From positions 1-59,237 of IMG/VR virus record IMGVR_UViG_3300027896_000047: DNA of 59,237 nucleotides; one strand, given 5' to 3'. Source of the DNA: a virus. Its lineage: Duplodnaviria > Caudoviricetes. The notes below the pieces were generated by a model. That model searched no databases. It saw nothing but the letters and a program-made list of their open reading frames with translations, and was not told the origin of the DNA. Shown in pieces: positions 1-59,237 of this stretch. The position numbers and the translations under genes were made by a program. Within the stretch, counting starts at the first letter, position 1. Every line of letters starts with the position of its first letter.

Positions 1-415
1 TATAATAATGTTGTAGACCAGAACCACCTCGATACACACCAATGTTTGTTGTGTTGTACGGTTTAGTCCATCCAGCAGATGCAGTTTTAGTGGTGATTGT
101 GCCAGTAGGATTATTATTAGTAATTCCTGTTGTAGTATATGTGAATGTATTCCCACCAGTTACAGTTATTACAAACTCCCCATTGTATGCATTATCACTA
201 GATCCTGCGATAGTCTGCCTAGATGCTGATGTGAGTAAGTGATTGGAAGTTGTAGTTACTGTAACTAAACCTGCATTATTTGATAGACTTGTAACGTTTT
301 GTTGCCCATAACCGTTTACAAGGCATGCATCTAAAATGGGAATTAAGTACCCTGCATTCCCATAAAGTGTAGGAGCACCAGCATCAGTAGAACGAAATAT
401 TTTAACATTTCCCAT
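1..415 (-). CDS. Phage tail/virion structural protein, runs off the window edge
   Basis: Not in the ORF track. ATG at 415 reads MGNVKIFRSTDAGAPTLYGNAGYLIPILDACLVNGYG...SAGWTKPY. The S-D-GAP-L...LDACLVNG start is typical of phage tail-associated proteins; the rest is Thr/Asn/Gly-rich and open to position 1. Confidence 0.65.
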   Translation of the reverse strand, partial: MGNVKIFRSTDAGAPTLYGNAGYLIPILDACLVNGYGQQNVTSLSNNAGLVTVTTTSNHLLTSASRQTIAGSSDNAYNGEFVITVTGGNTFTYTTTGITNNNPTGTITTKTASAGWTKPYNTTNIGVYRGGSGLQHYY

Positions 416-435
416 TATTTACTATATCCCTTTTA

Positions 436-1419
436 TTAAGAAGAGGCAGCTTGCCCTCTAAGTATATGTTTAAAATTAGTATAAGTATTTGTATCTCCAG
501 CGGTTATAATTCTTTTAAACCAAAGTGCAATAGCTGAAGGGTATGTTACAAATGTTACAGTGTCATTTGTATTCCAGGTACCCTGCCAAATCCCATAATA
601 CAATACAAAGTAAGGGGCGTTCGTTAATGTATTTAAAGGGATAAAATTCTCTGTTATATTCCCATCCCCCACATACCCAAGTGAATCTCCATGTAATGTG
701 AAATGAGTTGAATTATAAAAAGAAAGAGTCCAAATTTGGTATGCAGTTCCAAGATTAACTGTATCAATATCGTATTCTGAGATATTTAATATACCAGAGG
801 AACTTGTAGTTGTTAATCCATCATATGTTGTAATTAAATCATTAACTGGCAAAATAGAACTGATTACAGTAGTAGATGAGGTATATGTGCCTTGTATAGA
901 ATCACCAGCATGTAAAGTGATTGCTATATTTAAATTATTTATACTTACTGTTACGTTATTAAAATATTCACTTTGTGTAGCATTTCCAATTCGTATGTTA
1001 TCACCAGTGACAAAAGTTACTATATTTACATTCTCTAAAGTGCCTTGTAAAATAGTTGCTCCAGCTGACACACTGATTCTAAGTTGTGCAGAGCCATAAA
1101 ATCTAGTTGTGTTTTGTATATCTAATTGTGTATCAGTGTTATTACCTTCACAAAATACAATAATATCATTACCCGACGTATATTGTGTCAATGCTACAAT
1201 AGGATTTCGTAATGCTAAATTACTACTGTTATTATTTTTCCAGAAGACTTTTCGCCATGTGGTACTGCCGTTTAGTTTCTCATTATCGGAAACATCTGGG
1301 AATATATTATCTTGTACACCACTTACAGCAATATTTGAGGACATTACCCCGCCATTACTCAAATCAGAGGTGTTTTTGGTAGCTGTATATAAAACTAAAT
1401 CAGTTGTATTAAATGACAT
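436..1419 (-). CDS. Putative virion (tail/baseplate) protein, 327 aa
   Basis: Thr/Asn/Ser-rich beta-type composition; co-oriented with the downstream tail gene; TAAAACAT motif upstream. Confidence 0.55.
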   Translation of the reverse strand: MSFNTTDLVLYTATKNTSDLSNGGVMSSNIAVSGVQDNIFPDVSDNEKLNGSTTWRKVFWKNNNSSNLALRNPIVALTQYTSGNDIIVFCEGNNTDTQLDIQNTTRFYGSAQLRISVSAGATILQGTLENVNIVTFVTGDNIRIGNATQSEYFNNVTVSINNLNIAITLHAGDSIQGTYTSSTTVISSILPVNDLITTYDGLTTTSSSGILNISEYDIDTVNLGTAYQIWTLSFYNSTHFTLHGDSLGYVGDGNITENFIPLNTLTNAPYFVLYYGIWQGTWNTNDTVTFVTYPSAIALWFKRIITAGDTNTYTNFKHILRGQAASS

Positions 1420-1488
1420 ACATACCCTATGCAGATTAAGAATTTATTTTACTATGTTTTACTTTAAGAAGATTTCGCTAATTTCTCA

Positions 1489-1517
1489 TTGCATTTTTGT
1501 TTGTATTTATGTATAAT
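1489..1517 (+). promoter_or_regulatory. Sigma70-like promoter
   Basis: TTGCAT (1489-1494), 17-nt spacer, TATAAT (1512-1517), at the strand-switch point. Confidence 0.7.
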
Positions 1518-1823
1518 CATAACATATTAGAATTTATTTTTATAAGAGAATTTATGCTATACAGAATGAACATATCAGAACTATCAGAGATAACTGATAT
1601 TGCTTCTTTAGATGACAAAGTAGTGGTTTATTTTATTAAATGCCCTATGTGTTCATATAAAAGGATTTCATATTCTCTAGATATAATTATGTCTGTGTGC
1701 AAAGCACACATTCATTATACACATCCTAAAGAAATGATTGACAATAAAAACATAGTATATAAGATGGTAACTATAGATAAAGATTTGTATTTACAATTAC
1801 ATGATGTTGTTTTAATAGATTAA
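1497..1823 (+). CDS. Hypothetical protein with CxxC...CxxH motif (true start probably downstream, ~1554 or 1566)
   Basis: ORF track; KCPMC...CKAHIH. The annotated start overlaps the promoter. Confidence 0.5.
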   Translation: MFVFMYNHNILEFIFIREFMLYRMNISELSEITDIASLDDKVVVYFIKCPMCSYKRISYSLDIIMSVCKAHIHYTHPKEMIDNKNIVYKMVTIDKDLYLQLHDVVLID

Positions 1824-1834
1824 AAGGAGAAGAT

Positions 1835-2203
1835 ATGGGATGCCCTGAATCATGCGCACTCATTCAAAAAATAGCAGAAGAAGGATTACCAAGAGTAGAA
1901 GGAGCCTGTTCTACTTTAGAACAATCAATTAATGTAAGTGAAATTACTATAAAATCATTATATGAATTAATTGAATTGTACGAAGTGGCATTACATAGGG
2001 TCACTGATTACGAAAATAAGATTTTAAAGTTACGAAAAGAGAAATATTTACTAGAGCACGAAAATCAAAACCTTACCAACCAAATTATAGAATCTCAAGC
2101 GGAGAAACAACAGTTTATTGAGATACTAAAAAAATATAGTGATGAAGGGAAAGTATTTGATATCACTTCATTTTTAAATAAAACATGTGCTATAATCCAT
2201 TAG
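1835..2203 (+). CDS. Hypothetical coiled-coil protein
   Basis: AAGGAG RBS; heptad-like Leu/Glu/Lys pattern. Confidence 0.6.
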   Translation: MGCPESCALIQKIAEEGLPRVEGACSTLEQSINVSEITIKSLYELIELYEVALHRVTDYENKILKLRKEKYLLEHENQNLTNQIIESQAEKQQFIEILKKYSDEGKVFDITSFLNKTCAIIH

Positions 2204-2250
2204 TTTAAAAATCATAAATTTTTATTTTTAGTATTGTATGCATTTTTTTA

Positions 2251-2279
2251 TTGCATAATTATTTTTAATATATTATATT
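2251..2279 (+). promoter_or_regulatory. Sigma70-like promoter
   Basis: TTGCAT-N17-TATATT upstream of the 2340 ORF. Confidence 0.55.
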
Positions 2280-2339
2280 GTATATCATACTCGTAAAGTT
2301 AATTAGTTAAGTCCACAAATTCAACTACAAATAGTTCAT

Positions 2340-3833
2340 ATGTATACAATGCAAGATCATACAAATTTTAGAAAAGTTGTCTCTAGTTCGATAGAGGCTA
2401 TCGTGCATACTAAATTAAATGCAGGTAATTTTTTACATAAGTGTGTAAGCACGTCAAAGAGTGGTAGCTTTCTTCCCTTTTATGAAAGGACTCTTTTACG
2501 TCTTAATGCATCTATGTCTACCACTGAATTTTTTAATTTAGGGATCAATAAAATACAATTACCTAAAAAAGAGGCTGAGAAAATTTTAACATACGAATTA
2601 ACTGAATCATATAGAGCTCTTCTTGGATTTGTCTATATGTATAGAAGAACTCCTAAAGGAGCGTGTTCAGTAATTGCTGGTAAGTTACATATAAATAGTA
2701 ACTATTTAAGGCAGGTTTTATCAGAATACGTTTCTTGTAGTTCTAAATTACTTAATTCTATCGCATCGTTATATGGCACTACTTATGAAACATTCGTAAC
2801 GATGGGAGAATGTGTACATAAAAGTGATTTTGCGACACTGGATACCACAATTTATAATTTAAAAGACACTATTGATTTCAAAAAAAATGAGATAGCAGTT
2901 GTACCTTTCACCAATACTTCAAATGCTGATTTTTCCGATCAACGCAATATGTCAATTCTTTTAGGTTTAGGTCTAAATAAATTATTACAAATTAAAGGAA
3001 TTGAACAGTCATTAAGTATAGCTTCAATGTTTGATATGAGTTCAGGGACATTTAATAAAATATTGAATTTTACTAAATTTCCAAATAATGTTTTTAATTA
3101 CACTATGTACCAAAGTATTGTGGATGGATTACATACAACATTTAATGAATTATTTACTATTGGTTTAACTGAGTATAATACATATAACCCTTCTTCATAT
3201 CTTGTTGAGAATGATCGTAAGCAGTTAGTGCATGATTCGATTATTAATGAAAGAAAAAAAGTACTGACAACATATAGAGATATTGTTACTTTACTTAATA
3301 TACCTTCATATAAAACAATCCTTGTTAATGTATCAGGGATAGACTTTCCACATTTAAGTAGAATCGATTCAATTGGTGCAATACCAAGTGAGAAAGTGTT
3401 AAGTAAAATAGCAAATGCTTTTGGATCAACATATCAATATTTTTTAGAGATAGGTAATCTCTCGAAAGAACTCAGAGAAATTGAGATTCGGAAAATTCTA
3501 AAACTTGACAGTCCTATTAATAAATATTACAAAGAAAAACAATGCGACGTAGTGACTGTTACAAAAGATATTTCAAATGTGTTACAGTATGTTGCTTTTA
3601 TGTATAAAGAAAAAAGTATACGTACTTGGGCAAAGAAAGCGAATATAAGTTACTCATGTATTCACAAAATTAAAAATGCTGGAAATAAACCATCAAAAAG
3701 AACCATTCAAAAATTAGCTGCTGTTGTAGGTATTGCTTCTGAAGATTTAATTGATATGGGTAAAAGTATTACTGATCCTTCTATTCCAATAACCTCTGAT
3801 TCACGTTTTGATGTTTTTCTAATATTTAAATAA
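2340..3833 (+). CDS. Protein with 4-5 tandem Cro/C1 (XRE)-type HTH domains
   Basis: Repeated units ending in ..IA..(Y/F)G.T...F..(M/I)G. The last unit SIRTWAKKANISYSCIHKIKNAGNKPSKRTIQKLAAVVG is a textbook XRE HTH. Confidence 0.7.
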   Translation: MYTMQDHTNFRKVVSSSIEAIVHTKLNAGNFLHKCVSTSKSGSFLPFYERTLLRLNASMSTTEFFNLGINKIQLPKKEAEKILTYELTESYRALLGFVYMYRRTPKGACSVIAGKLHINSNYLRQVLSEYVSCSSKLLNSIASLYGTTYETFVTMGECVHKSDFATLDTTIYNLKDTIDFKKNEIAVVPFTNTSNADFSDQRNMSILLGLGLNKLLQIKGIEQSLSIASMFDMSSGTFNKILNFTKFPNNVFNYTMYQSIVDGLHTTFNELFTIGLTEYNTYNPSSYLVENDRKQLVHDSIINERKKVLTTYRDIVTLLNIPSYKTILVNVSGIDFPHLSRIDSIGAIPSEKVLSKIANAFGSTYQYFLEIGNLSKELREIEIRKILKLDSPINKYYKEKQCDVVTVTKDISNVLQYVAFMYKEKSIRTWAKKANISYSCIHKIKNAGNKPSKRTIQKLAAVVGIASEDLIDMGKSITDPSIPITSDSRFDVFLIFK

Positions 3834-3852
3834 TTTTTATTTATACTATTAC

Positions 3853-3890
3853 AAATCGCAGAGTGGGTGCTTACCTACTCTGCGATTTTT
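3853..3890 (+). terminator. Intrinsic terminator
   Basis: AAATCGCAGAGTGGGT-gctt-ACCTACTCTGCGATTT hairpin followed by a T run. Confidence 0.8.
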
Positions 3891-3991
3891 GTTTTACTAC
3901 AGAAAAGTGTAGAACTTTCCTAATATTTCTGTTACTATAGAAATAATACTATTTTTGTTTATGCTTTGTTCATATTAAGAAAAGGAAATCA

Positions 3992-4579
3992 ATGGATTAC
4001 ACAAAATGTACTATTTGGGAACCTAGTATTAAAACACCTAAAATACCACTTGTAGAAATTAATAGTACTTTTATACCTTTATACCCTGTATTTATGACTC
4101 GTTTTAGCCCATCGTCATATAGAAGAGGATGGTTTTGGGTGTATGAATGTACAAAGTGTGGGAAAGAACGTCTAATGTCAAGAGGGTTTACAGTATACAA
4201 TGAATGTACATGTGTAGCCCATCGTCAAGTAACAAGAGTGCCAATATTTCCTAGAGAGGAACATGCATTATGTAGTGGATGTGGGAAAGATTTCGTGTAC
4301 ACAAAATTAGCCGGGACTCATTTTATAAAATATTGTGGTAATGAATGCACTGCTTTAGCTAAAAGTACTTTTCAAAAAAATTGGAGTGTTGAGCATAAAA
4401 AATTATCTGTGATTGAAGGATTTAATAGAGTCAAAATATGTATGAGATATGACGGGGTTTCATATGCATTATGTGATCATTATCATGTGTGTTTAACTTT
4501 TAGAATTGACGGGGATTTAGGACCTCATTATATTGAAGGTGGTGGATGTTACATATTTTCTGGGAAAAACATAGTATAA
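3992..4579 (+). CDS. Cys-rich (zinc-finger-like) hypothetical protein
   Basis: CTKCG, CTC, CSGCG, YCGNEC and CDHYHVC motifs. Confidence 0.6.
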   Translation: MDYTKCTIWEPSIKTPKIPLVEINSTFIPLYPVFMTRFSPSSYRRGWFWVYECTKCGKERLMSRGFTVYNECTCVAHRQVTRVPIFPREEHALCSGCGKDFVYTKLAGTHFIKYCGNECTALAKSTFQKNWSVEHKKLSVIEGFNRVKICMRYDGVSYALCDHYHVCLTFRIDGDLGPHYIEGGGCYIFSGKNIV

Positions 4580-4593
4580 AGTGTAAAAAACGC

Positions 4594-4622
4594 TTGTATT
4601 TGATTTATAAATAGTGTAAAGT
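4594..4622 (+). promoter_or_regulatory. Sigma70-like promoter
   Basis: TTGTAT-N17-TAAAGT; flanks closely resemble the promoter at 15573. Confidence 0.6.
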
Positions 4623-4675
4623 GTAATTAGATTTTTAAATTTCTACTATCTACTATTTTACTAAAGGAGTTATCC

Positions 4676-6160
4676 ATGCCAAGTTCTGAGAGTGTAAAAG
4701 AAATTAATGCCGAAGTAGTAACAGCACACCTTTTAAAATATCCTGGCGTTCCATTTAGAGCTACTAATTTTGCACGTAGTTTGCAAAAAGAAGGCTATAA
4801 TGTAAGCGTAGATGTAGCTAATAATTATCTCTGGGCAGTTAGTGCTTCAAAAAGTTTTAAATCTTTTGCGACTGTTACTTCTTCTAATAATTCTCTTTGT
4901 ATAAAAACTCGAAGAACTCGATTTTTAAAAAGTAATGGTACTGTTTTACAAATTGGACTGGTTGCTGAGTTAGAAAAAATGTATACAAAAATTAATCGCG
5001 AATTTCACATAAAAAAGAATGCATGTGTAGAGAAAAAATGTGATGAATTGCTTACTTATATTAATACCCCAACATTATTTTCCAGTACTGCAAATAATGG
5101 GGCATATCATACTAAATCGGTACTCCAGCATTTTTTTAAGAATCAGGGCGTCCTATTAACTGGTAAAATATTTTATAATATTTTACGAAAGGCGGATGTG
5201 TGGATAAGTAGATCTACTGTTACTTTGTATATAAAAGCTATCATAAATTCAAAAGCAATACGTCCTTATCTTACAAATTTATCAACTTCTACTCGTATAG
5301 GTATAAAAAGCATAGCAGCACAAATGCCTACAAGCATTGAAGAATTTCAACGAATTGAAAATAGTGTACGAAGTGAGTACAAAAATATTGATAAAATATA
5401 TCAAGATCGTTATAGAGTGAAAAAGAGGGATCGTTATATAGCGAAAAAACAAGAAGCACTGAAAGCACTACCATTAAAAGAAAAGATATCAAGAAGAACT
5501 AGGGCCTTGAGAATTGCTCCAAGTATGATGATCGACACATTTACTGGTTTGTCAGGATATGATATAAATTCTACTATGTTTCAAAAGTTAGTACAGGAAA
5601 AAGGGGTAAAAGTTAGTACTTCTACAGTATATAGGTATATGATGTCTTTTGTTTTGACGGATTCTTTCCGTGAATACATTAAACCTTCAGTTGTTAGTGG
5701 TACTCTATTTCTACAACATATTAATACTAATTTATATGCAACATTGTTAGACACTGAGAAGTCCCAAATTGTATCTGATATAACCACTACATATAAATTA
5801 ATTGTTAATAAAGACGCATCTGGGCATAAAGGAGCATTTTCAAATGTAATATTAGATGCTCGATTGAATAAAAAGAATTTTTGTACCTTTGTCAAGGAAT
5901 GTATTATACAAGATAAAAGTGATAAAGGGATTGATAAAAGAGTCAATGCAGCTCTCACCGAAAAACCTCAGACACGTTCTGAAGATGTACCAAAAGTAAA
6001 AAAGAAATTTGACGCATTACCTGATATTAGTACATCTCCTAGTATTACTCTTCCTTTAAATACAATAGAAGTTGTTATAGAGTTATTGAAAAGGGAAGAT
6101 TTTGAGAATGCGGTACTTACATCTTCAGGTTCTATTGTTTTTAATTTCAAAAATAAATAA
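4676..6160 (+). CDS. Putative DNA-binding protein with three winged-helix-like repeats
   Basis: AAGGAG RBS. Three units of type F...L.K.G..(V/I)S.ST...Y; highly basic. Confidence 0.6.
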   Translation: MPSSESVKEINAEVVTAHLLKYPGVPFRATNFARSLQKEGYNVSVDVANNYLWAVSASKSFKSFATVTSSNNSLCIKTRRTRFLKSNGTVLQIGLVAELEKMYTKINREFHIKKNACVEKKCDELLTYINTPTLFSSTANNGAYHTKSVLQHFFKNQGVLLTGKIFYNILRKADVWISRSTVTLYIKAIINSKAIRPYLTNLSTSTRIGIKSIAAQMPTSIEEFQRIENSVRSEYKNIDKIYQDRYRVKKRDRYIAKKQEALKALPLKEKISRRTRALRIAPSMMIDTFTGLSGYDINSTMFQKLVQEKGVKVSTSTVYRYMMSFVLTDSFREYIKPSVVSGTLFLQHINTNLYATLLDTEKSQIVSDITTTYKLIVNKDASGHKGAFSNVILDARLNKKNFCTFVKECIIQDKSDKGIDKRVNAALTEKPQTRSEDVPKVKKKFDALPDISTSPSITLPLNTIEVVIELLKREDFENAVLTSSGSIVFNFKNK

Positions 6161-6197
6161 ATCGAATTACGTAATTCTACTAGTAAAGGAGATGGAC

Positions 6198-6797
6198 ATG
6201 ATTAAACATTCAAAGAAACGGTATTCATTAGCAGCTGAGGATGCAGTTATGCATCTTTTGTCACGTCCTGGTGTTCCTTTTGGATCATCAACTTTTAGAG
6301 ACAGTTTACGAAAACAAGGGTACCCTATTAGTAATTCTACCGCTGGTAGATATTTTAAAGCATTTTGGAATACACCAGAAATAGCTCCTTTTATTGAACT
6401 TAAAGTTTCGGGTCGACATCGTTTTATTCGTTATAATGGAGGTAAAATAGATAAGTTTAATTCTATTGTTGATAGTGTTCGTCGAGAGTATAGCAAAATA
6501 ACAAATGCTTATTGGATTGCTAAAAAGGTAGCTGCTAGAAGTACAAGAGTAGAAGAGCACAATCATAAATCAGCAATAATTGAAAAGCAGTCTCAAATAG
6601 AGCCTGATAGAATCAAAGAATTGGATGATACTGTGCAGAAGAATACTAAATCAATTAAAGGATTTGTAGATACTCAAAGTACAGCATTACTAAAATTATT
6701 TGGGATTATACGTCACCCAAATATTAAAAAAGCAGTAATTGAGAAAAATGGAATGACTTTCAATGTAACTCTTGAAATCTCTGCTGATAAGGAATGA
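6198..6797 (+). CDS. Single-repeat paralog of the upstream winged-helix-like protein
   Basis: HLLSRPGVPFGSSTFRDSLRKQGYPISNSTAGRYF aligns by eye with HLLKYPGVPFRATNFARSLQKEGYNVSVDVANNYL. Start moved to the ATG after AAGGAG. Confidence 0.65.
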   Translation: MIKHSKKRYSLAAEDAVMHLLSRPGVPFGSSTFRDSLRKQGYPISNSTAGRYFKAFWNTPEIAPFIELKVSGRHRFIRYNGGKIDKFNSIVDSVRREYSKITNAYWIAKKVAARSTRVEEHNHKSAIIEKQSQIEPDRIKELDDTVQKNTKSIKGFVDTQSTALLKLFGIIRHPNIKKAVIEKNGMTFNVTLEISADKE

Positions 6798-6798
6798 T

Positions 6799-7278
6799 AT
6801 GACTATTAGAGTCGATTTAATTATAGCAGGTATGTTTATAGGTGCATTTTTGTATGGTTTGTTTTCTTTTTGGCGGTATTGGAAACAGCAAAAAAATATA
6901 CGTCTTCAACAAGAAAAAGAGAAGCAAATACGAGATGCTCTTTACGTAGAACGAGAATCACAACAAAAAGTCATGTATAAAAATTACACTACTAAAAATG
7001 ATAGGAATGTACGTGTAAATCGTTTACGAGACACAAATTTCATCTCTATAGTAGTTACAGAAGCTGCTATCGATGATGAGTATGAAGTGCCAGATCGATG
7101 TTTTGAAATACAGGATGATGTAGTTCTACCCACAGAAGAATTTACTAGTGGGGGAGGGCTATTTGAAGGAAGTGGAGCTAGTGGAAATTACGATAATAGT
7201 GATACATCTAGCACTGTTGATTCTTCTAGTTCTTTCGATAGTGGGTGTAGTTCTTCTGATTGTGGGTCTGGGGATTAA
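6799..7278 (+). CDS. Single-pass membrane protein with Gly/Ser/Asp-rich tail
   Basis: N-terminal TM helix LIIAGMFIGAFLYGLFSFW; C-terminus FTSGGGLFEGSGASGNYD...SSDCGSGD. Confidence 0.65.
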   Translation: MTIRVDLIIAGMFIGAFLYGLFSFWRYWKQQKNIRLQQEKEKQIRDALYVERESQQKVMYKNYTTKNDRNVRVNRLRDTNFISIVVTEAAIDDEYEVPDRCFEIQDDVVLPTEEFTSGGGLFEGSGASGNYDNSDTSSTVDSSSSFDSGCSSSDCGSGD

Positions 7279-7310
7279 TAGCATTAACATATTTAATATA
7301 TAGGTGGAGT

Positions 7311-7640
7311 ATGCAGCTTTATCAAATTAAAGACGAGAAATGTCCCGTTTGTGGCTCTCGAATAAAATCTGAAACACAAGAATCACAACATACAAATGGA
7401 CATTGGAATGAGACTCGGGTATTTGAATGCGGTGCTATTATCAGATGGTCTCCTAATTTTATAGATATTGATAGGGTGAGGTGCTATCAATGTCCTAAAA
7501 GTCCTGATGAAGTTTCAAAAAAGGATAAACGAATGGACGCTAAGAACAAAGTTCTTGCATATATTAAAAAATTAAAAGTTGATGATGTATTTAAAGATTC
7601 TCTTTTAGATGGCATTCAATATCGAAATATTGATTATTAA
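7311..7640 (+). CDS. Small zinc-ribbon hypothetical protein
   Basis: CPVCG...FECG...C; GGAG RBS before ATG 7311. Confidence 0.55.
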   Translation: MQLYQIKDEKCPVCGSRIKSETQESQHTNGHWNETRVFECGAIIRWSPNFIDIDRVRCYQCPKSPDEVSKKDKRMDAKNKVLAYIKKLKVDDVFKDSLLDGIQYRNIDY

Positions 7641-7660
7641 AAGGACAGCTGGTGTAATGT

Positions 7661-8890
7661 ATGTATACAATAAATAACCTTAATATATTTTCTGATAGTA
7701 TTGATGGTGCTACTTTGAATCAGATGCATTCAGCATTAGACCATGATTGGGTAGTTAGAGGAGTATTACTTCCTGATGCACATTTAGGATATGGCCTGCC
7801 TATCGGAGGTGTAGTTTCTACGCGAGATGTAGTGGTACCTCCTTGGGTAGGCTACGATATAGGGTGCGGTATCTGTGCTGTTAAAACCCTTTTTAAACTA
7901 GATAATATTGGTTCTGAAGAGAGCATCGCAACATTTCGTGACATATACACACTTATTACTGATACCGTCCCTTTAGGTGTAGGTGTGTATCGGAAGAAAG
8001 CAGTTATGTCATCAAGGCAGATTTATGATAAATTTGAGATTGAGTGTTCTGATTTTTTAAAGGCTCGGATGGACCAAAAAATGGCATTGCAGTTAGGGTC
8101 CCTTGGGAGCGGTAACCATTTCATCGAAATTGGGCTAGATTCAGAGAGCTACTTATGGGTAATTATACATTCAGGATCAAGAGGCTTTGGCCACGGTTGT
8201 GCCACCCATTACATGGAGTTAGCTCAACCAGACGCTGGATCAAAAGAAGGATCTTATCCATTGGATATAAACTCAGTAAACGGAAAAAATTATATTAAAG
8301 ACCTTGCGTTTATGCTTGAGTTCGCATTGATAAATAGAGAAGTCATTATGAATGACGTTCTTAATTGCGTATACAAATGTATAACTGGTGAAAATTTCCG
8401 TTCTTTTGTGTATGTTAAGGGGCGTGATTTAATAACACATCCTATTAAAAAGCAAGCGTATGATGCAACACATGATGATAGAATTACAGTGTTCATTAAC
8501 CGCAATCATAATCATGCTGAGTTAAGAGACGGTTTATGGATTCATCGTAAAGGAGCCACGCATGCTGAAGATGGCATGTTGGGTGTTATTCCGGGGAATA
8601 TGCGAGACGGTTCTTTTATTGTAAAAGGTAAAGGCAATCCTGATTCATTGTGTTCATCTTCCCATGGAGCTGGGCGTATTTTAGGACGAAAACAAGCAAA
8701 AAGAATTCTTGATGTTTTGAAGTTTGTTAACACTATGAAAGATGTTGTTTGTGGTGTTTCGAATGATCCAGGTGGTTTGTTGGATGAAGCACCTGGAGCA
8801 TACAAAGACATTTTTACAGTTATGGATGAGCAAAAGGATCTTGTTGAAGTTGTTGAGCATGTTACACCTCTGATTAATGTAAAACGATGA
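7661..8890 (+). CDS. rtcB: RtcB-family RNA ligase
   Basis: Motifs PDAHLG, GYDIGCG, GNHFIE, HSGSRG, HNH, HRKGAT, PGNM, SHGAGR and DEAPGAYK are all intact. Confidence 0.95.
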   Translation: MYTINNLNIFSDSIDGATLNQMHSALDHDWVVRGVLLPDAHLGYGLPIGGVVSTRDVVVPPWVGYDIGCGICAVKTLFKLDNIGSEESIATFRDIYTLITDTVPLGVGVYRKKAVMSSRQIYDKFEIECSDFLKARMDQKMALQLGSLGSGNHFIEIGLDSESYLWVIIHSGSRGFGHGCATHYMELAQPDAGSKEGSYPLDINSVNGKNYIKDLAFMLEFALINREVIMNDVLNCVYKCITGENFRSFVYVKGRDLITHPIKKQAYDATHDDRITVFINRNHNHAELRDGLWIHRKGATHAEDGMLGVIPGNMRDGSFIVKGKGNPDSLCSSSHGAGRILGRKQAKRILDVLKFVNTMKDVVCGVSNDPGGLLDEAPGAYKDIFTVMDEQKDLVEVVEHVTPLINVKR

Positions 8891-9081
8891 GTCAGAAGTC
8901 AATATCTCTAGAAGAACTCCTTGTCCGTATGCACGACATAAGTGCCCAGCATAAGTTAAAGGAAACTGCTTTAGAAATTGCTGGGCATAACAAAAGAAGC
9001 GATGTGTATTTAGAGTTGTTGAATACCACATTAGCTGAACTCACAGCTATTATGAATTATTACACTATACATAAGGACTAA
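8887..9081 (+). CDS. Hypothetical protein
   Basis: ATGA overlap with the rtcB stop. Confidence 0.5.
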   Translation: MSQKSISLEELLVRMHDISAQHKLKETALEIAGHNKRSDVYLELLNTTLAELTAIMNYYTIHKD

Positions 9082-9082
9082 T

Positions 9083-9640
9083 ATGTACAATATATTCAAA
9101 GACACACCATACATAGTGTTAAATGCTATAGCGGTAACAAGTGTTACACTTGTAGGGAATATTCATACTGAATACCCTCTTCCGTCAGGGAACTGCTTTT
9201 CAGTACAAGTGGGTAATGGTAAACATTATCGAATTGTTAACTTTAATCATGAAAATTTGGAAGAACTGATAAGAAGAGAAGTTATTTCATTCCCAATTAA
9301 AATAATGGTGTTGTCTGATAGGGTTGCTGTGATACATGATTCTCGTATTGACCACGATTGGTATGATACTAGATTCTGTGAAGTGTGTTGCCCTAACTCT
9401 TTATTACCATTGCCTCAGTTGTTATGTTGGGATAGAGATGAACGAGATGGGACTAGGACAACCACTGAATATGAGAACGGTTCAGTTATTGTTGAGCAGA
9501 AAATCAAATCATCTAAACGCAAGTTAGAAGGCACTTGGACTATCGATGTTGCTGATTATATTCCTATAGTTGAACAAAAAGCGGGTATCACTATGGAGAC
9601 TGAATTTTCTCGAATATTGTCAGGAAAAGATAATGAGTAG
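9083..9640 (+). CDS. Hypothetical protein
   Basis: ORF track; tightly packed in operon. Confidence 0.55.
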   Translation: MYNIFKDTPYIVLNAIAVTSVTLVGNIHTEYPLPSGNCFSVQVGNGKHYRIVNFNHENLEELIRREVISFPIKIMVLSDRVAVIHDSRIDHDWYDTRFCEVCCPNSLLPLPQLLCWDRDERDGTRTTTEYENGSVIVEQKIKSSKRKLEGTWTIDVADYIPIVEQKAGITMETEFSRILSGKDNE

Positions 9641-10016
9641 TAAAAAAGATTTAATGCTAATTTGTGCTGATATGTGGGACGAAATAGTCAGACTTCTTAG
9701 GAAAGATGCCTTAGTACACATCATTATACTAAAACAGAAAGCTTTAAACACAGTTGTTCGTAATGAAGATCTTAAAAAATCTATTCGTGAACGACTGTAT
9801 TGCCCTGCTTGTTTTATTGCCCGTGAGAACTGTAAAAAATGCCTCATGCTTGATGTTTGGGGATATAAAGAAGGAGATACAGGAGTAAGTGATTATTTGT
9901 GTTCACGCCCTAATTCTCCTTACACAATAGTAGCTGATATAAATAACGGCACAAGTAGATTATCATCAGCACAAAAAATAGCAGATGAAGCTAGGAGGAT
10001 AGCAAATATATTATGA
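9633..10016 (+). CDS. Hypothetical Cys-rich protein
   Basis: CPAC...CKKC; start adjusted to the in-frame ATG at 9633. Confidence 0.5.
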   Translation: MSSKKDLMLICADMWDEIVRLLRKDALVHIIILKQKALNTVVRNEDLKKSIRERLYCPACFIARENCKKCLMLDVWGYKEGDTGVSDYLCSRPNSPYTIVADINNGTSRLSSAQKIADEARRIANIL

Positions 10017-10495
10017 AAGAGAAAATGATAATGCGTAAAGCAATAATGGATAATATTCGTAAATACACATCATTTTTAAACCCAGCACTTGTTAAACAAC
10101 AAAAACTTACTAGTAAGAATTATGCTGCTTTAGTTGAATCACACCAACTTAAAAATGTTATATTTATCATGGCAGAGAATACTGAAAATGTAGAAACTCT
10201 TAGAATGTTAGCTAAAATGTTTGATGAACTCGAATTTGAACAGCAACGTCTTTGGGGGTTTCCTTTGGATCAAAACTATCATTATTTTTGGGATTTCCCA
10301 GCTTGTACTTGTCCAAAAATAGATAATTTGGACTCATTAGGCACTTCATATCATGTACATAGTGGTGTATGCCCTATTCATGGAGAAACTGTTATGGAGA
10401 GAGTGAAAGCACGGCTTGAACAGTCCTCAAAGAAAGAAACTGAATTTGTCAAACCACAAAGAGATGCCAAGGGGCGTTTTATTAAAAATAAATAA
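10013..10495 (+). CDS. Phage hypothetical protein with CxCP...CPxH metal site and C-terminal RDAKGRF motif
   Basis: QRLWGFPLDQNYHYFWDFPACTCPKIDN...CPIHG. Confidence 0.6.
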   Translation: MKEKMIMRKAIMDNIRKYTSFLNPALVKQQKLTSKNYAALVESHQLKNVIFIMAENTENVETLRMLAKMFDELEFEQQRLWGFPLDQNYHYFWDFPACTCPKIDNLDSLGTSYHVHSGVCPIHGETVMERVKARLEQSSKKETEFVKPQRDAKGRFIKNK

Positions 10496-10502
10496 GGAAT
10501 AA

Positions 10503-10733
10503 ATGACTACATCTAATGAGTTAGTTAAAAAATTTCAAAAAAGTGCTTTAGAGGAATTACATAGTCTTATATTATATCAACAGTCTTTTCTTTTAGATTT
10601 AGAAAAAACAATTAATAAAAAAGAAGCATGTGCTTTTCCAATTTCATATGCCTCATGTGTAGTTGGAAAAGCTCTTCAAATACATAATGAACTTGCAAAA
10701 GCAAACGGTGCTGTTCTTGTACATTCAAAATAG
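10503..10733 (+). CDS. Hypothetical protein
   Basis: ORF track; AAGGA RBS. Confidence 0.5.
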   Translation: MTTSNELVKKFQKSALEELHSLILYQQSFLLDLEKTINKKEACAFPISYASCVVGKALQIHNELAKANGAVLVHSK

Positions 10734-10747
10734 TAAAGGTACTTATT

Positions 10748-11569
10748 ATGCAGGATGATTTAGGCGACAGAATGAAAATGTTCGAAAAGGCATGTGCTCC
10801 TAGATGTATGCCTCTTCTTCCAGTATGTGTTAGACTTGATGGTAAGAATTTCAGTAAGTGGACTAAAGGGTTACATCGTCCTTACGATACTGAATTTAGA
10901 ACAGTAATGATAAACGTTACTAGGTATTTAGTACAAGAAACACAAGCTTGTATAGGGTATACACAATCTGATGAAATATCATTAATTTATTACAGTGACA
11001 CGCATGCCTCTCAAATATTTTTTGATGGTAAACTTCAAAAGATTTGTTCTGTGTTAGCTTCTATGACTACGATGAAATTTAATGAATTGATGGCTGAGAA
11101 AATCATTTTGCATGATAGATTTAGGCATAAATCGTTTGCCTTGTTTGATTGTCGTGTATGGCAAGTTCCTACTTTACAGGAAGCTGTAAATGTGTTAATA
11201 TGGCGTGAGCAAGATGCTACTAAGAATAGTGTTACATTAGCTGCATCATCTGTGTATTCTCATAAGCAATTAATGAATAAAAATGGTAAACAGAAACAAG
11301 ACATGCTTATGGAGAAAGGTATTAATTGGAATGATTACCCGTGGTTCTTTAAACGAGGTGTTTATGTCAAACGTGTAATCAGAGAAAAAGAATATACAAC
11401 TGAAGAGTTGGACACATTGCCAGAAAAACACCGTTTAAATATTATAAATATGGGTGCAGTTAAAAGATCGAGTATTGAAGTACTAGAGAATTTTCCAAAA
11501 CTTGCATCCATTAAAAACGCGGTCGATGTTATTTTTAATAATGTTGAAATAAAACTAAAGGATACGTAA
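10748..11569 (+). CDS. thg1: tRNA(His) guanylyltransferase / Thg1-like 3'-5' polymerase
   Basis: RLDGKNFS, YTQSDEIS, FDGK.QK, FDCR, WREQDA.KNS and GINWND motifs. Confidence 0.92.
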   Translation: MQDDLGDRMKMFEKACAPRCMPLLPVCVRLDGKNFSKWTKGLHRPYDTEFRTVMINVTRYLVQETQACIGYTQSDEISLIYYSDTHASQIFFDGKLQKICSVLASMTTMKFNELMAEKIILHDRFRHKSFALFDCRVWQVPTLQEAVNVLIWREQDATKNSVTLAASSVYSHKQLMNKNGKQKQDMLMEKGINWNDYPWFFKRGVYVKRVIREKEYTTEELDTLPEKHRLNIINMGAVKRSSIEVLENFPKLASIKNAVDVIFNNVEIKLKDT

Positions 11570-11778
11570 TGCATCAAAAACATTTAAAAAGATTAACACC
11601 AGAGGAACATGAACGTTTATTTTTTCTTGGGGAATGTCTTATTGTTAATGGTGAATTTGTGGTGGGCTTTCATAACCAAGATCTATGGCAAGAATTTAAT
11701 ACATTGACAAAGAAGAATACCACTAAAGTCATTGTTGAAACTGGTCCTTATGATCATTACATAATGCGTAAAAAGTAA
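11569..11778 (+). CDS. Hypothetical protein
   Basis: TAATG coupling to thg1. Confidence 0.45.
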   Translation: MHQKHLKRLTPEEHERLFFLGECLIVNGEFVVGFHNQDLWQEFNTLTKKNTTKVIVETGPYDHYIMRKK

Positions 11779-12486
11779 ATGAGAATAGTTGTCTTTGCAG
11801 ATACTCACACTAAACATGGTACCATGAAAGTGCCTGATGGTGATGTAGTAATATGTTGTGGTGATATATGTTCAACAAGATCAATAGGGGAGGTAACCAC
11901 TTTTATTAGTTGGTTTAAAAAACTCCCTCATCGATATAAAATACTTATCGCAGGGAATCATGATTGGGGATTTCAGCAATTTAATCCTGAAGCATTAATA
12001 CCACGTGATATTTATTATTTGTGTGATTCTTATACCTATGTAAAGGAACCAAATGATTTTACAGCAACTGCTAGTGGTATAAAAGTGTATGGAACGCCTT
12101 GGACTCCTAAGTTTTTCGATTGGGCTTTTATGTTGCCTAGAAATGAAGAGCAATTAAAAGCTAGAGTCGAAGCAATACCAAATAATGTTGATATTTTAGT
12201 ATCACATGGTCCTCCTTTTGAAATTCTAGATACCGTTCCATTATATGATAAATGGGGAGGGTATCTAGCAATGCAGAATGAAGGTTGCAAAATGCTTAGA
12301 CAAAGAGTATTCGAAGTCAAACCAAAACTCCATGTTTTTGGGCACATTCACGAAGGAAGAGGGTCTGTCTTTATGAATGGGACATTGTTTGTAAATGCTA
12401 CTATTTGTAACGGTAATTATGACCCTATATATAAACCTGTTGTAATTGATTATATTAATGGAATAATGTCACTTGTGGAGGCATAA
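11779..12486 (+). CDS. Calcineurin-like metallophosphoesterase (MPPED/Rv0805-like)
   Basis: DTH, GD, GNHD, SHGPP and FGHIHE motifs. Confidence 0.9.
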   Translation: MRIVVFADTHTKHGTMKVPDGDVVICCGDICSTRSIGEVTTFISWFKKLPHRYKILIAGNHDWGFQQFNPEALIPRDIYYLCDSYTYVKEPNDFTATASGIKVYGTPWTPKFFDWAFMLPRNEEQLKARVEAIPNNVDILVSHGPPFEILDTVPLYDKWGGYLAMQNEGCKMLRQRVFEVKPKLHVFGHIHEGRGSVFMNGTLFVNATICNGNYDPIYKPVVIDYINGIMSLVEA

Positions 12487-12487
12487 A

Positions 12488-12844
12488 ATGGTAGGTGCAG
12501 TATATATTGTACGTAATGCAGATGAAATGCAAAAGTATCAAAGAGAATTAGTAATTAACCGCCTCAAGCAAAAATACGAAATAATTCTCACAAGTATTAT
12601 GCAGGGTATTTATTCCCATATAGATACATCGAATCAACAACAGTATGTTTGTGAGCTAACATACAATATAAATGACAGTCTTGGAGAAGATAATCCGACA
12701 TATGAAATTGTCTATCTTTTAAATCTACTTGGATATTCGGTGAATTGTAACCACTCTAAAATTGTACACGCTATTCAGGTGCATAGAATAAAACAATCAA
12801 ATGATACTACTATGGGAAGTATATCTATTACTATTACTTGGTAA
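12488..12844 (+). CDS. Hypothetical protein
   Basis: ORF track (12473); ATG at 12488 follows GGAGG. Confidence 0.5.
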   Translation: MVGAVYIVRNADEMQKYQRELVINRLKQKYEIILTSIMQGIYSHIDTSNQQQYVCELTYNINDSLGEDNPTYEIVYLLNLLGYSVNCNHSKIVHAIQVHRIKQSNDTTMGSISITITW

Positions 12845-12852
12845 ATTAATTG

Positions 12853-12881
12853 TTGTATTTTGTTTAGTTATGTAGTACTAT
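12853..12881 (+). promoter_or_regulatory. Sigma70-like promoter
   Basis: TTGTAT-N17-TACTAT upstream of the 12935 ORF. Confidence 0.6.
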
Positions 12882-12934
12882 TGTTTTTTAATTAGTAAAA
12901 ATCATTGTTAATTTTAAGTTAAGGAGTAAGAATC

Positions 12935-13693
12935 ATGGCACACATGCACGAGTTGTTGGCTGTAGAGTCAGATGTTCAAGGTCAGTTGAAATTAATTATG
13001 TCGGAAACTGACAGAGTATTCAAAGATAAATCAGCATTATTTCAGGGTTCTCATAGAAAGTTGGTTGTTTTTGATGACAATGATAAAACAGTCTATCCTG
13101 AGGAAAATCAAGCCCTAACTTCAACAGTGGAACAACGTCTCGACTATACTGCAAAGGCAATTGTTAAATGTTTTGATATAATGTTGCAGAAAGAATCAAC
13201 AAATCAAAAAGCAGTAGCAAACATTGTGGTTGATGGTGAAATTCTTGCTGAGAATGTACCTGCAACATTTCTTCTAGGTCTTGAAACTAAATTAAAAGAA
13301 GTACGATCGGTGTATGCTAACATACCTACCCTTCAAGTAGGTATTGATTGGGAAGAGGCTAGTGATCTTGGGAAGGGTATCTATCGTATGAAGTTTCCTG
13401 AAGAAAAATTACGAACTGAGTTAAAGTTCAGGTCTCAGGTACTTTATGAGGCTACTGAACACCATAAAGCAGAAATTGAGAAATGGCAGGAGCAGGTACC
13501 TACTGGTAAGTTTGTTAAGAGTGTTTGGTCAGGTATGTTCACTTCAGCTGAAAAGCATAAGGTACTCACTAATATCGACAAACTTATCTCAGCTGTAAAA
13601 CAAGCTCGTCAAAGAGCTAATATGCAAGAAGTTGTAGGGGGTAATATTGGTAAAAAACTTATTAAATTCATCAATGGTGAAGGTAGTAAGTAA
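12935..13693 (+). CDS. Conserved helical protein of unknown function (resembles a widespread phage/bacterial family, DUF7873-like from memory)
   Basis: AAGGAG RBS. Motifs KESTNQKAVANIVVDG, VPATFLLGLE, IPTL, YEATEHHKAEI, WSG and AVKQARQRAN. Confidence 0.75.
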   Translation: MAHMHELLAVESDVQGQLKLIMSETDRVFKDKSALFQGSHRKLVVFDDNDKTVYPEENQALTSTVEQRLDYTAKAIVKCFDIMLQKESTNQKAVANIVVDGEILAENVPATFLLGLETKLKEVRSVYANIPTLQVGIDWEEASDLGKGIYRMKFPEEKLRTELKFRSQVLYEATEHHKAEIEKWQEQVPTGKFVKSVWSGMFTSAEKHKVLTNIDKLISAVKQARQRANMQEVVGGNIGKKLIKFINGEGSK

Positions 13694-13699
13694 CTATAA

Positions 13700-14020
13700 T
13701 TTTTGAGACAGCATCATTATTAATGTCAAAACCGTCTGAACCGGTATTTATTATCAAACTTATTCTTTTGTCTCAACAATTTTATTTTGAAAACTGCATT
13801 ACTAGGCATTAGTAGATAAAACATTGCTTGTCAGTGGTTCGAATCCATTCTGCTCCTCTATGTACATAAAAATATACCTTATGTACATAGAGGAGCAGTA
13901 GCTCAGTGGTAGAGCAGGCTTTATAAATCTAACATCTGTTAATTGACTGAAAATGTAAGTGAGTAAACAAAACTATACAAGCAGAGGGGTTTCGGAAGGA
14001 TATCTGGAACCCCTCATTTT
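13700..14020 (+). ncRNA. Structured ncRNA with circularly permuted tRNA-like domain (YrlA/Y-RNA-like topology)
   Basis: T arm AGTGG-TTCGAAT-CCATT (13833-13849); perfect 20-bp stem 13850-13869/13879-13898; then TA-GCTC-AGTGGTA-GAGC D arm (13899-13915). Extra helices at 13703-13710/13769-13776 and 13825-13831/13977-13983. RNA ends are inferred. Confidence 0.75.
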
Positions 14021-14022
14021 TT
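13984..14022 (+). terminator. Intrinsic terminator closing the protein-ncRNA unit
   Basis: GAGGGGTTTCGGA-aggata-TCTGGAACCCCTC followed by ATTTTTT. Confidence 0.8.
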
Positions 14023-14145
14023 ATTAAAATATTTATTGCAATTAATTTCTAGATAATGTATACATAAGATATAAACAAAACATAAACCTTCTAAACAAGT
14101 TCAAGATAACCTAGTTTAGAGTAACTGCATTAAGGAGGTATTGTA

Positions 14146-15060
14146 ATGGGTGAACGTCCTGTCACATCTCTAAGTGTGATTATTGCTCGTATTCAAGTAG
14201 ACGATCTACATGAAGGTCATTTAGAGCTATTTCAAGAAGCTTTCAATAATAGTACAACGATGCTTGTTATTATTGGGTTAAGTCCTTGTAAATGTACAAG
14301 GAACAATCCTCTTGATTTTAGCACTCGTTGTAGTCTTGTCCTTTCTCATTTCCCTAAAGCTAAAGTTGCCTATATTGAAGATATAGGTGATAATATTAAA
14401 TGGTCAAAAAAGCTTGATACTATTATTAAGCCTTTTGCCGATAAGCATGATACCACTATACTTTATGGGAGTCGTGATTCTTTCATTAAATCATATCATG
14501 GTACATACCTCACCAAAAATATAATGCAAAAGGTCATTATTTCTGGAACTGTTATAAGGAATCAAATAGCTGCCCGTTCTAGAGATACAGTTGATTTCAG
14601 AGCTGGGGCTATTTGGTATGCTCTTAATCAATATCCAAGAGTAGTTCCAACAGTTGATATTGCTGTTATAGATAAATCTTCAGAATTGCTTCTTTTAGGT
14701 CGTAAACCACATGAAGATTTGTATAGATTAGTTGGGGGTTTTGCAGAACCTGGTGAGACCTTTGAAGCCTCAGCTGTTCGTGAATTGCAGGAAGAAACAG
14801 GTCTTCGTGTTAAACCAGGGCAATTACATATTGAAAGATCATTTTTTATTGATGATTGGCGTTATAAGAATGAGGTTGATAAAATAACTACTGTTTTATT
14901 TACATTGTCTACATATAGTGGTCTGCCTATTCCAAATGATGATATATGTGAATTAAAATGGTTTAATATGTATACTGAGCTTACTTTAGATATAGTGATG
15001 CCAAATCATAGAGATATGATTGCTTATCTTATTAAAAAATATTGTCCGGATCGAGTATGA
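14146..15060 (+). CDS. nadM: Bifunctional NMN/NaMN adenylyltransferase - Nudix (ADP-ribose pyrophosphatase)
   Basis: N-terminal RIQ...LHEGH (HxGH), NPL and ISGT.IR; C-terminal Nudix box GGFAEPGETFEASAVRELQEETGL. Confidence 0.9.
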   Translation: MGERPVTSLSVIIARIQVDDLHEGHLELFQEAFNNSTTMLVIIGLSPCKCTRNNPLDFSTRCSLVLSHFPKAKVAYIEDIGDNIKWSKKLDTIIKPFADKHDTTILYGSRDSFIKSYHGTYLTKNIMQKVIISGTVIRNQIAARSRDTVDFRAGAIWYALNQYPRVVPTVDIAVIDKSSELLLLGRKPHEDLYRLVGGFAEPGETFEASAVRELQEETGLRVKPGQLHIERSFFIDDWRYKNEVDKITTVLFTLSTYSGLPIPNDDICELKWFNMYTELTLDIVMPNHRDMIAYLIKKYCPDRV

Positions 15061-15350
15061 TAAATATTTTAAAGAAAATCGGAAATGCATTAATATTTCT
15101 AGGTATTTTAGGGGTTTTAGTAGTTATCGCTGGAGCTTTTGTTAAACGTTCTGATGACTATAATAAGAAACTTAAAGAGGAAAGTATACACTCAGCTATG
15201 TTTGATTGTGAAAGCAAACAACCATTCTCTACTGACTTAAATTTGCAACAATATGAAATTCGGAAGTGCAAAACAAAGAAAGGTAATGTTGAGTACCTGT
15301 TATTAACTACTCCAAATGGTGATGGTAGTCTTATGGAGTTTCATGAATAA
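15057..15350 (+). CDS. Small membrane-anchored protein
   Basis: TM helix ALIFLGILGVLVVIAGAFV; ATGA overlap with the nadM stop. Confidence 0.55.
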   Translation: MINILKKIGNALIFLGILGVLVVIAGAFVKRSDDYNKKLKEESIHSAMFDCESKQPFSTDLNLQQYEIRKCKTKKGNVEYLLLTTPNGDGSLMEFHE

Positions 15351-15558
15351 ATTTGTATTTTTATGTTTCTTATTTGTAAGTAGTTGTGCTAATAATCAAG
15401 ACGATGCCCCACAGCGAAGACAAGAACATAATCTTACATGTGGACCAGCACTACCAATATATGAAATGACTACTATTGAAATTAAGATGTGTACAACGTT
15501 AACTAATACCAAGGAACCAGATAGTTTATACATTGTAATACAAGGATCATTAAAATAA
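15343..15558 (+). CDS. Putative small lipoprotein
   Basis: MNKFVFLCFLFVSSC lipobox-like start. C-terminal EIKMC.T....YIV segment resembles EIRKCKT....YLL of the upstream gene. Confidence 0.45.
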   Translation: MNKFVFLCFLFVSSCANNQDDAPQRRQEHNLTCGPALPIYEMTTIEIKMCTTLTNTKEPDSLYIVIQGSLK

Positions 15559-15572
15559 AGTGTATTTTTATC

Positions 15573-15601
15573 TTGTATTACTTCTACGAATAGTGTATAG
15601 T
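15573..15601 (+). promoter_or_regulatory. Sigma70-like promoter of the pncA operon
   Basis: TTGTAT-N17-TATAGT. Confidence 0.7.
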
Positions 15602-15655
15602 GTTTTACATAAGTGTTAGTTGTTAATTTAAAAACAAAAAGAAAAGGAGATTGTT

Positions 15656-16477
15656 ATGGACGTAAGATTGTTAATTATTGACCCACAGGTAGATTTTTGT
15701 GATCCAAAAGGTGCTTTGTATGTTGGAGTGCCTTCCGACCCCTCAACAGGAGCGGTGGCTGATTGCACTCGCACTGCTAAGATGATTGACCGTTTAGGCA
15801 AAAAAATTACTCGTATTTATACGACTTTTGACAGCCATTCTCAGTATCAGATTTTTCATCCAATGTTCTGGAAGAAGAGTGACAGCAACATCGTCGATCC
15901 TTTTACACTTATTAAATATTCGGATATTGTCGACGGTGTGTATACTCCAGTAGACCCACATATGCTGGATTGGGCTAAAAGCTATGCTAAAACTCTGGAG
16001 GATGGAGGTCGTTATCCTTTGTTCATTTGGCCTTACCATTGTTTAATTGGTACCCCAGGTTGGGCTATGAATCCTGAAATCATGCAATCCATTCATAAGT
16101 GGGAGCGTGATACATATCGTAGTTTCCGTCCAATTACCAAGGGTTCTTGTTTTAAAACTGAACATTATTCTGCAGTTAAGGCAGAAGTTGAAGTTCCGGA
16201 AGACCCTACCACTCAGTTGAACATGAAGGGCCTCATTGTACCTCTCGAGGAAGCTGATATGGTGCTCATCGGTGGACAGGCCCGCAGTCATTGTGTTGCA
16301 AATACAGTTAGGGATATTATGGCTAATTTTTCCGATCCTGCATATATTAGAAAAATGTATATCCTTGAAGATGCTACATCTGATGTTCCTGGATTCGAAC
16401 ATCTTGGTGATGCATTTATCAATGACTTCGTGCAGGCTGGTGGGAACATCACCACTACTGTTAAAGTTCTCGCGTAA
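15656..16477 (+). CDS. pncA: Nicotinamidase (isochorismatase/cysteine hydrolase family)
   Basis: IIDPQVDF (catalytic Asp), DSH metal site, WPYHC..GT.G, TKG (Lys) and GQARSHCV (Cys nucleophile). Confidence 0.85.
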   Translation: MDVRLLIIDPQVDFCDPKGALYVGVPSDPSTGAVADCTRTAKMIDRLGKKITRIYTTFDSHSQYQIFHPMFWKKSDSNIVDPFTLIKYSDIVDGVYTPVDPHMLDWAKSYAKTLEDGGRYPLFIWPYHCLIGTPGWAMNPEIMQSIHKWERDTYRSFRPITKGSCFKTEHYSAVKAEVEVPEDPTTQLNMKGLIVPLEEADMVLIGGQARSHCVANTVRDIMANFSDPAYIRKMYILEDATSDVPGFEHLGDAFINDFVQAGGNITTTVKVLA

Positions 16478-16513
16478 ATTCAATTTTAATCTACTAGTTA
16501 AGGAGTACATATT

Positions 16514-17263
16514 ATGGAAGAGACAAAATTCGAAATCCCCGATAATAATGCCTTCAGTTTTTCAGGTATCGATCCGGAAGACCTCGTTAATCCTGAAGAC
16601 GAGTACACTTTGGTATCAATTGCTGAAGATGTAAGTCCTTCTACAGGGGGTTGTCGGGTTGCTATGGCAGCAGGAATGAAAACTGTTAATCTCGCTTGTA
16701 AGAAAGATCCACGTTCCGACAAACTCATGGTACATTCTACCAGGTTTGGTGCTTCTATCCAGGAAATTCATGGCTTTAAACCTGTGAATGATATTGATGA
16801 AAATCTGTATTCTGCCTCTCCTAGTATTGGAGGATCTACTTGTTTGTATGATGCAATTTATAATGCAGTATCTGCATGTAGTCGGTATGCTGAAATTCTT
16901 GATAAATCTGGCGATATCAGTTCCAATGCTATTGTTTTTATATTCACTGATGGTATGGATAATTCGTCAACAGTTGGACCACAGACTATTATGGAAAAAC
17001 TGGAGGAAATCAAGATGAAGGAAGTATTGGAGTCCATCAAGATCATCATCCTGGGCTTTAGTGATCCTAATTCTTCTTACCAATCAACTGTCGCCAAGTA
17101 TTTGCAGCAATTAGTTGACGATCTCAAACTTGACCAGTATGTAGACATTGGAGCAATGACTCCTGCTCAAGCTGCAAAGGTCTTCGGATTTGTCAGTCAG
17201 TCCATTTCTTCTCAGAGTCAGCATCTCGGAACAGGTGGTGCAAGTCAAAATCTCGTATTTTAA
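16514..17263 (+). CDS. von Willebrand factor A domain protein (TerY-like)
   Basis: MIDAS DVSPS...GSTCLYDAI...FTDG. Confidence 0.85.
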   Translation: MEETKFEIPDNNAFSFSGIDPEDLVNPEDEYTLVSIAEDVSPSTGGCRVAMAAGMKTVNLACKKDPRSDKLMVHSTRFGASIQEIHGFKPVNDIDENLYSASPSIGGSTCLYDAIYNAVSACSRYAEILDKSGDISSNAIVFIFTDGMDNSSTVGPQTIMEKLEEIKMKEVLESIKIIILGFSDPNSSYQSTVAKYLQQLVDDLKLDQYVDIGAMTPAQAAKVFGFVSQSISSQSQHLGTGGASQNLVF

Positions 17264-17284
17264 TTCGCTTTTATTAACAACACT

Positions 17285-17322
17285 AATGATTAGAGTGGTG
17301 ATGTAACCACTCTAATCATTTT
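17285..17322 (+). terminator. Hairpin (terminator or processing site) between the vWA and PP2C genes
   Basis: AATGATTAGAGTGGT-gatgta-ACCACTCTAATCATT followed by a T-rich tail. Confidence 0.7.
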
Positions 17323-17330
17323 CTTCTATT

Positions 17331-18239
17331 TTGGTAGGCACTATGAATGTTGATAATTTTTTAAAAATTGGGCATAGTCACACCATGTGCCAGGATTATA
17401 TTTTGTCTGGAACAGATCCCATACCTTATGTTATTCTGGCAGATGGTTGTTCGTCAGCAGCTGATAGTGACATAGGTGCTCGTTTGTTATGTCATACTGC
17501 TTTATCCTATTTAATTGAAAATTTAAAATATTTAGAGCAAGTAGATTGGTTCAGTTTAGGAACTACTATTGTCACCGATGCAGTACATGCTAAACGGAGC
17601 TATTTCAGTACATTGTCTGTAGAATGTCTGGATGCTACACTTATTGTAGCTTATAAATATAATAAGAGATATAAAGTGTTTATATATGGTGATGGTCATG
17701 TATATTATACTACACCTGATAATACACAATGTTATTATAAAGTTAATTTTACACCAAACGCCCCAGCTTATTTACGTTATTGGATTAACGGTAAACAACA
17801 GTATATTGATAATAAAGTACAGATGTCAGTTACTTCACATAATTGGATTAATGGTGCTAATTTTCTTGACGCGTTTACACCTTTTTTTCTTGACATACCA
17901 GAAGAGGAAATTAAAACTCTTATTGTAGCGAGTGATGGAGTTGAATCACTAATGTTTAAAGAAGAGGAATTAGTAAAAACAAAGTATCTAAAAATGTATG
18001 ATCTTATCAAGTACGCTAGGCAACATCCAACAATTACAGATGTTAAATGTATAGAATCTCAGTTAGTTCCTCAAGTTAAAGAACTTGCTTTTCTTGATTT
18101 ATTTAAAGATATGATAGAATTCAAGTTAACTAAAGGTCCCTTTCTTAGTCGTCGTGTTAAAAAAGTGCTTAAAGAACATCAGAAGAATGGTTTTGTTAAC
18201 GATGATGATCTATCCATCGGTTGTTTTTTGGAGGATTAA
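17331..18239 (+). CDS. PP2C-family protein phosphatase (start probably ATG 17343)
   Basis: G.SH..CQD, LADGCS, ASDG and DDLS motifs. Confidence 0.85.
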   Translation: MVGTMNVDNFLKIGHSHTMCQDYILSGTDPIPYVILADGCSSAADSDIGARLLCHTALSYLIENLKYLEQVDWFSLGTTIVTDAVHAKRSYFSTLSVECLDATLIVAYKYNKRYKVFIYGDGHVYYTTPDNTQCYYKVNFTPNAPAYLRYWINGKQQYIDNKVQMSVTSHNWINGANFLDAFTPFFLDIPEEEIKTLIVASDGVESLMFKEEELVKTKYLKMYDLIKYARQHPTITDVKCIESQLVPQVKELAFLDLFKDMIEFKLTKGPFLSRRVKKVLKEHQKNGFVNDDDLSIGCFLED

Positions 18240-18242
18240 ATC

Positions 18243-19943
18243 ATGAAATATACTGTCCAAGGTAAAGGTACCGTTACACTTGTAGGTTCTGACTTCATGG
18301 CGTCTGGAGGAGAAGCACAGATCTTTAAAAAAGGCGGCTCCGTCTATAAAATATATCACAATCCTTCTGATATGATTCCTGACGGGAAGATTCAGGAATT
18401 ACAGCAAATAAAACGAAATAATGTCTTGATTCCAAAGGATATTATTCTGGACAGTAAAGGAAGCCGTGTTGGTTTTACAATGGACTATACACCTAATGTT
18501 GCTCCTTTGTGCAAGTTGTTCACAAATACGTATATAGAACAAAATGATATCTCAAATAACACTATAATTGATCTTGTGAAATACATGCAGGAAACAATTG
18601 AGGAGATTCATGCTGCTGCTTGTATTCAGGTTGACGGGAATGAATTGAACTACCTTGTTGACGAGAAGACACATAAAAATTGCTATTTTATTGATGTTAA
18701 CTCCTACCAAACAAAGTCATTCCCAGCTACCGTCATTATGCCTTCTGTACGTGACTGGACTGCCACTTCTTTTAATGAGTTAACTGATTGGTATTCTTTT
18801 GCAACAATTGCCTGCCAGTTGTTTATTGGCATCCATCCATATAAAGGAAAACATCCAGATTTCAAAAAATTCGACATTGAAAACAGAATGAAAGCACATG
18901 TGTCTGTTTTCAATAAGCAGACACAATTACCCAAGTCTGTAAGGGACTTTAGTAGAATCCCTTCCAATTACATGGATTGGTTTATCGATGTGTTAGAAAA
19001 AGGCAAACGTTTAGCCCCTCCATCTACAGTAGGGAAAGTTGATGCTAAAATCACTTATACAATTGTCGTTTCTACTGATAACTTTGATATTAAAGAGATC
19101 GATGTATTTGATGATACTGTGTTGTATCATTCTAATGCAAACAACATTCCTATAACTAGAACTAAGAAATCTGTCTATATTGGTTCGAATTCATACAGAG
19201 TTAGAAAAGGTACTTATTTAGTTCATACACCAAAAAAGTTAATGCCTGTATTGGTTGCAGTACAAGATGGTACATTATCTGTAAAATCACTTAGTAATCA
19301 TTTTGACGTTAAGGTAGGATCTACTATTAATGCTGAAGAATTAATAGTTATTAATAATACTGTGTATGTAAGAAGTGGCGGTAATTTACTTGAAACCTAT
19401 TTTCTTGAAAATAGCACCTCTGCTACATTAGTCACTAAAAATGTTTGGAGTATACACGAGAATTCTAGTACTTTTTTCAAGAACATGATAGTTCAAGATT
19501 TACTTGGATCTAAATACATTTCAATTCCTGTACCCAATATTAAAGATAGCGTTTTCCATAATATACGTTGTGCTGTTCTTGATAATTACAAAGTGTTAGA
19601 CGCTAAATACGAGGGTGGTATTTGTGTATTGTCGGTTTCACATGTTAAGGACAATGCTTATGGGTTAATCGTAATAACAGATTTTAAGGATGTTGAAAAT
19701 TCTAACAGATTTATTGCAACAGATGACTATAATCAAGTGAATTTTGTTGCATTGGATAACGGAATCGTGTTATTATTGCATGAAGATACTTTAGAAATAT
19801 TCAGTACTGCAAAAGCCTCTAAAGTTAAAATGATAAAGGATAAGCAATTAAGTACTGATATGATATTATGTAAAAGAGGAGCATCTGTGCGGTTCTTTAC
19901 AGATAATAAATTGTATAGTATCGCAATGAAACAATCCAAATGA
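18243..19943 (+). CDS. Ser/Thr protein kinase-like protein with C-terminal beta-rich domain
   Basis: SGGEAQIF Gly-loop, VYKIYH Lys, catalytic DGNELN, FIDVNSY, TDWYSF and HPYKG. Confidence 0.85.
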   Translation: MKYTVQGKGTVTLVGSDFMASGGEAQIFKKGGSVYKIYHNPSDMIPDGKIQELQQIKRNNVLIPKDIILDSKGSRVGFTMDYTPNVAPLCKLFTNTYIEQNDISNNTIIDLVKYMQETIEEIHAAACIQVDGNELNYLVDEKTHKNCYFIDVNSYQTKSFPATVIMPSVRDWTATSFNELTDWYSFATIACQLFIGIHPYKGKHPDFKKFDIENRMKAHVSVFNKQTQLPKSVRDFSRIPSNYMDWFIDVLEKGKRLAPPSTVGKVDAKITYTIVVSTDNFDIKEIDVFDDTVLYHSNANNIPITRTKKSVYIGSNSYRVRKGTYLVHTPKKLMPVLVAVQDGTLSVKSLSNHFDVKVGSTINAEELIVINNTVYVRSGGNLLETYFLENSTSATLVTKNVWSIHENSSTFFKNMIVQDLLGSKYISIPVPNIKDSVFHNIRCAVLDNYKVLDAKYEGGICVLSVSHVKDNAYGLIVITDFKDVENSNRFIATDDYNQVNFVALDNGIVLLLHEDTLEIFSTAKASKVKMIKDKQLSTDMILCKRGASVRFFTDNKLYSIAMKQSK

Positions 19944-19956
19944 TACGAGGTTTATT

Positions 19957-21159
19957 ATGGGTTTACTAAGAACTACGAACATTATACGGTCGTTAGCAGA
20001 TACCGATCTGTACAAGCTGACAATGATGCAGGTTGTATTTGAAAAATACATGAATGTATCTGTTCAATATGATTTCAAATGTCGTAATATTAAGATACTG
20101 GATACAGTATTTGATAAAGAAGCATTTGTTAAATCAGTAAATAGAGAGATCGATAATTTTTGCTCTTTACGATTTACTGATGATGAACTACAGTACCTTT
20201 CTACTCTTAGATTTTTTAAACCAGGTTTTATTGAATTTCTTCGTATGTTTCGACTAAATAGAAGTCATACGAAAGTATATCTCAAAAATAACGATCTTGC
20301 AATTTCGGTGAAAGGGCCCTGGTTTGCTACCATTCCGGTAGAAGTGCCTGTGCTTGCTATTGTGAGTGAATTATATTCTGGTCAACGTATTGACGGTGAA
20401 ATGGTTGATGTACAATCGATGCTCAAAGAGCTATTAAGGTACAAAATTCAATATATCAATAATAATGTGCCTATAGAGGCAATGCCATCGTTGTTTATCA
20501 ACGATATGGGCACTAGGAGAAGATATTCTTACGAAGCTCAGAAGTATGTGTTAGAGACTATGGTAGAACATGGTTTATTAAGCGGCACTTCTAATATACA
20601 CTTTGCACAAATGTTTGGCATTAAAGCAATGGGAACGATGGCACATGAGTATATCTGTGCTCATCAGCAGTTAGCAAGAGTTGAGGATTGTCAAAAAGCT
20701 GCTTTTCAAGCATGGGCTGAAGTATATAGAGGTGATTTAGGTATTGCTTTGTCTGACACAGTTGGTTTTGCTGCTTTTCTTAGGGATTTTGATTTGTACT
20801 TTGCTAAGTTGTTTGATGGTGCTCGTCATGATTCAGGTGATCCATATGAGTGGTGTAATAAGTTAATTGAGCATTACAACAAACTCACTATTGATCCTAG
20901 AACGAAGATAGCAGTTTTTAGTGATGGGCTTAAATTCCCTACTATGGTTGAATTGTTTCTTGCGTTTTATAAAAGAATTAAAGTATCTTTTGGTATAGGT
21001 ACTGATTTAACCAATGATGTAGGGTTGTTAGCTTTGCAAATAGTTATGAAAATGGTTGAATGTAATGGTAGACCAGTAGCTAAAGTGGCTGATACTGTTG
21101 GAAAAGGTATGTGTCTTGATGCCGGTTTTGAAACTTATATCAAAAATATTTTTAATTAG
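19957..21159 (+). CDS. pncB: Nicotinate phosphoribosyltransferase
   Basis: DTDLYKLTM, DMGTRRR, GTSN, GTMAHE, RHDSGDP, FSDGL and FGIGT; 400 aa, matching E. coli-type PncB. Confidence 0.93.
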   Translation: MGLLRTTNIIRSLADTDLYKLTMMQVVFEKYMNVSVQYDFKCRNIKILDTVFDKEAFVKSVNREIDNFCSLRFTDDELQYLSTLRFFKPGFIEFLRMFRLNRSHTKVYLKNNDLAISVKGPWFATIPVEVPVLAIVSELYSGQRIDGEMVDVQSMLKELLRYKIQYINNNVPIEAMPSLFINDMGTRRRYSYEAQKYVLETMVEHGLLSGTSNIHFAQMFGIKAMGTMAHEYICAHQQLARVEDCQKAAFQAWAEVYRGDLGIALSDTVGFAAFLRDFDLYFAKLFDGARHDSGDPYEWCNKLIEHYNKLTIDPRTKIAVFSDGLKFPTMVELFLAFYKRIKVSFGIGTDLTNDVGLLALQIVMKMVECNGRPVAKVADTVGKGMCLDAGFETYIKNIFN

Positions 21160-21169
21160 GAGCTAGAAC

Positions 21170-22018
21170 ATGAAATACTATTTATTTAATAGGCACGATA
21201 TGCCTCCTGTTATAGAAGGGATTGTAAATAATACATGTGCGTATTTAGTTAAATACCCAAATATAGAATCTTTTGTTTTTGGACTTTCCGGTGGCGCTGA
21301 TAGTGCTTTAGTTTGTGCTTTAGCTGTCAATGTCAGAACACGTATGAAAAATTCTTTTAATAGAGATATTAAAATTATTGCGAGAAGCCTCCCTATATTA
21401 ACTAATAAGCAGGATGAAATTGATAGAGCTGCTGCTGTTGGGAATGCATTTGATATTGATTTTGATACCTTTGACCTAAGTGTTATGTATAAAAGGGTAA
21501 CAGATTGTCTTAATGAAATGTTTGATGGTACTAATGCAGTACGATTAGGAAATATTAAAGCACGTTTACGGATGATTTATTTGTATAATTTAGCACATAG
21601 AAATAAGGGGCTTGTTTTATCAACTGATAATTACACAGAGCTTCTTTTAGGTTTTTGGACACTACATGGTGATGTAGGTGACCTTGGGATGATTCAAAAT
21701 CTTTGGAAAACTGAAGTTTTTATGCTATTAGATTATTATGCATGTAATGTGTATCAGTTACCAGGGGAGGGTAAAATTAGTAGTGCTTTAAAAGCATGTA
21801 GAGATGCGATTCCAACTGATGGGTTAGGAGTATCTGAATCTGACTATGCTCAGTTTGGTAATGCTACTACATATGAAGAGGTCGATCAGATTTTCATCAA
21901 TGCTTTAAACAGTGGATATACAAATACCATCAAGAAAGGTGGTGAAGTTCCTAAAGTGCTGACTATGTATGAAAATAGTATGTATAAGAGAGAGAATCCT
22001 TATAATATCCCAAGATAA
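21170..22018 (+). CDS. nadE: NH3-dependent NAD+ synthetase
   Basis: GLSGGADS, NIKARLRM, TDN..E..LGF.T.HGD and PTDGL; no glutaminase domain. Confidence 0.92.
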   Translation: MKYYLFNRHDMPPVIEGIVNNTCAYLVKYPNIESFVFGLSGGADSALVCALAVNVRTRMKNSFNRDIKIIARSLPILTNKQDEIDRAAAVGNAFDIDFDTFDLSVMYKRVTDCLNEMFDGTNAVRLGNIKARLRMIYLYNLAHRNKGLVLSTDNYTELLLGFWTLHGDVGDLGMIQNLWKTEVFMLLDYYACNVYQLPGEGKISSALKACRDAIPTDGLGVSESDYAQFGNATTYEEVDQIFINALNSGYTNTIKKGGEVPKVLTMYENSMYKRENPYNIPR

Positions 22019-22069
22019 GATTTGATGTAGTTTGAAGTTGCTTATCTATATGCAGTATACACTTTTTTG

Positions 22070-22098
22070 TTTACTTCGGTTTTAGTTTAGTGTATATT
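22070..22098 (+). promoter_or_regulatory. Sigma70-like promoter
   Basis: TTTACT-N17-TATATT upstream of the SPFH gene. Confidence 0.5.
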
Positions 22099-22168
22099 GT
22101 TTATATTAATTCTAGATGTTCTAGAATATACAAACCATTTTTAGTTAAATTGTTAAAGGAGATATGGT

Positions 22169-23434
22169 ATGGAAAAGAAGATTGAAGTTAGTTTTGGGAG
22201 CTACCTGTTAAGGGTAGTGCTATCAATGGCATCGATTGCTATTTTTGGGTTTATTAATTTTATTTTGAATACGGGGTCGACTCTTGTAAGTGGTAAAATG
22301 GCAGGAGCACAATTTCAAAGTAGTGATACAGCGTATGTGGCATCAAATATCGGAATGTACTTGACTGGACATCTTGGTTTATCTTCTTTAATACTCATTT
22401 TTATTCTTGGTGTTTTGTGGTATAAACCTTTCAGAGTATATCAACAGACAATTGCTGTTGTAGCAGGGTTGTTATTTCTTTCTTGTATGAATGTAACTTC
22501 AGCACATGCATATTATGATAAAATGGACTACACTGAAGCCTATTTCATACTCCCAAATGAGTCATCGTTTTTTATCCCTGATGTAGGTGATAATAAAGGA
22601 AGCCAGAGTAAATTTGGATCAACTGCTTATCTGGAGGAACGAAAGATCCCAGCAAAAAGATTTACTATCCCACATACTAAATTTGCAGGATCCGGTGTTT
22701 GGTCTGATTATTATGTGCCTTCAGGACGTTTAATTATTGTTGACAGGACTCCGTATAACAGAGAGTGGACAGCATCAAAGCATAGAGGGACTTCAACTAA
22801 TGATCAAAGTTTTCCTTGCCAAAGTTCGGAGGGTTTAAATGTCACGGTAGAAATGTCAATAGAAGCTTCAGTAACTGAAGATGATGCTTCAAAGTTTCTA
22901 TATAATTTTGGTGTTAAACCACCTGCAGGTGATAGAACGCAACCTGCAGTTATATTTACCTCAGTGTTTTACGGAAAGAGTTTACTTGAGGTTATGGAAG
23001 GAGTTGGACGTGGTGCTGTACAGACCGCAGTTTGTAGTGAAATTTCTACTCGTACCTTGGATAAAGTAAATGTAGAAGCTGATAAGATTCTTACAGCAGT
23101 TAATGTAAAATCAAAGACATGGTTTGAATCAAAAGGTATTACTCTAGGGTATCTTGGATGGGCAGGTACGTTTTCATTCGATGCTGATATTCAAGATGCT
23201 ATTAATCGTGTGTATGTAGCTGAGAAACAAAAAGCGATTGCTGGTATGTTAGCTCCTCATGTAGACACTATCCAAGCTATTGCAAGTGCTGATGCATTGC
23301 GTACCGTGGCTAATAAATTTGATGGTAAGTTGCCTACATCATTGTCACTTTGGAGTCTTCCAGAGGTAGTTACGAAAATGTTTTCTGGGTCTGGGAAAGA
23401 CGCGAAATCGGGTGTTGCAGCACCAAAACAGTAA
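22169..23434 (+). CDS. Membrane protein with SPFH/band-7-like domain
   Basis: About three N-terminal hydrophobic helices; SSEGLNVTVEMSI...F..KGITL..LG...DIQDAIN pattern. Has its own promoter and terminator. Confidence 0.7.
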   Translation: MEKKIEVSFGSYLLRVVLSMASIAIFGFINFILNTGSTLVSGKMAGAQFQSSDTAYVASNIGMYLTGHLGLSSLILIFILGVLWYKPFRVYQQTIAVVAGLLFLSCMNVTSAHAYYDKMDYTEAYFILPNESSFFIPDVGDNKGSQSKFGSTAYLEERKIPAKRFTIPHTKFAGSGVWSDYYVPSGRLIIVDRTPYNREWTASKHRGTSTNDQSFPCQSSEGLNVTVEMSIEASVTEDDASKFLYNFGVKPPAGDRTQPAVIFTSVFYGKSLLEVMEGVGRGAVQTAVCSEISTRTLDKVNVEADKILTAVNVKSKTWFESKGITLGYLGWAGTFSFDADIQDAINRVYVAEKQKAIAGMLAPHVDTIQAIASADALRTVANKFDGKLPTSLSLWSLPEVVTKMFSGSGKDAKSGVAAPKQ

Positions 23435-23440
23435 TTCTAC

Positions 23441-23483
23441 TGAAGGGTAAACATGTAATGATGTATGTTTACCCTTCAATTTT
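23441..23483 (+). terminator. Intrinsic terminator
   Basis: TGAAGGGTAAACATG...TATGTTTACCCTTCA-ATTTT. Confidence 0.7.
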
Positions 23484-23492
23484 GGAGCAGAT

Positions 23493-24449
23493 ATGAAAAT
23501 TGTAAAACCATCTTATGAAATACTCAATCGAAGCCATCAAACAACCATCCAAAAAATAGAAGATTTTGGACGGCTTGCTTATAAATCAGAAGATAAAAAA
23601 ACTAACGATTCAGCAGTTCCATTCGTTCAGAAAATTATTAATAGCGGTCATTTTCCTGTAATTGAAGGAGCCAATTTACATATAAGAGTAGATGCTGATA
23701 GATCTGATATAACATCGTTTATTTTAAAGAATCTAAATAAATTTAAATATCTTCAGTTATATTATGCAGTTCAAGATTCATATTTAGTTATCTCAGGAAC
23801 TATTAGAGCATTTAGAGAAGCTATTAATTCTGTAAATTCCCTTGTAGGGGCTCAGATAGCTGCTTTTTTATATACTTATAACTCTATGTTATTTGATAAT
23901 CAAGCATTAGAAGGAGTTTTTGATTCAAGTATTATAGTTACTGAATTAACAAAACATGACATTATGCATTTAGCTGATGAACATGCTGATTTTTTTGCTT
24001 CTGAACATTTAATGTGTGCTGTTAAATTTATTGTTAATAGAGCAGTAAGTCATGAGGTAGTGCGGCATCGACCATCCAGCTACATTCAAGAAAGTCAAAG
24101 ATATTGCCGCTATGATAATGATAAATTTGGAAATGAGGTCACATTTATTGATCCAGAACCTTTCTTCTCTACATATTTATCCTCTCCTGAACGTGTAATG
24201 TGGGAAAAATCTTGTAAAGAGTCAGAAAAAATTTATTTACAGTTACTTAGTATGCATAAAGTTACTCCACAAGGAGCACGGACAGTTTTGCCTAATTCAT
24301 GTAAGACGGAAATTATAGTATACACAACCCTTGCAGAGTGGCGTCATATTTTTAAATTACGTACTTCCCAAGCAGCAGAACCTTCAATGCGTGAAGTTAT
24401 GGTACCACTTGAAAAAATATTTTGGCGATGTTCGGGGTGCTTTGAATGA
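23493..24449 (+). CDS. thyX: FAD-dependent thymidylate synthase
   Basis: ThyX motif RHRPSSYIQESQRY, plus AR.VLPNS.KTE and W.H...LR. Confidence 0.92.
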   Translation: MKIVKPSYEILNRSHQTTIQKIEDFGRLAYKSEDKKTNDSAVPFVQKIINSGHFPVIEGANLHIRVDADRSDITSFILKNLNKFKYLQLYYAVQDSYLVISGTIRAFREAINSVNSLVGAQIAAFLYTYNSMLFDNQALEGVFDSSIIVTELTKHDIMHLADEHADFFASEHLMCAVKFIVNRAVSHEVVRHRPSSYIQESQRYCRYDNDKFGNEVTFIDPEPFFSTYLSSPERVMWEKSCKESEKIYLQLLSMHKVTPQGARTVLPNSCKTEIIVYTTLAEWRHIFKLRTSQAAEPSMREVMVPLEKIFWRCSGCFE

Positions 24450-24649
24450 TGCGTGTTATATGCATCATATTCACATTAGTATTGGGTAGTTGTTGTGCCT
24501 GCCCACCCAATACTAATGTTGATAATAGTTATAGTAGTTTGAAAGATATTGTGCATTTAAAAGAAGTTGAAAATAAAAAGTATGATGAATGTGTAATACT
24601 CAAGAATAAAGAATTAATTCAACACATTAAAGATACAGAAAATAAATGA
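24446..24649 (+). CDS. Small putative lipoprotein
   Basis: Hydrophobic N-terminus ending LGSC. Confidence 0.4.
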   Translation: MMRVICIIFTLVLGSCCACPPNTNVDNSYSSLKDIVHLKEVENKKYDECVILKNKELIQHIKDTENK

Positions 24650-24990
24650 AAAGTTGTAATTTACAGGATATGCTTTTAGAAACTACTATTGAACCTGAAT
24701 GTAAAGGTAACATTTATAAGTGTAGAATAACTTATTATTTAGATACTAAAGGTACTTATACTGAAAAGATTACTATGACACCTTTAAAGAGGCAATCATG
24801 CCCTGGGTGTGAGCAGTGTGGACCTATATTAGATCAATTACCGGATTTTGTTAGTAATGATACTTCTCCACTAATAGAATTACCAGAACATAATGCTTTA
24901 TACCGTCTTGCAATTGTAAATGAATCAAGAGACTGGGAATCAGGTATAATAGATAGTTGGGATATGCAGTTTTCAAAATTAGTTAGTTAA
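24646..24990 (+). CDS. Hypothetical protein with CxxCxxC motif
   Basis: LKRQSCPGCEQCG...RDWESG..D. Confidence 0.55.
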   Translation: MKSCNLQDMLLETTIEPECKGNIYKCRITYYLDTKGTYTEKITMTPLKRQSCPGCEQCGPILDQLPDFVSNDTSPLIELPEHNALYRLAIVNESRDWESGIIDSWDMQFSKLVS

Positions 24991-25000
24991 AAAGGTAATT

Positions 25001-26206
25001 ATGCAAAGTGTGAAAGCTGTTATAGGTGCAGGTTTTGGTAACGAAGGTAAAGGAAAAGTTGTCAACACATATGCCAGGGATTGGGCAGATATTGTAGTTA
25101 GGCACAGTGGTGGGTGCCAATCCACGCATACAGTAGAGCATCGAAATGGGTTTACACATGTGTTCAGTCATTTAGGAGCCGCATCAGTAGACAATGTGCC
25201 TACCTATCTTAGTGAATATTTTGTAGTAAATCCCTCATCATTTTTAAAAGAACTTGATATTTTATCCTTCAGGAGCGATGGTCTTAGTATTAGTGAAGTG
25301 TTAGTCGATAGTAAGTGTATAATCACCACTCCCTTTGATATACTTATAAATCAACTATTGGAACTCAGTAGAATGCATAATAGACATGGTAGTCGAGGTA
25401 TGGGTATAAATGAAACGATTATTCGTAATAAAATAGTTGATGTATCTTTAAATGTAGCAGAACTAGATAGTATGAATTCAAAAGGTCTTTTTAATTTATT
25501 AACACGTATTCGTACATACACAATCAATAGACTTCAAAAATTAAGTATCTCTATACCTGATGATTTGCAATACATGTTTAAAAGTGATGAGGTACTCAAA
25601 ACATGGATCGATGAGATGTTTACTTTTCTTGAAAACATTTTAATATTACCTGACAGTACTTTTTTAAGATTATACGATAATATACTTTTTGAAGGTTCAC
25701 AAGGTTTATTACTTGATGCAGGGTACAAATGGTTCCCACATGTCACACATGCACGAACTGGTATTACAAATGTCTTGAAAATAATGCAATCAGTTGGTGC
25801 AATGGAAAGAGTCATAAATGAGAAGCAAATGGAAGTGACATATGTTACTCCTCCTTATATGAAAAGACATGGAGCGGGGCCCTTTCCATCAGAAGTTACA
25901 ATATTAGGTGAGTTTGACATTGTAGATGAAACCAATAGACCTAATCAATTTCAAGGCAGTTTACGTATAGGATACCTTGATATCCTATTGCTTAGAGACG
26001 CAATATTAAATGATACTATGCTTATTCCAGGTACTGCATTTACAAAAATACATATGACATGTATGGACCATCTTTTGGATGTAGAGAATTTTAAATATAA
26101 GGATACAACTGGAAGTATAAATACATGCAGTGCTGAAAGTATTCCTGCCTTATTTGTGGGAGTAGCTAATGGTTTTGAATTTAGCAATTCTCCATATTCA
26201 GATTAA
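25001..26206 (+). CDS. purA: Divergent adenylosuccinate synthetase-like protein
   Basis: GAGFGNEGKGK P-loop, HTV, FEGSQGLLLD, RHGAGPFP and D.TN..N.FQG.LR.G motifs. The catalytic Asp position is Asn, so the activity is uncertain. Confidence 0.75.
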   Translation: MQSVKAVIGAGFGNEGKGKVVNTYARDWADIVVRHSGGCQSTHTVEHRNGFTHVFSHLGAASVDNVPTYLSEYFVVNPSSFLKELDILSFRSDGLSISEVLVDSKCIITTPFDILINQLLELSRMHNRHGSRGMGINETIIRNKIVDVSLNVAELDSMNSKGLFNLLTRIRTYTINRLQKLSISIPDDLQYMFKSDEVLKTWIDEMFTFLENILILPDSTFLRLYDNILFEGSQGLLLDAGYKWFPHVTHARTGITNVLKIMQSVGAMERVINEKQMEVTYVTPPYMKRHGAGPFPSEVTILGEFDIVDETNRPNQFQGSLRIGYLDILLLRDAILNDTMLIPGTAFTKIHMTCMDHLLDVENFKYKDTTGSINTCSAESIPALFVGVANGFEFSNSPYSD

Positions 26207-26215
26207 AGAGGTAAT

Positions 26216-26983
26216 ATGAAATTTGCATCATTTGATTTAGAATCAGCTCAAGCATTCCCTGATGATATGACATATAGTGAAGAACATTTTAAAGAACTCG
26301 GTATTACATGTGCTGCGGTAGCTTTAGCAGATTCAGATATTCATCCTAAATGGAGTCTTACTGAAGATTTTCGATTTTGGAGTAGTGATACAGTTGAACG
26401 TTTATCAAAAGATGATTGTGTGCAAATAGTTTTTGAATTAATGGATTTAGTCAAGGAAGACTATATATTTGTAACGTGGAATGGTTTAAGTTTTGATTTC
26501 AAATTGCTTGCAGTACAATCAGGAATGTATTATGAGTGTGCTGATATTGCTTACAATCATCATATTGATATGATGCTATTTCCTGTTTTTTATAAAGGGC
26601 ACTATGTGAGCCTTCAGAAAGCATTAGATGGAATGGGAAGTCAAGGTAAATTACACGATGTCGTTTTAAGTGATGGTACTATACTGGATAATATGACTGG
26701 TGAAAAAGCACCTGAACTATGGGCAAAAGGTGAATTTGAGGCTGTTTTAGAGTATCTTAGTTACGATGTTTCTGAACCTTTGGGTCTATTGCAGTTTATG
26801 TATCAAAAGAAAAGATTACAATGGTATTCAAAGAAAGGAAATATGCAAGTATTATTAATCCCTGATATATACATTGTAAAAGATTTACTGTATAATACAA
26901 AAGATCATGAAGAATGGAGTAAAATGGGTATTACAAGAGCACAATTCATTGATTGGTTTCCTGCTGGGATTATTTGTAAGTAA
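26216..26983 (+). CDS. DnaQ/RNase H-like 3'-5' exonuclease
   Basis: Exo I FDLE, Exo II TWNG..FD and Exo III Y...DV. Confidence 0.8.
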   Translation: MKFASFDLESAQAFPDDMTYSEEHFKELGITCAAVALADSDIHPKWSLTEDFRFWSSDTVERLSKDDCVQIVFELMDLVKEDYIFVTWNGLSFDFKLLAVQSGMYYECADIAYNHHIDMMLFPVFYKGHYVSLQKALDGMGSQGKLHDVVLSDGTILDNMTGEKAPELWAKGEFEAVLEYLSYDVSEPLGLLQFMYQKKRLQWYSKKGNMQVLLIPDIYIVKDLLYNTKDHEEWSKMGITRAQFIDWFPAGIICK

Positions 26984-27004
26984 AACATAGGGTAAAGGAC
27001 TTTA

Positions 27005-27415
27005 ATGCTTAAAACTATAGTTGACATCATAGGTTGTTTACCATTAGATATTGAAATGGAAAGGAAATTAGAAGAATATTTTGCATCTAAACCATTTAAA
27101 ACTAAGAAATTATACGAGGCCATGGAAATAGCATATATTGTAATGAAAAGTAACAAGACTGATGAGAGTGATAATTTTCTTCCTGTATGTGTATTTGATA
27201 TTTGGGAGAAAGCTGATGCATTGCTTAATGAATGTACAAAGTATAATGAAACAGCGCCTCAACCTCCTGAAGGGGATGCGGCTGCCTGGGAAGCTTTTGG
27301 TAATACTATGGATGAATGGCGTAATAATCACCCTTTGAAAAAGTATAATCAAAAATGTAAAGTAAAAACAACTGATTACTATAGTGTAGTAGTAACTCCG
27401 GTTATTCAATCATAA
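27005..27415 (+). CDS. Hypothetical protein
   Basis: ORF track; AAGGA RBS. Confidence 0.55.
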   Translation: MLKTIVDIIGCLPLDIEMERKLEEYFASKPFKTKKLYEAMEIAYIVMKSNKTDESDNFLPVCVFDIWEKADALLNECTKYNETAPQPPEGDAAAWEAFGNTMDEWRNNHPLKKYNQKCKVKTTDYYSVVVTPVIQS

Positions 27416-27424
27416 GGTGCTTAA

Positions 27425-28195
27425 ATGTTTCAAAAATTCTTAATATTGTTATTTTGTTTTCTTCTGTTCATGGTAGGGTACTCGTACGCTGGGCCTCTTG
27501 AAGATTGTGCTGAATATACGGTTGTAGGCGTTCCAAGTGTAGAAGGAACTTTACTTTGTCGAAAAGGATACCTTTTAGCACATAATTCAGATAACAAAAC
27601 GCCTAATTGGGTGATCGAACATCTTACTTTTGAAAAAGTAAGTAGCAAAGAAGCAAAAAGATCCAATAATTTTGCACCAGATCCTGATCTTACGAAAGGT
27701 GAAAGAGCTGAACTAAATGATTATAGAAATAGTGGCTTTGATAAGGGCCATATGGCCCCATCTGCTGATATGGAATGGGATCAACAAGCAATGAATGAAT
27801 GCTTTTACTTGAGCAATATGGTTCCTCAAGTAGGTAAAGGCATGAATCGTGATATATGGTCACATCTTGAAAGAATGATACGAGATTCAGCAATGCATAG
27901 AAAAGAACTGTATGTTATTACAGGTCCTATTTACCATGATACACCTCATCAAACTATCGGAAATGATAATGTATCAGTGCCAACACATTTATTTAAAATA
28001 GCGTATGATCCAAAAACGAAAGAAGCGATTGCCTTTATCATGCCAAATGCCTCACTTAATCTTATTGATATGCCTAAATACATAGTTACAATCAATGAAG
28101 TAGAACAAGAAACACATCTTATATTTCTAAGAACCCTTGATGAGGCGTCACAAATAAAAGTGAAAAATACAAAATCTGAAGCACTCTGGCAGTAG
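27425..28195 (+). CDS. Secreted DNA/RNA non-specific endonuclease (NucA/EndoG family)
   Basis: Signal peptide MFQKFLILLFCFLLFMVGYSYA; DKGHMAP active site, SNMVPQ, N...W..LE and VPTHLFK. Confidence 0.92.
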   Translation: MFQKFLILLFCFLLFMVGYSYAGPLEDCAEYTVVGVPSVEGTLLCRKGYLLAHNSDNKTPNWVIEHLTFEKVSSKEAKRSNNFAPDPDLTKGERAELNDYRNSGFDKGHMAPSADMEWDQQAMNECFYLSNMVPQVGKGMNRDIWSHLERMIRDSAMHRKELYVITGPIYHDTPHQTIGNDNVSVPTHLFKIAYDPKTKEAIAFIMPNASLNLIDMPKYIVTINEVEQETHLIFLRTLDEASQIKVKNTKSEALWQ

Positions 28196-28203
28196 GAGAA
28201 CAT

Positions 28204-29055
28204 ATGATATGCATTTATGATAGTACTACGTTTGACGGTGTTTGTGCTGCTGCTATAGTTAAAAGAAAATTTGCAAAAGTAAAATTATTACCTTTTAATG
28301 AAACTAATACACCACCATGGCAATTAATAAAAACAGATGCTGAATCATCTGTTTTTATTCTTGGATGTGCGTTTGATATGCAGATTATGAAACAATTGGT
28401 CGATTCAGCTAAAGTTACCTGGGCTGTACATCATAAAAATTTAATAGATGCTTCAGTAGCAATAGGTTTGATAGCATCAACTCATTTAACTAGTACTATA
28501 AAATCAACATGCCAACTTATATGGGAGCATTTATACCCATATGAAGAAGTACCTCCTGGCATTGAAGCTATAAGTGCTGATGCTGTACATAACGATTTGC
28601 ATCAAAGTAAAGAATATATTACAGGGTTATCTACTTATTGGGATTTAAAACCTTCAGATGATATATGGGGAAATTTACTTCACCCATCTTCTAAGTTATC
28701 GTATCAAGACGTAATAGAAAGAGGTAAGAACGTACTAGCATATAAACGAAATGAATTTGCAAGACAAGCTAACGTCGCATGTTTTTCAACATACTTCCAC
28801 GGTCATAGAGCTTTAGTTATTAATAGTCAGGATGTAGATATCGAAGTTTTTCAGAAAGCTGCATGTAATGATACTGCTCCTTTTACTTTATATATTGCAT
28901 TTGCATGGATGAAAGATGCATGGCATTGTACATTGTATCCATCATCGTCATCATGTTCTTTTGATGTAGGTGATATTGCAAAAGCATATAATGGTGAGGG
29001 TACTAAAGAGAAAGCTTCTTTCGCATGTGATGAAATACCTTTTGCATTGACATAA
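28204..29055 (+). CDS. DHH/DHHA1-family phosphoesterase homolog with degenerate motifs
   Basis: Layout IY....DG..AA.I...W..HHK...S.C.L.W..L...DV..IAK.Y.G.G....A.F matches phage DHH proteins, but DHH reads VHH and GGGH reads GEGT. Confidence 0.7.
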   Translation: MICIYDSTTFDGVCAAAIVKRKFAKVKLLPFNETNTPPWQLIKTDAESSVFILGCAFDMQIMKQLVDSAKVTWAVHHKNLIDASVAIGLIASTHLTSTIKSTCQLIWEHLYPYEEVPPGIEAISADAVHNDLHQSKEYITGLSTYWDLKPSDDIWGNLLHPSSKLSYQDVIERGKNVLAYKRNEFARQANVACFSTYFHGHRALVINSQDVDIEVFQKAACNDTAPFTLYIAFAWMKDAWHCTLYPSSSSCSFDVGDIAKAYNGEGTKEKASFACDEIPFALT

Positions 29056-29057
29056 TT

Positions 29058-29153
29058 ATGTTGATAGAATTTGTGATAGGTTGTATTATTTATGTAATTA
29101 TACCTATAATTCTTGCAATATGCGCTAATTATTCATTTAAAAATAGACGTTGA
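29058..29153 (+). CDS. 31-aa single-TM micropeptide
   Basis: MLIEFVIGCIIYVIIPIILAICANYSFKNRR fills the gap between two genes exactly; below the ORF-track cutoff. Confidence 0.45.
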   Translation: MLIEFVIGCIIYVIIPIILAICANYSFKNRR

Positions 29154-29155
29154 CT

Positions 29156-29515
29156 ATGCCAAAAAAATTATTGTTTTCAGTAAGTAAAAAAGATCTTGTA
29201 ATTACTTATTTTTCGGGGACTGGAGCCGGTGGACAACATCGTAACCGTCACATGTGCTGTTGTAGGATGACACATCCTGAATCTGGTGCTACTTCTACAG
29301 GTCAATCTAATAGAGAGATGCAGGCTAATTTAAAGGAAGCCTTTCAAACATTAATAAATTCACCAAAATTTAAAATCTGGCATACTCAAAAGACGCATGA
29401 AATACTCAGTGGTATAACAGTAGAAGAGGCTGTAAATGCACAACTTGTACCTGAGAATCTAAAAATCGAGTGTAAAGACGATGAGGGACGATGGGTGAAT
29501 TTTGTCGAATCTTAA
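29156..29515 (+). CDS. Stand-alone GGQ peptidyl-tRNA hydrolase domain (ArfB/PrfH-like)
   Basis: FSGTGAGGQHRNR...R.TH..SG......R....N...AF; about 120 aa with no stop-codon recognition domain. Confidence 0.85.
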   Translation: MPKKLLFSVSKKDLVITYFSGTGAGGQHRNRHMCCCRMTHPESGATSTGQSNREMQANLKEAFQTLINSPKFKIWHTQKTHEILSGITVEEAVNAQLVPENLKIECKDDEGRWVNFVES

Positions 29516-30170
29516 AAAATGTGTATCAGTCGAATATGATAACATTGGGCGTGTATATGTATTTGAAGACGGAACTAAATACCATTCAGTAACTACTATG
29601 TTAGGTGCTACTTCTGATAAAAGTGGCCTTGATAGATGGAGAAGAAGAGTTGGTAATGTAGAAGCTTTACGAGTCGGTAAAGTCGCTACACATATGGGGG
29701 AGCAGTTTCATTTACTTGGAGAGCATTTTTTGAAGGGTAAATTGACACAACCATCTGTTAACCCTATATCAAAACATATATTTAATAATACAACGAAAAG
29801 AATACTTGAAAAACATGTAACTAAAGTCATCTCGGTTGAAGAGGTGCTATACACAGATCGATTTAAATTAGCAGGTAGAGCAGATTCTATTTTAGAATGG
29901 GATAATGAGTTAGTTGTGTTTGATTTTAAATTATTAAATAATGATGATAAAAAATGGTTAACCGATTATTGGGTACAAACTACAATTTATGCACATTGTT
30001 GGGAGGAGATGTACGGTATATTACCTAAAAAATTAGTACTAGTTATTGGCAATAAAAAAACTTTTAGTTCAAAATACTATGTATCTAATATTAAACCTTA
30101 TATTTCTAAAATGCATTATAGAGTAACACATTTTAATGCTTTAATGGAGCATGGTTATGGAATCAACTAA
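29502..30170 (+). CDS. PD-(D/E)XK exonuclease (phage type)
   Basis: SVTTML, G..FH, E.......LAGRAD...FDFK and Q...YA motifs. Confidence 0.85.
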   Translation: MSNLKKCVSVEYDNIGRVYVFEDGTKYHSVTTMLGATSDKSGLDRWRRRVGNVEALRVGKVATHMGEQFHLLGEHFLKGKLTQPSVNPISKHIFNNTTKRILEKHVTKVISVEEVLYTDRFKLAGRADSILEWDNELVVFDFKLLNNDDKKWLTDYWVQTTIYAHCWEEMYGILPKKLVLVIGNKKTFSSKYYVSNIKPYISKMHYRVTHFNALMEHGYGIN

Positions 30171-30558
30171 AAGAGGTAAAAGAGAAGAAATACAGAATAT
30201 AATAGTCGATATTTCTGATGGGCAAGTACCGTGTAAAGGTATTGTTTTAAATGTCTCCCTTAAAGGTTTAGCAATAACTGATATTCCAAGTAAATTTATT
30301 GAGAAGGCGTGTGCAAAAAATGTGAAAAGGTTCACAGCTATTGTATCAAGTGACACGGATACAATTAGAATCACATTAATACCTAGATGGGCAAATAAAA
30401 AAGAGAAGAATAGTGTTTATGCAAATGCCGGTTTTGAAATAGCTAATGAACTGAGTAAGTGGCAGCATTTTGTTATGCATAGAACTTCAATAGTTCTTGA
30501 ATCAAACGAGGATGATTGTGTATGGGGGAAGAATAATACTAAATATTTAAGAGTTTAA
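30151..30558 (+). CDS. PilZ-domain protein
   Basis: KRGKR...VDISDG...NVSLKGL ((D/N)xSxxG) and later RW...GFEI beta-barrel pattern. Confidence 0.7.
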   Translation: MVMESTKRGKREEIQNIIVDISDGQVPCKGIVLNVSLKGLAITDIPSKFIEKACAKNVKRFTAIVSSDTDTIRITLIPRWANKKEKNSVYANAGFEIANELSKWQHFVMHRTSIVLESNEDDCVWGKNNTKYLRV

Positions 30559-30641
30559 AATCGTTTTAGCGTACCTGTAAAACATAAATAGAGTTTTAAG
30601 TAGTATTTATTAAAAATAAATTCAGAAGGATACGCTACACT

Positions 30642-30992
30642 ATGTCGATGTCTTGTGCATACCCAAACAAAAGTACTTCTCACGCTGCCGAACGTTCAGG
30701 AGTATTTGCCGAAGATTTAGCTGAATTCGATTTATCCCATTATTACACTGTAGCAATTGAAGAGGAACTTTGCTTATTTTTTGCAAGAGTATTTAATATT
30801 GACATATTACATAATCCATTAAATGCAAATGATGATAAAGGTAGATTTAAGGATGTTGATATGAATATTTTAGTGTATCAATGGGACGATATTCCTGTAT
30901 TACAATTCACTTTAGTTCCAGATAATGAATCATACAATTATGATATACATTGTGTACGAATGTATGTAGTTGACGAAGAATTTCAAAATTAA
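30642..30992 (+). CDS. Acidic hypothetical protein
   Basis: ORF track; preceded by TAAAACATAAATAG. Confidence 0.5.
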   Translation: MSMSCAYPNKSTSHAAERSGVFAEDLAEFDLSHYYTVAIEEELCLFFARVFNIDILHNPLNANDDKGRFKDVDMNILVYQWDDIPVLQFTLVPDNESYNYDIHCVRMYVVDEEFQN

Positions 30993-31017
30993 ATAAAGTT
31001 ATTTTAAGAGGTTACTT

Positions 31018-31914
31018 ATGTGTTCAATGAAAGCAGTTTTAATAGGAATAGACTCATATCCAATTGTAAATAAAGGGTGTGTAAATGATGTGCTTGCAAT
31101 GCGTGATATTTTACGCTTCAAGCATTCAGTAGTAGAACAAGATATTCGTCTACTTACAAATAAACGAGCTAACACGGACGCTATTCTAGAACGTTTAGAA
31201 TGGTTAATTGACTGTAGCAATACTCAAAAGACACAAAATCTTCTTTTTTATTTTAGTGGGAATGGTGCCCAAATCCCAAACAGAGATTACGCTGTCGATA
31301 TTGGTGTTAATACTTTTGATCAAGTGCTATGTCCTGTAAACTTTGATTGGGATTATAATCCCGGCATTACAGATAGTGATATTCAGAATATTATCAGTAA
31401 AAAGAATAAAAACTGTCGATTAGTGATGGTATTTGATTGTTCTTATGCAGGGGAAGTTTTCAGTTTTGGACAAAATCCAAGTGACGTTATTTTTAAATCA
31501 ACAACAAAAACAATTAGTACACCTGTTGATTTCTTGTCCAGAGTGTCTGGTTTCAATTCAAATACAATCGTTAATATTGTAACTTCTGGAGAGCGTTTTT
31601 GGGGGTTCGTAAACGAAGCAAACACTTCTGAAAAGCCTTCAATTACACCACGTCATAGTATAGATGTACCGAATACTATTCTTCTGGAAGCATGTTCCGA
31701 TTATCAGGTTGCAATTGATGCTGATTTTAAAACTCGGTATCAAGGTGCATTTAGTTATTGTCTTCAGAAATTCCTATATACACATCCTGAATTTTCAATG
31801 CGCGAAGTACAAGAAAGTACTGAAAGATATTTAAAATCATTTGGGTTCTCACAAACACCTGTATTCAACATAGCAAGAGAAACAAATGCTCGTCGATGTA
31901 TTATTACAAATTAA
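31018..31914 (+). CDS. Caspase-like (peptidase C14, metacaspase-type) protein, predicted catalytically inactive
   Basis: KAVLIGID.Y...KGCVND, L.W, FYFSG(N)G.Q, LCP.NFDW, FDC(S)YAG, AC...Q.A.DA, GAFSY.L and Q.P. The His/Cys dyad is replaced. Confidence 0.85.
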   Translation: MCSMKAVLIGIDSYPIVNKGCVNDVLAMRDILRFKHSVVEQDIRLLTNKRANTDAILERLEWLIDCSNTQKTQNLLFYFSGNGAQIPNRDYAVDIGVNTFDQVLCPVNFDWDYNPGITDSDIQNIISKKNKNCRLVMVFDCSYAGEVFSFGQNPSDVIFKSTTKTISTPVDFLSRVSGFNSNTIVNIVTSGERFWGFVNEANTSEKPSITPRHSIDVPNTILLEACSDYQVAIDADFKTRYQGAFSYCLQKFLYTHPEFSMREVQESTERYLKSFGFSQTPVFNIARETNARRCIITN

Positions 31915-31937
31915 TTTTGTTATTTTAAGGACTATGT

Positions 31938-32336
31938 ATGAAAGTTACTGTTGAATTCGTAGTTAATATAGGATGTATGACACGTCAAGGTACTGTCGAA
32001 ACAATCTCAAAATCATTAGGTGATTTTGTAAGTGATGAAAGTAGTACTGCTTATCAAAAGTTAGTTAAAAGTGTGTTACAATTATCTGAGGTCACTGACT
32101 ATACTGAAATTATTTGGGTTATGGTAGGTTTTATTTCTATACAACCGGGTACATATGTACCTTTAGTAATTATGACAGGCACGTTGGAATGGTTTCAATC
32201 GGTACAATATTTTAAAAAACTTGTTGGTAGTGAAGGAGTACTTATATCCGAGCCTGTTTCATGTGGATTTATTGATTATTCCAGGAATTTACGAGTTGAA
32301 TTAGAAAATGGTGTTATTCAATTAAGTTCCATCTAA
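31938..32336 (+). CDS. Hypothetical protein
   Basis: ORF track; AAGGA RBS. Confidence 0.5.
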   Translation: MKVTVEFVVNIGCMTRQGTVETISKSLGDFVSDESSTAYQKLVKSVLQLSEVTDYTEIIWVMVGFISIQPGTYVPLVIMTGTLEWFQSVQYFKKLVGSEGVLISEPVSCGFIDYSRNLRVELENGVIQLSSI

Positions 32337-32337
32337 C

Positions 32338-34950
32338 ATGTTTGATGATCATAGACACATAGGAGCACATAAAGTAGGTGAGGGGAGAAACATAGTAAAT
32401 GTAAGCTCCCCTTTCCATTACTCAAGAAGGTATATTCCTGATGATTTAGGAGAATTCCTTTTGATGTGTGATACAAATAAGTATTTCTCACTAATCGATA
32501 GTCAATTTCAATCGCCGGAAGGTGGTGTAGTTCCTGAAAATAGTTACATTAAAACTGATTTTAAATCAGGTTCTTGTAATGCATATGCTAGTTATATACG
32601 CCCAGCGGATAGTCCAACGGTTGGGTATATAATACAACCAATATTAGTAACCGGTTCTAGCACTACTTATTTTGCTAAATGTGATTTAGATACGATTTAT
32701 ATAGATCCTAATAACAATGCTGCTTTAAAAACAGTGACTACCGGGATCCCTCATAGTATGTCAGGGCATTTTGGATCATTTTATCCAGGACAAAGAGATG
32801 TTGTAGGGGATTATCAGATAGGGCAACTCACAACTGTTGGAGTTCCTTTATTAAATACTAATACTTACAGTGGTATAAATAGATTTATTACTGATGCTAA
32901 TACCGGTGCAGTTCCTTTGTTAGCATCGTATGTTGGTAGGTATCAGATTAGAGTTGGCACACAACTTGCTAATCGTTTATATAGCACATTTTCCGCAAAT
33001 TCAGCATTTCCTAGTAATTCCTGTCTCGCAACAAACTATAATATATATCCTGGAAATTCATACACAAAATATTCAAGACCTACTGAATTGCCTCCAGCAT
33101 CAGATGCTAGTATTTTGGCATATTCTTTATGTTATCCAACTAGTTTATTGGGTAATGCTACTCCTTTTCTTGTAGAATTATTCAAAGACCCTGTTAATTT
33201 CCTAGTTAACAATGGGGAATATGCTCGTCCGTTATGTAGAGGGTATCAAATTTATGGTATGGGTACATATTTTTCATACGTGTATACTGCCGCTAGTTTT
33301 GATATAGGACCATCGGCTCTAGGAGTGCTGCTTTCATATGTCCCTCAAAAAATGGACTTATATTTTACGAATTATACAGTAGCGACTGATAAAACTACTG
33401 TGTACTCATGTGGTATGTATGCTAATACTGATATGCTTTTTTGTGATGTATTGGATATTGGTGTTGGCGCATTAACAGCCGGTTTCCATTTTCAAGTTCT
33501 TAGAAGTCGAAGAGGCTCTTTAGTAATTAGATACATGCCAGTTAGTGATCATTATATCAATTTAGATATTGCTGGTGCAGACTCTCCTAAACTTATTGAA
33601 TCGACTGATTTATTTTATGTAAATAATGGTGCAAATCCTGAAGAATATAATTATTGTGATGGTTTTCTTTATGGAAAACAATATTTTAAATATAGTACTT
33701 TTACAAAAACATCCCCTTCCCCTGTAATTACTAATGGTGCTTGGTCACCTGGGGATCAAAGTACACTTCTTAGAGCTATTCGAGTAACTCTTGAAAAAGG
33801 GTTAATTCAACACGCATTTACAGCAGTTCCTAATCCTAATAATCCTGGTACATTAGTATGGAAATTTGATGACATTACTATTAATTCTTTATCTCAAGGA
33901 ATTGGGAGTCTTAATCAAGTAGTACTTACTTTTATGGACTCTAATACAGTACGGACCAAAATGGGTCCAGACAGAGGATTTTTATCATCATGTCAAGCTC
34001 CTTATGATACTGTTTTTTGTGATGGAGAAGCTGTAGGAATTCCAGTACTTATTGATAATTGTCTAATAATGGGATTAACAAGTTCTCAAGGTATTCTTGA
34101 TGATATATACGATGGTATTGTTGCACAAGTATCAACTGTATTGATAACTAATACAATAGGTAATGCCCCTATAAAAACTGGATCGTTTACCATTCCAATG
34201 CATAGTATCGTTTTAGTAAATACTGATGCGACAGCATTAAATGAAGCAGCAATTTCGTTTGAATCAGTGCATCTTGATCATGGTGTAAGTGGTTTAGATA
34301 TAGCAGTAACAGGAATGAATCCAGCAGCACGTATTTTAGCAGGAACTTCATTTATACAAGGAGGTACTACATACAAATATATTTTGTTTTCACAAATACT
34401 TACAATTGAGTATATGTATACTTTTGATGTTAAATTACAACCCGGCGATGCCATTGCGGCTGTATTTAATGATTTTCCTTTCGGGTCATGCACATCTACA
34501 TTTTCATCTGCTCAAGTTTCTGTAAATGCGGATTCATTTCTTATCCCTTTAATAATAAATAAGTTAGTCATTACAGGAAGTACTCCTACGTTATTACCAA
34601 TCCCTAGTAATGCTCCTCCTATTACACCTTCCTCTGTACTTACAAATACAGGTATTAATTCTTTTGTATTTAATATAAGTGCAATACCAGGATTAGTATT
34701 ACAAGATGGTAACGGTTTAACATTCCCAAAGATCTGTACTTATAATAATTATGTGTTTACACATTCAGCTAAATACATTATTATGTTGGATAACTTAGGT
34801 AATGAATTATATAGAGATCAACTTGCGTGTGTCAAATATCAATCAGCACAACATACGTATTTCGATAGATTTGATATATTAATCAAACAAGGTTATGGCG
34901 ATTATATAATCGATGCATATTTTAAATCTATTACACCTACTACACCTTAA
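32338..34950 (+). CDS. Large beta-rich protein, possibly a virion/baseplate component (870 aa)
   Basis: Thr/Ser/Tyr/Pro/Gly-rich with low charge; no enzyme motif recognised. Confidence 0.5.
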   Translation: MFDDHRHIGAHKVGEGRNIVNVSSPFHYSRRYIPDDLGEFLLMCDTNKYFSLIDSQFQSPEGGVVPENSYIKTDFKSGSCNAYASYIRPADSPTVGYIIQPILVTGSSTTYFAKCDLDTIYIDPNNNAALKTVTTGIPHSMSGHFGSFYPGQRDVVGDYQIGQLTTVGVPLLNTNTYSGINRFITDANTGAVPLLASYVGRYQIRVGTQLANRLYSTFSANSAFPSNSCLATNYNIYPGNSYTKYSRPTELPPASDASILAYSLCYPTSLLGNATPFLVELFKDPVNFLVNNGEYARPLCRGYQIYGMGTYFSYVYTAASFDIGPSALGVLLSYVPQKMDLYFTNYTVATDKTTVYSCGMYANTDMLFCDVLDIGVGALTAGFHFQVLRSRRGSLVIRYMPVSDHYINLDIAGADSPKLIESTDLFYVNNGANPEEYNYCDGFLYGKQYFKYSTFTKTSPSPVITNGAWSPGDQSTLLRAIRVTLEKGLIQHAFTAVPNPNNPGTLVWKFDDITINSLSQGIGSLNQVVLTFMDSNTVRTKMGPDRGFLSSCQAPYDTVFCDGEAVGIPVLIDNCLIMGLTSSQGILDDIYDGIVAQVSTVLITNTIGNAPIKTGSFTIPMHSIVLVNTDATALNEAAISFESVHLDHGVSGLDIAVTGMNPAARILAGTSFIQGGTTYKYILFSQILTIEYMYTFDVKLQPGDAIAAVFNDFPFGSCTSTFSSAQVSVNADSFLIPLIINKLVITGSTPTLLPIPSNAPPITPSSVLTNTGINSFVFNISAIPGLVLQDGNGLTFPKICTYNNYVFTHSAKYIIMLDNLGNELYRDQLACVKYQSAQHTYFDRFDILIKQGYGDYIIDAYFKSITPTTP

Positions 34951-34973
34951 ATATTTTAAAGGTATAAACATAA

Positions 34974-35828
34974 ATGAATATAATTGATATTAATACATGG
35001 CGTACATACATCTATGAGCAATTGGATACCTGTTCAGAAGTTTACGCAAGTTCAGCGATGTTAGGCGCATTTGTATTCAAGTCAAAGAGACTTGCTTCTG
35101 ATTCATTAGCATTGTGGAATACTAGTATGTTACAAGCAAAGACTATGTTTTCAAAGTTATCTCCTGATAAACAATTAGAGTTTTCAAGAAATGTAGTAAT
35201 TAAAATACCTTTTATTTTTAATCGACCTATTCCTTTGTCAGATATACTGACTCTTAACGATACGAGCGGAGGTTCTGCACATATATTAGGTTTCTTGTCC
35301 TGTACAAGACAAGCATTCCCAGTTTATAAAGATGTTGTAACGCATGTACGTATTTCAGAAAATTATATTAGAAGTATGTTTCAAAATGCTTTCAAGGCAC
35401 AATTTAGTGAATATGTGCATTTAATTAATGGAGAGTGTTATATTTCTGGTTCTTTATTAGCTTATCTATCATTGGATCAGCATTCATATTTAAAGCATAT
35501 AAATAATAGAGAAATTAATGAATTACAAATATATGATATTAATGGGGAGGGGTGGAATGCATGCATCCTTGAACGTGAAGGAAATAATTGGTGCTCATTT
35601 GTAATAAATGCTCGTAGAAGTGTATTAAAAGATTTCGATATCCATGCTAATTGTGTGTGTTCAAATATAGCAGCAGTGGCATCACAAGAATTAAATAGAA
35701 GAAATATAACAGGAGATCAAGTTACTCATTTAATTACTGTATTTGATGTACAAAAAACTTTAGATAGCTTACATGATTGTTTATGTGAAACTGAGACACT
35801 TGATGTATTAACTAATTTATTAGTGTAA
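34974..35828 (+). CDS. Hypothetical protein with weak thiolase/FabH-like pattern
   Basis: INGEC...L, GEGWNACILE and L.RRNIT.DQV.HLI are spaced as in KAS III; tentative. Confidence 0.35.
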   Translation: MNIIDINTWRTYIYEQLDTCSEVYASSAMLGAFVFKSKRLASDSLALWNTSMLQAKTMFSKLSPDKQLEFSRNVVIKIPFIFNRPIPLSDILTLNDTSGGSAHILGFLSCTRQAFPVYKDVVTHVRISENYIRSMFQNAFKAQFSEYVHLINGECYISGSLLAYLSLDQHSYLKHINNREINELQIYDINGEGWNACILEREGNNWCSFVINARRSVLKDFDIHANCVCSNIAAVASQELNRRNITGDQVTHLITVFDVQKTLDSLHDCLCETETLDVLTNLLV

Positions 35829-35835
35829 AAATAAC

Positions 35836-35864
35836 TTGCAAGTTTATTAAAAATTATGTATAGT
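35836..35864 (+). promoter_or_regulatory. Sigma70-like promoter of ligA
   Basis: TTGCAA-N17-TATAGT. Confidence 0.65.
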
Positions 35865-35903
35865 ATTGTACATAATAGATTAACTATACATTTTTTAATT
35901 TAA

Positions 35904-38460
<2,557 letters not shown>

Positions 38461-38484
38461 GTACTCGTTAAATTATGTTGTTAG

Positions 38485-38910
38485 TTATTTGATGGTCGCC
38501 TCAAAAAACATATGTCCTAAAGAATCAGTAAACATAGTTGCTTGTAGATGTTTTGTACCAGCTTTAACCGCATCATAATCTGATTGATTTGCAATCATCG
38601 GTTCCAAAATGTATGATGAAGATGCAGCATCAGTGTTATTAACAAATACAAGAATACCTTTTGCAGCACCGCCTCTTCGTGTACCAGTAACAACTGGTGT
38701 ACCTACAGTCGTGACAGTAGGGGCAAAATATTTAATGACCCCAACATCATCGGTTGCGATAGTAGCTGAAACCTCAAGAGTTCCTCCTTCTAATGAAAGA
38801 AACTGTGCATGAGTAACAGTGATAGGCTCTGCAATGTACATTGAAGTTTCAGCAGAGTCAGAACAAATAAGAGTAATGATTCCTTTTACGGGTCCGTTAT
38901 TTCTAGCCAT
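38485..38910 (-). CDS. Putative capsid decoration protein with two internal repeats
   Basis: GPVKGIITLICSD..S.YI.EP and GAAKGILVFVNNTD..SYILEP; located downstream of the capsid gene. Confidence 0.55.
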   Translation of the reverse strand: MARNNGPVKGIITLICSDSAETSMYIAEPITVTHAQFLSLEGGTLEVSATIATDDVGVIKYFAPTVTTVGTPVVTGTRRGGAAKGILVFVNNTDAASSSYILEPMIANQSDYDAVKAGTKHLQATMFTDSLGHMFFEATIK

Positions 38911-38966
38911 GATTTAAATACCTCTCTTTTATATTTATAGTTAGTTAAAATGTTATAATTTGTTGA

Positions 38967-40040
38967 TTACAGTACTGTACGAACAAAAGTAGCAGTTATA
39001 GGAGCATGGTTAGTAGGAGCTGAACTGAATACTACATTAAGAACACCTGCCGCTGTTATTGAACCGCTTGTAATACCGGCGCCAGAAATAACACCTGAAC
39101 CGTTAGAAGTTCCAGTTACACCACCAGTCACAACAGTAAACGCACTACTGAGTAATATTGGGATTTCAGTAAATGTATGTGCATAAGTTGTAGTTGTACC
39201 GTCACCCATAGCGACTAATGAAGTTGTCACTTGAATAGTATCATCAGTAGTTGATGTTACCATGCCTGTAGCTGCTCCTGTAGCTGCTCCTCTGTTAAAG
39301 CTGGCAGTTATGACAGTATTAGTAGGAGGTGCAACAGTGAATGTAAGAGAACATACACCACCAGCATTTATTGTACCACTTGTAATTCCATATCCCGTAA
39401 TATTACCGGCCACATCAGAATTACCAAATACATTCCCAGCTTGGATTTTTAAGCTGTTAAAAACTATAGGCAGTTCAGTGAACGTTTTGCTGAATACAGT
39501 TGTTGTATTGTCGCCTTTTCCAATGTATGAATTAGTAACAGTTACAGGGTCAATTGTAGAATAAGCTCCTCTGGTATATGTAGCAGTTACAGGCGTTAAA
39601 GAAGCAGGGGCACTTGCTAAAGTAACAGTAATCACACCAGCAGCAGAACAACTACCACTTGTAATACCAGCACCAGAGATAACACCTAAATCACTTGTAG
39701 TTCCAGTCACACCACCAGCTGTAATTACTAATGAATTACGGATTAAAGGTAAAGCAGTAAGTGTCGTTCCAAAAGTAACTAGAGCAGCGTTACCAACACC
39801 AAGTGAGACACCTGTAACTGTTACAGTGTCAATTGAACCGATTGCAGGTGTTGCATACCTAATGGCAGGATAAGAATCGCTTGTAGAGATAGTGCTTGTA
39901 AAACTTCCAGTACCTCGTAATACTGCTTGGTATTGGATATCGGAAAGATGTAGAGATTCAGCTATTACTTGAGTGGACTCGGCTTTTTCATCATTCACTA
40001 ATACTAGTAACCCTTTAGTTGGGCTCATATATCTTGCCAT
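38967..40040 (-). CDS. Putative virion decoration/fibre protein: shared N-domain plus three ~90-aa beta repeats
   Basis: N-terminus MARYMSPTKGLLVLVND is paralogous to the next gene. Three copies of G.G...T.F..T....PI......GGVTG....G.ISGAGITSG....GV....F..AP......TATF.R. Confidence 0.6.
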   Translation of the reverse strand: MARYMSPTKGLLVLVNDEKAESTQVIAESLHLSDIQYQAVLRGTGSFTSTISTSDSYPAIRYATPAIGSIDTVTVTGVSLGVGNAALVTFGTTLTALPLIRNSLVITAGGVTGTTSDLGVISGAGITSGSCSAAGVITVTLASAPASLTPVTATYTRGAYSTIDPVTVTNSYIGKGDNTTTVFSKTFTELPIVFNSLKIQAGNVFGNSDVAGNITGYGITSGTINAGGVCSLTFTVAPPTNTVITASFNRGAATGAATGMVTSTTDDTIQVTTSLVAMGDGTTTTYAHTFTEIPILLSSAFTVVTGGVTGTSNGSGVISGAGITSGSITAAGVLNVVFSSAPTNHAPITATFVRTVL

Positions 40041-40093
40041 CGTTTTCTCCTTTAGGAATTTGGGCTATGCTATGTTATTTTATTTATTTTTGA

Positions 40094-40168
40094 CTTGTTT
40101 CTATCCTTGTACTTATAAAATTTAATATAAGTACAAGGATAGAAACAAGGATTTAACCCTTGTTTCTA
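40094..40168. repeat. Perfect 24-bp inverted repeat plus a third partial copy
   Basis: 40094-40117 pairs with 40126-40149; CCTTGTTTCTA at 40158-40168 can pair with 40140-40150. Confidence 0.85.
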
Positions 40169-40177
40169 CCTTACTGA

Positions 40178-41266
40178 TTACGAGAATGCGATAGTTACTG
40201 TACCATAAAGGTCAGTCATCGGATACGATTTAGCATAGAACGAACCTACTGAACGAATCCATGACCAGTTCTCAACATTGTACCAAGAATCCATAACGAT
40301 AAGAGGGATATAAGGTGCATAAATACCACCAACCTCGATCTCGCTATTACCTTTGTAACCAAGTAACAACTTATTGGTTGCAAGATTCGGTACAACATAC
40401 ATTGCGAACTCATCATTCAATGTACCCATTAAGAACAAACGTTTCAACATAGAAACTTGTCCTTTTTCAGCAGTCGGGGCAACATAGTCACCTGAACGTT
40501 TGAAGTATGCAGCGATCTTCGGATTACAAACTACGAAGTTCGGATATCTACGAGTTTTGTTGTAAATTTCACCAGCAGCGTCAACTACTGTATAGAACAA
40601 CTCTTTCTCTTTACGTGTTTTGATGTCAGGAGCGTCACCAACAAGAGGTGCAGTCCAAGTCTGACTGGTAGAACCAGTAGCTTTGGCGTAAAGGTCAGAA
40701 AGGATCTCAAAATTTGTTTCGTCAACAATTTTTGCAGAAAGTGCCTTGGTGATTTCTTGTTCAACATTGATGCCGAGTTTAGAAGATGCATCACCAGCCT
40801 CAAATGTCCATTTACCAGCAAGTTTTCTCTGACGAGCTTTGACGCCTTCTTCTCTTAACACGAAGTCAAGAGTTGAAGTAATACTTTGTCCCTCACCAGG
40901 ATCGTTGGAGTAAGCAAGAGATACATTGTCGATAGCTGAAGAACCAGCTGCGATAGTGCCACCTGCTTGATCAAGAGCAGATCCAGTATATACGTAATCC
41001 AAATACTGCACAATAGCAACACGATCAGGGATCGGCTGAATACCAACAACTTTGTTGATAATGGAATCACGTGCTAATTTTTTAATTGCCGGCAAGAAAA
41101 CTGTAGCAACACGGTCAATACTTGCTGTAGTTGTCTGCTCTGAAACTCTCTGAAGTTCCATACCTTGATTTTCCAGAAGCGCATGATAGATATCAACCAT
41201 ATCCTCAGATATATTAGTAATATCTTTTTTAGCTTCGTCTACATATGCTCTAATTTTGTCATCCAT
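40178..41266 (-). CDS. Major capsid protein (T4 gp23-like, HK97 fold)
   Basis: LLENQ, VGIQP, V.A..RKL...WT.E, E.EI...LS..I..E.N.EI, L.GYKG......G.IYAPYIPL; strong GGAGG RBS. Confidence 0.9.
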   Translation of the reverse strand: MDDKIRAYVDEAKKDITNISEDMVDIYHALLENQGMELQRVSEQTTTASIDRVATVFLPAIKKLARDSIINKVVGIQPIPDRVAIVQYLDYVYTGSALDQAGGTIAAGSSAIDNVSLAYSNDPGEGQSITSTLDFVLREEGVKARQRKLAGKWTFEAGDASSKLGINVEQEITKALSAKIVDETNFEILSDLYAKATGSTSQTWTAPLVGDAPDIKTRKEKELFYTVVDAAGEIYNKTRRYPNFVVCNPKIAAYFKRSGDYVAPTAEKGQVSMLKRLFLMGTLNDEFAMYVVPNLATNKLLLGYKGNSEIEVGGIYAPYIPLIVMDSWYNVENWSWIRSVGSFYAKSYPMTDLYGTVTIAFS

Positions 41267-41346
41267 CCTAGTTTCCTCCTGGGATACTTTTGTTTGTACT
41301 TATAGTGTACGTTTTAATAAAAAACCGTCTTATACTTTAAATTGTG

Positions 41347-43971
41347 TTAAATGGAACCCATAATTTTTTTGAATGAAACCATTCCGGCACTATCAGGTGC
41401 AACAGTGACAGGAGGAACAACAGCATGACTTTTCTGTGTAGCAGTAGGATCAAGGACATCCTCAACTTTAACAGATTCAGTTACAACTGTTTTAGCAGTT
41501 TCAACTTCAGCAATTAATTTAGCAGTAACAGCTTCAAGTTCTTCGATTGTAGTAGCAGCAGTGATTTCAGTACTAATAACTTCTTCAGTTACACCAGCAG
41601 CAGCTAGAACAGCAGATTTATCTTTTTTAGCAGTTGCGAATTCAAGAGCTTTCATTTCTGCGAAAGTCATCTCGTAATCAGCAACAAGTTTCTCTACCAC
41701 TTTTGTTAGTTCTTCAGGTGTATTAATTGCAACACCTTCGAATCTTTTCTCTAGTACAACTTTAAGATCGTCAAATAGCATTTTATCATCGCCTCCAATT
41801 TCGGTTTGTTCGGTTACAGGATTATTTTTAGCACCAGTATTAATATTTTGATTATCAGGAAGTGCATTACCACCCTCTCCGGTTTCATCGTTTTCAGGAG
41901 TAATAACTGAAGCGATAGCCTGGAAAGCAGCAGTAATATAGTCACTTACATTTGTGTCATCGGAAGCATCAACCATAGCTTGTGTAAATGTTGAAACTGC
42001 CATTTGGATCATGCCAAGAGCAATCATGATGTTGTCACTATTTATTGAATCGTTTAATGGTCCAATAAATTTGTTCATGAAGTCATCTTGATTCTGGATA
42101 CCGAATGCATCAGAAAAATCAGTAGGACTTCCATCAGGACTAGTGATTAAAGTATCAATGAATGAAGAAAGAGGATCATCACTTGATGTAGCTGTACTTC
42201 CGTCATCAGCTGCACCACCCATCATACTACCCATTGAGGCGGTAGAGGTCATTTCAGTTACTTTTGCAGCTTTAGCTAGTAAAGTACCCTTATTGATACC
42301 AAGAATAGTATTTGAAATAGCAGCAGCTATGTTATCATAAGCAACTGCACGACTTACCATAATTGTATCATCAACTTCTTCACTTCCTTCAGTTACTTTT
42401 TCCTTCGGAGTGACAAGAACCATACCATTGAAGACAGCGGATTCGATTACAGCTTCAGTGAATGCATCAGGCTCATCAAATTTAATTTTGCTTAATACTT
42501 CCGATCTAGCACTTACATCTTTTAAGAACTCAGGAATTTCACTAATACCAGCAGTCTCGAGTTCAGTGTATTTAGTATGTAAGAAACTAACTGCTTGCAT
42601 TTTTTGAGCAGCTGACATAGACATACTTTCACGAGCTACTAAATAATCTGATGTTGCTTGAAGAGCATTATTATTTAGTACAAGATCAATGTCATGTTCG
42701 GTACTTGTAGACTGGAATGCTTGATAGACAGGACAAGATAAAGTACCCTCAGAAACAGCAAATACTTGTTTATTAAGAGTTTCATTGTTTGTTAAAGCAA
42801 CGAGCTTAACAATTTTTGAAGCATCAACAAGATTCCAATCAGCATTTGTAGTTTTTTCAGAGGATTCAATTACTCTGATTTTTGGCGGGGCATCAGAAGT
42901 GAATAGCTTACCGGCGATACGTACAGTGCTTTGATTTTCTGCTTTAACATTAAGCTCTTGGTATTCAGCAGTTAATTTTTCGTAATTTGTATTTAAACCG
43001 TCGATTTTACTTTCAGTTACAGCGAGTTCTTCTTTTTTTGCATTTAGTCTTTCTTCAAGTTGACTTAAACCGGTTACGATTTGTTGACTGTTAGAAATTT
43101 TTGCATCAAGATCAGCAATAACTACTTTCTTTTCATCGGCAGAAAGTGTATTTTGCTCTAATTCTTTTTTAAGAGAAGCAATCTCTGCAGACAGTTTGTC
43201 TTTTTCGACGCTAAGTCTATCGACTTGCACCTGAGCTTCACGTACTTGCAATTCATCCATATCAAGAGTCTCCTCTGCTACATTTTTGTTTACGGGTATA
43301 GTTAATAAGGTTTTAATATCTTCTGTTAAAATACCATATTCAGTTGAGGTATCTTTTATGAAATTCTCTAGAACTTCTGAATATGCCATTGTATTATCTC
43401 GACACAATGAAGGCAGTATTGAATCTAATGCGTCTACACTTTCATCAGATGATTTTTCTGATATATTTGCTTTTGAAGCATTAGTGACGATATATGAAGG
43501 GTACACAACAAAATCAACGCCTTCTAATTTTAAATTGAAACGTTGATTTACTGATATTGTATTTCCACCAAGTTCTATTGACGAAGGTTGTGATTCGGCT
43601 TTTCCACGTAAGGAAATACCAACATGGTATTCATTAGACAGTAACCAAGCTATGAATTGCCCCCATATAGTAGGAAGTAATGTAAAATCAGCTTGTACTG
43701 TTCCTTCTGCATCGTTAAAATAGATATCATCAATAGCAGCGGCTATTAATCCAATCCATTCTTCATCACTATCTTTCGGGTGTTTTGCAAAGGAGTATTT
43801 ATATGTAGGATCTAAAGCAATTAATTTTTTATAATATACAATTGCTTCTTTTAGAACAGCGGTAGAATATATATTCCGATTCCTACCTGGTTTATCGGCA
43901 AAAACAACATCGACTTTCGTGATTTTCATCGGTTTAAATTTATCAACCATGAATGCTGTTGGTATTGCCAT
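41347..43971 (-). CDS. Prohead protease (T4 gp21/HK97-like) fused to a long scaffold region, 874 aa
   Basis: N.NIYS..VL, KHP, L.T.WG, VGISLRG and DFV..PS in the first ~165 aa; then coiled coil and an acidic Ala/Glu-rich tail. Lies directly upstream of the capsid gene. Confidence 0.8.
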   Translation of the reverse strand: MAIPTAFMVDKFKPMKITKVDVVFADKPGRNRNIYSTAVLKEAIVYYKKLIALDPTYKYSFAKHPKDSDEEWIGLIAAAIDDIYFNDAEGTVQADFTLLPTIWGQFIAWLLSNEYHVGISLRGKAESQPSSIELGGNTISVNQRFNLKLEGVDFVVYPSYIVTNASKANISEKSSDESVDALDSILPSLCRDNTMAYSEVLENFIKDTSTEYGILTEDIKTLLTIPVNKNVAEETLDMDELQVREAQVQVDRLSVEKDKLSAEIASLKKELEQNTLSADEKKVVIADLDAKISNSQQIVTGLSQLEERLNAKKEELAVTESKIDGLNTNYEKLTAEYQELNVKAENQSTVRIAGKLFTSDAPPKIRVIESSEKTTNADWNLVDASKIVKLVALTNNETLNKQVFAVSEGTLSCPVYQAFQSTSTEHDIDLVLNNNALQATSDYLVARESMSMSAAQKMQAVSFLHTKYTELETAGISEIPEFLKDVSARSEVLSKIKFDEPDAFTEAVIESAVFNGMVLVTPKEKVTEGSEEVDDTIMVSRAVAYDNIAAAISNTILGINKGTLLAKAAKVTEMTSTASMGSMMGGAADDGSTATSSDDPLSSFIDTLITSPDGSPTDFSDAFGIQNQDDFMNKFIGPLNDSINSDNIMIALGMIQMAVSTFTQAMVDASDDTNVSDYITAAFQAIASVITPENDETGEGGNALPDNQNINTGAKNNPVTEQTEIGGDDKMLFDDLKVVLEKRFEGVAINTPEELTKVVEKLVADYEMTFAEMKALEFATAKKDKSAVLAAAGVTEEVISTEITAATTIEELEAVTAKLIAEVETAKTVVTESVKVEDVLDPTATQKSHAVVPPVTVAPDSAGMVSFKKIMGSI

Positions 43972-44096
43972 TGTATTCTTTACCTTTAATAAATAAAAAT
44001 TATTAAACCATATGCTATTTATGTTTTAAGAATACAATAAAATTTTAAATTAAATATATCAAAGAGTTCAATTAGAAATGAGTGCATAAAAAATAC

Positions 44097-44132
44097 AAAT
44101 GCACAGTTTAAGCTAATAAACTGTGCATTTTT
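44097..44132. terminator. Hairpin downstream of the tape-measure-like gene
   Basis: AAATGCACAGTTTA-agctaa-TAAACTGTGCATTT. Confidence 0.65.
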
Positions 44133-44157
44133 ATATCTATTTAATAAAATACTTTGA

Positions 44158-47100
44158 TTAGCTACTAGTATCTTTTATATAGATAACTTTAGCACCATAA
44201 AAATGTGCATCTCCTGATATTTGGTTACCAGAGTCATCATTTGTAGGTGCATTTCTTGCTTGATATGCATCCATCCTATATGCCATCGCTTGACTTAATG
44301 CCATCTGTTTTTCAGTAGCAAATTGAATATCAAGACCTCCTGAATGATATGTAGTTCCGGGGTTTTGACTCATCATACTCATCTGTTCACCTATTTCACT
44401 CATCGACATATTACCAGTAGGTGCTACAGTTTCCCCTTGGTTTAACATATCTCTTAAAGCACTTGACATTTCTTCTTTGTCAGCTTGTGTTCCGTCTGTT
44501 TGAGGAGAAAACCATCCCGCAGTAGTAGGTGAGCCACCAGTTTCACCTGCAGGCATATTCCAACGTTGCATAAACCCAGTAGGTGAATATTGAGTTAATT
44601 GTCCACCAGAACCTGTATCACGATTAAATTTATTATGGCTTTCAGGTGCTTTTGCTCTTTGTTCCCTTTCTAAAGCAGTTGTGTATCCAGAATTACTTGT
44701 TTCTGCATCTACTCTCTCTTGAACAGGGTTACCTTTTTCAGAATTATCCCAGAATTTTTCTTGTTGTTTTTTAAATGCTCTATCTTCATCTAGTTGATCA
44801 GGATTAGGAACTCCTAAATCTTTTGCCGGTTTGTCCTTATACTGTTCTGGTAATTCATCGGCTACTGCTTCAGATACAAAAAAATTACTAAGGCGATCAA
44901 GTATACTTTTATCTGGTTTTGGAATTGATGAAATAGCATTAAACTCAGGTTCAATAGCAGCAACACCGTCCCCTACAGTTTCTTTTTTATCTTTGATAAA
45001 TTTTTCTATATTTTTTTGTTTTTCATCGAATTCCTTACGAGCATTTTCTTCATATGGGGTTACTTTTTCTCCCCATATCCCACTACTTTCATTTTCTCTT
45101 CTTTCACTTTCTGTCTTTTTATTTTCTGATAATTCGCTTTGTAATGCACCTAATCCCATAGCACGGTGTTCTTTACTCCATGCCTCTTGTTGGGTCTCTT
45201 TTTTAGACACCCAAGATTCTATATTTAATTCTTTTTGAGTGTCCCCTTTATGTTCTTCAGGTTCTTCTGTTGCACTTTTACTTGCTCCTTTGTTGTTCTT
45301 CGGGTTATCGAAACTTTCTACTGTTGTTAAAAATGTTGTTAATGCTGCGGTAAGAGTATCTAATGATGAAGCTGATGAACCGGCTACATTACCAATACTA
45401 CTAAGAGCTTCAGTCATAACATCCATCTCTTTTGTATCTCTAGCTGAGAAACCTGATGGCATCTCTTTTTTGTCTATTTGTCGCATAAAACCAGCTTCAT
45501 TTTTAAGTATACCAGTCATATGTTTGTCATAATTCATGCTGCCAAGTTCTTCAGCTCTTTCTTCACCTACAACTCCTGCCACTCTCATACGCATAGCAAG
45601 ACCACCAGGACCTGCCATTGCTTTAGGGTCAATGTTACCATTTTCAAGCATTTTTGCTTCGTATGCACCTTGAGCCTTCTCATACGCTAGAGCTTTTTCA
45701 GGGGATACACCCCATAGTCCTACACCAGAAGTCATTACCTCATCAACACTCCCTGCACCTTCTTTCTGTAATGCATTAGCTTTATTTATATTACGTACTA
45801 CTTTTTCACCTAATGCCTGCATAGCTTGAGGTGTATCAAATGAGTCTTTAGCAACATCTTCAGGTCTAGTATTTCCAAATCTAGCATCTCCTACAAAGTT
45901 TCTTATAGAGTCAGATGCAGTATTTTTAAATCCTGCTATAACATTTGCTTTGGTATCATCATACCCCTTTCTTCCACTATCTATTTTAGATAGTAGTACA
46001 CCGATAGCACTTGATGCTTCTTTATCACCTAATCCTAAACCTTTAAATTTACTAGTTAAATCTGCAAGTACATCACTTTTTACTGTATTGGTAATTATAC
46101 CATCTTTTTGTGTATATACAGCTTCTGGATGTGCAAAAGCACGACTTGCGAAATCTTGCATTAGAGGTTGTACTCCTCTAATAAAATCATTTTCTTTCCC
46201 TAATTTATTTGTTTCTTCTCCCCAACCTTTATTATGTTCTTGTTGAGATGAATCGTATATTTTTAGTAGATCAGAATTTAATCCTTTTGTTGATTCTATA
46301 TGATAAGTACTAAGAGTTTCATTATTTTTCCGAAACTCATCTAAATCCTTACCTTCCATTACAGCATCTAAATGAGCATTACGGGAGTATGCATCAAAAG
46401 ATTTACCCATTGCTGTTTTTGTATCAGTTTCAGGTATAGTAATAGTCTGTCTTAATATTTCATCACGTTGTTCAGATATATCTTTATCTTTTTTAAACGT
46501 TTCTTCTTCTTTTTCTTTTGACTTTCCTCCAAAATAATTTAGAGCACCCCCTATACCGGATGCAAGTAACCCAAGAGCTGTAACAACCGTCCCGGCTACA
46601 GGAATAAATGGACCTATTGCAGCCGTTGCACCTCCAATAGCTTGTACCCAAGATCCCGTTGTTTGCATAGCATTATTGGAACCATTATTTGTTATTAAAT
46701 CATGTGCTCCAACTGCTGCTGATACTGTACCACCTACAACTCCTAAACCTTTCCCTAGATAGCTTCCAAAAAAACCCTTAGTAGTATATGCACTTGTTGC
46801 TAGTGCAGCATCTTCGCCAGTTAATTTAGGAACTATGCCGCCTCGTGCTTTAGATAAAACAGCGGTACCGAATAGACTTTCAACAGCAGCGTTTAATCCT
46901 GATCCCGATTCCTGTTTCCATGTGGTTTTCATCAATCCAGTAGTTGGATCTAAAGCCTGTGTAGAAGAAAGTATACCACTTTCTTTTCTTCTTTTATTTG
47001 CTAATACAAAGGCATCGGACCCTGAAAACATTGTAACTGCATCAACTACACCTCCACCTATTGCACCCGCTCTACCAAATAAACCTTCTTCAACTGCTCC

Positions 47101-50100
47101 TACATTTGCCGCCGTTACACCATGTCCTGTAGATAGTCTACTTGCTGATCTATTCACAGATGTAGCTACCGCTCTATTTAATGTACTAGTAAATACCTGC
47201 GGTAACATTGTTAATGCAGTTCCAAATGCTCCACTCAATAATGCACTAGTACCACCACTACCATCAGCAAGTTCGCTAATACCTTGAGATACTAATGATA
47301 AGCCCCCGAATTTTGCAGCGGCACGTAATGGTGCAGTTCGTAGTCCTGCAATACCTTGTTGCCACGCCAACATACTAACAGCACTTGCAGCGCCACGCAT
47401 AACCCCTTCAGAAGTACCTAAACCCTCTTTTTTATCTGCGTCACTCGAAGTGCCTGTAAGTGTTCTAAATGTCTTACCAACTACATGCCCCACACTTTTA
47501 GTCATATCAAGGGCTTCACCACCAATTGCTGATAAACCACCTCCTATCATAACTCTAGGAATATCTATAGCAGTTTTAGCAGTTTGTATCATAATAGCTT
47601 TACCAATAGGTGCGAAAACTTCTTGCGCTCCTATACGAACGGTGTCAGTAACTTCTTTGATAATTCCTTTAAGTTCTGATTTATCAACCGATGCTGCAAC
47701 TGAATGGATAGCTCCTCTCACATCCGAAAAGAAACCAGAAACAAGTTCATGTGCAGCAGCTTTACGTTCAGAATCACTATTAGAACTCTTATCTGCTTGT
47801 GCTACTTTTGTATCATATGTATCCATTCTTCCCATAAAAGGAGTTAGGAAACCATTCATAGCACTACTAATTCCAGCTGATGGAGAGAAATTTGTTAATA
47901 CAGATCCTAAAGCTTTATTAATACCTGTTAATATTAATGATTGAGCACCTGCCGGCGTGCCATACAAACTCTCTACATTATTACGTGTTTGTTGCCCAAC
48001 ATCACGAGAAAGCATTTCTTTATTTCTATCGTATGAGCCTCCTCTTTTCTCAGTGTACTTTTGAGCTAATGAGTCAATAGAATCTTCACGTTCATATTTA
48101 ACTCCATATCTTCCTGCTACTGATTCTAATGCAGCTCCTCGAATAGCTTGTTGTTGAGAATCTGGTAATAAACTTGTTAATTTACCCATGTCTCCAGGTT
48201 TAGTACCCATCGCATTTCTAAGCAATGCGAGAGTCGCTGGATTTTGCTCACTAGCCATTGGGTTTAGGATACTTGACGCCATTGTATCAGTAATATTTTT
48301 AGTTACTACAGCGCCTTCAGCGCCTTTACGCATTAAGATTTCTGAACCACCAAACATACCCATTAAAGATTGGTTCATAGTGTTCATCATCTCTACACCA
48401 GATAAGGATTTCATCTGAGTAGTTGTTTTACCTGCATAAGAAGCTAATAAATCAGGAGACATCTGGAAACGCATTTGTAAAGAACGGTATTGTCCAGCAA
48501 GCATTTCACGGATAGCAAATAATGCACCGCCAGTTCCCTGCTCAGGATTAACCATCCCCAACATCTGGACGTTTTCAAGCATTGTTTTCTGAAATGCAGG
48601 ATTTGCAGCTTGTGACTTAATGCTAGGCAACGTAGCCATTGAAGTCATGACCTGCATAGCTTCAGTAAAATGGATTGGCTGGGTTTTTGCTATATCAAGT
48701 GCTGAACTAACCGCCTGTGTAGCAGCAGATCTGGAACCTAATAATGATTGTAATGAGTTTGTTCTATCCTGTATTTCTCCTAAGATTGCAGGGGAACGCT
48801 CACCAAAACCCATCACCTCATTCTTAAGAGGTGATAAACCCATAATATTCGAAATACCTGAATACACAGGTTGTACTGTTTCGTATGTGGCTTGTTGAGG
48901 TATTTGAGAAAGTGCTTGAAATACAGTCCCTGAAAAAGCAAACATTAATGACCACTGCAAGTTTTTCATCATTGCAGCAGCAAATTCGTTACCGCCAGCT
49001 ACTTTATCATCAACTACGCCTTTTACTTTTTCAGCTCTAGTCATTTCAGCTGTGCCTTCATACACACTAGAACCATGCTGTACTTTATTTACAGTATCAA
49101 GAGTAGCACCGATTTTTTGTAATGATTGATCTCCACTTTTATTAAGTTTCTGTATATCAGCATTTGTAAACGCATTTGTAATATCTGAACGACCTTGTTT
49201 GTATATATTTTCAGCTAAATCTCTTTGTGTTTCTACCGCAGAGCTTCTTTTATCCAGAGTTTCTATACGATCTTGAATCTTTTGAACTTTAGGGCTTTTA
49301 TATTTTCCAGTAGCTTCGTCTTTTTCATCACCATGTGGTTCTTCTTGTATTACTTTGTTTAATTCTAAGTTTTTAGCTAGGCGTTGTTCATTTAATTTCA
49401 TTAAAGTGTTGTGAGCATTACCTGCTTTTTCTTGAGCACTTTGAACACTTTGTAAATTAACATCACCTAAATTAACACCCACTCCTTGTATTTTTTCTGC
49501 CATTCCAGGAGTTAAAATATTTGATACAACATTATCCCTAATTGAATTAGCTTTATTTCTAATATCATTAACTACTGATTGTTTAACATCTCCAGCAGTT
49601 AATGCCTGATCCATGCTAGTCATTGTCTGTAAAAGACCGGCACCATATGCACCCATCTGATCAGCTTTCATATAACTTTTAGTACTGACAGTCTGCCCAG
49701 GTTCCCCTTCGCCACCACTTAAAGAAATAAAAGGACTATATTTTGTACCTGCACTTTGATGTGCTGATATTAATCTACTTAAACTAGATCCAGCCTGACT
49801 TGTGAGCATTCCTGAATCACGCATTGCTCTTTCATTCAGCCCAACATTCATCAAACCTTGTTCTCTAAGAGTTACAGGTGTACCTGCCGCTGCTTGAGAT
49901 GCATAGAATGATTGCATTTTTGACCTAGCAAAAACAGTATTTCTATAATCGTCCCCAGTTTGTCCAGCATTTTGAGCATACTCATAGGACTTTCCAAGAC
50001 TTCCCTGAAGGGTTCTGATCATCATTTCATTTTTACCTAAGAATGATTTCAGATCACTTCCTATACCAATTGAGTTATCATGGGTTGGGTATTGCCCTCT

Positions 50101-50649
50101 CTCAGCTCTTCCAGAAAGTCCAAGATTTAAACCTAGTAAATCATTAGAACGATGTAATGTGGAAAGAGGGGAAGGTTGTAATGTAGGACCTTGTGTAGCA
50201 AATGTGGGGATATCTGTATTAACTCTACCAGAACCTATTTGCTGCATATGGCGTTGCATTTCAGCAACTTGCCCAGCACTATATATAGCTTTCCCACCAG
50301 GTATCTGTTCCGGTGCTTTATTGGAATCAGTAAGAGTTTGGTTTAATGTTCCTACTGTTCTAACCAAACGTTCCATAACACTAGAAATATCAACAGGTGT
50401 AGCTACTCCAGGCGATGCCATGCCTGCACCACCTACTCCAGGCATTCCATTTGACGCTGAAGAACCCGATGGGCGATTCATTTTATCAAGGCTGCCTTGT
50501 AATGAGCTTAGTGAGTTAGTAATACCATCTACTGATGAACGAATCCCTTCAACAGTAGATGTCATTAATTGCTCAATTGCACTTACTATATCAGTGATAT
50601 TACTAGCCTCACCGTTATTAGAACCACCATTCTCAGTATTATCAGCCAT
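44158..50649 (-). CDS. Tail tape measure-like protein, 2163 aa
   Basis: Very long and Ala/Gly/Ser-rich helical. L..LLGS...A.......IAKTQP..F.E tape-measure-type segment; Gly-rich hydrophobic stretches. Confidence 0.75.
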   Translation of the reverse strand: MADNTENGGSNNGEASNITDIVSAIEQLMTSTVEGIRSSVDGITNSLSSLQGSLDKMNRPSGSSASNGMPGVGGAGMASPGVATPVDISSVMERLVRTVGTLNQTLTDSNKAPEQIPGGKAIYSAGQVAEMQRHMQQIGSGRVNTDIPTFATQGPTLQPSPLSTLHRSNDLLGLNLGLSGRAERGQYPTHDNSIGIGSDLKSFLGKNEMMIRTLQGSLGKSYEYAQNAGQTGDDYRNTVFARSKMQSFYASQAAAGTPVTLREQGLMNVGLNERAMRDSGMLTSQAGSSLSRLISAHQSAGTKYSPFISLSGGEGEPGQTVSTKSYMKADQMGAYGAGLLQTMTSMDQALTAGDVKQSVVNDIRNKANSIRDNVVSNILTPGMAEKIQGVGVNLGDVNLQSVQSAQEKAGNAHNTLMKLNEQRLAKNLELNKVIQEEPHGDEKDEATGKYKSPKVQKIQDRIETLDKRSSAVETQRDLAENIYKQGRSDITNAFTNADIQKLNKSGDQSLQKIGATLDTVNKVQHGSSVYEGTAEMTRAEKVKGVVDDKVAGGNEFAAAMMKNLQWSLMFAFSGTVFQALSQIPQQATYETVQPVYSGISNIMGLSPLKNEVMGFGERSPAILGEIQDRTNSLQSLLGSRSAATQAVSSALDIAKTQPIHFTEAMQVMTSMATLPSIKSQAANPAFQKTMLENVQMLGMVNPEQGTGGALFAIREMLAGQYRSLQMRFQMSPDLLASYAGKTTTQMKSLSGVEMMNTMNQSLMGMFGGSEILMRKGAEGAVVTKNITDTMASSILNPMASEQNPATLALLRNAMGTKPGDMGKLTSLLPDSQQQAIRGAALESVAGRYGVKYEREDSIDSLAQKYTEKRGGSYDRNKEMLSRDVGQQTRNNVESLYGTPAGAQSLILTGINKALGSVLTNFSPSAGISSAMNGFLTPFMGRMDTYDTKVAQADKSSNSDSERKAAAHELVSGFFSDVRGAIHSVAASVDKSELKGIIKEVTDTVRIGAQEVFAPIGKAIMIQTAKTAIDIPRVMIGGGLSAIGGEALDMTKSVGHVVGKTFRTLTGTSSDADKKEGLGTSEGVMRGAASAVSMLAWQQGIAGLRTAPLRAAAKFGGLSLVSQGISELADGSGGTSALLSGAFGTALTMLPQVFTSTLNRAVATSVNRSASRLSTGHGVTAANVGAVEEGLFGRAGAIGGGVVDAVTMFSGSDAFVLANKRRKESGILSSTQALDPTTGLMKTTWKQESGSGLNAAVESLFGTAVLSKARGGIVPKLTGEDAALATSAYTTKGFFGSYLGKGLGVVGGTVSAAVGAHDLITNNGSNNAMQTTGSWVQAIGGATAAIGPFIPVAGTVVTALGLLASGIGGALNYFGGKSKEKEEETFKKDKDISEQRDEILRQTITIPETDTKTAMGKSFDAYSRNAHLDAVMEGKDLDEFRKNNETLSTYHIESTKGLNSDLLKIYDSSQQEHNKGWGEETNKLGKENDFIRGVQPLMQDFASRAFAHPEAVYTQKDGIITNTVKSDVLADLTSKFKGLGLGDKEASSAIGVLLSKIDSGRKGYDDTKANVIAGFKNTASDSIRNFVGDARFGNTRPEDVAKDSFDTPQAMQALGEKVVRNINKANALQKEGAGSVDEVMTSGVGLWGVSPEKALAYEKAQGAYEAKMLENGNIDPKAMAGPGGLAMRMRVAGVVGEERAEELGSMNYDKHMTGILKNEAGFMRQIDKKEMPSGFSARDTKEMDVMTEALSSIGNVAGSSASSLDTLTAALTTFLTTVESFDNPKNNKGASKSATEEPEEHKGDTQKELNIESWVSKKETQQEAWSKEHRAMGLGALQSELSENKKTESERRENESSGIWGEKVTPYEENARKEFDEKQKNIEKFIKDKKETVGDGVAAIEPEFNAISSIPKPDKSILDRLSNFFVSEAVADELPEQYKDKPAKDLGVPNPDQLDEDRAFKKQQEKFWDNSEKGNPVQERVDAETSNSGYTTALEREQRAKAPESHNKFNRDTGSGGQLTQYSPTGFMQRWNMPAGETGGSPTTAGWFSPQTDGTQADKEEMSSALRDMLNQGETVAPTGNMSMSEIGEQMSMMSQNPGTTYHSGGLDIQFATEKQMALSQAMAYRMDAYQARNAPTNDDSGNQISGDAHFYGAKVIYIKDTSS

Positions 50650-50712
50650 GACAATTTATTCCTAATGGATATTGTGCATCTATTACGTACATCAACTCTT
50701 ATAACTTATATA

Positions 50713-51465
50713 TTATAGGAGAGCTTCGACAAAACCATTACCTAAAGTAACTTCAGCACTCATCCATGTTTCATGTTGTAACAGTTCATTAATAGTTGAT
50801 TCAGAGAGATTGGTATGTGCAACAAAAAATTTAACAATTTGTACTTGCATATCTTCATAATGTTTCATATAATCAAGTAAATCTTGTCTTTTTCCTTGAA
50901 TAGCTGCTCTGAATTGATGGATTAGTACATGTGTATTTTTAGTCAGTGTTCTTTTCTTACCGGCTAAAAGAACCATAACACCCATAGACGCGACAGTACC
51001 TGTACCTATTGTGTTAATAGGAATATAAAAATTATTCATAAAATCAATTAAATCCCAACCAGCTGAAATAACTCCTCCAGGACTAGCAATACGAAGATCT
51101 ATATGCATTTGATTAGGATCGTGAATCCCTAATTGATGATATTGTGTAAGTACTGTTTGTCCAGTAGAGATGATAGTTTGTTTTAACATATCAACACTAT
51201 CTTTACTTATCTCCCCATCAAAGTGAATTGTATTACCATCAGTATATATAGTAGGCATATCAGCAAACATAAAACCCCATACTAAATCAACTTGTGGGAT
51301 CATACCTTGTCTTGAAATTACAGGTTGATTAGTATTTGGAGTAACATCAATACTAACATCGCAATTTGAATTTACATCTTCTTTCACTTTTGTACCGGCC
51401 TTTTTTTCTTCTTCAAGAGTAAGCATATCATTTACTGGTACAAAACTCCCTTTTTTGACAGTCAT
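50713..51465 (-). CDS. ClpP-like serine protease
   Basis: I.SPGG....G, G.VASMG (Ser), LIHQ (His) and ETWMSAE...GFV. Confidence 0.85.
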   Translation of the reverse strand: MTVKKGSFVPVNDMLTLEEEKKAGTKVKEDVNSNCDVSIDVTPNTNQPVISRQGMIPQVDLVWGFMFADMPTIYTDGNTIHFDGEISKDSVDMLKQTIISTGQTVLTQYHQLGIHDPNQMHIDLRIASPGGVISAGWDLIDFMNNFYIPINTIGTGTVASMGVMVLLAGKKRTLTKNTHVLIHQFRAAIQGKRQDLLDYMKHYEDMQVQIVKFFVAHTNLSESTINELLQHETWMSAEVTLGNGFVEALL

Positions 51466-51486
51466 TGTGTTCTCCTAAGTGTATTT

Positions 51487-53628
51487 TTAGAATGTGCTAA
51501 TTATAAAATCATCTTCATCGTCATAATCAATTACTCTACTTACATATTTATGTTCATCACTATGTTTTATACCATTTAAAAGCTCTTTCTCTTTCTCTTC
51601 AGACTTTTTGATTTTGAATTTTGATCTAAGGGAATCTAAATCAACTTGATCTTTTTGTATATATTTTCTATCTTGCTTTTCTTTCCAACGACTGAGGTAC
51701 TCAGCGATAGGATGTCCTTCTTCCTTCACTAATAATGAACTACTAAGTAACAAATCGTCATCGATTTCATTTGCTGAATAGTCAGATGAATGCATGCGTA
51801 AAAATTCTTTATATCTAACAAGCATTTTAAATCCAAGTATACCTATAGCATACGCCAAAATATGGTCATCATGGTACCCTGATTGTGCAGTCCATTTACC
51901 ATCAGGTTTTTGTATATATGTTCTTAATTCATTACAAAATTCAAAAGGTAAACTAATTTCGTTTTTATATGTTGTTACGTAATCTTGAAATGTAGCTATA
52001 AGCAGCATTTTTGACGCTGGTTGTGTCCCCCATCCTTTTACACCTACTGTAAAAACAGATTTAATTGCATCAAATCTGTTAAGTATTAAATCCTCTTTAT
52101 ATTGCCCATCTTCCACAAAATATGATAAAAGAACATGCCCATGGTTATTTCTTTCAGTATTTATCCACGCATTGTTGTAAAATGTCCCTATTAAACGCAC
52201 TATATCAGTAAATCTACGTATAGAAATACTATTGCTTGCATATTTAGCTACCACCTGAGCCAGAACCCCGTCATTTAGTGTTTTAGGGAGTTTAAAAACT
52301 ATTACCACACTCGAATCACTTTTAACACCCTCAGCAGTGTCAACGCCCAGCATATATTCTCCATCATCAGTAGGAGGCGAATATACAATCAATCCTGGTA
52401 TATCTGTGTCTAGAACCATAATGTCTTCAACTACATTTTCTAAACAATTCTGAGTTAGAACCTCAATTACTTTAGCATCCATGGTATTCCCAGATGCTGC
52501 GAAGTCCAGATCTAATTCCTGTGCAATTGCTTTTGCACCTTTCTCCATTGAAATCTTTGAGCACATATGCTTGTACCAATTCAATGAAGAAGTAAATCCA
52601 CGTCTTGAGAACTCACTTTCTGGTAATTGCGACCAATGTACTGCCATTGGTCTAAATACAGATAATGCCTGTTGTGCTAGATCTATTGCTACTTGGTTTT
52701 CTAATGTCTTATTAGTACTAACTGTTAGAGTTAATGACTTATTAGTCATTTGCCATATCTTGTGATATAGATTACCAACGCCTTTAGGAGTAGCGATAAT
52801 TACAATAATACCACCTGCAGATACTGACATAGAAACTGAAGTCCATACTTTTTCAGCATGGGCGTATTCAGCAAACTCATCAAGTACAACTAAGTTAGGA
52901 GAATAAGAACGTCCGGCTTTTGCAGTAGGTGGAAGTGCTTGAATGCCTGATCTTTTTGATTTATCTCCTGTTATACTGCACCAGAGTTCGTGCTCATTTG
53001 CATTTAATAGTTTTGATTTTAAGGGACCAGGAATTTCAGAGTACACAGCATTAAGATCACCAAGAAATTTAATAGCCTCTCTATCGGTTTGGGACATTAC
53101 AAGATCGTAAATATTTCGATTAAAATTAATATGCCATGCTACAAGAACTTGGAAAATTGTAGAAAGTCCTGTCTGTCTGGATTTCAGTAATATAGTATCA
53201 ACACGAGTATTAAAATCAGTATGTTTTGATGTTACTTTGTAGAAATTATGGAGTTCAGCAGGGATAACACGAGATAATTCAATATTTTTCTCAGCTATAT
53301 TTTTCCACCACTTTTCATATTCAAATTTATATTTGAATGAACGTAGAGATTCTATTGATGCAACTGATCTTTTCTGATGTAATGTTTGTGATATTGGAAG
53401 TGCTACATCTAGTTGGAAATCAAATGGTTTCATTTGAATTACACCAACATTTGGATGTCTGATACGTGCGTAATGATTAATAAAATATTCAAAATCGTTT
53501 TTACATTTTGTAAATTCGGTTACAACTAATTCTCTTTTCTCTTTAACTGTTAATGACGTAAATTCATCTGCTTCAAAATTAATTGGCATATTCGTTATAC
53601 AATCCTTGTTAAAATTTAACGGAAACAT
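51487..53628 (-). CDS. terL: Terminase large subunit (T4 gp17-like)
   Basis: KC.NDF.YF...Y..I.HP, KSRQTGLST Walker A, VLDEFA Walker B, ATPKG..N, GVDTAEG, ERNN.G and HDD. Confidence 0.93.
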   Translation of the reverse strand: MFPLNFNKDCITNMPINFEADEFTSLTVKEKRELVVTEFTKCKNDFEYFINHYARIRHPNVGVIQMKPFDFQLDVALPISQTLHQKRSVASIESLRSFKYKFEYEKWWKNIAEKNIELSRVIPAELHNFYKVTSKHTDFNTRVDTILLKSRQTGLSTIFQVLVAWHINFNRNIYDLVMSQTDREAIKFLGDLNAVYSEIPGPLKSKLLNANEHELWCSITGDKSKRSGIQALPPTAKAGRSYSPNLVVLDEFAEYAHAEKVWTSVSMSVSAGGIIVIIATPKGVGNLYHKIWQMTNKSLTLTVSTNKTLENQVAIDLAQQALSVFRPMAVHWSQLPESEFSRRGFTSSLNWYKHMCSKISMEKGAKAIAQELDLDFAASGNTMDAKVIEVLTQNCLENVVEDIMVLDTDIPGLIVYSPPTDDGEYMLGVDTAEGVKSDSSVVIVFKLPKTLNDGVLAQVVAKYASNSISIRRFTDIVRLIGTFYNNAWINTERNNHGHVLLSYFVEDGQYKEDLILNRFDAIKSVFTVGVKGWGTQPASKMLLIATFQDYVTTYKNEISLPFEFCNELRTYIQKPDGKWTAQSGYHDDHILAYAIGILGFKMLVRYKEFLRMHSSDYSANEIDDDLLLSSSLLVKEEGHPIAEYLSRWKEKQDRKYIQKDQVDLDSLRSKFKIKKSEEKEKELLNGIKHSDEHKYVSRVIDYDDEDDFIISTF

Positions 53629-53653
53629 AATTATTTATTGATGTTTTATTCAG

Positions 53654-53682
53654 TTGCATTTTGATACATTAGATGCTATATT
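53654..53682 (+). promoter_or_regulatory. Sigma70-like promoter with extended -10
   Basis: TTGCAT-N17-TATATT with TG at 53674-53675; divergent from terL. Confidence 0.7.
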
Positions 53683-53711
53683 ATTTACATTAATTTAAAT
53701 AGAGGAGTAGT

Positions 53712-54341
53712 ATGCAGAAAGAGAGATTTGTTTTAGGAATACATGGTGATATAGGATCTGGAAAATCTATAGTTTCAAAATTTTTAGTGAATAAACTTGA
53801 TTTTAAGTGTCTATCATTTGCAGATCCAGTTAGGAGAGCGTGTTTTGCTATATTTAATTTTACACCTGATCAAATGAGTGATCGTAATCATAAAGAAATT
53901 GTTGACCCTAGATGGGGTATTTCCCCAAGAAATGCAATGCGTTTACTTGCTACTGATCTTTTAAGAGAAAAAGTATGTGAAGATATATGGATTCGAAATC
54001 TGCATCAAAGAATAGAAACATTCTGTACTCAAAATTCTATTGTTATTGATGATGTACGATATCAAAATGAAGTTGATTTTATTGAAAATGAACTAAAAGG
54101 TACAGTAATACATATAATGCGTCATAAAAATCCATTCGAACCCCATTCATCAGAACATTCATCTGATTGTCAACAATTAGCTATAAAATCAGGTGTTGTT
54201 ATATATAATGATGCAGGAATTGATGAGATACAAGTACAATTGTTATTCCTATTATATAATATAGGGTATTTTAATAAGCACATATTTGAAAAAATGGTCG
54301 AGATATTAAATCGTACTACTGATGTATGTAAAAGATCATAA
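53712..54341 (+). CDS. Deoxynucleoside monophosphate kinase
   Basis: G..GSGKS P-loop, SFADP, PR......T...R, IDDVRYQNE and H.SD. Confidence 0.88.
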   Translation: MQKERFVLGIHGDIGSGKSIVSKFLVNKLDFKCLSFADPVRRACFAIFNFTPDQMSDRNHKEIVDPRWGISPRNAMRLLATDLLREKVCEDIWIRNLHQRIETFCTQNSIVIDDVRYQNEVDFIENELKGTVIHIMRHKNPFEPHSSEHSSDCQQLAIKSGVVIYNDAGIDEIQVQLLFLLYNIGYFNKHIFEKMVEILNRTTDVCKRS

Positions 54342-54363
54342 TCTTAAAGTTAAAGGAGTTAAT

Positions 54364-55416
54364 ATGGCACACGAAATAATGGAACATGACGAGATATTAT
54401 CAGTAAGGGAAAAACCTTGGCATGGAATTGGTGATATTATTGAAGATGATATCTCGGTCGATGATGCTCGTAGACGTTACCTTACCTGGATTGCTACTAA
54501 AGTTAACACATCAGCTGAGATTCCTGGAGCTAATGGTGTGACTAATTATGTACGTATACCAGAGAAATATGCTATCATGCGTGAAGATACACAGGGTCTT
54601 TTAGGATCATGTACTGGTCGATATCGGATATACCAAAATTCAGATATGTGGGATGTTATTGATACACATGTTATGAAATCCGGTATGACAATTGAGACCG
54701 TAGGATCACTCAAAAATGGTAAGTATACCTGGATCCTCTTAAAAGGAGATACTTTTGAAGTAGTTAAAGGTGATCCTATTGAAAAGTTTCTATTATTTAG
54801 AAATGCTTTTACTGGTAATGTCCCAGTAAGTATTTTGTTCACTAATGTACGAGTTGTTTGTGCTAACACGATTTTAGCTGCTTTTGAGGGTGCAAAACAT
54901 ACATATAACGTTCGCCATATGGGAGATGTTATTTCAAGAGTAGCAGAAATTGAAAAAATGATTGCGGCACAAAAGAAATACCAGGATAAAACTAAGGAGG
55001 CTCTTCAAACATTATCGGGGAAACAAATGCTTTTGAAGGATATGAAAGCTATTCTGGAGGATACAATTTTCCCTTATGATGAGAATTCTCTTATTGTAAC
55101 TTCCAATAGTAAGATTATCCCTATCAACACTCTTAGGGCTCAGGTGTTACGTGAAAAACAACAACTCCTCAAACAAAAAAGAGATAGAAAAGTTGCACAA
55201 GTTCTTGATTTAGTCGAGAATGGTGCAGGTTCTGATATTATAGGGGTTAAAGGCACCGCTTATGGGTTGTATCAAGCTGCCATTGAATGGGCAGATCATA
55301 GTAAAATTGTTCGTACATCTCTGCACAATACAAGTGCTGCACGGTTTGAGAATGCTATGTATAATTCAGAACCGTTTAAAATCAATGTAATGGATACACT
55401 TCTAAAGGCCGCATAA
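54364..55416 (+). CDS. DUF932/DUF945-family phage/plasmid protein
   Basis: MAHEI......VREKPWHGIG, Y...QN, ET.GSL..G, T.VRVVCANT, RH.G and GTAYGLY.A; start taken after AAGGAG. Confidence 0.85.
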   Translation: MAHEIMEHDEILSVREKPWHGIGDIIEDDISVDDARRRYLTWIATKVNTSAEIPGANGVTNYVRIPEKYAIMREDTQGLLGSCTGRYRIYQNSDMWDVIDTHVMKSGMTIETVGSLKNGKYTWILLKGDTFEVVKGDPIEKFLLFRNAFTGNVPVSILFTNVRVVCANTILAAFEGAKHTYNVRHMGDVISRVAEIEKMIAAQKKYQDKTKEALQTLSGKQMLLKDMKAILEDTIFPYDENSLIVTSNSKIIPINTLRAQVLREKQQLLKQKRDRKVAQVLDLVENGAGSDIIGVKGTAYGLYQAAIEWADHSKIVRTSLHNTSAARFENAMYNSEPFKINVMDTLLKAA

Positions 55417-55427
55417 AATAAAAAACA

Positions 55428-55476
55428 CAAGCCTCCCTAAAACATAAGTAAACACTACTGTTTTAGGGAGGTTTGT
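55428..55476 (+). terminator. Hairpin between DUF932 and endonuclease genes
   Basis: CAAGCCTCCCTAAAACA...TGTTTTAGGGAGGTTTG; it would sequester the GGAGG RBS of the next gene. Confidence 0.6.
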
Positions 55477-55477
55477 T

Positions 55478-56008
55478 GTGAATATAGATGCATTGATACA
55501 ACTTGAAACGAAAGAGCTGTTTGCTTTAAGAGAGAGATTACATAAAGAACAGAACGGGATTTGCCCTATCCTCAAGCAGAAATTCCCTGTTGATATGATG
55601 GTAGTAGACCATCAACATCGGAGGTCGAATTCAAAAATAGGTAAAAATGGAGGTGGGTTAATAAGAGGTGTCATTCATAGACAAATTAACTCTTACGAAG
55701 GCAAAGTTTCAAAGAATTTTATACGTACAGGTCTTGCAGCATTAGGTTTCTCCCTCCCAGAAGTTCTTAGAGCTTTAGCTGATTATTACGAACGCGAAGC
55801 ACTTCCTTATGTACACCCAAATGAAAAGCCTAGAGGAAAAACACTAGGTAAACAACTGTTTAATAAAATTAGTAAAGCATATAGTATTGCTTACCCAAAA
55901 AGAAAACCGTTAGAATACCCACAAATGAGAGGACCTAAAAAAACAAAACCTCCTCTTCTAACTGCGAAATGGATTGAATTAATCAAAGAACTAAACATTA
56001 AGGAGTAA
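55478..56008 (+). CDS. Endonuclease VII-like (His-Me finger) nuclease
   Basis: Q.GICPI...VVDHQH...G.IRGVI....N..EGK. Confidence 0.8.
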   Translation: MNIDALIQLETKELFALRERLHKEQNGICPILKQKFPVDMMVVDHQHRRSNSKIGKNGGGLIRGVIHRQINSYEGKVSKNFIRTGLAALGFSLPEVLRALADYYEREALPYVHPNEKPRGKTLGKQLFNKISKAYSIAYPKRKPLEYPQMRGPKKTKPPLLTAKWIELIKELNIKE

Positions 56009-56014
56009 AAATTT

Positions 56015-56464
56015 ATGGATTGTAAGTGTTCAAAAGAGTTGACGTTAAAAGTTAAAGATATTTCAGGAATTCAGGATTGTTCTAGACCACATTCGACTGA
56101 TGCTGCATTTGATGTACGTTCTTCGGAAAATGTTATTATGGGATCCGGTGTTTGGTGTATAATTAGCACAGGCCTATTTCTTGACATTCCTCCTGGGCAT
56201 GAAATACAAGTACGCCCAAGATCTGGTATAGCATTTAAAAAGGGTGTTACTGTTCTTAATAGTCCTGGAACAATTGATGAGCATTATACTGATGAATGTA
56301 AAGTTATTTTAATAAATCATAGTAAAGAAGTGTTTTATGTTAATGTAGGTGATCGCATAGCTCAATTTGTATTATCACCCATTCCAAAATATACAATTGA
56401 GTTTGTAGATGAAATCAATAAAGAATCTCGGGGTGGAGGATTTGGACATTCAGGAGTAAAATAA
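56015..56464 (+). CDS. dut: Trimeric dUTPase
   Basis: A.FD, RPRSG, NSPGTID..Y, GDRIAQ and RGGGFGHSG. Confidence 0.95.
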   Translation: MDCKCSKELTLKVKDISGIQDCSRPHSTDAAFDVRSSENVIMGSGVWCIISTGLFLDIPPGHEIQVRPRSGIAFKKGVTVLNSPGTIDEHYTDECKVILINHSKEVFYVNVGDRIAQFVLSPIPKYTIEFVDEINKESRGGGFGHSGVK

Positions 56465-56667
56465 TGCCAAAGAATATTTTTGCTTATACAGAAACAGAAT
56501 ATAATACATACCCTGGGTATGTTTCTCTAAATCAAACATACAATGGTAGAGTGGTATTATCTGTACGTTCAAAAAATAGTGCAGATGTTTCAGAAATTGA
56601 ACTTCCTTTAGAGCAACTTAAAGAATTAGCGTATTCAATAGCTAATAGTAGCATAGTAGATTTGTAA
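56464..56667 (+). CDS. Hypothetical protein
   Basis: TAATG coupling to dut. Confidence 0.5.
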   Translation: MPKNIFAYTETEYNTYPGYVSLNQTYNGRVVLSVRSKNSADVSEIELPLEQLKELAYSIANSSIVDL

Positions 56668-56694
56668 GTATTAAAATACTCTATATTTTTAAAT

Positions 56695-56731
56695 AAAAGG
56701 GCGTTACCTGTGATGGGTAACGCCCTTTTTT
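56695..56731 (+). terminator. Intrinsic terminator (possibly bidirectional)
   Basis: AAAAGGGCGTTACCT-gtgat-GGGTAACGCCCTTTTTT. Confidence 0.85.
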
Positions 56732-56810
56732 ATTATGTGGATGTAAAACATCAGAAAAGTATTTGTTTTTACCGTGTTGTTAATTTTTTAAATAAAAAGA
56801 GAGGTTATTT

Positions 56811-57017
56811 GTGGAAACAACAGACATCTGGTTTGCATCGTATTTGAGACACAAGAATTTTGAGCTGCTTGATTTTGAAGTGATTCACAGAGGTAAAGGA
56901 AAATATAAATTTAATATTACTGAAGATGAATGGAAAGCATTAAAATTAGAGTTTTCAACTTCTGAAACAAATGCTATTAAATCATTTCATTTGTCACTTA
57001 AAGACATGACATATTAA
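56811..57017 (+). CDS. Small conserved phage protein (DUF5659-like)
   Basis: T.DIWFASYL....F.L........K..F.F pattern; GAGAGG RBS and GTG start. Confidence 0.5.
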   Translation: METTDIWFASYLRHKNFELLDFEVIHRGKGKYKFNITEDEWKALKLEFSTSETNAIKSFHLSLKDMTY

Positions 57018-57066
57018 TTTATATCTCTTTATTAAACAAAAAGAATATATTATGAAGGTGTAATGC

Positions 57067-57450
57067 ATGATTCCTGCATATGTTGATTTAGGAAGTCAAA
57101 CAGAGGGTGATACTTGGGAAGGTCTTGAAATTGGGCCTGTTGTTGATCAAGATAGTAACCCTATGCCACATCCCTGTGCTTCATGTAGGATTGATTTTAG
57201 ACATAAAATATCAGGTATGCTTGGTGTTCGTTTAACATCAATACCTACAACAGTAAATCAAGTTATTACTGTACCTGCTACTATTCTTATACTTGATGCT
57301 AATGCATGGTTATTTAGCATTCCTGAACTTAACTTAGGGTTAAAAGCAGGGCCATACGAATGGGAATTTGAAACAACAGATACATCAGGGGTGGTAAGAT
57401 CTTTATATTCAGGGGATCTTGTTATTGTAGTAGATATTACACATGACTGA
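57067..57450 (+). CDS. Virion structural protein, BppU-N/Ig-like
   Basis: GDTW...L.AG.Y.WE.E.TD..G.V.....G...I..DIT; precedes the tail fibre gene. Confidence 0.6.
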   Translation: MIPAYVDLGSQTEGDTWEGLEIGPVVDQDSNPMPHPCASCRIDFRHKISGMLGVRLTSIPTTVNQVITVPATILILDANAWLFSIPELNLGLKAGPYEWEFETTDTSGVVRSLYSGDLVIVVDITHD

Positions 57451-57467
57451 AATTTGAGGTAGTATAA

Positions 57468-59237
57468 ATGATTAGCATTACAGCCCCTATTTCGATTCTA
57501 CAATCGACTATATCAGCACCAATTATACAGAATATCTCTACTATTAATGCTCCAATACAAGTAGGTATTAGAGGAGACTCTGCGTATCAGGCATGGTTAA
57601 ATGCTGGTAATAGTGGGACTTTACAAGATTTTGTTGCTTCTCTTAAAGGAGACGACGGCAAATCTGCATATCAGGTTTGGTTAGACTTAGGGCATACGGG
57701 CACTGAACAAGATTTTCTTGAATCATTAGTTATATCAGCTAATGGTATTGAAATAGGAGATAATTCTCATAATGTAATGACAAATGTCTTACATTTTAAT
57801 AACTCTAACAATGTATCTTTTGGATATACAAACGGAACTTTAACAGCTTCAGTAAATGTTGGAAATCAGTCATCATTAGTTTTCCAAGGTTCAAATAATG
57901 TACATTTTGGAATAAATGGTTCGACTTTAACAGCATCTGTAGATACTATTGCACAATCTGCATATGTATTCTCAAATAGTAATAATGTATCTTTTGGAAC
58001 AAATGGAAGTACTGTAACAGCATCTGCATCTTATCCAAATCAATCAATACAAACACAAAATTCGGTATTAGTTTTAAATAGTTCAGGAAATGTTAGTTTT
58101 GGTAATGCTAATGGAGTTACTTTTGGTGGCAATAATGGAACTATTACTGCATCTGTACTTCCATTTAATCAGACAGTACAAACCCAAAATGTAGTTCAGA
58201 TTTTAGGTAGTTCTGGAAATATATCATTCTCAAATAGTAATGGAATTACTTTTGGAGCTGATGGATCCACAATTACAGCTAGTCATAATGGACTGACTAC
58301 TCAAAGTGGACAGGCTGTTAGTGCTTCAGGAGGTTCATCTACATTTCAGACATTAGTATTTGCTAATTCAAATGGAGTTACATTTAGTAATTCTAATGGT
58401 TCGATTATAGCATCATACACTGTTCCCACTATTCCTGGAGCAACAGTTTTTAACAATGGCAATAATGTAACATTTGGATTAAATGGATCCACAATGACTG
58501 CTTCTGTGTCATTTATCCAAAGTCAACAGCCGGTTTACTTTTCAGCATCTGGAACAAATACAAGTGGAAATACACTTCAATTCGGTAATTCTAATGGAGT
58601 GAGTTTCTCATTAAGTAATGGCTCATTGATTGCTACTGTTAAAACAGACTATCAATCAAGTAATGCTAATTATATAACATCACAATCTATACAAACCCAA
58701 AATTCAGTTCAAATACTTGGGAGTTCAGGTAATGTATCATTTGCAAATAGTAATGGTATTACATTTGGTGCAAATGCATCAACAATTACTGCCAGTCATA
58801 ACGGACTTACTACAGCAGCTCAATCCAATCATTCACATGGTAACCCTACATTAGCATTAACAAATTTAACTGGAACAACTGCTAGTAACAGTAATGGATT
58901 TACATTATCACTTTCAGCCGCTCCTGGGGGGTTAGGAGCTGATGGTTTTAATATACTTGGTGTAAATGGGGCTGGTACTCAATCAGCTACTACTTTACAA
59001 CTAAGTAATAGTAATAATGTAAGTTTCGGTCTTAATGCTGGTACAATTACAGCCTCAGCCTCTTACCCATCACAAACTATACAAACACAGAATGTTCATA
59101 ATCTGACATTTAGTGGTAACACAGCAGGAGTAATGGCACAAGTATCATCTGGAGTGCTTACAATCGCTGGTGGTAATAATATTACAATATCACAAAACGG
59201 TAATGCTATTACATTGAGTGGTGCTAATATAGGTGGG
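57468..59237 (+). CDS. Tail fibre/adhesin-like repeat protein (at least 590 aa, runs off the window edge)
   Basis: Not in the ORF track. ATG 57468 after GAGGT; two G.SAYQ.W...G..GT..DF..SL units, then about 10 copies of F.NSN(N/G)V(S/T)FG.NGS(T)ITAS. Confidence 0.8.
   Translation, partial: MISITAPISILQSTISAPIIQNISTINAPIQVGIRGDSAYQAWLNAGNSGTLQDFVASLKGDDGKSAYQVWLDLGHTGTEQDFLESLVISANGIEIGDNSHNVMTNVLHFNNSNNVSFGYTNGTLTASVNVGNQSSLVFQGSNNVHFGINGSTLTASVDTIAQSAYVFSNSNNVSFGTNGSTVTASASYPNQSIQTQNSVLVLNSSGNVSFGNANGVTFGGNNGTITASVLPFNQTVQTQNVVQILGSSGNISFSNSNGITFGADGSTITASHNGLTTQSGQAVSASGGSSTFQTLVFANSNGVTFSNSNGSIIASYTVPTIPGATVFNNGNNVTFGLNGSTMTASVSFIQSQQPVYFSASGTNTSGNTLQFGNSNGVSFSLSNGSLIATVKTDYQSSNANYITSQSIQTQNSVQILGSSGNVSFANSNGITFGANASTITASHNGLTTAAQSNHSHGNPTLALTNLTGTTASNSNGFTLSLSAAPGGLGADGFNILGVNGAGTQSATTLQLSNSNNVSFGLNAGTITASASYPSQTIQTQNVHNLTFSGNTAGVMAQVSSGVLTIAGGNNITISQNGNAITLSGANIGG

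Follow-up and report, generated by a model that had tools for sequence, protein, structure and literature searches.

DUF7873 of phages and a downstream circularly permuted tRNA-like RNA: a conserved unit that suggests a protein-RNA pair of a design akin to that of bacterial Y RNAs

Why should a phage gene be followed by a stretch of DNA in which the arms of a tRNA stand in reversed order? The question is raised by positions 12,853 to 14,022 of a viral DNA of 59,237 nt (the window, i.e., the whole stretch of DNA that was analysed). A preliminary description had proposed here a promoter, a gene for a helical 252-aa protein, non-coding DNA with a permuted tRNA-like RNA, and a terminator. The open reading frame was confirmed at 12935-13693 on the plus strand and is followed by about 290 nt of non-coding DNA; no ORF of at least 40 aa lies fully inside 13694-14145 on either strand. 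Directly 3' of the gene this DNA specifies a structured RNA of about 290-300 nt, the tip of which is a circularly permuted tRNA mimic. The expected terminator was found as an intrinsic terminator-like element (13984..14022, plus strand), i.e., a hairpin at 13984-14015 with 13 pairs, seven of them G-C, followed by ATTTTTTATT with its T run; two terminator-like sites were detected in the region vs. 0.8 expected. The promoter supposed at 12853 did not hold up: a sigma-70 scan finds none there, and the 7 sites it reports in the region compare with 8.0 expected.

All elements of the RNA are on the plus strand. The 5' domain (13703..13776) begins about 10 nt past the stop codon of the gene and is closed by a helix, P0, formed by TTGAGACA (13703-13710) and TGTCTCAA (13769-13776). 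A separate, helix-closed 5' domain had been proposed from the letters; P0 is real and is backed by covariation in relatives. Next comes a rod, the register of which in the window is a prediction from cofolding the two flanks. Its 5' strand (13795..13817) would consist of P1 (13795-13800), an internal loop and P2 (13809-13817) and holds AGUA; its 3' strand (13934..13957) would consist of P2 (13934-13942), a UGAAAA loop and P1 (13952-13957). Alignment with the six nearest relatives shows a conserved TTGAATGAAA block in the 3' strand. The AGUA/GAA internal loop resembles what we take to be a loop-E motif.

The rod carries the permuted tRNA-like head (13821..13924), composed of closing stem, variable loop, T arm, acceptor stem and D arm. 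The head model R1 has a single match in the window (64.7 bits, E 3.9e-18). The T arm AGTGG-TTCGAAT-CCATT (13833..13849) is followed by the 3' acceptor strand CTGCTCC (13850-13856), which pairs with the 5' acceptor strand GGAGCAG (13892-13898). These 7 bp are extended to a perfect 20-bp hairpin (13850..13898; 13850-13869 with 13879-13898, loop of 9 nt). U8 and A9 (TA, 13899-13900) precede the D arm GCTC-AGTGGTA-GAGC (13901..13915). These parts are present as the preliminary description had given them. Its assertion that no anticodon stem can pair was too strong: at the position of the closing stem a weak stem of 3-4 bp is present (about 13825-13829 with 13916-13920), where the family has a covarying 5-bp stem. 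Closure of the domain had instead been assigned to TGCTTGT (13825-13831) and ACAAGCA (13977-13983). Both sequences are present, yet as a closing helix they were rejected; they have no counterpart in the six nearest relatives (alignment A5, by eye), and by a rough estimate a complementary 7-mer within 150 nt is not rare. Judged from the sequence, the head is closed by a local anticodon-like stem running into the covarying rod. Folding the window RNA by itself for minimum free energy misses the D arm, which is why homology and covariation were used to derive the structure.

Is the RNA a peculiarity of this phage? Among 94 loci picked by protein homology alone, 85 have an R1 match of at least 46 bits just downstream of the gene and on the same strand, with the reservation that 39 of these loci are shared with the R1 training alignment A3, either as rows or, for L030, as the duplicate of row L002, and that a few others are almost identical to training rows. 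Three of the nine other loci have less than 200 nt of downstream sequence, two (L069 and L095) show no match despite ample downstream DNA, and L004, L006, L058 and L072 have weak or ambiguous matches only. In cultured phages the match lies in an unannotated gap past the gene in all five cases checked, which represent four host genera and 29-41% identity of the protein. That homologous genes should share the downstream element, as the preliminary description expected, is thus borne out. The RNA explains unannotated gaps of 450-500 nt past the gene in four of these five genomes as well as at least one annotation that is probably mistaken, the 'suppressor tRNA' called in phage phiKp24. No other partner is conserved, the next commonest neighbour cluster occurring in 14 of the 94 loci. 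The pairing of gene and RNA is not due to chance; the unit is conserved far beyond that. The head alone is not specific for this protein family because permuted heads also occur without it: among 80 loci of a pattern scan, 11 have an acceptor pairing of 6-7 out of 7, and only three of these 11 have the gene within 1.6 kb upstream. A rod-specific scan of viral contigs, with an overly strict pattern, returned one locus.

The head stems, the 14-bp rod and P0 all covary. In an alignment of 39 head sequences 92.8% of the cells are paired, compared with 63.5% after shuffling and 33-48% after sliding, and compensatory change is seen at 20 of 21 pairs. In these relatives the T stem is 99.5% and the D stem 99.4% paired; the acceptor stem is 100% paired with compensatory change at all seven pairs. 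P2 of the rod shows compensatory change at 14 of 14 pairs and 87% pairing; P1 is poorly supported, with 52% of cells paired (alignment A4). For P0, an upstream partner with at least seven of eight pairs was found in 32 of 43 motif-bearing relatives; in 16 chosen rows 86.7% of cells are paired vs. 70.1% after shuffling, and five of seven pairs are compensatory. A MAFFT alignment of the long flanks (A2) aligned the head alone. A motif, NAGY, recurs in the relatives at an exact spacing of 6 nt (67 cases vs. 4.4 expected) and is binding-site-like; the window RNA has one only. The RNAs of some phages possess a second head.

The protein belongs to DUF7873. Pfam PF25283 matches it over residues 1-247 with E 2.8e-67 and 227.4 bits, the curated cut-off being 27. 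The family is large (2457 representatives of 50%-identity clusters at E ≤ 0.001) and resides mostly in phages; cultured carriers are phages of Klebsiella, Vibrio, Rhizobium, Ralstonia, Gordonia and cyanobacteria. The annotation is hypothetical in every case. PHROGs, NCBIfam and PADLOC contain no family for the window protein, and literature searches returned no paper on DUF7873, on ORF270 of phage RSL1 or on the pairing of DUF7873 with an RNA. An AlphaFold2 model (pLDDT 86.4) predicts a sheet with a long β-hairpin and four long helices; the earlier notion of a helical protein is correct as to the long helices, not as to a purely helical fold. Foldseek searches of the model against PDB and BFVD gave no match at E ≤ 0.001. 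The best Z in a VIA-wide search was 8.7, the target being a designed helical bundle, and the Atlas fold search retrieved DUF7873 clusters only. Neither a known fold nor a recognisable RNA-binding fold emerged from the PDB, BFVD and VIA-wide searches. The protein is not basic (net charge 0, median pI 7.0 in 29 members). Longer fused forms were searched for and none were found, which is weak evidence.

According to the modelling DUF7873 is a symmetric dimer. The dimer prediction scores 0.77, whereas the best out of three controls has 0.00. Of proteins with solved structures, 20 of 30 pairs of one chain attained the mark, as did one of 23 single chains; these counts apply only roughly to DUF7873 as a custom alignment was used. 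Contacts agree by at least 95% between runs and the partner pLDDT is at least 88. The invariant motifs at residues 83-92, 108-116 and 129-131 fall within the modelled interface.

Which kind of RNA is linked to this protein? The order of T arm, looped or cleavable acceptor stem and D arm is the topology of YrlA, a bacterial Y RNA. The window RNA has it, as had been recognised from the letters, and YrlA is the best Rfam match in a scan of the 451-nt RNA region. One reading, which we regard as unlikely, is therefore an ordinary YrlA served by a Ro60 encoded elsewhere in phage or host, with DUF7873 as an unrelated neighbour or an accessory of the Ro60 pathway. The score speaks against it: the match to YrlA (RF02553; 13809-13945) has 31.4 bits (E 5e-5) and the gathering cut-off is 69. 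At gathering thresholds an Rfam scan of the whole window returned nothing, and YrlA matched none of the loci of 12 relatives; the RNA copy of locus L043 reaches 41.3 bits. Rfam matches to RAGATH-7 and microRNA, far below their cut-offs, are driven by the long hairpin and were discarded. In YrlA the basal stem bears on its 5' strand the motif GNCGAAN0-1G, to which Ro60 binds (Chen et al. 2014; PMC4201824). This motif is absent from the flanks in the window; in relatives it occurs in four of 61 5' flanks, vs. 1.8 expected, and in none of 61 3' flanks. CGAA is seen by eye on the rod 3' strand in about half of the canonical rods, in a loop, so that a host Ro60 can be considered as a binder.

The distribution of Ro60 bears on the same alternative. 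In agreement with the preliminary description the window has no TROVE gene; as it covers just about 24% of its genome, a more distant copy is possible. TROVE was detected in four of 47 DUF7873 records; in three of these four Ro60 lies within 8 kb of DUF7873, and in L041 its ORF overlaps the DUF7873 start. Against this, only one of 18 records at least 90% complete has TROVE, i.e., it is missing from 17. Furthermore, in L041 and L028 Ro60 is adjoined by other YrlA-like RNAs of its own. The one upstream of Ro60 in L041 scores 60.7 bits on YrlA, whereas the DUF7873-linked RNA of this locus is not among the YrlA matches at E ≤ 0.001. By score and Ro60 motif, the window RNA is of YrlA topology but not an ordinary member of YrlA.

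The acceptor end invites a comparison with tRNA maturation. In 52 of 61 relatives N73-CCA is encoded after the acceptor strand, and in 36 of 61 a U(-1) precedes the 5' acceptor strand; N73 varies, as do the acceptor pairs. According to excerpts of PMC4201824, RNase P cleaves the YrlA of M. smegmatis, the acceptor stem of which counts 7 bp, and the RNA acquires CCA; Chen et al. suggested that this CCA protects the cut RNA from exonucleases. Because most heads carry N73-CCA, often with a preceding U, those of the NCCA-bearing relatives are by analogy probably opened by RNase P, which would leave an RNA in two pieces and a CCA end that is free; we infer such processing for the DUF7873-linked RNA. 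The lack of CCA noted earlier for the window is correct: positions 73-76 read TCTA. Because CCA is replaced by CUA and the linker by a 13-bp stem extension, this copy probably stays sealed, similar to YrlA of Salmonella. It may also be decaying, considering the absent CCA, the one NAGY motif and the weak closing stem.

Encoded N73-CCA and U(-1) may equally be taken for a true circularly permuted tRNA gene, whose product would be joined at its ends, e.g., by RtcB, to a working tRNA in the fashion of algae. An RtcB gene is actually located 4 kb upstream in the window, and a gene for a Thg1-like enzyme also lies upstream. We consider this highly improbable. RtcB occurs in just seven of 47 records, a 7-nt anticodon loop is missing as the 5-bp closing stem of the flanks continues into the covarying rod, N73 and the acceptor pairs vary, the window copy has no CCA, and ARAGORN finds no tRNA in the 59 kb. 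The order of T arm, 3' acceptor strand with CCA, spacer and 5' acceptor strand is also that of two-piece (permuted) tmRNA, a ribosome-rescue RNA, and faint Rfam matches to permuted tmRNA models (12-14 bits) exist. The probability of such an RNA is nevertheless minute: ARAGORN detects no tmRNA in the window, the D arm is complete, and the alanine identity pair, G3-U70, is absent, since pair 3:70 reads A-U in the window and differs among the relatives.

The position of the RNA leads to a further alternative, a cis-acting 3' untranslated element, i.e., a tRNA-shaped, exonuclease-resistant cap which stabilises or autoregulates the DUF7873 mRNA and has no function in trans. In most loci the first RNA helix is at most about 25 nt from the end of the protein alignment; because it starts so near, there is no room for a separate RNA promoter. 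The terminator is placed 3' of the RNA, and the protection suggested for CCA in the excerpts of PMC4201824 would suit a stabiliser. However, a covarying 14-bp rod, conserved internal loops, a 5' domain and sometimes a second head by far exceed what a stabiliser needs, and a cut by RNase P would sever the 3' part. We give this explanation a small chance; moreover, it is compatible with a ribonucleoprotein.

The reading we favour, and hold to be somewhat probable, is that DUF7873 and the RNA of about 290 nt on the same transcript are a phage module that corresponds to the Ro60-Y RNA particle but does without Ro60. The RNA comprises a 5' domain, a rod with conserved internal loops and, at its outer end, a tRNA with permuted arms, in which the closing stem replaces the anticodon stem, followed by variable loop, T arm, acceptor with linker, U8 A9 and D arm. 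The DUF7873 dimer would bind the rod or the 5' domain, and the head would show its elbow and acceptor end to host enzymes which read tRNA shape; candidates are RNase P, the CCA-adding enzyme, modification enzymes and perhaps PNPase. Binding of protein and RNA, co-transcription and a cellular role are what we infer. A more far-reaching version is tentative and in our view possible rather than probable: DUF7873 dimers and RNA might form a widespread Ro60-independent phage ribonucleoprotein, its RNA being the tail of the DUF7873 message. Opened by RNase P in most phages, this RNA would become a tRNA mimic in two pieces whose CCA end is free, with which the particle captures or distracts host factors reading elbow and acceptor (processing enzymes, PNPase, defence toxins attacking the acceptor). 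If true, this would establish a novel class of particle by which phages counter defences or control RNA; should its targets be host defences or enzymes that recognise tRNA, the phage-host conflict over tRNA would gain a new player. Tying DUF7873 to a large covarying tRNA-mimic RNA provides a testable function for a large hypothetical family, and extends Y-RNA-like mimicry beyond Ro60.

How does the pair compare with known systems? TRAP binds RNA with (G/U)AG repeats. The NAGY arrays of the relatives at fixed 6-nt spacing are likewise expected of a multimeric binder, a lead to the mode of action only; no sequence or fold likeness between TRAP and DUF7873 was found and the window copy has a single NAGY motif. 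In Cyanidioschyzon and other algae permuted tRNA genes give rise to complete tRNAs with anticodons via a circular intermediate. There, too, the 3' half of the cloverleaf is encoded ahead of the 5' half, yet the DUF7873-linked RNA has no anticodon loop. Permuted ssrA genes yield two-piece tmRNA; their CCA is encoded halfway along the precursor and is freed by processing. Permuted order and mid-precursor CCA are shared, whereas the DUF7873-linked RNA has a full D arm, is devoid of the alanine identity pair and a link to SmpB, and presumably lacks a tag frame. In Thermus phage phiLo, as described in excerpts of PMC12135203, a phage Ro60-Yrl pair engages host PNPase, and its capture is proposed. 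A phage protein again accompanies phage Y-like RNAs; in phiLo, according to the same excerpts, the protein is the Ro60 ring and RNAs with a CGAA bulge lie upstream of its gene, whereas here it is DUF7873 and the RNA lies downstream. YrlA of Salmonella, M. smegmatis and mycobacteriophages shares the permuted T arm, acceptor and D arm, the basal stem in place of the anticodon arm and a location beside a protein gene; the 7-bp acceptor stem is shared with M. smegmatis YrlA (excerpts of PMC4201824). In contrast to YrlA the DUF7873-linked RNA is much longer and includes a rod of 14 bp, a loop resembling loop E and a 5' domain of its own; its adjacent protein is unrelated to TROVE, and most of the genomes are without Ro60. 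The conserved unit of gene and RNA thus suggests a protein-RNA pair not described before, similar in its design to the Y RNAs of bacteria.

The best-supported account is that the DUF7873 gene and the RNA behind it form a conserved protein-RNA module, most likely a ribonucleoprotein on the Y-RNA plan with a different protein. The preliminary description had taken the gene and its RNA in the window as such a unit and proposed a look at the DNA downstream of homologous genes. There the permuted element recurs. The loci were gathered solely by protein homology (80 viral contigs plus 14 from metagenome-assembled genomes, 36-59% identity). With a strict pattern-plus-pairing script, 69 of 96 sources show the element on the gene's strand, in most cases 106-600 nt past the gene; this count takes in two duplicate loci and one probable false match. 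R1, a covariance model of the tRNA-like head trained on 39 heads from these finds, scores at least 46 bits in 85 of 94 sources, immediately behind the gene; of these 85, 39 are training-alignment rows or the duplicate of one, and the remainder, including the window, are independent. Among the nine sources below this score three have less than 200 nt of downstream DNA, four give weak or ambiguous matches and two give none. The sole R1 match in the window reaches 64.7 bits (E 3.9e-18), and an alignment shows the window RNA to be homologous along its full length to its six nearest relatives. All five cultured phages examined (Ralstonia phiRSL1, Klebsiella FBKp24, Gordonia Ronaldo, Rhizobium RHph_TM30 and Vibrio D505) carry the head after the DUF7873 gene, in four of them within 450-500 nt devoid of a convincing gene. 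Conservation does not extend to other neighbours: the gene cluster ranking next in frequency is present at 14 of 94 loci, and those of the commoner neighbours that have Pfam names are replication and recombination genes. At one locus, L005, an R1 match of 41.8 bits lies upstream of DUF7873 (4524-4604); this contig ends 181 nt past the gene.

In the window, DUF7873 spans the whole 252-aa product of the ORF at 12935-13693 (+) (Pfam, E 2.8e-67); no PHROG, NCBIfam or PADLOC family was assigned to it. Between its stop codon and the next gene (14146) there is no complete ORF of at least 40 aa. Direct inspection of the sequence located every element named in the preliminary description: the T arm (13833-13849), the 7-bp acceptor stem as the base of a perfect 20-bp hairpin (13850-13898), U8 and A9 between the 5' acceptor strand and the D arm (13901-13915), and a terminator-like hairpin (13984-14015) followed by a T run. 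The promoter proposed at 12853 did not fare as well; a consensus scan does not recover any there. An RNA-repair set lies directly upstream on the same strand, i.e., RtcB ligase, a Thg1-like 3'-5' polymerase and a metallophosphoesterase (7661-8890, 10748-11569 and 11779-12486). RtcB, about 4 kb upstream of DUF7873 here, is found in only 7 of 47 related records. An NAD+ synthesis cluster adjoins the unit (14146-15060, 19957-21159 and 21170-22018): an adenylyltransferase-like N-terminal part fused to Nudix, NAPRTase and NAD synthase. The fusion is based on a Pfam Nudix match and a weak PHROG cytidyltransferase match; an NMNAT identity is a guess. PP2C phosphatase, Band 7 and ThyX genes are located nearby. 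ARAGORN predicts no tRNA gene across the 59-kb window, unlike most relatives, in which the module sits within or next to tRNA arrays.

The structure of the RNA is supported by covariation. In 39 sequences the four head helices are paired in 92.8% of alignment cells and the acceptor stem in 100%, percentages biased upward because the rows were preselected for acceptor and T-stem pairing; column shuffles yield 63.5%, and sliding the structure by 1-3 columns yields 33-48%. Compensatory changes are unbiased by that selection. Both-sided changes occur in 20 of 21 head pairs, and all seven acceptor pairs are compensatory. The position of a tRNA anticodon stem is taken by a 5-bp stem between the two flanks, ever-changing in sequence across relatives, which runs on into the rod below the head. 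Across 18 canonical members, 87% of cells in the 14-bp rod helix are paired and all 14 of its pairs are compensatory. The helix is flanked by two conserved internal loops: 5' AUCAAGUA facing 3' GAAAG, which resembles a loop-E motif, and 5' YAAAYAA facing 3' UAUUAGCUUGAA. Support for the basal helix P1 is poor, at 52% of cells paired.

The separate 5' domain suggested earlier for the window RNA is real, and its closing helix recurs in relatives with compensatory change. A TTGNNNNN block stands at a conserved position about 65 nt before the T arm; its complement, 6-24 nt past the end of the protein alignment, shows clear compensatory change. In the window the helix is TTGAGACA with TGTCTCAA, elsewhere AGGACTCA/TGAGTCCT, TTGGGTCA/TGACCCAA or ACTGGACA/TGTCCAGT. 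At least 7 of 8 pairs form in 32 of 43 relatives with the motif, and in 16 rows picked from these 32, 86.7% of cells are paired vs 70.1% in shuffles. Because the first helix of the RNA begins right behind the stop codon, co-transcription with the DUF7873 gene would be the simplest reading. A rival explanation takes the RNA as a purely cis-acting tail of the mRNA. The module reading takes the RNA as the partner of the protein. The RNA is two-headed in three of the five cultured phages, which have an additional, weaker permuted head upstream of the main head (L218, 3383-3483; L219, 3363-3438; L220, 3494-3572).

That the RNA is a true permuted tRNA is a rival suggested by its acceptor end. N73-CCA follows the 3' acceptor strand in 52 of 61 non-redundant heads, then an A/U-rich linker of 7-147 nt, and a U directly precedes the 5' acceptor strand in 36 of 61. 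N73 is not constant (A 12, G 9, U 26, C 5), nor are the acceptor pairs; therefore no single amino-acid identity is conserved. The arrangement has the appearance of an encoded RNase P site together with the mature 3' end. Chen et al. demonstrated this for the M. smegmatis YrlA, the sole YrlA with a 7-bp acceptor stem, which RNase P cleaves and which carries a terminal CCA in vivo (PMC4201824); the relatives' heads resemble it in the look of the RNase P site and in the encoded CCA. The window copy belongs to the nine heads without CCA, as had been noted; it reads T-CTA, and its linker is turned into a helical extension of the acceptor stem. The window RNA is therefore expected to stay sealed. 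Two relatives, L008 and L009, also have TCTA and a linker which, by eye, can fold likewise. An ordinary tRNA gene with varied anticodons often begins about 90-100 nt after the D arm (e.g., L012, 8979-9052; L086, 1785-1857; L061, 5173-5242). Through RNase P this tRNA may set the 3' end of the DUF7873-linked RNA.

A tmRNA-like nature is a further rival. The best Rfam match of the window RNA in a 451-nt scan is YrlA, at 31.4 bits (E 5e-5). This is not an ordinary YrlA: the gathering score is 69, and none of the relatives attains the cut-off. T arm, acceptor stem and D arm align near-perfectly, the basal Ro60-binding stem is unaligned. Another rival is a Ro60 partner encoded elsewhere. The search agrees with the earlier statement that no TROVE/Ro60 gene lies in the window, which is a 59-kb fragment of a virus record estimated to be about 24% complete. 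Among 47 related records four have TROVE/Ro60, and one of the 18 rated at least 90% complete. Of 61 5' flanks, four contain the published Ro60 motif GNCGAAN0-1G (1.8 expected); the 61 3' flanks contain none. At locus L041 (5438-8944) the order is YrlA-like RNA, a 194-aa ORF, Ro60 gene, DUF7873 and DUF7873-linked RNA. The end of the Ro60 gene (vWA_Ro60, E 4e-23) overlaps the DUF7873 start; the YrlA-like RNA upstream of Ro60 is a separate one and reaches 60.7 bits against the YrlA model, and the DUF7873-linked RNA follows downstream as usual. L028 has RlaP and Ro60 about 5 kb upstream with their own permuted elements alongside; it also contains a group I intron match (14850-15106, 77.6 bits). 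Because L041 and L028 carry both, DUF7873-RNA and Ro60-RNA pairs can evidently coexist, each protein presumably with its own RNA. The two pairs may act in the same pathway.

The head is a shared module, since orphan heads lacking DUF7873 exist. Of 80 loci picked up by a pattern scan for CCA-bearing heads, 69 were ordinary tRNA-tRNA junctions and 11 had 6 or 7 acceptor pairs; DUF7873 lies within 1.6 kb upstream in only three of these 11. Those inspected among the others (L110, L122, L165 and L166) are short orphan YrlA-like RNAs in which no rod is seen. The DUF7873-linked RNA family is thus distinguished by its rod, its 5' domain and the accompanying gene, not by the head alone. At L110 (~1450-1800) the units flanking the orphan head are repeated, pointing to YrlA-like RNAs in a tandem array; no DUF7873 lies within 1.6 kb. 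In phage FBKp24 (L219) a published 'suppressor tRNA-Sup-TTA' (3513-3597) overlaps the permuted head (3557-3657), the two having T arm and 3' acceptor strand in common. This tRNA is probably a mis-call because the head's own 5' strand pairs better (7/7 vs 5/7, counted by eye).

DUF7873 is a family of 2457 cluster representatives (E<=0.001). Among the 150 matches listed nearly all are about 250 aa with a single matching stretch, and no longer fused forms were found. The AlphaFold2 model (29-row alignment) is confident (pLDDT 86.4, pTM 0.71), with four long helices plus a sheet that includes a long hairpin. There is no significant structure match in PDB or BFVD, and VIA returned only generic helical bundles (best Z 8.7). 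The net charge is about neutral; basic patches are in the C-terminal helix (KKARQRAN) and near residues 161-180. A two-copy model passes with a score of 0.77 vs 0.00 for the best control, a mark attained by 20 of 30 proteins solved as same-chain pairs compared with 1 of 23 whose solved structure is a single chain, counts only roughly applicable here since a custom alignment was used. Contact agreement across runs is at least 95% and partner pLDDT at least 88. The invariant motifs sit in the symmetric interface of this model, which supports a DUF7873 dimer and bears on the dimer, not on RNA binding.

A literature search without supplements found no publication on DUF7873 or its RNA pairing. In their survey of jumbo phages, Iyer et al. 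mention, in the relevant passages, no such pair other than Ro60/TROVE and its tRNA-like partner (PMC7824862). The relatives' 5' domains contain arrays of NAGY motifs, mostly YAGC, e.g., at L022 (8745-8820), L025 (4823-4902) and L062 (8745-8819). Exact 6-nt spacing occurs 67 times in 61 regions vs 4.4 in shuffles; in the window copy one such motif is present. Similarly spaced motif arrays are bound by multimeric proteins such as TRAP, and in their regular, short-spaced arrays the relatives' 5' domains resemble TRAP targets.

Follow-up and report, generated by a model that had tools for sequence, protein, structure and literature searches.

A metacaspase homologue in a jumbo-phage genome fragment lacks both catalytic residues, is conserved by selection and may bind a target without cutting it

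The window, by which we mean the whole stretch of DNA analysed here (59,237 bases), is an IMG/VR virus record that is approximately 24% complete, has 30-39% G+C and is densely coding. It is a fragment of a T4-like jumbo phage genome. In addition to genes for a Gp23-type major capsid protein, a ClpP-type protease, a full NAD-dependent DNA ligase and a DNA/RNA non-specific endonuclease (Table 1), it encodes a DHH phosphoesterase-like protein, an RF-1-domain protein and a PD-(D/E)XK exonuclease. The top cultured matches of the capsid protein were jumbo phages of approximately 350 kb, at no more than 29% identity, and megablast of 20 kb against cultured phages returned no match. Searches of IMG/VR with the capsid protein and with the 870-residue neighbour described below found no related phages.

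The protein studied here, P0001, is encoded by gene 2 of a tight co-directional block at 30642-35828. Its amino-terminal sequence, MCSMK, is also found in two related metagenomic proteins, P0002 and P0003, and start codon and length are conserved. The three packed ORFs that follow it probably share its transcription unit. Neither these three ORFs, nor the acidic ORF upstream of the gene, nor a further ORF at 30151-30558 had a family match in Pfam, PHROGs, PADLOC or NCBIfam. An Atlas model of the 870-residue product had a pLDDT of 0.24 and was unusable, and a complex prediction for P0001 with its 116-residue neighbour, run without controls, scored 0.00, which weighs neither for nor against a complex. 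P0001 has also been recorded on a 123-kb contig.

Table 1 Features of the pseudo-metacaspase locus, with positions counted from the first base of the window
Feature	Position	Strand	Remarks
DNA/RNA non-specific endonuclease gene	27425-28195		
Promoter-like 13-mer	30579-30591	+	Intergenic, sense, 51 nt before the gene at 30642
Acidic 116-aa ORF	30642-30992	+	Upstream of the pseudo-metacaspase gene; no family match
Shine-Dalgarno sequence AAGAGG	31006-31011	+	Ends 6 nt 5' of the P0001 ATG
Pseudo-metacaspase gene (P0001)	31018-31914	+	Open from ATG to stop, 298 aa
Cys21 and Asp24 (GCVND)	31078-31089	+	Cys92 and Asp95 of the TbMCA2 S1 pocket by alignment; retained
Ser80	31255-31257	+	Ser156 of the TbMCA2 S1 pocket by alignment; retained
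Asn82 (in FYFSGNG)	31261-31263	+	AAT; catalytic His position (SGHG to SGNG), ungapped alignments
Asp101	31318-31320	+	Ca2+-site Asp173 of TbMCA2 by alignment; retained
Asp119-Ser120	31372-31377	+	Ca2+-site Asp189-Asp190 of TbMCA2 by alignment; second Asp lost
Asp140	31435-31437	+	Asp211 of the TbMCA2 S1 pocket; retained, invariant in 117/117 rows of alignment A2
Cys141	31438-31440	+	TGT; non-catalytic neighbour, TbMCA2 Cys212 (first Cys of DCCHSG)
Ser142	31441-31443	+	TCT; catalytic Cys position, ungapped alignments
Tyr143-Ala144	31444-31449	+	TAT GCA; in place of His-Ser of CHSG, common to P0001, P0002 and P0003
132-aa, 870-aa and 284-aa ORFs	31938-32336, 32338-34950, 34974-35828	+	Packed; no family match
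NAD-dependent DNA ligase gene	35919-37907		Full; follows the pseudo-metacaspase block
Gp23-type major capsid protein gene	40178-41266	-	
Identical 13-mer	44015-44027	-	Intergenic, sense, 44 nt before an 874-aa head-module gene beside the capsid gene
ClpP-type protease gene	50713-51465	-	

Metacaspase homologues were confirmed in 173 of 262 candidate IMG/VR stretches, many of them on contigs of 100-400 kb. One locus, L083, encodes a relative at 41% identity with an intact catalytic dyad amid a phage DNA polymerase, a ribonucleotide reductase and a baseplate-like protein; it is the single locus from which we place an active relative in a phage. The window, with roughly a quarter of the genome, contains exactly one C14 match, and each of five very large phage records, three of them at least 97% complete, likewise contains a single one. 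Gene order was kept on a 1.1-kb contig among the matches listed (L084), which carries homologues of the two genes upstream at 59% and about 56% identity (56-57% for the 116-residue ORF). Across the wider family, 160 homologue-bearing loci yielded no conserved neighbour, only isolated matches to single window genes.

A first-pass annotation had marked a candidate late motif near 30578 and raised the possibility that P0001 is packaged in virions. The 13-mer at this site, which we take to resemble a T4 late promoter, occurs twice in the window as an exact sequence. Because the motif was read from the first occurrence, only the second is informative, and 0 of 100 shuffles contained the 13-mer. The ATAAATA core was not enriched in the window (42 observed versus 40.7 expected), nor was the 13-mer with up to two mismatches (8 versus 8.3 expected), and scans for sigma-70 promoters and terminators gave no excess, with counts at or below shuffle expectation. 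The motif is partly supported, by its exact recurrence before the 874-residue gene but not by enrichment of its core. The repeat fits a shared promoter element, and P0001 may possibly be co-expressed late with the head-module gene. Packaging in virions was unsupported, and none of the genes flanking P0001, upstream or downstream, matches a family of structural proteins.

P0001 is a metacaspase homologue (Peptidase_C14, MEROPS C14B) with a metacaspase-type fold, in which the p20-like and p10-like parts lie in a single polypeptide. The PF00656 profile matched residues 5-284 with an E value of 7.3e-17 and 62.3 bits, above the curated family threshold of 21.4, and the match spanned profile positions 3-224 of 233. 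A phmmer search of PDB sequences returned metacaspases only (n=10), with AtMC4 at the top (E 9e-12). The AF2 model, made from a 117-row alignment (A2), had a mean pLDDT of 90.0 and a pTM of 0.90. Foldseek matched this model in the PDB to Arabidopsis MC9 and MC4, Trypanosoma brucei MCA2 (TbMCA2), yeast Yca1, Candida metacaspase-1 and a Geobacter C14 protein, with E values of 2.5e-17 to 1e-10. Metacaspases outranked MALT1 and animal caspases, and the top PDB matches had TM scores by query of 0.56-0.71. Among predicted viral structures, all good matches were metacaspases of giant eukaryotic viruses. A Pfam scan of the 298 residues found no domain besides C14, neither a DED-like nor any other recruitment domain, and the generic 'caspase' model of PADLOC gave a weak match limited to the p20 part (E 4.9e-11). 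The protein is therefore the otherwise complete metacaspase homologue that had been described from the sequence alone.

Both residues of the His-Cys dyad are replaced in this otherwise complete protein, exactly at the codons first reported. HMMER alignments that are ungapped through the motifs pair Asn82 with the catalytic histidine of AtMC4 and AtMC9 and with His158 of TbMCA2, and pair Ser142 with the catalytic cysteine, which is Cys213 of TbMCA2. In the TbMCA2 chains used for alignment (4afr and 4afp), the chain index equals the residue number plus 20, and the letters at Cys92, Asp95, His158 and Asp211 agree. These alignments settled the residue register, about which the first-pass annotation had been cautious because a cysteine adjoins the substituted position. 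Codons 140-145 read GAT TGT TCT TAT GCA GGG (D-C-S-Y-A-G), and the TGT codon encodes only the usual non-catalytic neighbour, since it pairs with Cys212. The 4afr and 4afp chains retain Cys212 and carry C213A or C213G, and the available part of the TbMCA2 paper describes such mutants as inactive (PMC4357240); a takeover by Cys141 therefore has an experimental counter-example. The two residues that follow are also altered. In 112 active relatives, position 143 is conserved as histidine at 0.90 and position 144 as serine at 0.96. Each motif change in P0001 lies one nucleotide from the canonical codon (AAT/CAT, TCT/TGT, TAT/CAT and GCA/TCA). T. brucei MCA4, which has serine at the catalytic cysteine and an intact histidine, cleaved neither peptides nor itself to a detectable extent, according to the accessible text of PMC3220528. 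By analogy with MCA4 and the TbMCA2 mutants, P0001 would be expected to have no peptidase activity, and as a homologue without the dyad it is not predicted to be an active peptidase.

To place this loss among relatives, we pooled 22 proteins from a word-indexed search with the best 150 of 4029 matches from an exhaustive search, giving 171 aligned proteins. Dyad loss was rare: both residues were kept by 163 of these 171, drawn as they were from the best matches, and the histidine by 164. The eight exceptions were P0001 itself; P0002 (66% identical to P0001, SGSG/DCSYAG); P0003 (60%, SGNG/DCCYAG); P0022 (SGSG/DCSYSG); P0143 (SGFG/DCCYT); P0116, with tyrosine for the histidine; P0129, with tyrosine for the cysteine; and P0026, a fragment without the histidine column. 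Both residues were also retained at 238 of 241 fetched loci, a count biased toward histidine by scan patterns that demanded SG[HN]G or GCVND; similarly, the 112 dyad-bearing rows of A2 carry histidine by selection. All seven closest dyad-bearing relatives have SGHG, followed by DCCHSG in six and by DSCHSG in P0009. Cellular homologues were 25-36% identical to P0001 and scattered over many phyla.

A 40-row maximum-likelihood tree (a quick IQ-TREE run with SH-aLRT support only) grouped P0001, P0002 and P0003 in a clade with a support of 100. This clade was nested in a group with P0004-P0007, all of which carry SGHG/DCCHSG (support 97), and this group lay within a larger group of 13 (support 96); every member of the two groups outside the P0001-P0003 clade has an intact dyad. 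P0022 and P0143 were placed elsewhere on long branches, and their pairing with each other is possibly a long-branch artefact. As they fall outside the clade, the dyad has been lost at least twice independently. By parsimony, the common ancestor of P0001-P0003 probably lost His82 and exchanged His-Ser for Tyr-Ala at 143-144, and the change of Cys142 to serine would have come later, on the branch to P0001 and P0002. P0001 appears to descend from a lineage whose active members include one or more carried by phages, and not from a host defence caspase.

Selection could be measured for a pair of proteins without the dyad, because L084 carries codons 1-145 of a gene whose product matches P0002 at every residue of this part. 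A Nei-Gojobori comparison of P0001 with L084 over 141 codons gave pN 0.21, pS 0.67, dN 0.25, dS 1.65 and a dN/dS of 0.15, a value that is approximate because dS is near saturation and that covers the N-terminal half of one gene pair from a clade of three. The direction is clear: P0001 and P0002 are under strong constraint. In the tree, the terminal branches of P0001-P0003 measured 0.22-0.30, as compared with 0.17-0.26 for their active sisters. Purifying selection on P0001 makes a non-catalytic job likely.

The part of the TbMCA2 study available to us (PMC4357240) defines an S1 pocket for a basic P1 residue (Lys or Arg) by Cys92, Asp95, Ser156 and Asp211, and a Ca2+ site by Asp173, Asp189, Asp190 and Asp220. 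The four pocket residues are kept in P0001 and identical across P0001, P0002 and P0003; they may be kept for folding instead of binding. The Ca2+ site has fared differently. Positions 101, 119 and 120 read Asp-Asp-Asp in 7/7 of the closest active relatives, but Asp-Asp-Ser in P0001, Asp-Phe-Ser in P0002 and Asp-Ser-Asp in P0003. The fourth position (TbMCA2 220, approximately residue 149 here) is arginine in the active relatives of the clade and serine in P0001, which accordingly does not have the four aspartates of the allosteric site. Damage to the aspartate pair that differs in each of the three proteins is what would be expected if the constraint of Ca2+ activation was relaxed after catalysis was lost. 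According to the accessible text of PMC4357240, Ca2+ binding probably orders the loops of TbMCA2 that bind substrate, and a decayed Ca2+ site could thus weaken substrate docking too.

We also compared P0001-P0003 with the 112 dyad-bearing relatives, using the alignment columns with a conservation of 70% or more. Nine positions were changed in all three: N12D, D48N, H82N/S, H143Y, S144A, R149S/T, R164K, T231V/I and S232A. S232A also occurs in some of the closest active relatives, as do R164K and/or T231V/I, and positions 72-73, which differ in P0001-P0003, vary among the seven closest active relatives as well. The clade-wide changes cluster mainly around the dyad motifs and the QTSADA motif of the p10 half, and most core motifs of both halves are kept. 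R149S/T and T231V/I lie in motifs that possibly touch substrate, so the target may have changed. D98N, E102Q and D108N are found in P0001 only; E102Q is uninformative, as TbMCA2 carries glutamine there.

We consider it somewhat probable that P0001 is a conserved, dead metacaspase that arose from an intact relative and binds, but does not cleave, a target containing Lys/Arg. The ancestor of this pseudo-protease would have been catalytically intact and probably belonged to a phage lineage. After the catalytic histidine and the His-Ser pair, and subsequently the cysteine, had been replaced, purifying selection would have preserved the fold together with the p10-like half and the four basic-P1 pocket residues while the Ca2+ activation site decayed. 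P0001 would then dock on a Lys/Arg-bearing protein, probably the same kind of target that its active ancestors cleaved, and would hold, mask or sequester this target instead of cleaving it. We infer such binding, and with it the identity and origin of a target, because the pocket is kept, the lineage is normally single-copy and the gene is not host-derived.

Several other readings of these data have to be weighed against binding of a Lys/Arg target. That the gene is decaying, or is a sequencing artefact without function, might be suspected from motif changes that are each a single nucleotide off the canonical codon, but this reading is already contradicted by the intact full-length frame, the recurrence of the motif changes in two further metagenomic proteins, the dN/dS and the confident AF2 model, and we regard it as barely credible. 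Residual proteolysis through Ser142 or Cys141 with another base is very unlikely. The general-base histidine is missing in 3/3 members of the clade and His143 has become tyrosine, and the precedents of MCA4 and TbMCA2 C213A/G weigh against it even though serine is a possible nucleophile, Cys141 adjoins it and P0003 retains Cys142. We also think it improbable that P0001 works with an active metacaspase from another part of the phage genome, either as its partner or as its substrate. Most of this genome lies outside the window, and the accessible text of PMC3220528 offers a precedent from T. brucei, where MCA3 processes MCA4; however, the five huge-phage records are all single-copy, which makes it more likely that the dead copy is a replacement. 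Comparably improbable is a role apart from the old substrate site, as a scaffold or a late virion or assembly component. The 13-mer common to the head-module gene and the neighbouring ORFs without a family match, including that of 870 residues, would suit such a role, whereas the fully kept S1 pocket would not, nor would the non-structural neighbours, which are nucleases, the DHH phosphoesterase and the RF-1 protein upstream and then the DNA ligase.

The remaining alternatives involve host immunity. P0001 could be a FLIP-like anti-defence decoy, acting as a dominant-negative partner or pseudo-substrate of a host caspase-like immune protease, for which a type IV Thoeris effector, a gasdermin-activating protease or a CHAT protease would be candidates. 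A dead protease conserved in a phage and the weak PADLOC 'caspase' match would be in line with this reading, and the accessible portions of the published accounts of type IV Thoeris inhibitors describe proteins that act as signal sponges, not dead proteases. We nevertheless judge the decoy reading unlikely. P0001 has no recruitment or adaptor domain. According to the available part of PMC4357240, metacaspases are active as monomers and have two extra strands, in contrast to caspases, which homodimerise along strand beta6, and we expect the extra strands to leave no caspase-type beta6 dimer edge. The nearest relatives include phage enzymes, and the cellular homologues are distant and come from a wide range of phyla, which gives no hint of host mimicry. 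Of the first-pass proposal of a dominant-negative inhibitor or substrate trap, the trap would fit the S1 pocket that P0001 has kept and the analogy with FLIP is weak. It also seems to us improbable that the phage has converted its own metacaspase into a non-cutting clamp, which would jam a caspase-like, Lys/Arg-specific defence protease of the host or shield a protein of phage or host from it.

Should P0001 bind a target as we favour, its interest would lie in binding without turnover, which offers a simple handle for the targets of phage metacaspases, genes that are common in large phages (173 confirmed IMG/VR stretches). The P0001-P0003 clade is a natural experiment in which a phage gene without catalysis is still under selection. 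Caspase-family proteases are executioners in several bacterial anti-phage systems, and P0001 is worth screening against defences of the caspase type. If the clamp were real, it would be the first virus-encoded dead caspase-family immune antagonist in prokaryotes; if P0001 merely repeats the roles of bacterial pseudo-orthocaspases, it would be a modest addition to a known class. Our literature search, which was thin on subscription journals and is therefore provisional, found no publications on phage metacaspases or phage pseudo-caspases, and the word 'caspase' does not occur in the jumbo-phage survey PMC7824862. Dead metacaspases are already known in bacteria and in trypanosomes (PMC6426788 and PMC3220528, each in the part available), and the phage setting appears to be new.

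Comparison with known systems sets P0001 apart from the animal regulators to which it had been likened. cFLIP is an inactive caspase-8 paralogue of animals whose caspase domain lacks catalytic residues and which acts by binding. It has death-effector domains and forms a heterodimer with the caspase from which it arose by duplication, whereas P0001 has no such domains and belongs to the metacaspase branch. The analogy is weakened by the lone C14 domain, by the monomeric state of metacaspases and by the descent of P0001, which is not from a host caspase. cFLIP is also mentioned in PMC8195603 and in the accessible part of PMC3220528.

A closer likeness is to the bacterial pseudo-orthocaspases of the YS and YN types (Klemencic et al. 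2019; PMC6426788, as far as its text is available), which like P0001 have a C14 p20 domain with a substituted dyad. Both have conserved the two aspartates of the pocket and have a fold predicted to be unchanged, and the commonest substitution in that family is Cys to Ser. This change, which takes one nucleotide and is structurally mild, is seen in the cyanobacterial YS proteins (same source), in TbMCA4 and in P0022 as well. With an intact p20 fold, a substituted dyad, an acidic pocket (Asp24 and Asp140) and evidence of selection, P0001 has the family's molecular features, but it is not on a bacterial chromosome: the record that contains it is viral and also has genes for a Gp23-type capsid protein and a ClpP-type protease. 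The pseudo-orthocaspases, as the available text of PMC6426788 describes them, are cellular and concentrated in photosynthetic bacteria, often have extra N- or C-terminal parts and have tyrosine at the histidine position. P0001, in contrast, is phage-encoded and single-domain, has Asn...Ser-Tyr-Ala and is no more than 36% identical to cellular homologues.

The T. brucei proteins MCA4 and MCA1 (Proto et al. 2011; the part of PMC3220528 available) resemble P0001 in having serine for the cysteine (MCA4) or in having lost both dyad residues (MCA1), and MCA4 is inactive by experiment yet functional in the organism. Both are eukaryotic and lipid-anchored and act with active paralogues, whereas P0001 has no paralogue in the window. 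The metacaspases of giant eukaryotic viruses (Clandestinovirus, Fadolivirus, Medusavirus and others) match P0001 in structure, with E values of 3e-16 to 1e-8, but their hosts are eukaryotic and they are only 12-20% identical to it. The intact relatives P0004-P0010, at 43-56% identity, share with P0001 its length and architecture, the linkers GxRFWGF and PxDxLSR and the C-terminal FGFSQxP, and differ from it in having kept SGHG/DCCHSG (DSCHSG in P0009) and both aspartates of the Ca2+-site pair.

Exactly one gene of Peptidase_C14, the Pfam family of metacaspases and caspases, was present in each of the five huge phage IMG/VR records that we examined (253-395 kb; the records behind the homologue-bearing loci L014, L027, L049, L030 and L035). 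Among huge phages, the metacaspase gene seems to be an accessory gene that recurs in single copy; we found no published study of huge-phage metacaspases in the literature searched. A second set of relatives without the catalytic His-Cys dyad, proteins P0022 and P0143, is distant from P0001, the pseudo-metacaspase of the window. P0022 reads SGSG/DCSYSG, almost the replacement pattern of P0002, the 66%-identity relative of P0001, and it is possible that the motif similarity reflects convergence. A homologue from a bacterial MAG (L191:2440-3201) has Asn at the catalytic Cys position and retains the His.

Features of the window discussed here
Feature	Position	Strand	Remarks
DNA/RNA non-specific endonuclease	27425-28195	+	Pfam E 5.9e-53
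DHH phosphoesterase-like protein	28204-29055	+	phrog_4771, E 2.5e-17; adjoins nuclease genes
RF-1-domain protein, 121 aa	29150-29515	+	GGQ motif; Pfam E 7.5e-10; phrog_3122
13-mer, copy 1	30579-30591	+	identity spans 14 nt including preceding T
13-mer, copy 2	44015-44027	-	identical to copy 1
ORF, 874 aa	41347-43971	-	between ClpP-type protease and Gp23-type capsid genes
ORF, 2163 aa	44158-50649	-	between ClpP-type protease and Gp23-type capsid genes
ClpP-family protease	50713-51465	-	head-gene block; flanked by 713-aa ORF and giant 2163-aa ORF

The two copies of the 13-mer lie 51 nt (copy 1) and 44 nt (copy 2) 5′ of gene starts, and one of the two downstream genes belongs to the head module. 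The shared 13-mer is a candidate promoter element of the phage. Within the head-gene block, the ClpP-family protease may serve as the prohead protease; a Pfam search of the 2163-aa and 874-aa ORFs returned zero matches for either.

The N-terminus of the endonuclease reads like a putative signal peptide, which would be unusual for a phage nuclease. The RF-1-domain product is predicted to be a stand-alone phage-encoded factor of the peptidyl-tRNA hydrolase or ribosome-rescue type.
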